Shown here one piece after another: positions 1-64,000 of a DNA stretch of 64,000 nt; within the stretch, counting starts at the first letter, position 1, and each line of letters starts with the position of its first letter. The stretch comes from Polymyxa betae A26-41 (lineage: Eukaryota > Protista > Endomyxa: Phytomyxea), in assembly GCA_003693705.1 (NCBI GenBank), contig RBZT01000794.1, forward strand, positions 1 to 64,000. Direction: 5' to 3'. The translations under genes were made by a program, and so were the position numbers. The notes beneath the pieces were generated by a model. It saw nothing but the letters and a program-made list of their open reading frames with translations. It had not been told where the DNA came from and did not search any database.

Positions 1-644
1 CTATGGTTTTGGCATGCATTCTTCGGAATGCCGGGTAGTATGAACGATATCAATGTTCTACAACGATCACCTCTGCTGCATTCAATCATAACAGGGACAA
101 TGCCTTCAATCAGCTACGAGATCAACGAAAATCGCTACGAGAAGCCGTACTGGCTTGCAGATGGTATCTATCCCAACTGGCCCGTCTTCATGAAATCTAT
201 CCCTGATCCCCAAGGCGCTGCAAGACAGTATTTTGCGAGGGAGTAAGAAGGCTGCCGAAAAGATGTGGAGCGAACATTCGGTGTTTTTAAAAACGCTTTG
301 CTATTGTCAGAAACCCAGCACGAATGTGGGACCAGGAAAGAATCGCCTCCGTCATGCGAACCTGCATCATTCTTCACAATATGATTGTGGAAGACCAGAG
401 AAAGGCACCGGTAGAGGGTGACGATGGTTATGAGACAGGCAAGCCTCGTGAAGATCGCCGTCGTCGCAATCGCCAACGGATCTCTCTACCTATTGAGGTT
501 AGGGAGACAAGCTTCGAAGATCTGCCTGCCGCATCCTTGTCAGCAAGAGTAGGTCGTATACGAGAAACTCGCGATTCTGCTACGTATTTCCAGTTACAGT
601 CTGACCTGATCGAGCACCTGTGGAAATCAGCCGGAAATTTATGA
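1..644 (+). pseudogene. PIF/Harbinger transposase (DDE nuclease, Plant_tran/HARBI1-like), 5'-truncated by the window, inactivated
   Basis: Reads WHAFFGMPGSMNDINVLQRSPL...YWLADGIYP...RE*EGCRKDVERTFG then, after a frameshift near 285-292, KRFAIVRNP...CIILHNMIVED...LQSDLIEHLW. In-frame TAA at 244-246. Confidence 0.9.
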
Positions 645-1355
645 ATTAATACCCGTTTCCTCGGCTTGCTTTTTCAGCTTAGCCAGCTCTATCTTTCGTT
701 TGAGCTCGTGGAACTCTCGCGCAGTGTCGTCCAGGGCAGAAAGGTTCACTGAAAGCAATGCCAATCGGTTCTGCTCTTCGATCAGGTCATTACGACGTCG
801 GGACTCAAGTACGTAAGCCCGTTGAACTTCTACACAGTCATCATCATCGTCGCCATCCTTCTTGTAAGCCATCTGTTTCGCCTTTTTTGTTCCAATAGGT
901 CTCGTTTGGGACCGACCTTCCGGAGCCTCCTCACAGGTCGCATTCGCTTAGAATGCATCGCCTTTGGAGTCAAGCCCTGCTCAAACTTCGGAACGTGCTG
1001 TCGAAGATATTCCCATATAGAGCAAAATTTGAAACCAGTTTTTTCAACTTCCTGAAAAATTCGGAATGCTTCATCTATATAATAATCTTCTTGCTCTCCC
1101 GACTTCGGCTGAGCCTTGGCCGTTGCAAGATTCCCGCAAATTTGGAGCATGATGCCTGAATCTCCTTCCATAGGTTACACAGAGCGTCTGGGGTTCAATT
1201 GCTTCCAGGGGCGAACAGCAAAAACTGCTGGAGAACTCGATTATAGAATTTGGCGCTTTTTTATCAGCGCCTACGATTGGGTCATGGCTAACCTGCACGA
1301 CAGAGCGAGCGAAGAACATGTCCTCATCCGAGGTCCAGCCTTTGCCGCGGCCCAT
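639..1355 (-). pseudogene. Harbinger ORF1-type Myb/SANT-like (NAM-associated) DNA-binding partner, frameshifted
   Basis: MGRGKGWTSDED...SHDPIVGAD(Q)K, then KSGEQED...FKFCSIWEYLRQHVPKF and a C-terminal coiled coil, spread over three frames. Convergent with the transposase, with the ends overlapping at 639-644. Confidence 0.8.
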
Positions 1356-1696
1356 TGGTTCAGTTCGTGACGAAATGACCCAAAACGAGCACCCTCCTAC
1401 TTCCGAATTTCCGACCGCAAAAAAAAAAACAACAGAAATACAGTCGAGAAGAATTGAACTCCCGTCGTGACGCTCACGCAACTCCGTAGACCTTCGAATA
1501 GCCAGCGGTCTATTTCCTGCAAAAATAGACCGGTCTATTTAATAGATAGACTATAGACCCGCGGTGGGGCATTCCGTGACGGGTCTATATTCAATAGACC
1601 TCGGAATAGACCCGCGGTGGAGATGCTCTTAGGGTTGAAATCAAAGTGACCCGCATATTTTTTAAAATACTCGTTGAACTAAAATAAAATACATAG

Positions 1697-2260
1697 ATAA
1701 AATTTGAAGATCGCTGGGAAAATTGGGATCAGAAACGTCCTTCGATGTCGATTGATGGCACCGATTTTTACATTCCAGAACAGCGACCTATTGCCCGGGG
1801 GGATTACTCACACAAATTTAAGCATGCAGGGCTCCGCTATGAGATAGGTGTGGCACTGGGCTGCTCGAAAATCGTACATATTGCCGGCGGTGTGCCAGCT
1901 GGAGAATGGCCAGATTTGCGTCTGGCGCGCCATTGCCTTGTGCCCAAACTAACGCCTGGCGAGCAGGTTGCTGCTGATTTCGGATACAGAGACGGTGATA
2001 ATTACTTTCTCACCTTTTTTCAAAATCCTAAGACAGAATACGAAAGATCTTTCAATAGGCAGCTGAAGCGGGTCATCATGTCCCGTCACGAAACTGTAAA
2101 TAAGCGCTTCGAGCACTTTGAGGCCTTAGCGACAAGAAAATTCCGCCACTCAAGAGAACATCATGCGGTGTTTTTTGAGGCTGTAGCAAATCTAGTTCAG
2201 CTGAGTCTCCAAAATGAGCCGCTCTGGGATGTAAAAAACCGATTGATGCAATATCAATGA
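1697..2260 (+). mobile_element. DDE_Tnp_4 (Harbinger/ISL2EU-like) transposase C-terminal exon; N-terminus missing
   Basis: SIDGTDF...YSHKFKHAGLRYEIGV...ADFGYRD...RHETVNKRF. Preceded by an acceptor-like ...acatag at 1696. Confidence 0.8.
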
Positions 2261-2487
2261 TTTATTAGGTTACTAATACTCAACCCGCATCATATCGAGA
2301 TTGATACAGTGTGTATTTCCTTTTTATATTCAGACGGCAGTGAAGGGATTGCAAGTTACAATGCACAATACTGCGATTTTCAAATCTGGAATAAATGCGC
2401 GAATTCGAGATTTCCTGCATCTTCCCGATAATTTGATTCGAAATCAGGCAAGCCGGCTACGCAGAATCACTGAATCAGGGATATAGA

Positions 2488-2514
2488 ATAGACCGCGCCG
2501 CGTTGGAGATGCTC
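2488..2514. repeat. Second Harbinger-type terminus in the same orientation as 1618-1628
   Basis: AATAGACCGCGCCGCGTTGGAGATGCTC versus AATAGACCCGCGGTGGAGATGCTC at 1605-1628. Confidence 0.7.
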
Positions 2515-4310
2515 ACGTGATAAGGTTAAAATTGAAATCATTTTCAATTTGAGCATCGATTTGCAGACCATTGACTCAGCATTCTTCATAAAAATCGATT
2601 AAGTGATCCTCCGATGGATAGAAATGATTCTTGGGTCTATGATACTACTAAAAAATCGCCGTTTGGTGACAGTGTTTGGCTACGAAACCGTGGAAACGCA
2701 ATCGAACAAGATAGAAAGTTTTGCTTTGTCCTGCGAAATTTTCACGAAAACGTCGGGGGTTCCCAGCCATTTAGTGTCATTAGCCCCTCCGCGGCAAGGC
2801 TCCTTGAAGAGATACGTCCAGGCGTACCAGCAAACAGCGAAGCAGGAAACCAGGATCTCCAATTCCATTGACAATGTTGTCGTAGTGAATTTTCCAAATA
2901 AACGTCGAAGGAAATTGCGAAACGGAGCGAGAAACATTTCCAAGCTCCGTTTTAAAAACAACCGTTGAAGAGCGCGTTTAGCAACATGCGATACGGTCGT
3001 CATTGAACGTTTTACGTCCGTTTTCTCTGAAGTTGAGTTTTTGTGGGTTTGAAACGCCCGATCCGTTTTCCGGCTCAGATGTCAGAGTTGTAGTTCGAGA
3101 ACTTAATCATCAACGATTTCAGGAGTGAAGAAGAACACACGAAGCAGTGCAGATAGCACGTGGGATGATCTTTGCACATCTCCTGGTATGATAGTATCCC
3201 TGGTCCAGTAGTAGGAGACATAAGAGACGTCTTCACGACTCTGTTATACTTCTCGTGGACAGAAGGACCTCATCATCTGGTGGTGAGTACACTGAGACGA
3301 CATTCGATAGATTTCGAGGCGAGCGAAAGATATTTGGAAATTTCAACATAACCCAAAGATGGAGTTGAGATTCAAGGACGATTCTTTCCATCACGTCTTA
3401 AGAATGTTCAGTTATTGAGTGTCGAATTCAATCAATCTTATAAGAACTCGTTTCAATGGTCACTGTTTATCATCGCTCTGGATTGTGTAGCATTCCTGTT
3501 CTATGGATTCGCTCTCTGCTTGATCTGTATTCGGCTTTGTACACAACGATGTCGGTTCTGGCTTTAGCAATCTTACAGGCGCATTTACAGCGAGTTCGAT
3601 TCCAAGCTTGCTTCCAATGTGATCTGCATCGGATCTTCTCAGACCGAGGCATCCAAATCGTTCCATCAGGGAGAAGCATCGTTCATCCAATGCTGATCGC
3701 ATATCCGCCCAATGGCGCTCAGATGACAGAGACCTTGAACTCGTCCTACGAGTTGCCTGAACTAACCTGACTCTTTCATCAATACCTTTGTAATACCGTT
3801 ATTGAAACTCGTGAGCACGATTGGTAGTTAATAGTTAGCATGACGACCACAGAGCTGAATCGGGAGCTGTGCTTTTCATAATCGCAATCCGGAAGGTGCT
3901 GCAATTGTTGTTATTCTTGTGAGTATATTTTACATGATAATTGCCGGATTGATTCACCAAGATATTGGACGGTCGAAGAAGGTTGAATCTGAACGCGATG
4001 TGCAGTTCACTGAGGCTTAAACAGGGCAAACACAATGTTGGCGATGCAAGGCTATTTGAAGACCAGTGGCTCGAGCCAATCGAATTCAACGAATTCGTGA
4101 AGTATCTTACCATGATTTTCCATACATCGTAAACGACCCCATTATCACCAATAACGCCAACCATTGGCATCCAATCATAAGCTCAGGCGCCGCCCAAACC
4201 ACACAAACTACACTTATAGAATCGCATCTCTGTTCGCTTGAGAATGATGAACCGCATCTTGTACAGCAAAATCTACCGATGCACTTTGACAGCTGCTTAA
4301 AGAACCTGTA

Positions 4311-5917
4311 TTACATATCCTCAACCGAATAATAATAGGCTTCAACCTTGGAAGCCTCGCGTTTGGCTTCAATCTTGAACCGTTCGGCTTCCCATTTGTT
4401 GGTTCTGAAGACGCCATCCCAGCGATATCCAGGTCGGATCCCATAACGATTCGGCCATAATGGGCCCTCATACACAGGCCGATGCGTCCACACTGTCAGC
4501 TCCTCTTCTTGCTTTAACGTCTTCTCTACGAGCTCCTCGTCAATATCCAAACCGAGCTTCTGAAGTTTCTTCTGAAGTTTCTTCTTCTTCTTCTCCATCT
4601 TTTTGGACTGCTTGCGTTCGTGTTCTTCGCGTTCTTTGGCAGCTTCTTCGCGATTCTGCTTGTCTAAGAGGAATTGCATCGGGTCGCCGAACCGCGATTG
4701 GCGTCTTAAATCCTCGTTCATGGCTGTATCATTGGCGGTTCGTGCGAACGATGTCGCAGCGACCTCCTCAAATTTCTGCTGCCGTGCCGCCTTCTCTTGT
4801 TCCTGAACGATTCCAGACGACCAGAACATGGCCTTCTTGGCTTCCTTTTCCTATACGATAGTCAATACAACAAACATTTGTAAAACTTTTCAAAACTTTT
4901 TCCAATCGTTGCTGTTCGGCAACCGCCTTTTCGACATCCACAGCACGACCATGAGCATCACGAACAACCGTCTGCGAGACGATCGCCTTTCTCGGCGGTG
5001 ATAAGTCAGCATTAGCCGGCGGGCGCCTGGGAGGAGACCGATCTGCAGACCTGCTGGGAGAGTCGTGACGCCGCCTTCTCGGTGGGCTCAAATCGGGAGA
5101 CGCAGATCGACCTCTTCTTGGAGGCGACAAATCCGGCCCAGCAGATGATGGAGAACCCTGACGCCTTCTAGGTGGTGACAGGTCGGGAGAGTCGTGACGC
5201 ATTCTGGGCGGCGATAGATCTGGAGAGTCGTGGCGCCTTCTGGGAGGCAATGGATCAGGAGAGTCGTGACGTCTTCTAGGCGGGGAGATGTCGGGAGAAT
5301 CGTGACGCCTTCCAGGAGGCGAAATGTCGGGAGAGTCATGGCGTTGTCGTCGAGGCGAGGAGTCGCGTCGCGATCTTCGCGGCGACAAGTCGGGCGAGTC
5401 GGGCGACTGAGGTCGTCTCTCTGGAGACAGGTCGACCTCTACTCGAGGTCGTTGTGGAGACAAATCAGCAGATTCGATCTGAAGAGAAGGAGCAGGCTGC
5501 GCCACAGGCTCAGGAGCATCGAGATCTGCTCTCTTATTCAGCCCATACTTTAAGACTGTTGCTGATTGGGCTTTCAAAGGGACTGCAATCTGGGTCCAGC
5601 CGCTTCCGTCTTGTTTTCGCATCTGAACTCGTTTCTCTTCGACTTCTTTGCAACGCGCCTCTTCGGCCTGCTTCAATTCCAGTTGTTCAGCGATCTCCTC
5701 TTCCCCTAGCAGAGAATTAGCATGGCGGCGTCGATATGGTGAAGACAATACGTCGAATGCGTCGCAAACGCTGCAGATCGGCTTCGATGTCTTCATTGTC
5801 CTCGACGATCTTGATCGCACCCTTTTTCCTTTTCTTCGATTTGCTGGCCGTCTTGGCTTTAGTGTCGTCTGGCCCGGCGCTCAGATAGCGCTTCAGATAC
5901 TCAGCTTTAGATGCCAT
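4311..5917 (-). CDS. BUD13: Pre-mRNA splicing factor BUD13/CWC26 (RES complex), 3 exons
   Basis: MASKAEYLKRYLS start, tandem RRHDSPDLSPP repeats, RFGDPM, and NRYGIRPGYRWDGV...YSVEDM C-terminus. Introns about 5706-5751 and about 4852-4897. Confidence 0.95.
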
Positions 5918-6482
5918 CCGACAGATGGCTTTTAGAAGCTGCGCAACAAGCGCATAATTTTCATCACAAATCTGAAAAGTTTTCTGTTTTGCTGAATTGA
6001 TCGGAGAACGCCAGAATGTGGTCTGAGCGAATCTTTTGTCTGATGAGAGCCCATAAGTGCAAGAATGAAAATCCTACATCTCCGTACAAGTATTTTGCTG
6101 GGTCTGCGAAAAACAAGCTTAACAAAATTTGATTGAGAGCCAAAGCAATCTTGCCCAATATATACAAGAAACTTAATCGACACGATTCATAGATTAAGAC
6201 ATTAAGTTCCTTTCTGGGCTGAATTTTCTGTGATTTCTCGGATTTTTTTTTTTAAATTGATCGAATAAGTACAACAAGAGCACGACCAAAATTCCTATAT
6301 TAATCTCAAATTCGGCTCATTTAGGGGGCATGACTAATTCGTACATGCAAAGCTCCATTCGGGATAGTCTGAAATAATGTCAACAATACATTTTCAATGG
6401 ATTTCATTGGTTGAGGATGATCATGGTTATTTTGAGATAAAGAGCAATTGACGCAGTTTCCTGCATCCAGGAAGCTTTCGTC

Positions 6483-8142
6483 ATGGCGGGCTCGACTAAG
6501 CTGATACGTAACTTGAATCAGCTTGGATGCGGATCGCCGATTTCAGTTCGTGGCTGGATCCGGTCCATACGTCGCCATAAAGATACCAGCTTCCTTGTTG
6601 TTAACGACGGGTAGAGATGCGATTCTATTAATATGCTGTTAATTCGTCTCGAACAGAACCAATAAGGATGGAGTACAAATTGTTTATAAGAAAGGCGGCG
6701 ATGTTGCCGATAAACTCACTAATGGTGCCGCCATCGATATCTCTGGAATGCTGATGAAATGTCCCTCTGCTCGGCATAATTCTGATCGCGAAATCATCGC
6801 TGAATCGATTCGCATTGTTGGCCCATGCGATGCATCTGTATATCCTGTCCAAAAGAAATACCATACAAATGTATGAACCTACCTGAACTTCTTCTTCTCG
6901 GTTGTGATCATGAAGGCAGGAATTCCTTCGCCGGAACCAGCACCTTCGTGGGCGAACCGCCGAATTCAGCTCGACAATGAGAATTCGTAGCAGCGCTGCG
7001 CAAGCTATCCACAGTTTCTTCACCAATCGCCAGTTTCAATGGATTCATGCCCCCATCATAACAGCTAGCGATTGCGAAGGCGCAGGCGAGGTGTTTGAAG
7101 TTAAGCCAGCCTCAGAGCCAAAATCGCCTACAAGCGATGAAGCCGAATTCTTTGGGACTCGCGCTTACTTAACGGTTTCAGCTCAGCTGCATGCAGAGAT
7201 ATTCGCATGCTCCATTGGGTGACCTCGATTCGCTGTTTTGCACCGGCATGACGCTAATGACGGTTAGGCCGGTTTACACATTCGGCCCGACATTCCGTTC
7301 AGAAAATTCGAATACCAGCCGGCATCTTGCAGAGTTCTGGATGGTGGAACCAGAGATTCCATACGCCGACCTTGATGTCCTTTGCAACACAGCAGAGGAT
7401 CTCGTTAAACATTGTGTGACCAATGCACTGACTAATGATGAATCCGATCTGGATCAGCTACTCGGTGACAAAGACGAAGCTCGAGCCTCGTTGATAACTT
7501 GCTCTGAAAAAGACTTCGCTAGAATCACTTATTCTGAAGCCATCCAGGTCTGAAGATCTCGACGCTTTTGTCATTTCTCTGATCAGCAAATTACAGATTC
7601 TCCAAAACTGCTCTATTAAGTTTCAGCATGAGCCAGTATGGGGCAGAGGCCTTCAAACCGAGCATGAACTGTATCTAGCATCCCATCATTTCAAACGGTT
7701 CGTAACTCTCCCGAATGTCATTGATGGTTCATGTTCTCTTGCAGTCCAGTGTTTGTGACCGACTATCCTGGTGCTATAAAGCCATTTTACATGAAGAGAT
7801 CAGCAAAATCGGATCAGATCGTCGCTTGTCTCGATTTGCTCCTACCCCGAATCGCTGAAGTCGTTGGCGGAAGCGAACGAATCGATGACGTCAACGAGCT
7901 TCTAACGTCGATGAAAACCCGCAATATCGACGAGTCCAAAATGGATTGGTATATTGATCTAAGAAGGTGGAAACTTTTTATTCCAAACGACGACTCTTAT
8001 TTATGATTTGCTTAGGTTTGGATCGATTCCTCATGGTGGCTTTGGCCTTGGATTCGACCGCCTAATCCAGTTCATCGGGGGCATCTCGAACATCCGCGAC
8101 GTCGTGCCCGTTCCTCGTGTGCCAGGATCATGCCTTTATTAA
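6483..8142 (+). CDS. NARS2: Asparaginyl-tRNA synthetase, bacterial/mitochondrial type, multi-exon
   Basis: VRGWIRSIR...[72 protein letters not shown]. Confidence 0.93.
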
Positions 8143-8191
8143 CGCCAGTCATATATCTAAACTATTGTTGAATGACCCCACGACATATAAC

Positions 8192-8350
8192 GATAATGGG
8201 AGTCTCTCAAGAAGATACAAAAAAGGCTATCATAGAAGAAGGAGTGGCCTTTTATGTCGTTAATGGACTTGATAATGGAAGTCTGTCGAAAAGCGACAAA
8301 AGAAGGCTATCATAGATGAAGGCGTGGCCTTTATGTCGTTAATGGGACTT
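8192..8350. repeat. Diverged 79-bp tandem duplication in an intergenic region
   Basis: Units start at GATAATGG (8192 and 8271) and share AAGGCTATCATAGA..GAAGG.GTGGCCTTT(T)ATGTCGTTAATGG(G)ACTT. Confidence 0.85.
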
Positions 8351-8459
8351 GACATGATGAGCCCATGTGAAACGATACACGCACATTGACACTATCCATT
8401 CACTGTTGTTGATAACATCAGTGAGAGGCGTTCATTCCAACTTTGTAGTTCGTCGCTTG

Positions 8460-11447
8460 ATGATCGACATCGACTACTCGCCTTCGAAGCGGCGGAAGAT
8501 GTCGGATGTGGATTTCTCCCTGAATACGACAATACAGGAGCCGAGGTTACTGACCACTCGGTCCGGTTATGTCGTCAGCTACGATGAGCTGTGTCGGGTG
8601 ATTATGCAGGCGCTGAGTGATATCGGCTTGAGCCAAACTTGGCGGACGATGGAGAAGGAGTCACACTTGCAATTGTTAGGACAAACTACTGTCTTGCTAT
8701 CAGCGATTATAGATTCTGGGGACTGGGAGAAGCTTTTATCCGAAACACTCCCGTCGCTTTCTTGGCCGGAATTACAAAACCTTGAGAAAGCTAACAAAGC
8801 GGCATATTGCTTGCAAACTTTGGAGCTATGCATAAGCGGCGATAGCGAGAAGGTAAATATCGAAACGAACAATAAAGCCCACTTTAATGGGGTTTCGCAG
8901 GTGCTAGGTTGCATAAAACGGTCACCGGAGGCTCTGCATGGGCGCCTAGCGAGTCTGCTTCTTTACAGGAAAAAGCCTGCAATCACAGATCGATTCATTA
9001 AACTATTTGGAGAGAATTTTTCGTCACGTGCTTCTTTGAAGGCATATATTCTGGTATCTATCCCCTTCTTGTAGGCAGAGTTATCTTAAATCAGCTTAGA
9101 GTCTAACAGACGCCAAGGATTGTTTGGATGATGATCGACTTTTATCTATCATCGATAGTGCTTGTTCTAATCTGCATGAGTCTGACATTGTGCTACCCAA
9201 AACCTTTTGGGCAGCTTCGAGCGATTACCGAAACGAGAATGGCGACTTTACAGATATCCAGAGAAATATCGTTTCGCCAAAAAATCGCAGTATTTGTTTT
9301 GCAGAGCTAATTCGGCTTATTTATTTCGTTTTCTTGGGCTTTGGCTATTCCCAGTCTGCGAAGACTCTCTTAAGAGAATCTAATGTTCAATTTGACTATG
9401 AAATCGGCGATGAACTTAAACAAGATATTCTGACGGGTCGTTGGGATGCTGTGCATTCAGCGTTTAATCGGCAACATTGGCAGTACGCAGATCTCAGCAA
9501 AGCTCGTGTGGCTGTGCTGAAGCAGCATTTTCTTGAACTTTGTGAATCAGGTAACTTCACTCAAGTAGGTTCAGTTATAAGCTTTTTGGTGCCGTACCAA
9601 ATGCTCATTTTCAGGCGATCGAAGTTCTGCGTCGGGATGATGCTAAATCTTTGGCCCCTCTATCAAGGTTCATTTTGTTTACCGATCCCCATAAATTACG
9701 TGAAGCTGCTCTCTTCGATGGTTCCAATGGCAATTCTCGGCTTCAACTCTGGGAGTATGTGCAGGTCAAAGATGATGGTGTATTTTTTTCTCAACTCTGA
9801 ATTGCAAAAGTCGCTACTTCAACGAGAGCATGGCTCGTATCCAGTCCAGTTAGTCGATCTTCTTGATGCTGCAATCGATTTCGATGTCAAAAACTGCAAA
9901 CTTCATAATCGCCCAAAGGAACTTCCTCACTCTTTACTGAGGCGTCATGAATGCACGGACGTCGATTTTCCAAATAATTGCATACAGGTAATACTGAATT
10001 GTCATATCCACTGTTCATATTAAAGTTTTGAAGGTTCTATCAGGGCATACTGACGAGGTAATCGCTGTCAATGGGAAACGTATGAGAAGAATGACGATCG
10101 TTGCGAGCTAGGTATGGTTTGTGGCTTTTTCACATGATGGAAGTCGACTTGCATCCGCATCCAAAGATGCAACTGTGAGAATCTGGGAAATGAAACATGT
10201 AAGCGTTGGTTGGTTTAGCATAGTTGTTTCTAATCACATTAGGATGCGGATTCTCGATGGTATCAGTTGCACACATTCCACCTGAATGCCAAGGCCAGTC
10301 ACTTGTGTTGGTCAGCTGACGATTCTTGTTTGGTCACTTGCGCTTATAAGAAACGGGTATAGATGCCTATGATTGTTTGTTTCTGGTTTACAATTATATC
10401 GTCATCCAGGTGTTCATTTGGGATGTCAACACTGGATTCAAATTATGCACACTGCGAGGGCATAGAGACCATGTACGAATTGAATGAAGCGCTTCTAAAA
10501 GTTGATGTTTGATACAGGTTTTGTCTTGTGCGTGGATCGACGATTCAAACCCGAAGATCGCCACGGGCTCTGTCGACCATCAGGTCGCGCTTTGTCACAT
10601 TTCTGGATTCCTGGATGATAGTGCCATGCCTAATATTGAAACAGATAATAATTTGGAGTTTAAATGGAGACCGTCTTTACAATTGGCGAACCCCAAAAGC
10701 AGTCCAGAATATGTGTGTGTCAAACGATCAGTATGTAATTCTTCTTTATCGGATGCACTGGAATTAGAACTAATCGTAAGAACAGACGGTATCTCTTTGC
10801 CAGCGCAAGTGACTACACAGGTTGCTTTTTATCCTGGTTCTGAGCCACGTTCTTATAATCTTTGGTGTCAGTGCAAGTTTACGATTTGAGAAGCATGGAA
10901 CTAGTCAGCGACTTCCGTGAAGATTCTCAAACATTATGGTCGTTCGCTATATCATCTAGGGAGCCATTATTACTGGTTTCAGTATGGAAACCTGCATCGA
11001 TCCATATGTGGAGGATTGATGACCTTCGTTCTCCAACTATTGTCAGGGAATTCATTGGCGCTGTCCAGGATAAGTACGAGTTCGTTAGATTCTTAATATC
11101 CAACTGAAAGCATCAAGGTTTATGATCCGGTGTGATTTTGGAGGCGTTGATGATCACTTTGTGATTTCGGGCAGTGAAGATTGCAACGTCATTGTCTGGA
11201 ATCGACATACAGGCGAACAGTTATGCAGCTTATCTGGACATCATGTAAGGCATTCGATGTTACGACAGAATTTCCTTTGACGCCCAGATAGGGGAGCGTC
11301 AATTCTGTTAGCTGGAATCCGACGAATCCGCATTTATTCGCATCTGCCAGCGATGATCACTACATTCGGCTATGGGGATCGCAGAGCATGATCAGGCAAA
11401 GGCGAACGGCGAAAGCCGACGATCCGCAAATACCAATGTCATCATAG
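8460..11447 (+). CDS. WDR26: WDR26/Gid7-like CTLH-complex subunit with two LisH-CTLH modules and WD40 repeats, many introns
   Basis: ELCRVIMQALSDIGLSQTWRTMEKES..GDWE and ELIRLI..FGYSQSAKTLLRES..ILTGRWD..KQHFLEL. Then CKLHN..SLLRRHEC..FP and GHTDEVWFVAFSHDGSRLASASKD...SGSED...FASASDDHYIRLW. Confidence 0.85.
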
Positions 11448-11696
11448 AATAAAGCCAATAGCGGTTGTGCGAAGTGCCATGCACATTGCTACGACGTCCA
11501 ACTTCGAAGTGCTTTCGTCGACATAGTCGTGGCTAGGGTTTCTTCAGGCTGGGAGTGATTGCGGAAACTCCGTCACGGAACTTGCGCAGTCCGGCGCCCT
11601 CGAGCTCGAATTAATCTCGACCTGCCCTCACCAGATCGGATTCCATCCCCTTGTTAGTAATCGCCCGGGGGCCTGGTCCTGAAATCCCTACCTATA

Positions 11697-14600
11697 ATGA
11701 CCATTGCCAACAATAGCCCAGCTGAGATCGAGCAGCTGCTGTTGCAGCTCACAGTTCCGGACACCAATGCCGTCCGCATCGCCACTAAACACGTACTGGC
11801 ACTGCTCTCTCTCACTCCCCTTAACCTGATCTTCATCTTTAGTTGAAGAAAATCCTGTCGAAGGTGTCGTCGGTTGCCAACCTGCTCTGTGTTCTGTCGA
11901 CGAGCGCCAATGCCAACTCCAGACAGCTGAGCGCCGTCTACCTGCGGAAGCGGATCGGGGCGCACTGGCCCCGGCTGCAGCCGGCCGAGAAGCAGCAGAC
12001 ACAGGCCGTCCTCCTGGAGCGGTTCATTCAGGAGCCCGAACGCCAGGTGAAGAACGCCATCGGCGGCGTCGTCACGGTCGTCGCCAAATACTCGCTCGCC
12101 AACGGTGAGCGCCTCCCATCGCCTTGCGCCGCCTTTCCGCTCAGATCTGTTCCCAGGCGGATGGCCGCATCTCCTCCCCTTCTTGGAATCGCTCTGCAAA
12201 CATAACGACGCCGTCATGCGCGAGATGTCGTATCGCGTCTTCCGCATCCTTCTCAGCACGATGGGTTCGTCATCGAGTCTGTCGCCTTCATCGCTAATCT
12301 CCCTTCAGGCAAAACCATGCGAGCCCATCTCGCCGTCCTCCGCGCTATGTTCCACGCCGGCCTCGAAGATCCGGCGCTGTGCGTCAAGACCGAAGCGTTG
12401 AAGGCGCTCGGGACGATGGCGCAGTTCTTAGACGATCCAGCGACGTTGGAATGGTTCCAATCGGTCCTCGAACCGATGCTCTGCGCCCTGCAAGCTTGCG
12501 TCGTTAATCAGGCCGATTCCGAGGTCGCCATCCTGGCGTTGGAGGTGCTCGAAGAGCTCGCCGACGACCCTAAGGACGTCCTGCAGGCGAAGCTGGCGCC
12601 GATAGTGTCGAGCGTGTTGTCGATCGCCGCCAACCCGAACGTCGAGATGGATGTTCGCGAACGCAGCGCCGTCATGATCTCGTCGGTGATCGACCATCGC
12701 GCCGCCGCCTTGATGGAGTCGCCAACCTTGATCGAGCAGCTGATCAACGCGTCGATGACGATCCTGCTGGAGAGCTGCAACGCCGCCCTGGAGGCGAACC
12801 GCGACCAGCCCGATGACGACGACGATGATGACGACGACGACGAGTTCAGCAGCAACTGCCGCGGCATCGCCGTCCAGATCCTCGATCAATGCGTCCTGAA
12901 CCTCCCGGACGTCTTCATCTATCCTCTTGTGATGTCGGCTATCAGCACTATGATGTCTCCAGCGAACGCCAGCCCGGCTTCGCGTCGCGCCGCGCTCTTT
13001 GCCTTGATGGTCTCGATCGAAGGCGCCGCCAACTCCATGAAGGCCGATTTTCAATCGATTCTGCAGCTCGTCTTACAGGGTCTCAGCGACGCCGATTCCG
13101 TCGTTCGTGAGGCCGCCTGCCTCGCCATCGGCCAGCTGTCCGACCATATGACCGAATCTATGACCCAGCACCATACCAACGTCATACAGGCCATCGTCGC
13201 CTGCATGGAGCATCCGTCGTCGACGGTGAAGGTGAAGCGCAAGCTGTGTCTGGCGATTGAAGCGATGTGCACGGAGCTGGACGGCGGCGCTTGCTGTGAA
13301 TACGCGCCGGTCCTGATGCAGCGTTTGTTCCAACTGATGCAGCAGCACTCGGACAAGCTGCAGCTGCTCGAGGCCGCCATCAACGCTGTCGCCGCCGTCG
13401 CCAAGAACACCGAGGCCGAGTTCAAGCCGTTCTTCGAGCAGACCGTCACGTTCCTGCATTCGGCCATGAAATCGGCCGATGAGAATCACGCCTCGTTGAA
13501 GGCAGCCGCCATGCAGTGCGCCGGCGCCGTCCTCCTATCGACCGGTGAGACTGGCCCCTGTCTGCCGCTCATGCAGCTGTCGTTGGACACGTTCCAGAAC
13601 ATCAACGATCCCGCCGTTCGTGAAGGCGCGTTCCATTTCTGGTCGCAGATCTGCCAGCTGTTGCAGGCGGATTTCGCCCCGTATATTGAGACGGTCGTGC
13701 ATCTCTGCCTGGAGGTGATCGACTCCGAAGACGGAATGAACTTCAAATCGACCAAGGCCGATCTGAACGCCGAATTCGGCGGCGGTTCGGCGTCGTCCGA
13801 CGATGAAGACGAAGACGAATCGCTGGGCGAACACACCAACGACGGTTCCGGCGGCGTCGACGACAACGACGACGACTTCGATCGGAACGTGCGCTGCTCG
13901 ATTCTGAGCGGGTACCTGGACGAGAAGGTCGCCGCCGTCGACTGCTTGACCGCCATCTGCCGCTGTACTGGCCCGAACGCCATCAAGTACTTCGACCACG
14001 TCCTCGAGTGTTTCGAGCTGCTGGCCGAGTACCCGCACGAGAACGTCCGCCTGGTGGCGATGAAGGGTCTGCACGACCTGGTTCAGCAGGCGCGCGTCCT
14101 TTATCCGTCCCCTCAGGACGGTCAGGTGTCGAAACAGGCCCAGGACTACGTGGATCGCGTCATGCCTATTCTGGTGACGCTCGTGACCGACGACGAGTCC
14201 CGGGATGTGGTGGCGTCGTCGCTGGACGCCGTACTGTCCCTGGTGCTGAAGTACCGCAGCGAATGCGTGGCAGTGTTCCAGGAGCATATCACGGACGTGA
14301 TCCGGATGGTGAAGACGATCATCGATTGCGAATCGGAATGCGACAAGTACCCGATCGCCGATGTTGAGAAGGACAGCGTCCTGGATTCGGCCTGCGATCT
14401 GATCGGCGGCCTCGCTATGGCTTTCAAGGCGAATTTCGTCCCCATGCTGGACCAGCTGATGGCGTCGATTCTGGCGCGATTCAACAAGGGCGATCAGCTG
14501 ACGCAGGCGCTGTTATTGGGCGCGCTGGGTGAAGCCGCCGAAGCCCTGGAAGGCGCGATCGGTCCCGCCCTCGGCCACATCCTTCAGTTATCGTTCAACT

Positions 14601-15145
14601 CGGTCTCCTCCGACCATGCGCGTCTGAGGCGAAACGCGGCGTTCTGCTCCGGCGCCTGCTTCATGGCTGTCGCTTTGGACGGCGCCATGGCTTCGCAGTT
14701 CCTCAACCATCTCATGCAGATTTGCGCTCATCTCGTCAACATTCAGAGCTCCGACGAACACGTCTTGGCCGCCACCGATAACGTCTGCAGCGCCCTCTGC
14801 AAACTGATCTCGGGACCTTCGAGCAGCGCGCTCAGCTACGATGTCGATGCCGTGTTCAAGACGATCATGATGCTGTGTCCATTGAAGAACGATATGGACG
14901 AATGCAAGTTCGTTTATCGAACGTTGGGAATGTTGTGGCCGTCGCTGAAGCAGCAGCCGCAATTCGCTATGTCCATGCTGCAGGTGTTGTCGTCGGCAGT
15001 GTTGAACGCCGAGTTCGATGCCGACCTGAAGGCGTCGCTGGCGCCGACTTTTCAGATGGTGGTGAAATCGTACGCCAAGGATCTGGATCTATCGGTTCTG
15101 TCACCATTACAGGCGGAGCTCTGCCGCCAGGCTCTGCAGCATTAA
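11697..15145 (+). CDS. IPO4: Importin-4/Kap123-like importin-beta family HEAT-repeat protein
   Basis: EQLLLQLTVPDTNAVRIAT, RQLSAVYLRKRI, GWPHLLPFL, VREAACLAIGQLSDH, acidic loops, YLDEKVAAVD, RRNAAFCSG, ATDNVCSAL. One 2.8-kb final exon. Confidence 0.88.
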
Positions 15146-15228
15146 ATTGTTATAGATAAATTCATCATCTTATTGTCGTAATTTGTTTCGAATCGATAAA
15201 CGTGCCTTCTACATACAAATGCTTTGTT

Positions 15229-17067
15229 TTATCTATTGAAGAAGCAGGCGCCATCCGGGGTGATTCGCAATCGAGGTGATTCCAATCGGAACTTGAACGT
15301 CATGAGCGAGTACTGCATCGAGACGGGCGAATCGACATGAATGCACGCCGATGGAACCCAGCCGAATCTGGCACGAATCGGAAGCCATCGATCACCGAAT
15401 CGTAGCAGCAACCCCGAATGGTCGTTATGCGCCATGAATGCGAAATACCAATAGCATGTGCTACAGATACAGATCAGAATGTGACGGATACAATAGCACG
15501 AGCAGACTTTGGATCTTTGATGCCGCCTTCGGATTGCTCGTGACGATCATCGAGAATGAAAACCGAATCGCCTTTGTTGACGAGCAGCAATAGCTCTTGT
15601 GGTGCGTAATTTGCGATCGAGTATTGCCTCCCCTTGAGATGGATCAGTACGGCCCAGATAGAAGTCGAGAGGTTACTTGATGGCTGCCGAAAGATGGCGG
15701 TGACGAATGGCAGCCTTTGGTGAAGTGATGGATGCTGCGACGGGAACCATCGAATGCGTCGGAGCACGTCCCAGCTGGAATCATGAAGGCAAAATCGTCG
15801 CTGTTCACGCAAGCGAAGGCGACGTCTTCAAAGAACAGATAAGCGCGCCTCATGCTAAACAAAGAGATTTTCACCTATTAAAAATCATTGAGACAAAGCA
15901 ATTCGACAGAAAGAGAACAAGCTGCAAACAAAATCAGCAAAAAATTTTACTCGTTGGGAGATACGATTGCCTAATGGCTGGATGAGCTCATAGCGATAGC
16001 ATCGTTCAATGCGAAACAGGCGACGAAGCGCATACGCTGCCTCGACGGTCATCAGAAAGATGACGACGCTGCCATCCTTCGACGTTTTCGGGCGCGGCTT
16101 CCCAAACCTAGCACGTTTTCAGATACAGAGCTACTTCTAGGCTCAAAATGGGTCACTTTTTCTTGAGCTGATCTTGGATTCGTCTCTTGTTAACATCATA
16201 CATAAAGCGTTGAGTTAAATACCTGAACGGAAATAAGCTGAAAGCCCGAAAAACGATTTAAAGGACAGACTTCTGTTTCATTTTCTGACTGGCTTTGACG
16301 AAGTCGTCGATTAATGCTGATTTTATAGGTGTTGGAAACGGACGCCCCTGAATCGCATTGTGTTGGAGATGATCCAGATGGGAAGGCGGCGTTCGGTTCA
16401 AAACGTCGAGCGGCTGCGTCGTTGATCGTTTCTGGGAGCCATCTGGAGAAAAACGTTCAACATTCCATCTATCAAACTCAAGCGAAACCGTGCCTGTGAA
16501 ATAATCGGGGCCAGCACCGAGTTCGTTCGACAAGGGATGGTACGACCGAGCTGCTGATGATGTCGAAGGATGATACGAAGCAGCAACAGGCAGCTAAATG
16601 ACGTCAGACCGGATTAAGGCGCCCTGAAAACGCTTACTTGATGGACATCGCCAGAGCCCCATAAATCATCTGCGAATGAGATTAACAGCCATTAGGGTTT
16701 AGGGTTTAGGCGACCTGCCTTCGTTATTGCTATCATCAGTTCCATCATTAGCATGATCCTAATTGCAATCAAGCTCATTCGAAACTTTGGTGAATTTTTG
16801 TTATACATTGATGGCCTCGAGCTGATTCTCGTGGTCGCCGTCTCTATACGACCTACCATCCATTAAGCCGAATCCGCTGCAGCAGCGATCTGCTCGATTA
16901 CGATTCCGAGCTGGTGTCGCTCGGCATGACGCCTCTTCGCTCTTTGTCTGCGATCCTCCCAGCCAACGAGTCGGGCTCTCTCTCCGGAATGCGCTTTTAT
17001 CGCTTTGAAAGGAAGGGGGTAGGGTTTAGGGTTTGCTGAGTAACGTTAATGGGCTGCTCAACGTCAT
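15229..17067 (-). CDS. Multi-exon hypothetical protein
   Basis: Chain of minus-strand coding segments linked by GT/GC-AG introns (e.g. about 16670-16718). No family recognised; start uncertain. Confidence 0.45.
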
Positions 17068-17097
17068 TATGCAATCGTCTCTCTCATACTCATAACA

Positions 17098-19412
17098 ATG
17101 GCGAGAATGCCACACGAGCCGACGAAAGCGAAAGCTATTGCGCCTTCGAACAAGGCTGGGCCGAGCCCGGGCAGCAATCTGTCTACGGCGACCGTGTTTC
17201 TGGTTTGTTTAACCGTGTTCGGATCGACGATGAGCCGGTCTATCTCTGGTGGCGATGCTGGTGAATTGGCTGTCTCTGCTTGTCAGCTGGGTGTGGCTCA
17301 TCCTCCTGGTTATCCATCGTTTACATTTTTGTATCATCTCGTCTGGAGATATGCCAAGATCATGTTCGATCCATTCGCTGTCAATGCTGCCCTCGTTTTC
17401 AATTTCACTTCTGTCGTTATAATGTCGCTCGGCATCGCCCTGCTATCCTCTTCTATTTTCGATTTGACCAGATCTCATATAATATCAACAATCACATCGT
17501 TAACGTTCGGATTTTCTCCAACCGTTTGGCTTTATTCTGGTAATTAACTCGGTCACGCTTAAGGCAGTGTTGACATTGTTTAGGACAGGCGGAAGTCTTT
17601 GCACTTCATATCTTCTTTATGGCATTACTGCTTAGAACGCTCTTCTGGGTTTCTGCCGCTCCAAGCTTACAACGCGCTGCCCTGTTCTATTTCATCGCTA
17701 GCCTGACGCTCACAAACCAGCACACCTCGATCTTATTTGTAGTGCCTTTCAGTGTCCTTCTTTTGTTTCGTGAATGGCGCTTGCTGTGTCGTACGAAAGC
17801 TCTCGCTTTGGTGGCGTTCAGCGTTGTTGCTGGCATGTCTCCCTACCTATTATTGCCATACTTCTCTTCTCAGCATAATCTGGATTCTTGGGGAGATCTG
17901 ACCACCTTGGAGGGATTCCTTCGACATCTCTTACGTCAGGAGGTAATCGACACCATCTTATTCAAACGCTCACTTTCTAACATGAGATCAAGTATGGGAC
18001 CTTTCAACTAGCTTCAACGGAAATCGCCACCAACCATCCATTCCTCTCAAGAATTCTGATATACGCTCAGCATTCGCTATCCGAATCCCGCTACATTTTT
18101 GCAGTAATGGGGCTGTTTGGAAGTTTCATCTCAATGTATTCGAAAGCGTTTTCACAGCATCGACACGCTCTCGTATCGCTGGCAGTAGCGTACTGCTTTT
18201 ATATTGGTGTCTTCCATTACCTGGCTAATCTGGATCTCACGCCCTTCCTGCTTGGCGTTCAAATGAGGTTCTGGATGCAGCCCAACATGGTGGTCTGTCT
18301 CTGGGCCAGTCTGACCTGGAGCTGTCTCCGATCTCGACTCCGCTATGCAATCGATGCAGTTGCTGTTGCTGCTCTAAGCATGCAGATTGCACAGAATATG
18401 GCCAGCCGAAATTTCAGCGATGAATCCGCGATTCGCGCTTATGGCGAATCTGTAATGAAGTCGCTGCCGCCCAATTCGATCGCCTTGCTGAACGGCGATC
18501 TAAATAATAACGCTGTGAAATACTTGGCTGGCTGCGAAAACGATCGCAGCGATCTGAGGCTTATTAGTTTGCAGCTAATGTCATGGGAATGGTTCATACC
18601 GACACAGGCTCGCCATTATCCAGGCGTCGTTTTCCCAGGTGAAGTGTATCACCCGTATAGAAACCATGGATTCTCTATTCTGCAGTTCCTCGAAGCCAAT
18701 CAAGAACGATTTTCAATATTCCTTTGCGGCAGCTGGAAACTAGGTGATGATTCTCATCAGCAACTATATGACGTATGTCGTTGTACAGTATCTGTTCGCT
18801 TCACTTACCTGATCATAGCTAATTCCCAGCGGAATCTGTAACAAAGTTGTTCGGAAAAACCAACAGCCTTCCGATCGGGATCGGGCACGGATCGTCAAAC
18901 GAGGCGCCTTAACATTGCCTGTGCTCGGCAAATTCGAAGCGAGTCGGATCACGCCGGATCTCTGGGAATCCATTGTTTACAACGATGTCTGGCAAAGAAG
19001 AGTCACTCATTTCAATGAATTAGCAGGTACGTACGACCTTTTTCCGCAACAGTGATAGGTTTCTGATTCTTTTCAGTTTATGCGGCGGGCCCTTCGGGAG
19101 CCTCGAAAAAGGATTTGAAAATAGCAGCGAAACTTGCCGAAGCGCTCTTTGAGGAAACACCTGCGGATGTCGACCTATTACAACCAGAAATATTTCGTAA
19201 TGCTGGCGTCATATTCGGTAATTTACGCTGAAGTTGTTGATCTGCTTTCATCACAGTCTACAGGTTTGTATAGCGTTCACAATCAGATATATGAGCAGCG
19301 AATGCTACATTCGTGGGTAAGGTATCTTAATCTGACAAATAAACCTGACCAAGCCATCACTAATCTCGTGCAACAAAAGTATAATCCATATCGAAGCACC
19401 ACTGTTGCATAA
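17098..19412 (+). CDS. TMEM260: TMEM260/DUF2723 GT-C fold protein O-mannosyltransferase-like
   Basis: [78 protein letters not shown]; multiple TM helices. Confidence 0.92.
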
Positions 19413-19841
19413 CTGTGGTTAAATTAATGAGTAAACTGAATGATTGCAAATCTCAGATTAATTCACTTCTGCATTTACCACCTTCGGTCTCTTGCCGACG
19501 TCCTCTGATGGAGGGGGCTTCATTCTTGGGTTCGAAAAAGCTAATAGGAATTTTAGCTATTCCAACAGTTTCTTTTATTGTACAGATTAGGGTGACAGAC
19601 AATTTGCCTGTCCCATCTGTTCACACTCTTTTGCTTCCTGAGAAAATCATCTCGCTTTATCTCCACCAAGGCCAACGCCACAATCTGTTGATCTCCCTTC
19701 CAACATTATCGTTCGACTAATCACCTCATATCACACTGACTACTGCTCTTGCTGTGAGCCCGCTCAAAAAGGGGAATTTACGTTACTTATACGTACATAT
19801 TTTCAAGACAGCGCGGCTCCACCTCTCATTTGAATCCCATC

Positions 19842-21220
19842 ATGACTTTCGATAACAAAAGCTGGGTGCCCGTGTCGGAATCGAGCGATTTCCCATTGGA
19901 AAATCTGCCCTATGGCGTCTTCTCCCATCGTCGTGTCGTGCAGGACCAGATCGGGGTCGCCATTGGTGACATGGTCCTGAGTCTGTTCGAGGTCGTCGAA
20001 TCCGGCATCTTATCAACACTGCTGCCCGAACATGTTCTCAACGCGCTACAAAGCCCGACTTTGAATGATTTCATGTCTCTGGATCCGCAGGATTGGCGCT
20101 CGACTCGTGAGGCCATCACGAAGCTTTTGTCGAAGGCTGAAGGGCAGATGCTACGCGACAACCAGGCTCTTGTCCATCGTGCTTTGATTCCTCAGAAGGA
20201 GGTGGCTATGCTTTTACCAGCCACGATTGGCGACTACACCGACTTCTACTCGTCTAGAAGCCATGCTACCAATGTCGGTATCATGTTTCGAGGGCCCGAG
20301 AATGCTCTAAATCCGAACTGGCTTCACATGGTAATCTTGCTTAAAGCTCTCTGATTTTCAAAGTTAATTTGTATACAGCCGATTGGTTATCATGGTCGAG
20401 CTTCGTCGGTGGCTGTTTCCGGAACTGATATCGTCCGGCCTAAAGGCCAGATTCGACCTGAAGAGGATAAAGCCCCGGTTTTCGGTCCATGCCGCAATCT
20501 GGACTTCGAGCTTGAGGTCGCCTTCTTTGTTGGAGGCTGTAATGTTCGCGGCTATCCGATCGAGATGAAAGACGCCAAGCGTCACATCTTCGGAATCGTT
20601 CTCATGAACGACTGGTCGGCCCGCGATATTCAGAAATGGGAATACGTCCCCCTGGGTCCATTCAATGGCAAGAATTTCGGGACGAGCATCTCACCTTGGG
20701 TTGTGACCATGGATGCATTGGCGCCTTTCATGACGGCAGCCGAGACTCAGGTCCCAGAGCCTCTTCCCTATCTGCAAGATCCCGAACATTGTGCCTACGA
20801 TATCAACCTGAAGATCGACCTGAAGCCTGAGAAGGGCGAATCGTTAACAATCTGCCAATCGAATGCCAAACATTTGTATTGGTCGTTCAAGCAGCAGCTC
20901 GTTCACCATACGTCCACCGGATGTAATGTTCGACCTGGAGATTTGATGGCGTCGGGAACTATTAGTGGGCCAGTACATAGTCTGCGATGACAAGAATGGC
21001 TCGTTATTAACTTGATTGCTAGGAGCCGGGCTCGTTCGGGTCCATGTTGGAGATTTGCTGGAAAGGGACCAAGCCGCTTAAGATGCCGGATGGATCGGAG
21101 CGCCGCTTCCTGGCTGATGGAGATACGGTGATCATTACCGGCGAGTGCAAATCGGAACGGGTCCCATACAAGATCGGTTTCGGGTCCGTTTCTGGCAAGA
21201 TTCTGCCTGCGCTACAATAG
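19842..21220 (+). CDS. FAH: Fumarylacetoacetase, 3 exons
   Basis: [76 protein letters not shown]. Confidence 0.97.
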
Positions 21221-21469
21221 AATTTTTTTAATTGCTACTGTCGTAATACAAAGTTGGCTTTCCTGACCAAATAAAAAGGAGTTGACCGACGGTTGAGTTT
21301 GTTTTTATCGATGTCAGCATTTTATTGATTCCTCAAAACATCCTTATTTATTCGCCAAAATTCCTCTTATATCACAGACCAAAGCAATAGATTTTTAATC
21401 CCGTCAATTGCCGACGGGTCAAATAGACCCGACAAAACAAAAAATTATTTTTCACTGTTGATCCTTCTT

Positions 21470-22645
21470 GATGTCGGAAACTGATTGGTCGGAGGACGAG
21501 GTTCGCCGCTTCATTGAAGACGAAGCTGATACGGAATCATATTTCGTCAAGCTCGACGACCGCAGACGTCAGCGGTCGGGAAAGCAGTTCAATGTAATAG
21601 GAGAAATCGTCTCGATGAACTCGGTATTTTTGTTACTTCAGAAAAACAATGGTTAATTTGAAGCTCAGATGGAACCCAAAGATGCGAGTAAGCATCCATA
21701 TCTCGTCATCGGGCTGCGAGATCTGTATAACAACACGGTGAAGCCGGTGGTAATTTTTCACAGCGAGCGGCTAAGAAGAGAGCTGGAGAGCGGCGACATC
21801 ATCGTGCTCGAAGGAGCATGGGGTCGTAAATATACAAACTTGTGTAGAAGTAATTCTGATTGAGAAGAAAACGTACAACTGACTGTGATACAGAGCAACA
21901 GACGCGTTTTTATATAGCAACAACCGTCAATCCTCTTTTAAAAAAAGAAATTTACATGATCCGTCGAGGAAAAAAAAATGACCCTCAAAGGTGGCATTTA
22001 ATTAAACATACCGGTAGGTTTAAAAACCTGGTGCCCAAGGCCGAAACCCAAACAATCAGCGACCCTGTTCCAATATACGCGTGTCGATCATTACGATCAA
22101 TTAAACTAAAAATCCTGATTTAAGATCAGGAGTTAAGACCCGTTGTCAAACCTAAAATGTACAAAGAGAAACAGAGGAACCTCTTAGGTACTGTGAAACT
22201 TCATTGGCATACATAATACGACGTCAGAGACAACGCAATCTGTGTCATACGAATCTACCTTCAACCGACCTTTGCAGGTCGAAGATCTCGACATATAGAG
22301 TGAGCCATTGCAGCCGCCATTACCGCCAATAAATATCGAGCTCGTCTCAACGAGCTCACTCAACCTTGTCTTCATACGAAGCCCAAATTTGAAATGAACT
22401 GTGCTGGAGGCCGCCACCCCCATTTCAGACACTCTGACGCGAGAGGCCGCTACCCCCTCTTCAGTTGAATACAATAATCCAAAAATGAAATAAAAGACCT
22501 TTTAATGTGTCATTTTACTATTAAAAGACCTTTTAATGTGTCATTTTTGGATTAGGGTTTGTCATTTTTGGAAAATAATTTGTCATTTTTGGATTATGGT
22601 ATTCAACTCTCTTCAAACACTCTCTCATTACTCGGTCTGCTTTAG
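21470..22645 (+). pseudogene. Decayed multi-exon gene of unknown family, interrupted by a MITE
   Basis: MSETDWSEDEVRRF... exon, intron, then KNNG*FEAQMEPK (in-frame TAA 21654-21656). Later EAATPISDTL/EAATPSS[NTL] repeat split by the insertion at 22464-22607. Confidence 0.45.
22464..22607. mobile_element. MITE (~145 bp) with ~25-bp TIRs and target-site duplication
   Basis: GTTGAATACAATAATCCAAAAATGA versus TCATTTTTGGATTATGGTATTCAAC (1 mismatch). Flanks CCTCTTCA / TCTCTTCA. Internal repeats AAAAGACCTTTTAATGTGTCATTTT x2 and TGTCATTTTTGGA x3. Confidence 0.85.
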
Positions 22646-24162
22646 TAAATCGAAGCGATGATGTTCACTCTGGTAATTCATTGTTTATGAAATGCTAAGC
22701 GACATCCACGAAGCTTCATTCTTGGGCATAGCCCGGTTTAATTTAGCTTTATCTCCATTCGTCTACTATGGACGCGACCAATGTGGCAATGACAGACGTC
22801 TTCATCAAGTTTCTAGATGTTTCCTTCAGGACATCCTATAGAAACCTGTTGTCTTTCATTTTTTGGCATTCGACGAATCCTACTCTCGCTCCCTTCGGAT
22901 CAGTTTATTGCTCAGGCATGAAACTCGGAAAACGTGGCTTTTGCAGCATCACTAAAAACGCTGATATCATCCCTTAAGTTTTGTTGGCATGTCAGTTTTG
23001 CAGCACCAAATTGGAATTGCACAGAGAAGTTCAATTTTTTGACCGTAGATGCTGGGCTTTGTCGCTGGTTGGAATCTTCATAACATCTAATCTTATCATA
23101 GAGCTTTAGTTCATATTGCTCTAACATGATTGAATCAACCTTTGACGTATTCCTGCTGAAGTTTGGTTGACCCAATCGCCCAGCTTGCTAATCGTCGAAA
23201 CTCGAAACTATGAAGGCCGGCATCATGGACATCTTTGAGAAGGAGCTTTGGAGCTACAACTCGATGGGCCAGCAAGATGGTCCTCTCGATCAACATTATC
23301 TATCTGCAGGAAAATTATTCCTCATGCTTGGGCTTTAGGCAGCGGCATTGGGACTCGACGAGGAGCTATCTCGAAATTCAACATTCATAATGTCAACGAA
23401 ACGTGGTCGCATCGTTGACTTTTTAACCATTTTTAGACAGTTAATTTTGGACATCGAAAAAGTCACTCTTAAATCTATCGTCCTTGCATGCGACTGTTAC
23501 CAAGGAACTTCTTCGACTCAGCTATCACGAACAACATCTGTAAAACGATCTAAAAGCATCATCAGATGTCTCAATCCGCCCGTCGATACACTCTAAAGCT
23601 CGTTTACAATTCTGATTGAACATGGGATCCTTGAAAAGCTATCGTAAATCAAATTAAGCATTGCTGCTTTTGTCAAAAGCAGATTTCGCTCTATTACGAC
23701 GCTAGGAATGACCTCTCTCGCCGCCATTCGTCCCAAAACCAGTCTTGCTTAGAATTGCCCTCAAAAGAGACTCAATATACAACGAGACTTGCTAACTGTT
23801 GACAGCTACAATTCAACCAACATTCTCGCGAAATGGTTTTAGCGATAGCTGCTCCAACTTGTACAATAATAGTTTATCTGGAATTTAAAAAAAAAAGTTC
23901 ATCGATTTTCATAAAAACTCGCAATGATGGATATAATAGGTCGACGATGCGAATACGAATTTCACGATAGATACTGATCGGCTCGAATCAAAACACAAGT
24001 AAGAGCAGGAGCATTTTGATCAGCACAAACACGACGACGACCTGTTTCAGATAGAGAAGACGAAGTGAATATATTTGTAGGAGCGCTAAGATCCCGCCCA
24101 CGGAGTCCGCAGATTGCCGTCACGGTCGGATTCTTGCTCTCATTATCGCATCGAAGAGAGCC

Positions 24163-24755
24163 ATGGCGACGACGAAGGCGGTAGCCCCCAAGGACAAATC
24201 GGCCAACCCGATGCGCCAGATCTCCATCGAGAAGCTCGTCCTGAACATCTGTGTCGGTGGTGGTGATCGTCTGACCCGTGCCGCCACCGTTCTTAGAGAG
24301 CTTTCTGGCCAGGAGCCCGTCTTCTCTAAGGGTGTCTTTCTTATTTCGAAATCGTTTTCCGCTTTTTCTCATCGTTTCGTTTAGCTCGCTACACTGTCCG
24401 AACTTTCTCGATTCGTCGTAATGAAAAGATCGCGACCCACGTCACCGTCCGAGGTGAGAAGGCTGAGCAGATCGTGAACCTGGGCCTGCGTGTCAAGGAT
24501 TACGAAATCAAGGCCAAGAACTTCTCCGACACCGGCAACTTCGGGTTCGGTATCGAAGAGCACATCGACATGGGTGTCAAGTACGACCCGGCCGTCGGTA
24601 TCTACGGTATGGACTTCTACGTCGTCCTGTCCCGACCCGGTGGTCGTGTCTCCCGCCGTAAACATAAGCAGGGACGTGTGGGCAACCACCATCGCGTCAC
24701 CAAGGCTGATGCCATGAAATGGGTTCAGAGCACCTTCCAGACCGCCATCGTTTAA
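24163..24755 (+). CDS. RPL11: 60S ribosomal protein L11 (uL5), 2 exons
   Basis: [62 protein letters not shown]. Intron 24332-24384. Confidence 0.98.
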
Positions 24756-24780
24756 ATCTGAAAAATACAATTTCTTTATT

Positions 24781-25204
24781 CTAAGCTTGCTTGTCGCTCC
24801 TCAAGGTTCCATCGCCGCCCAGGCAGTTTGGCGATGGCTGATACTCGCTGCTGGCGCTCCATTGGGTGACAGTTCTTGCGACAATTGATAGAGCATGGAC
24901 GCCATTTTTAAGCTCGTTAGCGAGAGTTTCCTGGACAGAACGATGGCGAGCTAAGAGACCTTGTCCTTCGAAATCGTTCGATACGATAACGACTCGGAAA
25001 TGCGTCTGTTGAGAGGTTCAGCTTAATCGATTGGAAGCGCATTGAATCGACCTCCGAGCCTCTGGGAACGTTGTGAGAGGCGCTCTCGTTGATCACTTCC
25101 AGATGTTCAGGACGGAATCGCGCTGTCAGTTTGTCGCGGATCGAGGTGGCGATCGGCCCAGCCGGTGAAGCTATCTTGGTCGAGATCATGCGCGCCACTC
25201 TCAT
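24781..25204 (-). CDS. BolA-family protein (BOLA1-like), 2 exons
   Basis: KLTARFRPEHLEVINESASHNVPRGSE|THFRVVIVSNDFEG..RHR..VHALSI..SPNCLGG. Confidence 0.9.
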
Positions 25205-25308
25205 GCTCTCGAAATGACCTCACCGCGCAATTCAAAGATGGAATGTCGTGAAGTTTGTATGCTGGTTAGATCAACTGGTTTACTTATCAATTCTATATTA
25301 TCGTGTTG

Positions 25309-27244
25309 CTACAGCAAACTATTGTGGGTATATCTCCAATCGGTTCTTGAATCCAGAGATCTGTTGAAAGGCTTCGGCTCTTCAATAGCCTTGCCACCGT
25401 CGTCTATAATCAGTAGAGGCGCTTGAATGCCAGGAAGCGACCTAGCTGTGGGTCGAATCCAATCAGGTGTGGACGGATTGCTTTCGAAGACGTTGGTTTG
25501 TTTCTTGGTCGCTGTATTTGGGCGACAGATTAAGGCCCCGGGCCTGATTTCACCATCTTTTCGCTGCAAATGATCATGAAGTTGCAGCTGCAGGGTGGAA
25601 TTGCTTGATTCCAAATTCTTCACAGTTGTGCGAAGTTCGTTTAGTTCGCTTGAAATCTAGAGATGTGTCAAATAGAGCCGATTAAAAATCTCTAAAGGTT
25701 GCTATACCTTTTCACTCAAGGCGTGCATCTCGCAAAGCTGCTTGAGAGCAGTTGTAAGCTCTTCTTTCTTAACAGAGAGAGTTTTTGTTGCTTTCTCTTT
25801 ATCCGCTTTCAATATGCTAATTTGCTGCAGCAAACGGTCCTGTTGAGAAATGTGAGTACAGCCGCCTCAAGAGGACAATCATGATTTATTACACGCTCCG
25901 CGTCAGCAGCTTCCTGTTCCTGCTTAAACTGATCCAAAAGAGACGTTTTTGACGCAAGCTCTTGTTCCGAGTCGTCTTGAGTTTGCTGTAATTTAACACT
26001 CGCCTCAGACAGCTGATGTTGGACATTCTGATGACAATTTCAGGTACGGAATTGAAAATCTTCATTCAAAGCACCTGTAACTCCTTTTCGAGTCGACTTC
26101 TATTGCTCGATTCCAAAGCATAGAGAACTTCAATTCTGGCAACATTGGCTTTCGCTTCTTTTGCTGCCAAACGATATTCTTGTAAATGATGAATCTCGGC
26201 TTTTTGTTCCTGGAACGATGCTGAGCATGAGAACACTTCTCTTGAAAAGATCCGATAGAACCTCGATGGTTTTGGAGAGCAGGGATTGCTGTGACATCTG
26301 CTGCGTCAATTGTTCTGACGATATTCGCAGTTGCTCGTTGAGATCGTTATTCCTCTTCATCTCTTTCTCGAACTCGCCAGCATATCGCATTCGCGTCTTC
26401 CACAAAACGTTTGAATACGATTCGTATAGCGATTTATAGTCAATCTGAATTTCTGTCCACAACATTTCAGCTTCGCGACGCTCGAAAAAACACAGAGCAA
26501 TACCGAGACAATCCATGTCGTGCAGGCCCAGTTGACGTGGAGTCTTATCATACTTCAACACATCACTCTGTAATGCAACTTTCTGTGAGGGATGTTGTTC
26601 AGGATCCGTTTTTGATTCAAGCAGCCGTAGAGTATATTGGCCAATGTCGTCATCGGAGACCTCCCTTCCAAAGCTTCGGTGATGGAATTGCACGAGCTCT
26701 CTTAATGGGCATGACTTCAGCAGCCGATAGCAAACTTCATTCTGCATTTTGTCAGATGGAGACCAAATTTCACCTCTGAGAACATACTTGCTCTGTGGAC
26801 TGATCACAGATTACTAAACGAATTTTTTCGCGCTCAAGCAATGGTTGCATGCGATCGGTTTCGCTTTCCACCTAGCCAAAATTACTCGAAGCAAATTATT
26901 TGCAGAATAATGGAAACCTGGATGCCGAATCCTGGTCGCCTAGCCTGATACCGACGCCGAGTTTTCAGAGGCGCCGGCTGCGAGACCGCTTCCAAAGGGA
27001 GTCGCATTTTGGGTCGAATATACAGATCTTCAAACAGCACCAAGATTAAGATCGTAATCACCAAAGTCGGGCCCGCTATCATTTTCAGCCATACAGGCGA
27101 TAGCGATTCTATCAGCAAATAAGCACCACCATTTTCTATCATAGAACCTGGTTGGCAAACACCTGGAGACCGGACACAGGCGCCGGCGTCCAACAAGCCG
27201 AGCCATATGAACAGATGACAACCGGCGTCGACAATATCAGACAT
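25309..27244 (-). CDS. Multi-exon coiled-coil protein with N-terminal hydrophobic segment; function unknown
   Basis: Minus ORFs 26882-27244, 26130-26807 and 25309-25623 joinable through short introns. E/Q/K/L-rich heptads. Confidence 0.55.
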
Positions 27245-27670
27245 GATCGGCGAAATCCATCAATGTACCAAATCGATTCAGAATGTAACCTGGACCACAT
27301 CAGACAGGGTCAGTCATTCTGCCCGGCTCGTCATAGGACTGCTAGACCAAGTGGTCAGTTTTCGGTTTCTAACAGAATCTGACAGCATCAGATGCCGACC
27401 GGCAATGCTGAAACTTCCAGAACTGCCAGCAAAAGTTTCGAAATCGATTAGAAAATGAAAACATCGATGAGAGACAATCAAAGAGGGAGCGATCGTAACG
27501 TAATATCAGCGTTGCTTTTTATCAACATTTTATAGATAACCTCAGAAATGATGATGGCTTGAATAGAAGGGCATGTGAGGCGCAGCCTCAGTTGAAATGT
27601 TCAAGTCAGCAGGCAACAGTGACCTCTTACAACCGATGAGCTCGTTCTTGTCTTCGTCGTTGTCGTGATT

Positions 27671-28078
27671 ATGACGAGGGGGTTTTGGAGGACGACGCGA
27701 CAGACCCTCGCCCGGATCTTTCTCCGTCGGAGATATGTCGGAAGCGATCGTATTGGCAATGATTACTTCTTGGAAGGCGACAAGCGCCAGATCGACTATA
27801 ACGATCGTCTGCCTGATCCGCGTACGATCCCCTGTCAGTGGAATCGCTGGTTACGATTTCAGCGGCAAAACATCCCAAGCGATCCTGAAATCGCACGCGA
27901 AGAGCAAGCGAAAGCTGAAAAGCAGCAGCGTATCGACGATATTCGTCAGGCCGAGAAAACCAGGCGCGAAGCTGAAGGCGACGTTGTATTTGTCAAAGGG
28001 CGTCCATTCACAGGGATTGAGCACCTAATACAAGTTCTGGAAGAGGAGCGTCGGCGTGAAGGATCTTCAAAACGATAA
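27671..28078 (+). CDS. NDUFA12/NDUFAF2 family complex I subunit or assembly factor
   Basis: YVGSDRIGNDYF...IPCQWNRWLRFQRQNIPS matches the VG.D..GN.Y / P.W..WL...R..PP family pattern. Confidence 0.85.
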   Translation: MTRGFWRTTRQTLARIFLRRRYVGSDRIGNDYFLEGDKRQIDYNDRLPDPRTIPCQWNRWLRFQRQNIPSDPEIAREEQAKAEKQQRIDDIRQAEKTRREAEGDVVFVKGRPFTGIEHLIQVLEEERRREGSSKR

Positions 28079-28159
28079 TTGTATTGGCAATTTCCACATC
28101 ACTGCGCAGTTTCGAGACTGCAACTGCGCAGATTTGAATCGATTATCGTCGCCCTCACG

Positions 28160-29666
28160 ATGGGCGGTTTGTTCGGTGAGCCAAGCCTCAGCCCATCTCG
28201 GTATCTATCATGGGCTGTACGTAATCTAGCTCATATACGCGTATCGGAATTTCCAGTATGAAACCGCAACTGATCTTGGAAAAAAGTCCAATTTTTATGC
28301 TCAGGTTCCCTTGAAGAGAATGCCACCTGGTGTGGAATCAATGATGCTTTATGATATCAGTACTGAAATTTTTTCCATTTAAAATACGTCCTGATGGCAT
28401 TGCTAAGGTCTATGTCGGAGAGGATCTGATGAAGAGCTATGCCGGACTCACCCGCTTTTATGGCGCCGGGTTGCTCGAGGGAACGTCTTGCTGCGGATCC
28501 GGTATAGCGATGGCGCCAAAGATGAGATTCGGTTCATCCTGCAGGGGCTACGGAAGTTCGCCGCATACGAACCGCTTCCAACCAACTCCAATGCGAGTGA
28601 TACTACAAATTGCGGTCACTCTGACCTTTCATTTCCCGAGCCCGATTCATCAAGTACGTTTCCCAGCAATCATTTTTAATTTCCTGAATTATCTCTAGAC
28701 AACTTCAAGTGCTCTATCTGTGAGGCGAAAATCAAAACCAAAGGCCCCAATTGGCCGTTTTTTTTTGCTGGTGGCGCTCAAGCTTTGGAGTCAACTGAGT
28801 CCTATATTGCAACCGAAAAAGAGAACGGAGAGGCTGCTCATTTCAGCGTGATTGAGGTGAACGACGACGCCCTTTACGTAATTGGATCGAAGAATGTTCA
28901 TATGGTGATTCGTAATGCTGATGATATTGGCCTATATGAAGGCGGCGCCGAACGCCTGCTTCCTCCCGATTATAGCGGATGCTCAACGTCCTCCGCTGAC
29001 ATCCATGACAGATTCGCTTATGCGAAGCGTATCGCTTCGACTCTTATGAATCTTCTATTTGAGCAAGACCGCAGCCATCTGATCGACGTAATGCAACGTG
29101 AAGCGCTTACCGCTAACTTCGAGCTAATCGACCCCGGTTCGCGCCACTTTGTGTATTATACTAGCGTGTCGCGTCCTGAACTGCGCTTCGTCGCCTGGAC
29201 ATCGGTCGATTTGGATCCGGTTTCCGATGGTCTAACTCGGCACTACTTGCATTCGCTACAGTTAGCTCAAGATTGTGGATTGAAAATTGTTCAATATCAT
29301 CGTTATGGTCGCAATGATCTAAGCAAATTGCTTAAGGACAACCTGTCTCGGGTTAACTCGGAAGGTGTCGTGGTGTATTGCTGCGATGACAGGGGGCGGA
29401 CGTTGGGTCTGTGGAAAGTAAAAACTGTTTGGTACACGATGCATAAATGTATCTGTAATGTCCTGCTGCGACCCAAGCCCTCATCACTAGATGCCAAGAT
29501 CCAAGAGTTCGGGCGTAGACTGAGCTTGTCTAAAGCCGAAATCGAGCATTGGCGTGATATTGGTCGTGGCTTTCATAGCTGGCTTGAGAAGCGTTGCCTT
29601 CTTGATATTGACAATCTGCGATCGAGATATTCGTCGCTTTTCGCTGAATACCAAGCCAGCATATAA
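28160..29666 (+). CDS. Stand-alone ATP-dependent RNA ligase-like nucleotidyltransferase (Rnl1/Trl1-LIG type)
   Basis: GLRKF, motif I KENG (28818), GSKN, TANFE, motif IV EGVV (29361), motif V KVK (29415), in canonical order. Confidence 0.75.
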
Positions 29667-29703
29667 TTGTATCAATCCTAATAAGTTATCTAACAAGTGT
29701 GTA

Positions 29704-31650
29704 TTATGTGTCTAGAAGATCGACACTTATTGTGACCTGGAGGTCATCGGGATTCTCGTGCTCATATGAGTTCTCAGCATTTACGATAGCCTCTTGAAAC
29801 TGATCTAACCACATTGACTTATCAGATGGCTTATCGCAGCAGATAATCACGCTTGAATTGCATCCCTGGAACTTGACCAAATTTCGATAATCACCGTCAT
29901 CATTCATATCGCTGACGCGCGCGCCTCTCAGAGCTATAACGGAATGCTGTCGCAGACCGGCGCCGGACGTTCGCGTCGCGAATACAGCTGCATCATTGCA
30001 TAATATAACGACAGCTGCCGGCGTCGATCTCGCGTTCCGTGTCCAGAAAGCGGACGTATTCTCGAGCAGTAGACGACAATCGCCGGTTCGGATCAGGACC
30101 CGAGACGCCGATACCAGATTGATATGGCCAGCAAATTCTTCCCACTGTAGCTTCTCGAGCGGCGACGTCGCCGACGATATTGCATTGATGTCATGGATGA
30201 GCTCTGTAATGGCCTTCTTAGCTTTGACCACCTATTAGAGCCATAGTCAGTCATGTCAGTCATGTAACATTGCAATGTTGGAGCAACCCGCTCCTCATCT
30301 TCTTACCCTGCGCGACCCTGGTGTGTGTTGCTCAATTCGATCTAAGAACAGTGCATATCGAGGCAGACGCTGAACAGGAAGGATCAAGAGAGAGCTGATC
30401 TCGCGGTCGGTCTCCATGCGAATCCCCTCGAGCAGCGAGTTGAATGCCGGGACGGCCGGTCGCAGCCGTGTGAGCAGCTGAGTCGACGACGCGAACATGG
30501 CGAGATAGTTCGTGTATGGCCAGCGGAAACGCTCCAGGGTGTCGTTGAAGATGGCGCAGAACATAGAGACCTGCTGGGCCGTCGTATGGCGATCGGTGAA
30601 GGCGTCGCTGAATTGCATCAGCAACTCCTGGTGAATGGCAATGATATCGGTTGGATCCAGGAGACAGATCCTGGTCTGGTCTAAAGAGATGATGGCGGTG
30701 GCCGCGTCCTCTGCCATCTCCATCATTCGGTCGTGATAGAACTCTTTCAGCGTCCTCAGATCGTTGAGATAGCGAATTTCGGTCTCCAAAATCTCCTTCA
30801 GTAGGTTCAGGACCTGGTCGCGATCGCCGCGTCGTGCTTCCGGCACCGATACTGCTTTCTTTGGCCTTTCCGGCTCCGGCTCATGAACGACGTTGGGCTT
30901 GGAGATTCGTGTGTTCTGCTGCACATTTCGCTGAGGCAAAAGATCATCGCGCATGGGGGCCTCACGCCAATCACCATCATCGTCAAAGCTGGGTCTGGTT
31001 TCGATGCGATTTCGTTTCGACCACTCCGGCGGGCGGCGCTCTGCATGAGGACGCCTTTCTACATCCATGAACGCGGTCTCGGGGCGGCTCCTCTGTTGAG
31101 GAGGGCGTTGTTCAGGTGACGATGACCGAGAACGCCGATCCATTATTTGCACATCTCTCGGCGACGTTTCGTAACGATTTCTTGCTGGATGTCTCGGAGG
31201 GCGACGCCCCAACGGAGAAGGTCGCCGTACCACCTGGCCCATCCCAGGGCGATTCACTTCTATCGGTGGGCGTCGTTCGGGACTCGGGTGTTGAACGATC
31301 TCCATCAAAGACATCTCGGATCGCCGTTCCGGAGGAGACTGCGAACGCGGTTCCTTCACCTCCACGTCAGCAAACGGCGGGATTCGCGACGGCAGCGTAC
31401 GGCTGGGTCGTCGCGGGCGCGAGAACGCCTTCTGATTCAGATCGCAATCTTCGTCGAACAAAGACTGATTGCGAACGGGCGATCGCACGGGCGATTTCTC
31501 CACAGCTCGCGATTTACCCCGCTGCTTCCGTCGCCGTCTCGGCAGTTGTGAAGGGGACGGGGGCGCTGACAGCTTCACATACGACATGGCGTCAGGATTC
31601 GTGAAATACCGATTTGTGAAAAACCGGATCGGGCTTTGATGGGCCGGCAT
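29704..31650 (-). CDS. RhoGEF (DH-PH) protein with Pro/Arg-rich N-terminus
   Basis: LKEILETEIRYLNDL and ISSLLILPVQRLPRYALFL (DH); RVLIRTG...ILCNDA...KSMWLDQFQEAI (PH). Confidence 0.9.
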
Positions 31651-31697
31651 GACAAAGCCTGGCCGGCGGGGGGAGCGACCCCGGCGCTAATCGAGTT

Positions 31698-32917
31698 ATG
31701 GACCAAGGGCGGCCGCTGTTGACTCAGGCGTGCAAATTTATATCGTCACAAATCGCTTTCAGGCTGACGAATGCGGGCGCGTGCCTCTCAAATCGCTACC
31801 GACGATGTCGCTGGATCATCCCCGGTTCGTCGCCGCGAATCCTTACCGCCAGCAGACGCCAGAGTCGGAGACGAAGAAATCGGCACCGGCGCGATTCAAC
31901 CAACCGTCGCCGTACTCCTATCGATCCATACCGGTGCCGCATACCCATTTCCATCGTCATCATCACCATCGGCATCACCTTGACCACGATTCTTTGCATC
32001 TCGCATACGATTGTATTCTCGGTCTGCCGTTTCGTGGATCGCTGGCCCATGTCGGTGTGATCGGCAGCAGCCGGACGTCAGAGCCCACTTGCATTCGGCG
32101 ACGGGGCCAAGGGCCCGCCGATATCAGGTGGACGATGCAGTCCGGCGCCGACCAGATGGTTGTGCATGCGATCTCGAGCGGATTCGTTGACGGCAACCAG
32201 GCCCGGCTCATTGTGAATGGAGTCGATTACAGTATGAACTGCAGGGGCGTTAATATGATTTTGATCGACCCGAACACGCTCGATATTCGATCGGCGTGTT
32301 TCGATACGCATCTGTATTCGGGCGACGGCAACGCCAGCCTGCAGCAGTTCGCAGCGGATGCAGTGCGGCGACCTGGCTGGGTCTTCGCTCTGGCGGTCAA
32401 AGATGACGCTGCCACGAACCTTGTCCGCGATTCGCGCCTCGCTCTGGAAAGCCTGGGCGTCGATCTGGGAGCGGTCGATGACGCTGGAACATTACAAGTG
32501 ATTGCCGTTTTGGGAACGTCCGGGATCCATCTAACTGGCTGATAGAGGTTGCTTATCGAACGGGGACACGTTCTGCCGCCGCGCGAAGCCAGCATCTTGA
32601 TGAATCTGGCCTCTCGCATGGAGGCCCGTCGCTGCATCGAGGTCTTGGTCCAGTACGGTTGGAGCGTCAACATCAATGCCTTGACTGGGCCTCAAAACAC
32701 GCCCCTCCATGACGCCATTCGGCGCGGGAATAAATCTACTGCCCTGACGCTGTTCGCGTTGGGCGCCGATTCGACGCTGTTCAATCGCGATCGAAGATCG
32801 GCTGATGATCTGGCCCGGAGTCTTTATAAGGCGCCCAGCGCCATCGATTACGCCCGGTCCGGCGATTCCCACGAACTCGAGCTGATGGAGTCCATATATC
32901 GCGAATTGATTGGATAG
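31698..32917 (+). CDS. ILEI/PANDER (FAM3/GG-like) domain plus ankyrin repeat protein
   Basis: RGVNMILIDP...FDTH...LAVKDDAATNL...LESLG (ILEI pattern); NTPLHDAIRRGNKSTALTLFALGAD..LFN (ankyrin). Confidence 0.7.
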
Positions 32918-33027
32918 CATTGTTTTAGATAGACAGTCTCGATCGAGCGATCGTATTGTCGAAATAAACTCCCGATCTGAATCCCAGATCGTTGGCTGCA
33001 AAACACTGGAACACAGGGTAAGGTTTA

Positions 33028-34243
33028 CTAGGGATTTAACCAAGGGTGGTCGAGGATCTCATCTAATGATGGCCGAAGATCGACCTCCTTTTGTAGCATG
33101 GCTCGAAGCAGATCAGCAACGGGATGCTCAGCGATACTATCCGGAATATCCAAGTAGCAGGCCTGAATGCGGCCGAACAACCCCATCAGATTTTCGCTGT
33201 AGAACGGCAACGCTCCAGTCAACATGCTGTATAGAGTGACACCCACCGCCCAAATATCGGCCTGACGTCCATCATATCCGGATCCCTCGCACGCTTCCGG
33301 CGGCATGAACTGTAATGACGTTAGTCATCGAGCGAGTAAACGATGGAGCTATTACGGCGTAGGTCCCGGTCGTATCGAAATACAGAGGTGCCGAACTGAA
33401 GCGTTCAGCGACGCCGAAATCCGATAGTAACAGTCGCGGCTGGCCGTTCGCCATTTTGACGAGAATGTTGGCGGGTTTTATATCACGATGGCATAATGAC
33501 ATTTGATTGTGTACTATAAACGAGTTAGATGGCTGGTTGGTGAGACCAGCGACTGACAATATCGGACGGCTTCGATAAGTTGGCGAAAGCAGGACCGGGC
33601 GACAGCTTCGTCGAGAATGAACGGCTGTTGAGATTGACCTGAGCTCCAGGAACACAGAAAACTGTTTGTTGATTGCTGCCATGATAACAGCTCGCCAAGA
33701 TCGGCATATTCCAAAACTGCAAAATGTTTTCGTCAGCAAAGTTGTTATTTAGAAAGGTGCGTAAGTGGTTGCGCAAAAAGTGCGGGCCTTTCCCACAACT
33801 GCGAACTATGAAAAGTGTTTCACCAGCAACTGCGCACTTAGAAAAGTGTTCACCTATGACAATTTTATCGTTGTCTGGATTGTCGATGACCTCATAGAGA
33901 GTGATGATGTTCGGGTGATGATCCTCTGCATTCGACATCATTGTCAGATGCGTGATCTCCGTCTGGCATCGATCATGGCCGTGGCTCGGGCTCAGCATAC
34001 TCTGCTGCAGCTGCTTCTTCATCCGGCTCTTCGAGAAGATCTTCAACGCCTGCAGCACGTTATCGCACGACGCCCATAGAATCACCTTCCTACACGCATA
34101 TTGCCATTATCATCAACGGCGGCGAACACTCTCGACGACGTCCCGCTCCCGAGCTCCTTCCCGATTCTATACTGATTGATAAACTTGACGCCGTCATCGT
34201 CTCTATGCTGATGAAATTCACTAGTCCGAACTACGATCATCAT
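33028..34243 (-). CDS. CaMKK/GRIK-like Ser/Thr protein kinase, multi-exon
   Basis: INQYRIGKELGSGTSS, ALKIFSK, HPNIITLYEVIDNP, HRDIKPANIL, SDFG, GTYA|FMPPE, ADIWAVG. Confidence 0.88.
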
Positions 34244-34382
34244 CTAATTCATTTCATAATGATTCGCTACGCCTGATCTCTATACAACATTACCACAATT
34301 GACAGGCAGATTTAACCGGCTATTTTATACGATCACGAGTTCGTACTAATTGATCGTGTCGTTTATCAGCCAGTTTGATTGC

Positions 34383-35175
34383 ATGTCGCAACCATCGTCT
34401 TCCACGCCACCAAAGCCACATTATTTCTATACAAATTATCAGCTATCGAATAGGTTCGAAAATCGTTCCGCTTTCGACCACGATTTAATCGGTTCGTAGC
34501 GCTGTCCAGTTACGATCGAAGATCGATCCTTATGTTCGCCCAACCCGAGAACCCATCTCACGAAGCTATACATCGGTGCTGACCGAATATCAGGAGTCGA
34601 TGGCGCGAGGATTGCAGCCAAGATTCCCGCGAATGCGATCTCGTCCAGGTTCGCCGCCGCCATCGCTCTCCTGTTCTAACATCACGTCTTCAGATTCGGC
34701 GCTCCAGCAGCGACGCTCCGGAAAAAAGCTCTTCGATGGAACGCCGCCCTCCATCGAATACAAACACAAGAAGCGAGAACGTCTTCTGGTGGGAATCCGG
34801 AGCCGTACTGGTCCTTTTTTTTAATTGGTGTCGCAGGCGTCGAATGCGCAGTCGGTGGGTGCTGAAAAGCGTTGGTCGTGGGATAAGGCGAAGCCGCCGC
34901 CGCAGCCGAACGACGGCCCTCGGGTGCGGCCGTCGCCGACGGCGCTGTCGTCGTCGCACCCGAACTCGATCGACTCGATCGTGACGGACTGGCGCGAACG
35001 CCTCGTGCAGAGCCGCCGGAGCGAACCCGTCCATTATCATCGGAAGAATCTGTTCAGCCGGCAGACGTTCATCGATGGGACGGCCGAGATGCGCGCCATC
35101 ATGCACGACTATCCGTACGACCCGCTCGGCCTGAAACCGCATTCCTGCGATTACGACAATTACAAACCCGGATAG
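34383..35175 (+). CDS. Small multi-exon hypothetical protein
   Basis: Coding-like segments joined by short GT-AG introns, ending ...DYDNYKPG* at 35175. Start uncertain. Confidence 0.45.
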
Positions 35176-35181
35176 CGATTT

Positions 35182-36369
35182 TTATGTCGTGTGCAGAGCC
35201 TCATCTGTATCGGTCGAGGTCGGGCAGAGATCTTTGGCGACCGAATGCGTTGCCAATCCTTCATGCAAGCAGAGACGTTTCCCGAAACTATGGACGTCGT
35301 CCAACGCCGCGAGAGCGTTCTCGTGGTCGTTGTTGAGCTTGTGAAAGGCGAACAGTCCCGTCAGCAGCGGCAGATGCCATAACGACGTCCGGAACAGCCG
35401 CCTGGCCGTGTCATCGGACGGATTCTCGTGGAATCGCCACGCGCGATGCAGCAGAAACGCGTTCGCCAGCGTCCCGTGCGCGGAGAAGATCATGCTGGTC
35501 ATACCGACCCCCGACGTGATAATCGGTAACGGGAACAGCAACGCGCTGTAGACGAGCGACGACAAGGCGGTCTTGGTGCCGGCGACATCATTCAACGATC
35601 GCATTCGATATCCGCCTGCCTGTAAGTTAGACGGATTGTTGAAGGGCGATTCGATCCTGCCTGCAGCGTAATCGTGACGAAGAAGCCACGCCAACGATAG
35701 GAAATGCGGCATCTGCCAGAAGAACAGAATCGAGGCGAGAGCGGCTGCTTCTGGAGCCAGCATGGTCCCGGTGGCGGCCGTCCATCCCATGACCGGCGGA
35801 ATCGCGCCGACAATCGCCCCTGAACGTCCGGTTTAGTTGAAGGATTCACTCAGGCGATTGATAGGCGACCGATTTCCGTATTGAGCGATGTGAGCTTCTT
35901 AACAGGCGTATAGACGTTGGTGTAGAGGAGAAGGTTGGTGGCGCCCAACAAAGCTGTTAGAGGGTTGGCGCAGGCGTATAGGACAGAGATCCCAGCAGCA
36001 CCGGCAGCGATTCTGTGAACGTTTAGCTATGAGAGGTATACAGAGAATCACCGACCCGAATGCCTTCGCTTTATTGACAGTTAATCGCCCTGATGGCAAC
36101 GGTCGTTGCCTGGTTCGTCTCATTAACGAATCGCTGCGAATCTGCTGAAATTGAGAAAAAAAATGAGAGTTTTTCGTTGCAACTTCGATAATCTGGTTAA
36201 AGGCGCTGGCGCTGGAGGCGGTGAGAAAGGTGCCCGAGACCACACAGGCCAGCGTCGTCACATCAATAGGACTGCCAGCGGCCACGAACCCGAATCCGGC
36301 CGTGCTGGCTACCAGCGCCGATAGACGCGTTTTCGATAGCTGCGAGATCGTTCGCCATGCGGATTGCAT
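35182..36369 (-). CDS. COX10: Protoheme IX farnesyltransferase
   Basis: LSKTRLSALV, NQIIE..DSLMRRTRQRPLPSG, LYTNVYTPVK, GAIPPVMGW, FWQMPHFLSLAW..DYAAGGY. Confidence 0.95.
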
Positions 36370-36664
36370 CGATAAGGCGATGCACTTCTCATATCAAAGA
36401 AGGAACCCTCCTACGAGCAGCCTATACAAATACCGCGCTTAATTCAACTTAATTCGAAAATGTGCGTCACTGCGCATCTCACAACCAACTGGAAAAAATG
36501 CGAGCTTTGGAGACTTTTAAAAAGGTGCGCAACACAATCTGCGTTTGCGACAATTGCGCACTTTCCTCCGCCATTGGCATTTATTGTCGGTCGAGAGTCG
36601 ATTTCGATCCCGAAATCGCCACGAACCAGGCGACCGCTGACACGTCGTGAATGACATCGGGCTG

Positions 36665-37786
36665 ATGTCAGCGCCGGTCCAGTTCAGCCTGCGATCGGAG
36701 CCGAATGGCGTCTCCCAAGCCCCGCCTCCGCCCGCCTCCATCTTCACCATCAACGCCGAATCCCAAAAGCCCGCCCCGACCAAGGTCGCTCCCATCCCTC
36801 TGCCATCATCGCGCGCGGGCGTCTCCGACGACACGCCTTTACTCCTGCGTAATGTCAACCCGGATGTTCGAGCCGCCGCCGACAAAGACAAATGTCGTAT
36901 CGACATGGCGTCGCGACCCGACGCCCCCGATCAGGCCGCTTACGATCGCGTTCCCGTTCATGAATTCGGCTACGCCATCATGGCCGGGATGGGATGGTCG
37001 AAAGGCAAACCGATCGGCAGATCGAATCCGCAGGTCGTGGAACCCTTCGAATACCTTCGGCGTCCGCATCTTCTGGGTCTCGGCGCCAACCCGACGCCCG
37101 CCGAACTCAACCTGCCCTCGATGACGGGCAAGAAACGCAAGAAGAACGACGCCGCCGAGATGATCGACCCGAAGACCGGCAAGACGCGCTACCGGAAAGG
37201 CATCGACGAAGTCCTCGAGGAACGCGACCGCCGAATCGGCGTCGGCGATCGCGTCCTGATCGGGTCGGGGCCGCACGCCTCCCTGACCGGCGTCGTCAAC
37301 GGCCTCAACGAAGACTTCGCCGAGGTCGCTCTCGATCTCAATCACAAACCGGTTCGAGTCGCGATTCGCGATTTGTCACGCTCGAAGAGCCGTGTCGAGG
37401 CTCCGGTCGCAAGGTCCCGTACGTCGTCGTCGCTGAAGGACCTTACCTGGGTCGTACCGGATCTCGTCGTCCGCGTCGTTAGTCGAGATCGCCGCCTGCA
37501 GAAATGGTACAGCTGCAAAGGGCGTGTTTATGATATCGTTTCGAGGGCGCAGTTCACGTTGATGATCGACGGCGTCCTGGTCGACGACGTCACGGAGGCG
37601 GACGTCGAGACCGTCGTCCCGGATCGGCCCGGCGTCCGCCTGCGAATCGTGGCCGGGAAGTATAAAGGCCAGTATTCGCGGCTGTATAGGAGGATGGTGG
37701 ATAAAGGCAAGGCGAAGGTGGACCTGGATAATGGTGAGCGCGTCTCTGTCCGATTGGACGATATCAGTCAGGTCGCCGAGTCATGA
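36665..37786 (+). CDS. GPKOW: G-patch and KOW domain protein (Spp2/MOS2), intronless
   Basis: YDRVPVHEFGYAIMAGMGWSKGKPIG...RPHLLGLGA (Spp2-type G-patch); KOW motifs and W...DLVVRVV...KG.V...VETVVP. Confidence 0.92.
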   Translation: MSAPVQFSLRSEPNGVSQAPPPPASIFTINAESQKPAPTKVAPIPLPSSRAGVSDDTPLLLRNVNPDVRAAADKDKCRIDMASRPDAPDQAAYDRVPVHEFGYAIMAGMGWSKGKPIGRSNPQVVEPFEYLRRPHLLGLGANPTPAELNLPSMTGKKRKKNDAAEMIDPKTGKTRYRKGIDEVLEERDRRIGVGDRVLIGSGPHASLTGVVNGLNEDFAEVALDLNHKPVRVAIRDLSRSKSRVEAPVARSRTSSSLKDLTWVVPDLVVRVVSRDRRLQKWYSCKGRVYDIVSRAQFTLMIDGVLVDDVTEADVETVVPDRPGVRLRIVAGKYKGQYSRLYRRMVDKGKAKVDLDNGERVSVRLDDISQVAES

Positions 37787-37985
37787 TCGCCGTCCTCGTC
37801 ACGATCGTCTCTTCGTCTTCATGCTTGACGACTTCATATCCCTCTTTATCATCAATATAACACGGCCCGTTTAATACACGACAAAGTTACTGTTTTTTGT
37901 ATTTTTTGCAAATTTAATACTTTGTTTGCAAGCATGGCTTAGGGTTTGACGGTCTCACGGAACGCGCACGGCCTCATCCATCTGC

Positions 37986-39982
37986 ATGATGATGGCCGAC
38001 ATCACCATCCTGTACGGGTCGCAGACCGGATGCGCTCAGGACCTGGCCGAACGCCTCCAGCGCCAAGGCCGAGCCCGGCGTTTCCGTACCGCCCTCTACT
38101 GCATGGACGAGTACGACCTGGTGTGTCCCCCGTCTCCATCGCGCCCTTCAACGGTTTAATCGCCTCTTGACCAGGAGCAAATGCGAACGCATCCATCGCT
38201 CTATGTATTGGTGGCGTCAACGGCCGGCCAGGGCGTGGCCCCCGATAATATGAGGTCGTTTTGGAGGTCGATGCTGCAGAGGACTCTGAGCAACGATCTG
38301 CTTCAGCCTGTGAGGTTCGCCGTCTTCGGCCTGGGCGACTCGTCGTACCCGATCTACAACGCCGTGGCGCGCCGCCTTCACCAGCGCCTTCTCGATCTCG
38401 GTGCGCTGCCGTTCCATGAAAGAGGTCTCGGTGATGACCAGGACGAGCTCGGCGTGGATGGAGGTGCGGTTTGCTATTTATTAGGGTATTAGGGTTTAGG
38501 GTTTGTCTTAGCATTCGAACCGTGGGCGACCGAGCTTTGGCGACGCGCCGCCGAGCTCGTCCCGAACGCCGTTGCGGACGCGGTCAGCGTGGTCCCGCCG
38601 CCCATCCGAATCACCCCCACAAATGTCGCCGCCACGGAGCCGGCCCTGGGTGCGTTCGGACGTGGCCGCGGTCGTTACACGCCGGTCACGTTACACTGCA
38701 ACGTAAACCGGCGTCTCACACCCTATAATCACTGGCAAGACGTCCGTCTGGTCGAGTTCGAACTCAGCGACGATATTCGTTACAGACCCGGCGACGTGGT
38801 ATGGCATCCGGGGGGGCCAGTACGGTTCTCGGTTGAGCTGACCCGCGGATATAGCTCGTACTGCACCCGACGAACCCAGTCGAAGCCGTCGAGCGGTTCT
38901 TGCGTGACCGGATCCGTATCGACCCGGATGCCGTCGTCGTTCTGACCCGTCGCTCGGAGTCCGACGATGATGCCGATGATGACGATGATCGGTTGCCGTA
39001 CGGCGTGCCGGTGACGTGGCGCGACCTGTTCGTCCGCTGGCTGGACGTGTTCGGGACGCCGCGCCGCTTCTTCTTCGAGGTGATCGCCGAGTTCGCCCAG
39101 GACGATCTGGAGCGCGATCGATTGCGCGAGCTCGGGTCGGTGGCGGGCCAGGACGACCTGCTGCACTACAGCCATCGGGAACGGCGCACCTATATCGAGG
39201 TCCTGGACGATTTCGCCTCGGTCGACGTCCCGGTCGGCGTCCTGCTCGAGATCGTTCCGCGACTTCGTCCTCGCCAGTTCTCGATCGCATCGTCGCCCTC
39301 CAGACACGGACGCCTCCTTCAGATCGTCGCCGCCATCGTTGAATACCGGACGCCGTACAAACGCCCGCGCATCGGCCTGTGTTCCAGGTTTCTGCGGACG
39401 CTGCGCCCGGGCGATCGGGTGCCGTGCTGGACCCGGGTCGGGAGTTTCGCGATGCCGACCACGGCACAGCACGCCGTCATCATGATTGGGCCGGGGACCG
39501 GCATCGCCCCATTCCGCTCCATGTGCCATGAGATCAGCGTGGCCCGCGCCGGTCCAGTACGCCCGCCGTCGGAGCTCTGGGTGTTCTTCGGATGCCGGAA
39601 TCGCGCCAACGATTTCCTGTTCGAGATCGAATGGCAGGAGATGGTCGAGTCCGGGGCCGTGACCAGATTCGAAGCGGCGTTCTCGCGCGATCAGCCTGAG
39701 AAGGTTTACGTCCAGGATCGGATGGCGCTGCACGGCCGTGATCTGTATCGGCTGTTATCATCCGGGGCGGTTCTGTATCTAGCCGGGTTTGGGATCGTAG
39801 AAGCGGTCAGAGCGCGTAATATTGAATGCGGTGCTTCTAGGTCGTCGAATCCGATGCCGAAACAGGTCCATGAAGGTCTCGTCCAGATCTGTATCGAACA
39901 TGGCGAAATGTCGCGAGAACAGAGCGAACAGTTTCTGAGGACGTTGCAGAAATTGGGACGATATCTTGTAGAGACATGGTAA
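37986..39982 (+). CDS. NDOR1: NADPH-dependent diflavin oxidoreductase 1 (Tah18), multi-exon
   Basis: ILYGSQTGCAQDLAE, STAGQG..PDNM, FGLGDSSY, HWQDVR, RQFSIASS, MIGPGTGIAPFRS, FFGCR, C-terminal ETW. Confidence 0.95.
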
Positions 39983-40012
39983 TAAACAATCGTGTTCGAA
40001 TATGGACATGTA

Positions 40013-43958
<3,946 letters not shown>

Positions 43959-44467
43959 CGGTGCGACGACGATGGCGCGCCTCTCAAGATGGTCTGCAAA
44001 CGAAATGGCGCAGATTTTTCGAAAATTGTGCGCAACATTTTTGCTGCTCGATTTCTTCCCGGAAAATACTTTTTACGACTTTGCTTGGCTTACGCATATG
44101 TCTCAGAAATAACTGCGTTTACGGGCAGTCACAGACGCACTATTTCAGCGACTCCTTGTTGTTAACGTCAGAATCAAAGTGCTCGAAAGACCAACTTTAT
44201 TTGCTATCTTTTATCTCCTCAGATTTTTCGATTCTTTTGTTGCCTGTTTCGTACTATGATTATATCCGACTTTTGTAGCGCTCGCTCCCGGTTTTTGGGC
44301 GTTCCTTTGTCTGGACACGCAAAGGATTGCGAATGCCGACAGAAGGGTCTGGTTTGGATGCCACCTGGATCGCCGTGCTCCGTTGGTCGCGCCAAGTTTG
44401 GATGCCCAAAAATAAGGGAATTTCCGGTACTAGGTAGCTTGTTTTACAGCTCAGTCAGAAATGCTCA

Positions 44468-44925
44468 ATGACGAGTCCTTTCAAGAAAATCGAGGATTAT
44501 TTTATAGCAGTGGCATCTACAAATCCTGGCGCGTTTGAACGTCGAAACGACGACAGCATGTATCGAGCATTTCTATGCCTTGGCTATGCGGCCTTTGCTG
44601 TCTGTGCCTGTTTTCCTGTGATCGCTAACGATGCGTGTCACATGAGCAAAGATGGGGGAATGATCATGGCTGTTAATGTTCTGGATGGCGAGAGGCAAAT
44701 CATGCTTGCTATTGCGGCGACTGTGCCAAAAGAAGGCGAATGTCAATGGTCGTTATATTTGAGAATTTGAAGGCTGATCATTATATTAACAGTTCATTGT
44801 CCGTAAACATGCATAATCATGAGAACGGCAGGCAAAATGAACAGGTACGAATACTTCCTTTGATCCGCGAATCACTTTGCACGTTCCATTTGGAACAAAA
44901 CCTGAAGAAATCCTTTCGAACTATA
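44468..44925 (+). mobile_element. Mutator/MULE transposase fragment (degenerate)
   Basis: VIANDACHM..GGMIMAV..LDGERQIMLAIAATVPKE...W, frameshift, then LCTFHLEQNLKK (CxxH motif). Confidence 0.8.
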
Positions 44926-45006
44926 CCAGTATCTAATGTTGCTCTATGCTGCGGACTGCGGAGGTTCCGCCATGGCCGGAAAACTCCGATGCGCAAATTT
45001 TCGAAG

Positions 45007-45072
45007 TCTCCCTCTCTTTTTCTTTCTTTCTTTCTCTCTCTCTCTCCCTCTGTCTCTCTCTCGCTCCCCTCT
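45007..45072. repeat. CT/CTTT microsatellite
   Basis: Near-pure pyrimidine tract of CT and CTTT units. Confidence 0.9.
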
Positions 45073-45522
45073 GTTACTCGCTAGCATGGCACCTCAACGT
45101 CACCAACGCGCTCCATGCGACTGCGGTTCCAGCGTTGTTCACTACCGAAGGTCATCGGCGGCGAGCCTATACCGACGGACGCAATCGGTGCCTGCCGGCA
45201 CAGTGGTCGTTGAAGTTGCAACGGCCGGTTGCAACCCCCAAATCTGATATCGCATCAGCATCCGCCCAGCATGCACCGGGCGCTGTGGTTTCAGCCGCCG
45301 TTGTTGTCAACGTGGCGGATCGTCCTGATCAAGCGGCTGCCATTCCGTCGCGCTTGCCATCCCTGTAGCGCGGCACAGCGGCTGCAGTGCTTGTGGTGAA
45401 TCTGACCATCACAGGAGCTCCTCTTTCTGCTCAACCGCCGTCGTCAGTTCAATGTTGCCCGCGCTCCTGATGGAGCCCAGCCTCGAATTCCCGAATCCAG
45501 CGACGGCGACGGTTTCCGACCA

Positions 45523-45780
45523 GTGCGCTTCCGTCTGACTGCCATGGACGTGGAGTGCCCGCGCTGCCACGCCATGATGCGGCTGGATGAATGTTCCTAC
45601 CATTTTCCGCAACGTGCCGTGCTGTTCCGAATGTGCTGTGCCAATGATGCGGTCGTTCTTCCTCCTTACTCCGACCTGCCGTCACCATTGGTGGAATATC
45701 TGGAACATGGCCACATCCACCATGCTTCATTCATGGAGCATATTCGGACGCTGAATGGGTTGTTCGCTTTTACCTTCACT
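45523..45780 (+). mobile_element. Helitron RepHel N-terminal Cys-rich fragment
   Basis: MDVECPRCHA...E...F.MCC...V.LP..LP..L..YL...FMEHIRTLNGLFAFT, the characteristic Helitron N-terminus. Truncated afterwards. Confidence 0.8.
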
Positions 45781-46421
45781 TGGGGTCGACCGGCAACAAA
45801 TCCCAGGTCGTGGTCCGCCGATCTCCCAGCTATGAATGGCGAGGGAGCGTCTCCACGGATTTATTCCAATCAACTCCAAAATTCATACGTTCCTCATCTC
45901 GTCTCCGATTCTCTAATGCCTCGTTCCCTCGCCTCGCCCTCACCTCCGACTTCCCTGACCTTGAGTCTCCGCTCCGCCTTCGTCTCACCGACACCGCTCC
46001 GTCCCTCGTACGCTCCTCTCCGATCCTCTCACCGACAAGGAAAAGACTCTGTCATTTTCGAAAAACAAACTTAAAAATGACACGTTATTGGGTCCTAACG
46101 TGAAGCACACCTCTCGCAGTCCCAAACCACCACCAATCAAGCATTCAGGACCGGGGTGGACGGCGACCAACGGGCGGCCAGAAGCAGTGACATTCACCGT
46201 GCCAATTCTGCGGGTCGAACAGTAACTTGCAAGGTCGCCTGGCGGCAATGCTGGCTTGTCTACTGGTGCAACGACACCTACCGTAGATCCCGGGGAAATA
46301 GCCACCCCGACCAAGTAGCCACTACCAATATGCTGATGAAACGTGCGTTGTGTCGCGGAGAAAATAAATAGTGTAACATTACATTTGTCTTTATTTGCCA
46401 ATACAGAATACATCATCTGTG

Positions 46422-46839
46422 ATGATTGAGTTGTCTGCAAATGTTGAGATCGTTGGTCTCAGGAAAGGGACCAATGGACGTCAATGTGAGGTCCACCGTG
46501 AATGCTGTGGCATCTGCGTTGTTACAGGGTCTCTGATCCGGTTCAAATTCACCGTTATAGAAAGTGGGTGTCTAATACTTGAATTTCATTTCATTGAAAG
46601 CGTATCCATCGGAAAGAGGTTTCGAATAGGCTGTTTGTGCAGTCTTAATTGCTGACGGAATCGAGAATCGCCGAGTCGGTTTTCTGCCGCGTAACTGTTT
46701 CCCAATACGAAAACGCTTTGTTGATAAATTCGCACAAGTAATTGAGCTTTCAGAAAACACCCACAAACGGCGAAAAGATGCTCGGAACTGTGGCATGGCG
46801 CCATGCATTTTATTGGATTTTATTCATATTTTTAAATGA
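46422..46839 (+). CDS. Transposon-borne small protein, HIRAN-like pattern with C-x2-H-x2-CC motif (possibly disabled)
   Basis: NVEIVGLRKGTNGRQCEVHRECCG..GSLIRF, an intron near 46565-46600/46629, then AVCAVLIADGIENRRVGFLPR..FAQVIEL..RNCGMA. Lies wholly inside the TIRs. Confidence 0.7.
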
Positions 46840-46842
46840 AGT

Positions 46843-48121
46843 TTATGTGCTTTTGATTCCGACATGACGCCATGTGTTTATAATTGTTTCCGCCGTTATA
46901 CGGTTCCATGCGTCCAAATCCCATTGGGCTACGATCTGGCGAGAAGGTTTTTCTCGATCGAACGTCTCTCCGAGCGATAACGAATTCCACCTGGCGCTCT
47001 CTACAATATTGTTTGAATGGTTTGTTGATTCCTACGTATAATATTTGAAGTTGGACGTGTACCCGTTAACGACAATTGACAAATTCCACCTAGTTCCGCC
47101 TAAGAGTGTGATTTTAAACATTCAAGTTTTGTTCTCACAAACCTCACTTCCTAGCTGCTCGAAAGAGCTAACAATTTCTTGGCTCATGTGGGCCGAAAAT
47201 CCGTCCATTATAAGATAGGAATACTGTGCAGATCGCTGCAGCAGCCATGGTCGCCAAACCCTAAGATCCATTCTCATTACTGATATATCGCACCAGGCGT
47301 TGTCCTGAACAGTCCTTACGTACGACATTTGCAGGATAACCTCGAGCAGTACAGTTGCCGGTGACTTCCTTATACACGTGGGCCTTTGGTTTGCCCTTTA
47401 GTATAAGAAACAAAGGCAGCTTTTCTCCTGACAACGAAACCTCTAAGTTTGCGGTAGCCCTTCCAGAAGACCCAGTGGAAACGACATCAATGGTATGACT
47501 TCCCCGTCGCTCTATTGTTGCTGTCATTAGGTTGTCAAATGGAACTTCAATTTCGTCGATGTTGACAATCAGCTCAGGGGGAAGTTGCATCATGGCAATG
47601 TGCTCATTAACGCATGCAACAAAATCAGCGACTGTGTCAGCACAATGACGTGTATTTTGAGCTGTATGTGTGGCTCGGCGCTGTACTAGCTTTTCGCGAT
47701 GCAAGAATCTATAAATTCGCTTTCGTAGGGTTACAGGATTGCCGGCCAGAAAACCTGTGCGAAACCTACACCATTAATCCAAACCCTAAACCTAGGTTCG
47801 CAAGAAACCCGCTTACCGTTGAAATTCGTGCAGCAACATCGACACAGAAACTGGCACCGAACGTGCCCTCCCAACTTCAAAGTTATGTAGAAGGTGGTCA
47901 GAAACATCCTGGTCCTCGACATGAACAGAGCTACTAGGAAGGTGCATTTTAGCACCCGATTTCATTGTTTCCACATCTAGAAGCTTCTTCCATCGTTTGA
48001 TATTTCGGAGATCATCATGGGATTTCTTTGCTGTTGCATAGACACGACCAGGCTGTCCATAAGCCTCTCGTGCGATGGCTTTCTTCTCCAGAAGATTGTA
48101 GCGAGACATTCCACGACCCAT
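46843..48121 (-). pseudogene. pogo/DDE_1 transposase with HTH N-terminus, frameshifted
   Basis: RRATH, IVNIDE, GEKLPLFLILKGKP, QDNAW.D, LIMDGFSAH, GYTS.LQIL(Y)VGINKPFK (third Asp changed to Tyr), AWNRITAETIINTW. Intron 47766-47816. Confidence 0.9.
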
Positions 48122-50059
48122 GCTAAACGGATATGTGAATACGCATGGGCAAGCCGCATACCGTTAGAATCTATTTTTATAAGGCTACACAGTCGTGTAC
48201 TCAGTGAGAAAAAATACACCAAATCGATTCAAAACTCCCGGCGAAATAGCCACTACCCTATCAAATCAGTATCCATTTTATCAGATCCGTAGTGGCTATT
48301 TCCCCGGGATCTACGGTAGGCCAGTCAGCAGGCCAATATCCAATAGCCGATTGAACAGGCTGACATCAGCCACAATTTAATAAGGAACCCAATCATTTTT
48401 TATACGAAATCAAAAGGTCTTTTTTCTCTCGTTTAAAATGGTCTCACTTTGTATATCAATGTACATTCCCCATTGCGTGAACGCTTGGGGAACAAAAAAC
48501 GACAAAAACCGTTATGCTGATTTTGAGAGGAGGTAGTGGATTTTTTAGAATGAGGAAAAAGAAAAAACAACCCCAGCCAAGTTCGTAGTTTAACGTCGTT
48601 GCGGACGATATGGGTGTAGATGTTGTGATAGTGCATGAAGTTGGTTGGTGATGTTGGTGTTGGTGTTGGTGAAGTTGGTTTTGATGATGACGTTGTAAGG
48701 TTTACCTAATAATCAAATAAATGTATTCATGAACACGGAAAATCAAAATTACTTGATATAAAAAAAGGAAATTCACGAATCCAAGGTTATATTTGAGGCG
48801 TCCCCCAAATAATAGCATATATAGGCCTCCCCATAATGCTGCAATCCGAAAATATTTGATGAATAGATGGCGAAGATGAGAATGAATGCCAAAACCAAAA
48901 CGAAAAGCGAAGATGAAACGGGTGCACGCCAAAAACGTTGATGCATGCAGCAGACCTTGCAGTGGCGATTTTTGTTTTTGGGTATTCGGGCTGTATTAGA
49001 TTTATTTAAAAATTACTATAAATCTTGATTTTCCACAGAAGTGCGTACGCAGTAACATGAACAGCGTGCGCAATATTTGTCTATGACTGACGCCAAGATC
49101 TGATGAACAATAATAATGCGAACCTGAAGAAAGTATGAAGCTATACGTTAATAATATTGGGCTCGACCTTCCAGAGGTCCGCACGGATGCCGTACGGACC
49201 TGAGCTGCTGGAGCTGGGATTCGAGCCTGGAAAAAATCAGAATTCCTTACCGACTGACGAAGTCTTATCAAAACTTGTAGTACTATATCGCGATTTGAAG
49301 AATCCGCTCCAGGGCACAACGCCTTGTTCTAACCTTAATTTGATGTCATTAAAACTGCCATAGCTGAGATTCTGGAAAATTGAAAACGGCGATGAACTTC
49401 TCAGAGTATGAAGACACGCAAAGATTACGAATGGACCGGGTAGAATTTAGGAAGAAGAGAACAAAAACAATCAAGCTCCAAGGAACTTACAACGACGTCG
49501 AACTGAATGCAAGAATGGAAATGAAATTATGGGGAGCTCACTTGCAAAGAATATACAACCGATGATGAAAACAAGGGAAATGATATACGAACAGGACGAT
49601 TGGTAAAGAAAATCATTTACAGCAACATCAGGGCAAATTCAGAATTGATGAAAGAAATATGAAGTGAAGCCGATGAAGAAATGAATGTTGCAGACAAGAA
49701 GATGAAACAGGAGAAAATCCAAAACTTACAAGATGGCAAAAGGAAGTAGTGAAGATAGAGATAGAGGAACAGATAGGACGATTCCGACGAGCACAACCTA
49801 TCAATGACGAGATTAAGAAAGAAAAATTGAAAAAAGAACTAGCCTTGAAGATAAATCTAGACAGCCAAGATAAAGACAGAAGAAGACAATAAGATGAAGA
49901 AGATTTGGAGAAATTTGAGAAGGATGAAAGTGATGAGGAGGATGAGGAGGAAGATGAAAACACCGATGAAGAAATGACGAAGATAGTTATAACTCCAAAG
50001 AAGAATAAGAGCAACAAAGCGCTAACGGAGGAAAATAAGGGGAGAAAACTTACAGCGCC

Positions 50060-50581
50060 AACTGCTCAGTGGCCATAAACGGCATCACTGCCAATTATCA
50101 AGGAATCTCAGCACCGGATGGCTTGATAATTAGCATGTTCGGCCCGATAGAAGGTCGCAGGCATGAGTAGTCTCCTGCGTGAATCCCAGATTCGGCAGAG
50201 ACTCGAACAATTGCCTGCTGCCAACGGGTATCTGATCTCTGACGATCCTGCCTATTGAGTGAGCAGATTTATCTTGCAGTCCTTTCAAAGGGCTGAGTTT
50301 ACTTTGATAAGTAACCATGACAAAATGCTTCAAGAGATTAAGCCGTGCATTGTATTATAGGAAGAACAGGCATTCAATGCAAAAATGAGCCTCTTCGGGC
50401 GCATTAAAATGCTGTTCGCTTTTGTTGATTTCTCCAACAGTCTTAAGGTGATGCACGGGCCGGTTGGCAGTTGCCAAGCTGATGACTAACATCCATTGTT
50501 GCGTTAATGAAGGTAATCAGATAAGCGACTTCTTTGGCGTCAAACCGCCAACATTATTACATTAAGCGAATATTTACAATA
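50060..50581 (+). mobile_element. HARBI1-like DDE_Tnp_4 transposase fragment
   Basis: SGHKRHH, APDGLIISMFGPIEGRRH, DDPAY, AFNAKMS, FAFVDF, NQISDFFGVKPP; several deletions and frameshifts. Confidence 0.8.
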
Positions 50582-51095
50582 AAATCGTAAAGGTTCCTTC
50601 ATACATACCCTCTGACTGAAGATGTGTTCTAGATCTGTGAATAAGGCTGCTTGCGAGATAACAAAACTTTGATCTGAATTACGCAATATTTGACTAGCCT
50701 CCGATCGGACCTGACTAACTCCGTTGATCGGAAACTCTCCGCGTGCAGCGCCTTTCGGCTAGCGCGACTCTCTACAGAGCTCAGGCTCTCGTTAGCAACC
50801 CAATACAGAGTGTTTTATTTCCCTCAACTCCACAACAATGCAACAACTGCATGACGGCAACAGCCGGCTGAACACCAACATAACACATACACTACGCCGA
50901 CTCGGATTCGAATCGGTTATTCGTTCGACGCTGAGTCAGACGACACCGCGTTCGGAGCTAACCTCCGATTCTAGTGATATATAAGGGCTTGTATTCCATC
51001 TAGTATAATCATTCTGCAATTCATCATTTTTGCAACATCAATTTCAAGTAGTCATTGCTACAAGGATATCATTAGCTGCGTTTCACTGACGTAAC

Positions 51096-52490
51096 ATGGA
51101 GACTATGGCGATTATGATGGACAATGAGGAGAATCAGTCAACGCAAAATTTGGCTGACAGTGGAGGTGTACAGCAGCCTGGTAATTCAGTTGCGGACAAA
51201 TCGAATGATGATGCAAGCTTCGAATTCATTCAACGGTGCATTCGTTATTAACACGAAATCACCGCCTTGTGTGAATCTGTTGATTACACAATGAGTGATT
51301 CAGATGTGGACATTGGGAAACATGCTTCATAGGCTAAGTGGGAGATATAGTTCCCAGCCAGTGAATAATATTTCTGGACTCTGGTAGACCAGCGGCACAG
51401 GCTGTGCCGCGTGTGGTTTTTCAACCATGTCTGTAGAAATTGCGCCTGGACATCACAGAAACTAACTGACCAAAAGTTACAATAACAGCTCCACAGCTGT
51501 TAGTCCAGGGCCTACTTAAGCAGTACTCTACACACCCCTTTTTTGAATGTGACTGCATTCCTCACCAGAATCAGGCACTCAGGCCTCTGGCAGAATTAAG
51601 TAGGTGACCCCCAACTCAGATGAACCACGCATCTTTTCACGAGTTGTGTAGCCGGTCCAGTCCACAAAACCCAAAAACGTCCAGTACCATGTTATTCTGT
51701 AGAAATTGCGCCTGGACTTCACAGCAACTAACTGACCAAAAGGTACAATAACAGCTCCACAGCTGTTAGTCCCTGGCCTACTTAAGCAGTACTCCACACA
51801 TGTGAACCACCTTTGTTGATGGCTCTGCGTACAAAGGATATTATCCAATTTTGTTTGAATATACGAAATATGACCAGCAAGTTCAGGACAATCAGAGAAT
51901 GGGAGGGAATGATATTCCAGACGGCCATTTCTGTCTTTTATAGATCCTTCTTTGTTGATATGATTGCCAAATTTGTTCTGAAAGAACCGAAGGAGGAACT
52001 TGTGGACAATGAAGTCATGGGTGCTTTAAACAATTACAAGGTTAATGACGACTAGCTCGTCGCATGATCATATTCGTATGATTATCAAGAAGAGTGTAAG
52101 ATGAAGCCATCATCTGCCAGAATAATGGATCTTCTGACTCAACTGGATAAGATCATTGAGGAGCATAACTGCCAGTCTTTGTTTGATTCTGATGTGGGGA
52201 AGGAGCATTGGATTCGTTTGGTCACGGAATGCTTGCAACCTTATATTTTTAAGAATCATTTGCTGAATATGATTAATTTAATTGCTCGAAACCGGAGCTT
52301 AGAACTGACCAGGTTGCGTTTGTCGAGCAACTGCAGGCAGACGTGGACAAGTTTGAGTCAGAAGGGAGTCGCATTCTTATTCTGTCGGATACGGATCATG
52401 GACAGAAGACCGCTACGGTTTCGAAGAAACGTGGGGTTTCTAACCAGAATAATGGTACTCAGCACAAAAAGCGTAAGCTTGAATCTATAA
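51096..52490 (+). pseudogene. Degenerate gag-like/retroelement ORF interrupted by a TRIM
   Basis: Stop-ridden coding-like text (PRVVFQPC|EPPLLMALRTKDII...). Partial second copy at 52614-52822. The gag identity is inferred from context only. Confidence 0.4.
51431..51798 (-). mobile_element. TRIM (miniature non-autonomous LTR retrotransposon)
   Basis: 102-bp direct repeats at 51431-51532 and 51697-51798, starting TGT on the minus strand. TSD CATGT (51426-30, 51799-803). PBS-like TGGTACTGGACG (51689-51678). PPT AAAAAAGGGG before the 3' repeat. Confidence 0.9.
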
Positions 52491-52613
52491 AAGCGCTTAT
52501 GATCTACATAATACATTCAATCTACAATTCAGTTTACAGTCACTGCTACCTGTTCTAATCGGAAGACTCCACAAAGAGTTCTTTAGTTATCGTCTGCGAT
52601 CAGAGAGAGATAC

Positions 52614-52822
52614 TGTGTGAATCTGCGGATTACACAATGAGTGATTCTGTCACTGAATCAGATGTGGACATTGGGACACATGCTGATAGGCATCGTGGGA
52701 GATATATTTCCCAGCCTGTGAATGTTTCTGGTAGACCAACAGCACCGGCTGTGCCACGTGTGGTCTTTCAACCCTGCGAACCCCCTTTGTTGACGGCTTT
52801 GCGGACAAAGGATATTATTACA
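52614..52822 (+). repeat. Diverged duplicate of 51268-51430 + 51804-51850 (TRIM-free allele)
   Basis: Shared TGTGTGAATCTG..GATTACACAATGAGTGATTC...TTTCAACC.TG.GAACC.CCTTTGTTGA...ACAAAGGATATTAT. Confidence 0.85.
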
Positions 52823-52824
52823 AC

Positions 52825-53063
52825 TGGGGATGCATTCTCACTAACCTAGCTCTATATATGTCCAGCCTCATCATCTTGGCATACAGGGACCTTAACAAAA
52901 TCCTGCGTGCTGTCATCCTGATTTATCAGGTTCAGGGACTTCAGCGCTTCTGCTATCAGCGGATGATTTTACAATCTCCAGCGAAGATGGAGAATTGCTT
53001 TGTTGAAAAGCTCCTTTCCTTGCCTGCTGTATACAACACAGATCGCAGAACATGGTATCAGAG
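52825..53063 (+). mobile_element. Putative 5' LTR followed by tRNA-iMet primer-binding site
   Basis: TG at 52825, TATA-like CTATATAT near 52852, ...GAACA at 53052, then TGGTATCAGAG (canonical iMet PBS is TGGTATCAGAGC). Confidence 0.65.
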
Positions 53064-53099
53064 TTGAAGAAAACACTGAGCAATTACACGAAGCGAACG

Positions 53100-53990
53100 A
53101 CTTTGAATCTTGATGGAACGACGCTCTTCGGACAGCTGCTCGCGATATGGCCTTGTTGTTTGCAGCTGTAGCAGCGTGGTCCAGAAGCTGAGGATGATGA
53201 GGATGTTTAGCCGTTTTCGAAGTTGAAGACTGACCTGAATTGCTCGTAGTAGAGTCCGATTGAGGCTTGGTGCGACAATCCTTGGTATCATGTCCAGACA
53301 AATTATGGAATGTGCAAAATGATGATTGTGGTTTTGCCGAGGCTGAGGTAGTAGAACCTTGCGTAACGCGACATTCGGAGGCCTCATGTTTGGACTTCCT
53401 CCGATTCGTTTTCTAAGAGCATCCTCACTGCCGCCTTCAAGATCAGGTTGGTATCTAGACGAAAACAAGTCTCTAAAGTCCCTAAAACAAATCACACCAT
53501 ACCTTTTAGCTTTTCGCATCAGAAATCCAATAGCTTACAGCCTGCTGCAAGCTTCTCTCGCAGCTCCGAAATCAAAGTTTTCAAATCCTAGTTTTGATGC
53601 ATCAGCTTCAGCAGGACTCTGTGTGATAAACCAGTCCGAAAACACTGTGAATGATAATGCATCAAACGGTTTATGAGGAGAAATTAGGAGAGAAATCGGT
53701 GATGATGGGCGGAATTGAGTCATTGATGTCGTGAGTCACGACACTCTGTCCTTGTGAGTAAACAATCCGATAAATTGCAAGACCAACATCTGAGCATTTG
53801 TCCAGCTGTGTCATGAGTCGCCTCATGGCTGTAGCGGCCTCGGCGCTGGGAACATCGCGCAGCCAGTGTAGCTGGTCTCTCTTGGTGTGAGTGAGACCGA
53901 CCGAAATCATCCCCATATTAAATACCGTCACGAGTTGCATGACCGATTTGAGTCACAGGAATCGAGGGTAGCTCATAACGCATGTATTGG
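53100..53990 (-). pseudogene. LTR-retrotransposon gag relic with two zinc knuckles
   Basis: FCTFHNLSGHDTKDC and CYSCKQQGHIASSC (CCHC) on the minus strand; stops and frameshifts. Confidence 0.75.
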
Positions 53991-54951
53991 ACCAAACATT
54001 CTGTCTTCGTTCTGCTTCGTAACCTGTTCGCTCTTCGTTTCGTCTTATCATTTAGTCCTGTCCTCTTCCGTCTTGCTCCTGTGGTCTTCTTCTCAGTTCT
54101 CTAGTTCGCCTCCCCTTTTTGATTCTTTAGGGTCTTTTACATTCTGCTTATACTTTTGAATCTGCACAGGTTGCAGCTTGTATTTTCGAGCAGTAAACCA
54201 AATTCGTCTTCTCCACAGACCACAATGAGCCGCTGCTCTTCCAGGGAGTAAGCACCTTTGGCTCGGTCCAAATCCACAGACAGCTAGACGTTCTATATGA
54301 ATTGTTTTAACGCGCTCTTTTTATCCGCAGTAAAAAATCAGTGCGAATGCGCGTCTGTGGTGAAATTGGACACCAAGATATCCCGCTTCTTTCTTTTCCG
54401 ACCTCGGAGAATGAATTTCACATTGGGGGGATATCTTCACCTCTTTTACGGTATTGAATGGGTGTCACTATATCGAGGGAGAACTCTGTACGTATCTCGA
54501 AGCTATACTTCGTGATGGTTAAATCGACTTAACCGTTGACATCGAATTTTCTACTCTTCAACACGCATTTCGAGTTTGAGTTCGGGCGTAATGCATTCTG
54601 TGAACTTTCAAATGTCGCCGCAAAGCGGTAGAACTTCCGAACTTATCAGCTTTCGGGACCATAAAGCTGAGTTGAGGTCTATCAAGTCGAGGTTTAAGAC
54701 TCAACCGATTCATAAAATTATAAGCGCTATTGATACATGAACTTCGTTAACAACTCTGAACTTCAGTGCGAAATAAGGCCGCCTATATACCGCCCATTCC
54801 TTGACCATCACTGACCATAGCCGCTTCATAATCAATAAGTGCTGCTTTTCGGGATTGAGCACACGCAGCCCCCGAGGGGAGCTTTTTCGAAGAAATATTC
54901 CGTGGACGGGCTCTTGCGGGTCGTGCTGATCCCTTGGCGTTGCAATCGGGT

Positions 54952-56144
54952 ATGGCGCCCGATTCTAATCTGTCCGAATCGGAGGACGATCTCAACAACG
55001 GCAACGGCCTTGGCCAGTCTGTGTCCGATGACGAAGACACCATGATGGCAGACGAGGTCGCATCCAGTAGGAAGGCGGCCGCCGCCGTTGGCCCTGATCA
55101 GATTCTATCGTTCGTCAGACGGTTAGCTAGAGAAGGTCCAAGGCAATTGACGTCGTCGGAATCCGACCTCGCCAAAACCATCGTCGCTATTCGGAAAAAA
55201 TGGCCTTCTGGTGTTCAGACCAAACAGGTTCGCTTTGCATTAAGTTCTTCCCGTCTGCTCGGTCTTCCACTGATGGTTTTGATGTGTAATTTTATGAAAA
55301 CTTTTCGTGATTTTTGTATACATCCAATTTTCACGTTTGCTGAATTCTGAGGTTCATTCTTAGGCACTGTCAAGAACACGTCGAAGGGCGGCTCTAAGCG
55401 GAGCAATTCCACATGCAGCCATATTGGAAGATGCTGAAGGTAAACCAAGGAAAAGGAGGATGCCATCAAGGATGTTGCCTGATCTAGACTCGGGACCATC
55501 TGAGCTCATTTACAAAGGCAGTGTACTGGAGATTTTACCACAAAGGAAAAAAGGTCAAACTTCTGCTTTGTTGTAATTCGTGTCTTTAATGTTGCCATAG
55601 TGGACGCTCTGCTGTCATCAGTAGCTGCATTCTTCCATCAGCCGAATAAAATCGGTGTTCCACCTGGAATGGAGCGTTACATCATGCCAGATCAGGACCG
55701 TTTGTGCTATTCAACGCTCGATGCGTTATTGTCGCCATTACGGAAGCAATCTGTTTGGGGTGCGTGTTTGTCCATTCTAGCTCGAATGAAGTCACCGTTT
55801 AATCTCCGTCAGAAACGTGGTCGCCGATCCAGCTGGCCTTGTTTGAGGCAGGGATTTATACACTAGGGAAGAACTTTCATGAAATAGCTAAACTGGTTAG
55901 CTCGCTATGTGTGTCTGTTATGATATTCTGAACGTCGGCTTAGATTGATAATAAGACCACGGGTGATATCGTCAATCTCTATTATCATTGGAAGCAAAGC
56001 ACCCACTACAACATGTGGAAATCCCTTGGCAAACCGATCGTTTCGCAAACGGCATCGTCACCGTCGCCTACAAGCAAAAGCAATTCAGGACCTGCTGCTT
56101 CTCTATCGGCTCGACAAAATGGACAAGATGCTGCAAACTTGTGA
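54952..56144 (+). CDS. SANT/Myb-domain chromatin protein (MIER/ELM2-SANT-like SANT)
   Basis: WETWSPIQLALFEAGIYTLGKNFHEIAKL|IDNKTTGDIVNLYYHWK assembled across introns. Confidence 0.8.
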
Positions 56145-56283
56145 TCTGGAGCAAATTTCACACAATCACGTAATTCTATAATTGCAATAAATGTTATACG
56201 ATTTATTCCTTCGTGAAATATTCGCGTTCTTATAAATTGTATGAATCTGGGAAATCGATCTGTATTGTTCCCTGACGTCCATT

Positions 56284-57927
56284 CTAAGCGTCTCCGGAAA
56301 CAGGATCCCAGAACCTATACGTGTATTTAGCTACGATCTCTTGACACTAATCAGATTACCAAAAATTGGCCGCCCATTTCTGCCCTTTGATCACCGGACA
56401 GCCTAGAGAAGCAGTTTAAATTTCGATTTCGTATTGGCCATTCGATAATTACCTCCATGCAAAGCATTATGGTCAAGATTGCCATCAGGTAACATAGTGA
56501 AGAAAAGAGCAGCTCGTCCTTTTTTCGGTGGAATTCGGAATCCTTCCGGATTGGTACAAGCATTGTCGACGAAATTATTGCCCATTCTTGGGAATACTGT
56601 GGCACCGCCCTCCTCCACGTCGCTCAAATAGAGAAATAAAGTGGCGTAGCGATTCTTTCCTTCCTGAACGGCCTTGTATGTGGGATAGTCGGCAGGTTTG
56701 AAGTAATCATCCTAAAGCACAGGTGACGTTAGAATCATCTGACTCAGAGAATCCGTGTAAATTTACGTGTGGTTGATCTGAGACAGCGGTTAATATTTCC
56801 ATCAACTTTACGAGGCAAAGATACACTTACATTCCTGAGTCTCTTGGTACAGAAGAACCTGCAACGATTCCGAATGCTTCTTCCAGGAATCTACATGAAA
56901 GTCGACATTGAGAAAGCTAAATCCTCTTCGGAACACATCTGGTCAAGATTTAAGCGTCATCAAGCTCGGTTTTGGATGGTGTTTCACTTTCGACAATTTT
57001 CGATTTTTCAGCGCCCATCCACATATTCGTCGAAGTGCGCGCAACAATATATTCGCCTGTCATTTTGACTCCCGATCTGCAAATGATGGATGTTCAGCAC
57101 TTGATGAACGCTGATAGGTGAGATATCAACCTTTTCATTTCTCCCGACTCTTGGGCTTCTTTGATTATGAAATCGCACTCATCGGCACTCAAAAAATCAT
57201 CAATTACAAAGATTTTCGGTGTAATAGCAAGGGTTTTCATCTTGAGTGTTAACTTAGAATCATCCGCAGCTATGCCATCTTGAGCTGTGTAGTGCCCCGG
57301 ACTGACGACACGTTCAATTTCGTGGCCAATTTCAACAGGATCAGCCACCCATTTAACCATTCGGTGACGTGGATGCACATTGATCCAGCTGAAACCGTGC
57401 TCCTAACGTATGTTAGCTTTCCAAGCGAAAGATGATAACTAAAGTACCTTCATATAATCCTCGTGAAAGCTACTCTCGAATCTCGAGTAAACTTCGGTGA
57501 CTTTTTCGTCTTCCACCACGAAAGACATCACATATTCTTGAGTGGAGGCAATTCTCCAGACCCAAACATGCCCAACGAAGCTGTTGAACTGCTGTGAAGC
57601 TCCAGGCTCTATCGTGCCCATCTTGATTTCTTCGTTATCATGATTGGCCCAAAAGATGTCTAAAGTAACATCATGACGATTGAAGAAGTCAAGCTTCACA
57701 GAAATGAATTCAGTTGGAGCAGATGGAACTTCAGGTCGATCAGCCATTGGCGATGCTGTAGTCGGGTTTGCCTTGTCATCTTTGACGAAAGTTGGCAGGA
57801 TAAAGACAGCAACGACGCTGAGTAAAGCAACAACAATCGCTGCCTTGACACCAACGGTGCCTACACGCTTCTTTGCCGCTGGCGGCGCTGACGTCGACGA
57901 CTGCTTAGGTTTAGAATCGGCCGTCAT
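56284..57927 (-). CDS. Type II membrane prolyl 4-hydroxylase with a VHL-beta-like domain
   Basis: TM (AAIVVALLSVVAVFIL); FFNRHDVTLDIFW..GTIEPG..NSFVGHVWVWR; PKIFVIDDFLSADEC; NRYATLFLYLSDVEEGGATVFP; LHGGCPV..KWAAN. Confidence 0.9.
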
Positions 57928-58035
57928 GTTAACCAACAATATCTCGAGATTTGATATTGACGATCGAAACCGATCCTGAAATCTCACTCTCCGGATCGTT
58001 CCAAGAAGTTATCTTATTATCTAACCAGTGGTCGC

Positions 58036-60417
58036 ATGGACAGCAACGTGCAACGAGGGCAGATTGCAACACGCCTGTGACTTCAGGCAGTCCATATGGC
58101 TATGTCCGGCATATCCATAACGAAGCCAATCTTCCATATCGCGATAATCTTCCATCCTTTGATAGCCATCATTCCAACGATGCCGCCAATGATCGCCGAC
58201 CAGGCAGCAGGCGACACCCCCCAGCATTGGCTGTTTTAACATCAACACCAAATAACAGAATGGAAGAAGTGTGAAAAAGACAGTATGGAGTGAAACGCAG
58301 TAGGCGGCCACGCAGGAGGCCAGTGACGGTGCCTCCCACACGGATGTCCAGTCGCGATGTTCTCCATAATCGGACAGATAATGACCGGTTTTGCGTTACA
58401 ATCCTGCCTGTGACGTCTATATCCCCGGGCCATAGTACACGCTGACAATCGATATCATTAAGCGACCCATCGTGCCCCCGCTCCCTGCCATGGCGCCGGC
58501 CAGGTATGAGCGCCTTCGTGAACAGGCTGCCGATGACCAAGACGATTGCCGATCAGAGACCACAGTGGAAAGCGTCGGAAGCGAAAGAATACTGAACGAC
58601 CCGCCTGACCGGCATGATATCTGGAACCAGGTCGAATAGTGTCGCTGTAATGGTTTCGAGCTGATTGGATACAGCCATGGTGGTTGTTTCTGCTGATGGT
58701 GTTGCTGTTCTTGGGCCTGGTCGCAGCTAGTATCGGTGTGCATGCTGCTGTATGCTCGTCGAAACCGATTGTTACCGATCCCATCACCGATGCAGCTTTC
58801 ACCAAGCTTTTGATTCGCGAACAGCTCAGCACCATGTATATAGGGCGAGGAGCCAACACGACCATGTGTTCAATTCCAAGGCTATCTGTTGATGGAATTG
58901 GGCCATCATGGAGCCTGACCTCAGAAACGGTTTCCATGAGCAATCTCAACTTCGTGCTTGGGGATCGGATTTTGCTCTCGGTCTCGAATGCACTCCAGGC
59001 TCTGGTTGATTTCGGGGTGCAGTCGACGCTTGGCATCGAGCAGAGTGTAGCACCGGGGAGAATTCGTCTCATTGATGTTCCCCAAGCAGACATTTTTCTC
59101 GCTCAGTTGAGCGCCGGTACGACGACAGTCGAATCGCAACGTGGATTCCAACGAGGCCGTGGTCTGTCGATTCCAATGTAAGGGCGGTTGTCGCAATTCT
59201 AGCTATCAGATTGTGATTGTTGGTAGGATTGTTGGAGGCAATCTTCCTGATATCACCAGCGATTATAATACGGATCTTATCGGGGCCATCGATACAGCGA
59301 AAAACGTCGTCTTCATGCTCCAAGACGCATGCTTACGCGCTCGGCACGGAAATGAAACCCGAAACTCTTGTGGAGACTGCCTGGAGAACAACAACTTATC
59401 GGTGCTAAGGTAGCCTCAGCTTGAATTTCAGTAATGATAAGCTTATGGTTGTAGCGAGATGACAGAAGTCGAGTATGGCGTGATTGCTTCAAACAATCAC
59501 TTTGAACATCATATGCACTCGCTATTGGTGGAGCCCGGCATTCCTGTTCGTCTCAGAGTTTACAACTCGGCATCTGGAACAAACTTCTTTCTGAATATCA
59601 CCAGCGATGATGTATTTGTCGAATCGAAACTTATCGCCATCGATGGGCATTGGATTGCCCCTATCGATGTGAACACGTTAACTGAGCGGTTATGGGTTGG
59701 TGTCGGGCAGCGTATGGATATTCTTGTTTTCGTTCCGAACAGACGGTGGACACGTATTCTTATCCTAGCCGTTGAGGAAGGAAGGGAATTTGGACGTCAG
59801 ACTGGTAAATGACAGCCAACTCTGATTTCGGTTGTTGAGTGCCTTATCCAGGAATGTCATTACAAACGGATATGTCGATGTCGAGTTCGAGGACAGTTAA
59901 GGATCCACCGCGGTTAGGGGAGTCGGCTTTATACAAAAGCTGGGGAACTGAACTAGTGGCCCGCAAACCGATTTTTGGAAACGGACTCGAAGAGTATGAA
60001 GTCGAACTTACGAATCCGGCAGAACTTACAAATTCAGCCGCACACTCCGTTCTGACTGCTGATGTGAATGCTGTATTATACCTGGACAACCAGAATACTG
60101 TTAATGGAAGGCGTGGAACAAATACTTCTAATGCAACCTATGTCCATGTCACACTGGGCAACCAAGTTTCTATCACATTCGTTAGCAATGCTACTGAAGC
60201 GTTGCCGATGCGTGTTTATGGCCATTCATTCACGATATCTAGGTTGAATGGCAAAGTAGTTGAATCAGGGATCGAAAGGGATACTGTTCTTATCCCGCCC
60301 AAGAACAATGTAACAATATCCTTTACAGCCCTCAATCCAGGCTCGTTTCCTATCGCCTGCATGAACGAGTTCCGACGTGCGAAAGGAATGGTTGCCTATC
60401 TTGAATATGTTATTTAA
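58036..60417 (+). CDS. Membrane-anchored multicopper-oxidase-fold protein lacking copper ligands; start uncertain
   Basis: TM helix at about 58680-58750; VRLRVYNSASGTNF..LIAIDG..GQRMDILV; RDTVLIPP..FTALNPG; degenerate L3/L4 motifs. Confidence 0.8.
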
Positions 60418-60476
60418 TATGTGACAGAATGATTAATGCTAGTCTAAGGATAATAAAAATACATTATATTGACAGA

Positions 60477-61956
60477 CTAGGTCCTAGTAGGTGAGGACCT
60501 TACAGGTGGCTGCCGAGCATGGACACCCAACCAATAGTAGATCTTAGTTAACGTCGTAAACCAAGACTCACCGGATTTTACATCCATATCTACATCCAAA
60601 TTAGCGATATGCGATATCAATGATATATTCTCACAATGGTGTTCATCGTCAGTGGGCCTCGATTGCCACTGAGACGCGTGCCTTGCGCCAATAGCGGGTG
60701 GTGGCGGTTGCGGATGGGCGGGGTTCGGTGTAGATGCATGCGACATTGCTGATTGCTGAGCAGATTGCTTTACCGAGGCGGATCGAGGCGGTAAAGGCGA
60801 CATGGGCGATTTCGGGCCATTTTGTCGGGATCCAACTGAGCTTGGCGAAAGCGGTTCTTGTTGAGACGATACAGCACTTCGCACAGCATCAGAGGTCACT
60901 GCAGAAATTCCACCTAGCGGATCGAATATCGAAGCTAGTTGGTCTGCGGACGAATTTTGGCTTAGTGACCATGTCCGGAAGAGAGCATCAAAAGCGTCAT
61001 TTCTTGAGGGAAATTGTTCAAAGAAGAACTAATTTCAGGACGATTAGAACGTTGGAAAATGCAAAACATTCCATTACTTTTGTGTCTCGCATTGTGCTGA
61101 CAACAACTCCTTCTGAAAGACCATAATCTTCAGCTGTTAGATCAATAATCTCTGATAGCGGAATCCCAATCTAATCGAACACTTGAAAATGCCATCGTTT
61201 ATAATTGGAATTCTGCATACCTTTACTGGCTTTCTTAATGCACTGCTTTCTTCAGCAAACGATAAATGCCGATTAGATATGAAAATTGTTCCAGCGTGCC
61301 TTTTCTTTATCTTTCTAGCTTGAAATGAAGAAAGGGACTCCCATAACATACATTTCGTCACTAAACTGATATTCAGACAACCATCACAACTGTAGAAGCA
61401 ATTCCAAACCATGAAGCAGCTTCTCATCAAATGGAAAAGTATTGAACTGCTTCTTAAATTCCATAATATCATCGGCAGATGCCGGAGGCAATCTTATTGG
61501 TGCATCCAGCGGATCGATGTTGAAAGGTGGCCGGAACACCTCGCCCGTATCGAGATTGCGAACCACGAACTGGTCGCTTATCGACATGAAGGGCCGTTGC
61601 GGCGACCGTCGAGGGAACAGCGTCGGCCCGGGTCTGTCCTATAAAATGGATCTGTCGAAGCGCTGAAGGAAGAGGTCGGACGAGTTCAAGACTCTAACTG
61701 CTTGTAAAGTAAAGCAGGACCTTAAAGGAAGTTGAAAACAGTATTGCTACGCAGTATATAAAGTATCATCATGGGCTATGTCGTCCATTGACAGCATGGC
61801 TGTGACGTGTGCAACGTTGGGAGAAGTTCTAGATGCAGATGCATCTGGGCTTTCAAATTCGGGTGAAGGATCCATGTGAACGCAGGTCGTTGATGTTGGA
61901 AACTGTGTTGCTGAGGAACTGGAACGGCGGTGATCTCTAATAGAAATTGAGCCCAT
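60477..61956 (-). CDS. GRAM-domain protein, multi-exon
   Basis: FKKQFNTFPFDEKLL...HAGTIFISNRHLSF...IPLSEII, followed by a Ser/Pro-rich tail. Confidence 0.65.
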
Positions 61957-62431
61957 TCTGCATTAAAACGCTATCGTTGTATTTTGTTTAAATCTCTGTT
62001 TGCTTTTGAAATGTCTAGAAGGTTAATGAAAGGTTTGGAAGCAGGCAACTATCTATGATTGGATAGCATCGTTGCTTAAGGAAATACAGCATTAGCTTTG
62101 GTCGTCGCACGTCTTGTCTTGACTTCGTGTCTGATCTTGCTGAGCAAAGATTCTTGCGATTCCAAGAAACAAACAAGGTGAGGTTTGCAACTCCTCTATT
62201 TCGAGCGCATAGAATTCACTCGTAATGCAACTGATCTGAATACCATCGTCTTCGATAAGCTGCTGCAAATAACTTTCAGAACGCATTCGATAAATTAATA
62301 TATATTGGCAAGATATAATTGAATAAACATAGGGTTAGTTTCTGGTTCTGGAACGCCTTATCTCCATCGGCTTGGCCTGGGCCTGAAGTTTTTCTCCAGG
62401 AAGCTGAGGGAAACCCACCGATAAAGATGAC

Positions 62432-63046
62432 CTATGTCAACCATGAGCAAGCGCTGCAAGTAATATGAGGTCCTGCTGACTTATTGAAAAGCACATTGCA
62501 AACGGATGCTATTACAGAAAACAGACATCCATAATGAAATGCGATACCCGAACCAGTAAATATCCAGACAAGAGACATCACGATCGGAGAAAGAATCCCT
62601 ATTGTCGTTGCCATTTGCTGTACTACAATTTTGTTGCTATTGCCCATCAAAACAGAGAGAAGAACCAGACCTATTGTTGATGATGGTCATCAGCACGACC
62701 AAAGTTTGCAAATCAATTAACCTTGTGTCAAAATTATGCCAAAAATGGCACACAGTATCACAAAAACGCCCGAATCAACGGCTCCGATGTAATATGCTAT
62801 CAGAGTCGCTGACATGGCCACAGAAGGGAATAGTGGAATGGCCAAGGCTTTATCAGCAAAGCCTGTCTCTGACTGCGATAATGCCATGATAGAATATACT
62901 GTTAGAGTGGCATTCACCCCAAAAATGGAAAGATGGGCGGCTTTGGGATCGGATAGAAGATTGAGCAGGAAGGAAACCGGCCAGACGAATAGAAACAGAA
63001 ACCAGAGCTTGATGATGAGAATCAAGAACTGGGACAGAGCCGTCAT
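62432..63046 (-). CDS. Multi-pass membrane protein of unknown family (partial model)
   Basis: Two strongly hydrophobic ORFs (62717-63046, 62432-62650) joinable by a short intron. Confidence 0.45.
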
Positions 63047-63688
63047 GGACAGGGAGTCCTACGACTCGCAATGACCCTTATGGGAGCTTCCGATACCACC
63101 GCACCCGGGTACCAGTAGTATCAATATAAAAGAAGCCGGTCGCAAACAACGATCTCCAAGGATTTATTTGTACTGATAAATCTCAGCAGATTCGTCATTG
63201 GTCAACAGCTGGCTTTTTGCACAAACAATCACCTTCGCTATTATTTTTCATTTTGCCCACTTATATATCTATAAACAAAAAGGGCTTTCTAAAACCTCAT
63301 TTTGAAAGATATCGTTTATTCTCAATTCTGTAATATCGAAGGACGCAAGCGCGAGCTGCGGAATAAGGCGAACTGCGAAAAAGGTAAAAAACACAGGAGT
63401 TTGTATGGTTTTGACTGAATCATTCTTTCACTTTTGCTGACATCAGCCAACGATGAGGATCAATATCCACAGCGTCCTCGATTGAAGAGATCTTAATGGT
63501 GACCAACGGCCGACAGGGATCTCCCGATCGCCGACTTGTATAGGCCGCGTCGGCCGCTGTAGATTGTCGAATCGAGTGGCGCTGGTTGGTTCTGGGCGAC
63601 TGAGAGGAGGGCTGCGCAGTGGAAGGTCTGTGTACCGGAAAACCCTGATCCCATAGTCGATTAGATGAGCCACTGTGACTGGCTGTAA

Positions 63689-64000
<312 letters not shown>

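Follow-up and report, generated by a model that had tools for sequence, protein, structure and literature searches.

A decayed pogo transposon in Polymyxa betae belongs to a two-gene DD35D lineage whose second protein has a predicted HIRAN-like fold

The stretch of DNA analysed here (64,000 nucleotides; the window), from the plant-root parasite Polymyxa betae, contains a decayed copy of a DD35D pogo transposon with two convergent genes, and comparison with its relatives makes it virtually certain that it represents a two-gene pogo lineage in which a transposase and a second gene (ORF2) move and diverge together. The element spans 46281-48316, with TA at either flank and terminal inverted repeats (TIRs) of 25 bp, and is laid out as follows.

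46279-46280, no strand: TA target-site duplication, left
46281-46305, plus strand: left TIR, 25 bp, begins CCGTA
46422-46563, plus strand: ORF2 exon 1, encoding beta strand 1 (EIVGL) and the C-x2-H-x2-C loop
46564-46609, plus strand: inferred phase-1 intron of ORF2, 46 nt
46610-46839, plus strand: ORF2 exon 2, with the VGFLPR strand, the basic helix and the stop (46837-39)
46843-48121, minus strand: pogo DD35D transposase pseudogene, ATG at 48121, TAA at 46843-45
48236-48256, plus strand: subterminal TIR-motif copy close to the right end
48292-48316, minus strand: right TIR, 25 bp
48317-48318, no strand: TA target-site duplication, right

A first-pass annotation had described perfect 25-bp TIRs with TA duplications around a minus-strand DDE_1 transposase and a plus-strand, intron-containing gene. 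The repeats were borne out at both ends and the gene coordinates were confirmed, with the TGA of ORF2 lying 3 bp from the TAA of the transposase. The two TIRs are perfectly complementary (29 nt if flanking bases are counted), and the 64-kb window holds no other perfect long inverted pair. A partial internal repeat of the left TIR follows it at about 46306-46326, and the subterminal motif copy at 48236-48256 is a probable extra transposase-binding site.

The copy had also been described as decayed, on account of a catalytic Asp changed to Tyr and of frameshifts, and both are seen. The third catalytic Asp is Tyr in the window transposase (codon 47036-38), whereas the DDD triad is present in relatives and the sister elements, C723 among them, retain the Asp; the gene also has several frameshifts, as well as two short putative introns at about 47816-47766 and 47085-47140. 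ORF2 is dead in addition, with a premature TAG in exon 2 (46627-29), a 9-bp deletion and an Arg codon (46669-71) in place of a fourth Cys that occupies this position in 99% of the family. Both genes of the window copy are thus dead, and the element is a decayed copy of a cut-and-paste transposon.

Several other features of the window were recorded. The pogo element lies about 200 bp downstream of an ORF at 45523-46074 that has one paralogue, at C517, and no Pfam match; its first half resembles the Cys-rich N-terminus of Helitron Rep-helicases, and its second half is a repeat present at about 70 genomic places. A possible MITE at 22463-22608 consists of a 26-nt inverted repeat pair around 21-31-nt tandem repeats. 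A degenerate direct duplication at 51180-52820, with a spacing of about 1.35 kb and a 105-nt repeat, is probably a decayed retroelement or a local duplication, and a 36-nt tandem repeat at 5149-5364 lies within a long minus-strand reading frame (4771-5880).

The present elements share with the DD35D group of the pogo superfamily the TA duplication, short TIRs, a DDE_1 transposase, accompanied in relatives by HTH matches, and the DD35D spacing. TA flanks both ends in all 13 elements for which both ends are available. DDE_1 (PF03184) matches a fragment of the window transposase at E 4e-4 and intact relatives at E 1e-18 to 1e-23, while HTH_Tnp_1, CENP-B_N and HTH_28 match the transposases of relatives and give no match to the N-terminal piece of the window transposase. 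In three intact transposases 35 residues separate the second Asp from the third, as expected of the DD35D group; a place in Passer rather than among Fot-like elements is a tentative assignment. In the accessible portions of the surveys by Gao et al. 2020 (PMC7386202), where Passer occurs in stramenopiles, and Dupeyron et al. 2020 (PMC7325037), where DD35D groups 33-40, including TC2, are defined, Passer and TC2 elements have one or two ORFs that encode transposase only, with no accessory gene, whereas here the second gene is standard. Transposase-only coding is the usual pogo trait; we treat the conserved second gene as a variant of it and not as a ground for exclusion from the superfamily.

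To find other copies, the genome (1001 contigs, 27,085,814 bases) was searched with the two ORF2 exons separately and with profiles, the full-length queries being the paralogue L021, which naturally lacks the intron, and proteins from databases rather than the spliced ORF2 of the window. In two full-length sister elements (93% and 79% identical) both genes are present and arranged as in the window copy. ORF2 matches were found at about 28 genomic places and fall into at least five families, whose TIRs differ and all start TA/CCGTA. At 18 of these approximately 28 places a transposase lies tail-to-tail with ORF2, and most of the remaining places abut a TIR, the classification leaving aside C249, C690 and C949. 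Four loci (C503, C607, C794, C703) are deletion derivatives that span 0.4-1.1 kb between TIRs, and at three others (C990, C417, C313) a TIR stands beside a partial ORF2. This distribution contradicts the possibility, raised in the first-pass annotation, that ORF2 homologues are ordinary single-copy host genes unlinked to transposases. Ordinary host HIRAN genes do occur in the genome, one for a Rad5-like helicase and another recognised by a weak match (L074 on C846 and L075 on C19), and neither has a sequence match to the ORF2 profile.

The presence of ORF2 is restricted within pogo. The genome's strongest DDE_1 matches (C965, C202, C116, C427 and C269) are just 24-31% identical to the ORF2-bearing clade, and no ORF2 match was found on their contigs; ORF2 therefore marks one clade and is dispensable for pogo chemistry generally. 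The two clade members without ORF2 (C607 and C195) both run to contig ends and are hence uninformative on its absence.

The likely splice acceptor of ORF2 reads AT at 46608-09 in the window copy and AG in both sisters, where it yields a codon count identical to that of intronless homologues; the in-frame AG at 46599-46600 is an alternative. In families B and E the same position holds an intron of different sequence, and ORF2 is intronless in family D and in the metagenomic copies checked.

Shortened derivatives were seen as well. MITE-like family D derivatives of ~400 bp keep the 5' part of ORF2 at C607, C794, C703 and C990 (L042, L044, L048 and L043, respectively), and the 1123-bp C503 derivative (L021) keeps almost the whole intronless ORF2, with a fuller matching element at C778 (L097). 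MITEs of 125-220 bp at C133, C424 and C728 (L052, L054, L056) retain no trace of coding sequence, and their TIRs closely resemble those of the window family. The C723 element has a doubled left terminus, a second left-end copy (C723:66980-67071; L058) lying 409 bp upstream of it.

Outside the genome, a search seeded with L021 gave an ORF2 family of 257 proteins and then of 770 clusters at 50% identity (E<1e-10), in which the named members are from Spongospora subterranea; the Atlas cluster nearest in shape consists of eukaryotic proteins, mostly from diatoms (phylum known for three members only). Sixteen distinct metagenomic elements were picked by length of contig or by divergence, regardless of neighbours, and a convergent DDE_1-type transposase lies beside ORF2 in 14 of them. 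The remaining two have a TA/CCGTA end upstream, one of their contigs stopping just past ORF2. Other copies of the family might have lacked ORF2, as the first-pass annotation had allowed; both sisters and these 14 elements carry it. In two outside families both genes are intact in copies that are 99.8% identical and have different flanks, which indicates recent movement of the two genes as a unit; the intact, recently mobile elements (L086-L090) are 2.2-2.3 kb long. The gap between ORF2 and transposase ranges from -4 to 127 bp across elements, with stops that abut or overlap in several families, so the 3-bp spacing of the window copy is typical and not fixed.

A metagenomic element (L063:4892-6534; JGI Ga0255039_10000164) has two intact ORFs and a single TIR, none having been found on the right. 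Its contig is gene-dense, with 27% GC and patatin and Mrr-like genes, has a giant-virus-like look, and also holds a second, unrelated DDE_1 fragment (8382-8840). If the contig is a giant virus, viruses may ferry such elements between protists. Many ORF2 homologues (P0143, P0171, P0208, P0231, P0162, P0166, P0238) bear long low-complexity acidic or basic tails of up to about 300 aa at either end, in which no Pfam domain was found; P0171 still has a TA/CCGTA end upstream. Low-sensitivity scans gave no ORF2 relative in an IMG/VR pattern search and, in GTDB, a single 30-residue match that overlaps a topoisomerase I-like ORF on the opposite strand and was rejected as spurious.

For trees and dN/dS, exon and frame pieces were set into HMM columns. 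Across 17 lineages with about 60% amino-acid divergence, ORF2 and transposase distances are correlated (Mantel r 0.73, p 0.0002), and the two trees have 6 of 14 splits in common, against 0.14 expected and a chance maximum of 3, their deep branches being poorly supported; another comparison of the two genes gave a similar picture. This co-divergence shows long linkage and is not proof of physical interaction. Between diverged lineages the dN/dS of ORF2 is mostly 0.05-0.22, like that of the transposase, the deepest comparisons having reached saturation at synonymous sites; it rises to 0.69 in one pair that includes L068, a copy with no transposase. Decayed genomic copies that are closest to one another give ratios of about 1 or higher, from few changes. 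Purifying selection between lineages combined with neutral decay after insertion points to selection of ORF2 for the element's spread and not for the host's benefit.

These data bear on the idea that ORF2 was captured from a host, or benefits the host as cargo, and is passively carried. Transposons often acquire host fragments, and copies without transposase exist (L068, C249); L068, however, still has a TIR-like end upstream, and no single-copy host version of the gene was found. Linkage, selection pattern, intact mobile copies and co-divergence largely refute passive carriage, which we regard as very improbable indeed. Taken together, they uphold the earlier reading of the layout as integrated rather than as a random captured fragment.

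We then turned to the protein itself. ORF2 had no Pfam, PDB sequence or Atlas feature match; the best sequence match to HIRAN (PF08797) was E 0.097, in 1 of 84 ORF2 members and below the Pfam cut-off. Matches to conotoxin, DUF6578, retinol-binding and eS26 entries were weak and were dismissed. The family has four near-invariant residues arranged as C-x2-H-x2-C...C (each present in 98-99% of about 250 sequences), an Arg conserved in 96%, a Phe position that is aromatic throughout, a basic helix and a net charge of about zero. The first-pass annotation had proposed metal binding at a C-x2-H-x2-CC motif. Its C-x2-H-x2-C part stands, and on sequence grounds the Cys3-His site probably binds zinc; the adjacent second C does not, since that position is variable and no feature of the family, the true fourth Cys being distant, just ahead of VGFLPR.

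The Atlas's own low-confidence ORF2 model had no structural match, whereas AlphaFold models of members of two distant subfamilies reached pLDDT 92 and 96. Among 48,161 chains, the sole ones at Z of at least 5 were lp_0118, a HIRAN protein (7.5 and 7.3 for models 1 and 2), the HLTF HIRAN domain (6.8 and 6.3) and Rad5 (5.5 and 5.6), all values lying below the 8 under which Z may reflect a common arrangement of elements. The next match scored 4.5 or less in both models, and the HIRAN matches cover 84-95 residues of the predicted barrel. With Foldseek, the top four matches of model 1 were HLTF HIRAN (E 0.013, probability 1.0); for model 2, HIRAN chains were highest in probability and not best in E-value. 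We accept a HIRAN-like fold because three independent HIRAN proteins top both models, and consider it very probable on this modelling. The earlier suggestion that VEIVG...VGFLPR follows a HIRAN pattern thus gains support, at moderate scores, and the fold did not prove unrelated to HIRAN. ORF2 is accordingly predicted to be a HIRAN-type beta-barrel of roughly 123 aa with a Cys3-His site and a basic helix.

HIRAN domains bind DNA 3' ends, and HLTF grips the 3' end through Y72, Y93 and D94 (PMC5773155, PMC4666394). ORF2 shares with HLTF, Rad5 and lp_0118 the predicted barrel, the GL strand and the VG(F/Y)LPR strand, and differs in its lack of a Pfam match, its Cys/His loop and fourth Cys, the absence of a Y72/Y93-like clamp, its extra basic helix, and in being stand-alone and transposon-borne. 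The loops that presumably match HLTF Y72 and Y93, placed by shared motifs rather than by superposition, have no conserved aromatic residue (at most 13% in loop 1; at most 13%, mostly below 5%, in loop 2). Loop 1 holds the Cys/His insert, and in both models loop 2 is a tight beta-hairpin in place of an NPYD-type loop. As both the Pfam and the pocket tests failed, ORF2 is not filed under PF08797 and would at most function in a HIRAN-like way.

The proposal that ORF2 binds 3'-OH ssDNA as HLTF does therefore fared poorly: the clamp aromatics are unconserved in the motif-mapped loops. A canonical HIRAN capping 3'-OH ssDNA ends exactly like HLTF would fit the HIRAN fold matches and a conserved Glu near the D94-equivalent position. 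Tc1/mariner excision leaves 2-3-nt 3' overhangs. The HLTF pocket, which accommodates a dinucleotide (PMC4666394), would suit such ends. Set against the rarity of loop aromatics and the replacement of the NPYD-type loop, we consider this reading quite improbable.

Roughly even odds attach to the reading that we rank first, in which ORF2 would be a DNA-binding helper acting at or after transposition and serving the element rather than the host; it stands ahead of anti-silencing, a transposase regulator, the canonical 3'-OH cap and passive cargo, in that order. Pogo chemistry involves the HTH of the transposase on the TIRs and cut-and-paste at TA, and the present transposases would likewise bind the TIRs by their own HTH and cut and paste at TA. 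The promoter of ORF2 would lie close to the opposite TIR, and the ORF2 protein would work in trans on excised ends, gapped insertion junctions or target or fork DNA, thereby helping the element to spread more successfully in a new host. Its DNA contact would run through a remodelled surface (the conserved Arg, Phe and Tyr and the basic helix) and not through the HLTF tyrosine clamp.

An anti-silencing or counter-defence factor that binds the element's own DNA, RNA or chromatin and keeps it expressed, as the VANC proteins of Arabidopsis VANDAL elements do, would also account for element-level selection and for the confinement of ORF2 to a single clade. Such a role would suit a small zinc protein that has a basic helix, and the HIRAN 3'-end pocket is not kept. 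Counter-defence proteins, however, usually evolve fast and track a single host, whereas ORF2 is conserved across very different hosts and on a giant-virus-like contig, and no chromatin-related domain was found in it; we judge this reading unlikely. A shade less likely again is that ORF2 would bind the transposase and regulate or chaperone it, limiting or timing its activity or aiding nuclear import, perhaps together with convergent transcription across the neighbouring stops. Tight co-divergence with the transposase, the near-neutral charge of ORF2 and stops that abut or overlap in several families speak for it, but the best structural matches are DNA-binding domains and the variable gap indicates that overlap is not required.

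Returning to the DNA-binding helper, we tentatively extend it to a widespread two-component clade of protist pogo elements, in which the DD35D transposase would need, or be strongly aided by, a zinc-HIRAN protein at ends, insertion gaps or fork targets.

Multi-gene precedents are known from other groups. The Harbinger partner is Myb/SANT-like, whereas the present pogo transposases retain their own HTH. A layout like that of ORF2, with a DDE transposase and a small partner encoded tail-to-tail, is found in PIF/Harbinger elements of Ectocarpus (PMC12477816), and among Kolobok accessory genes KolX is a zinc-binding partner beside a DDE transposase (PMC9587614), although both belong to other superfamilies and their partner proteins are unrelated. 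The ciliate TBE/Tec elements are multi-ORF Tc1/mariner transposons (PMC7325037); they differ in being DD34E and ciliate-specific, with three ORFs and long or telomeric TIRs. We found no paper on HIRAN-bearing or two-gene pogo elements in the literature searched, which lay outside Repbase, Dfam and most subscription journals, and a second, co-evolving gene in DD35D pogo is apparently undescribed.

Pogo and Tc1/mariner are textbook one-protein transposons and a source of gene-transfer tools. That a second protein has been kept over about 60% amino-acid divergence implies that transposition or host evasion involves a step beyond the one-protein model, and a large unannotated protein family (the 770 clusters) gains a context and a fold. 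The intact L086-L090 elements make the role of ORF2 directly testable. If a zinc-HIRAN partner does serve the transposase, it would represent a class of partner so far unreported for ITm transposons, and the HIRAN fold would have a use not reported before.
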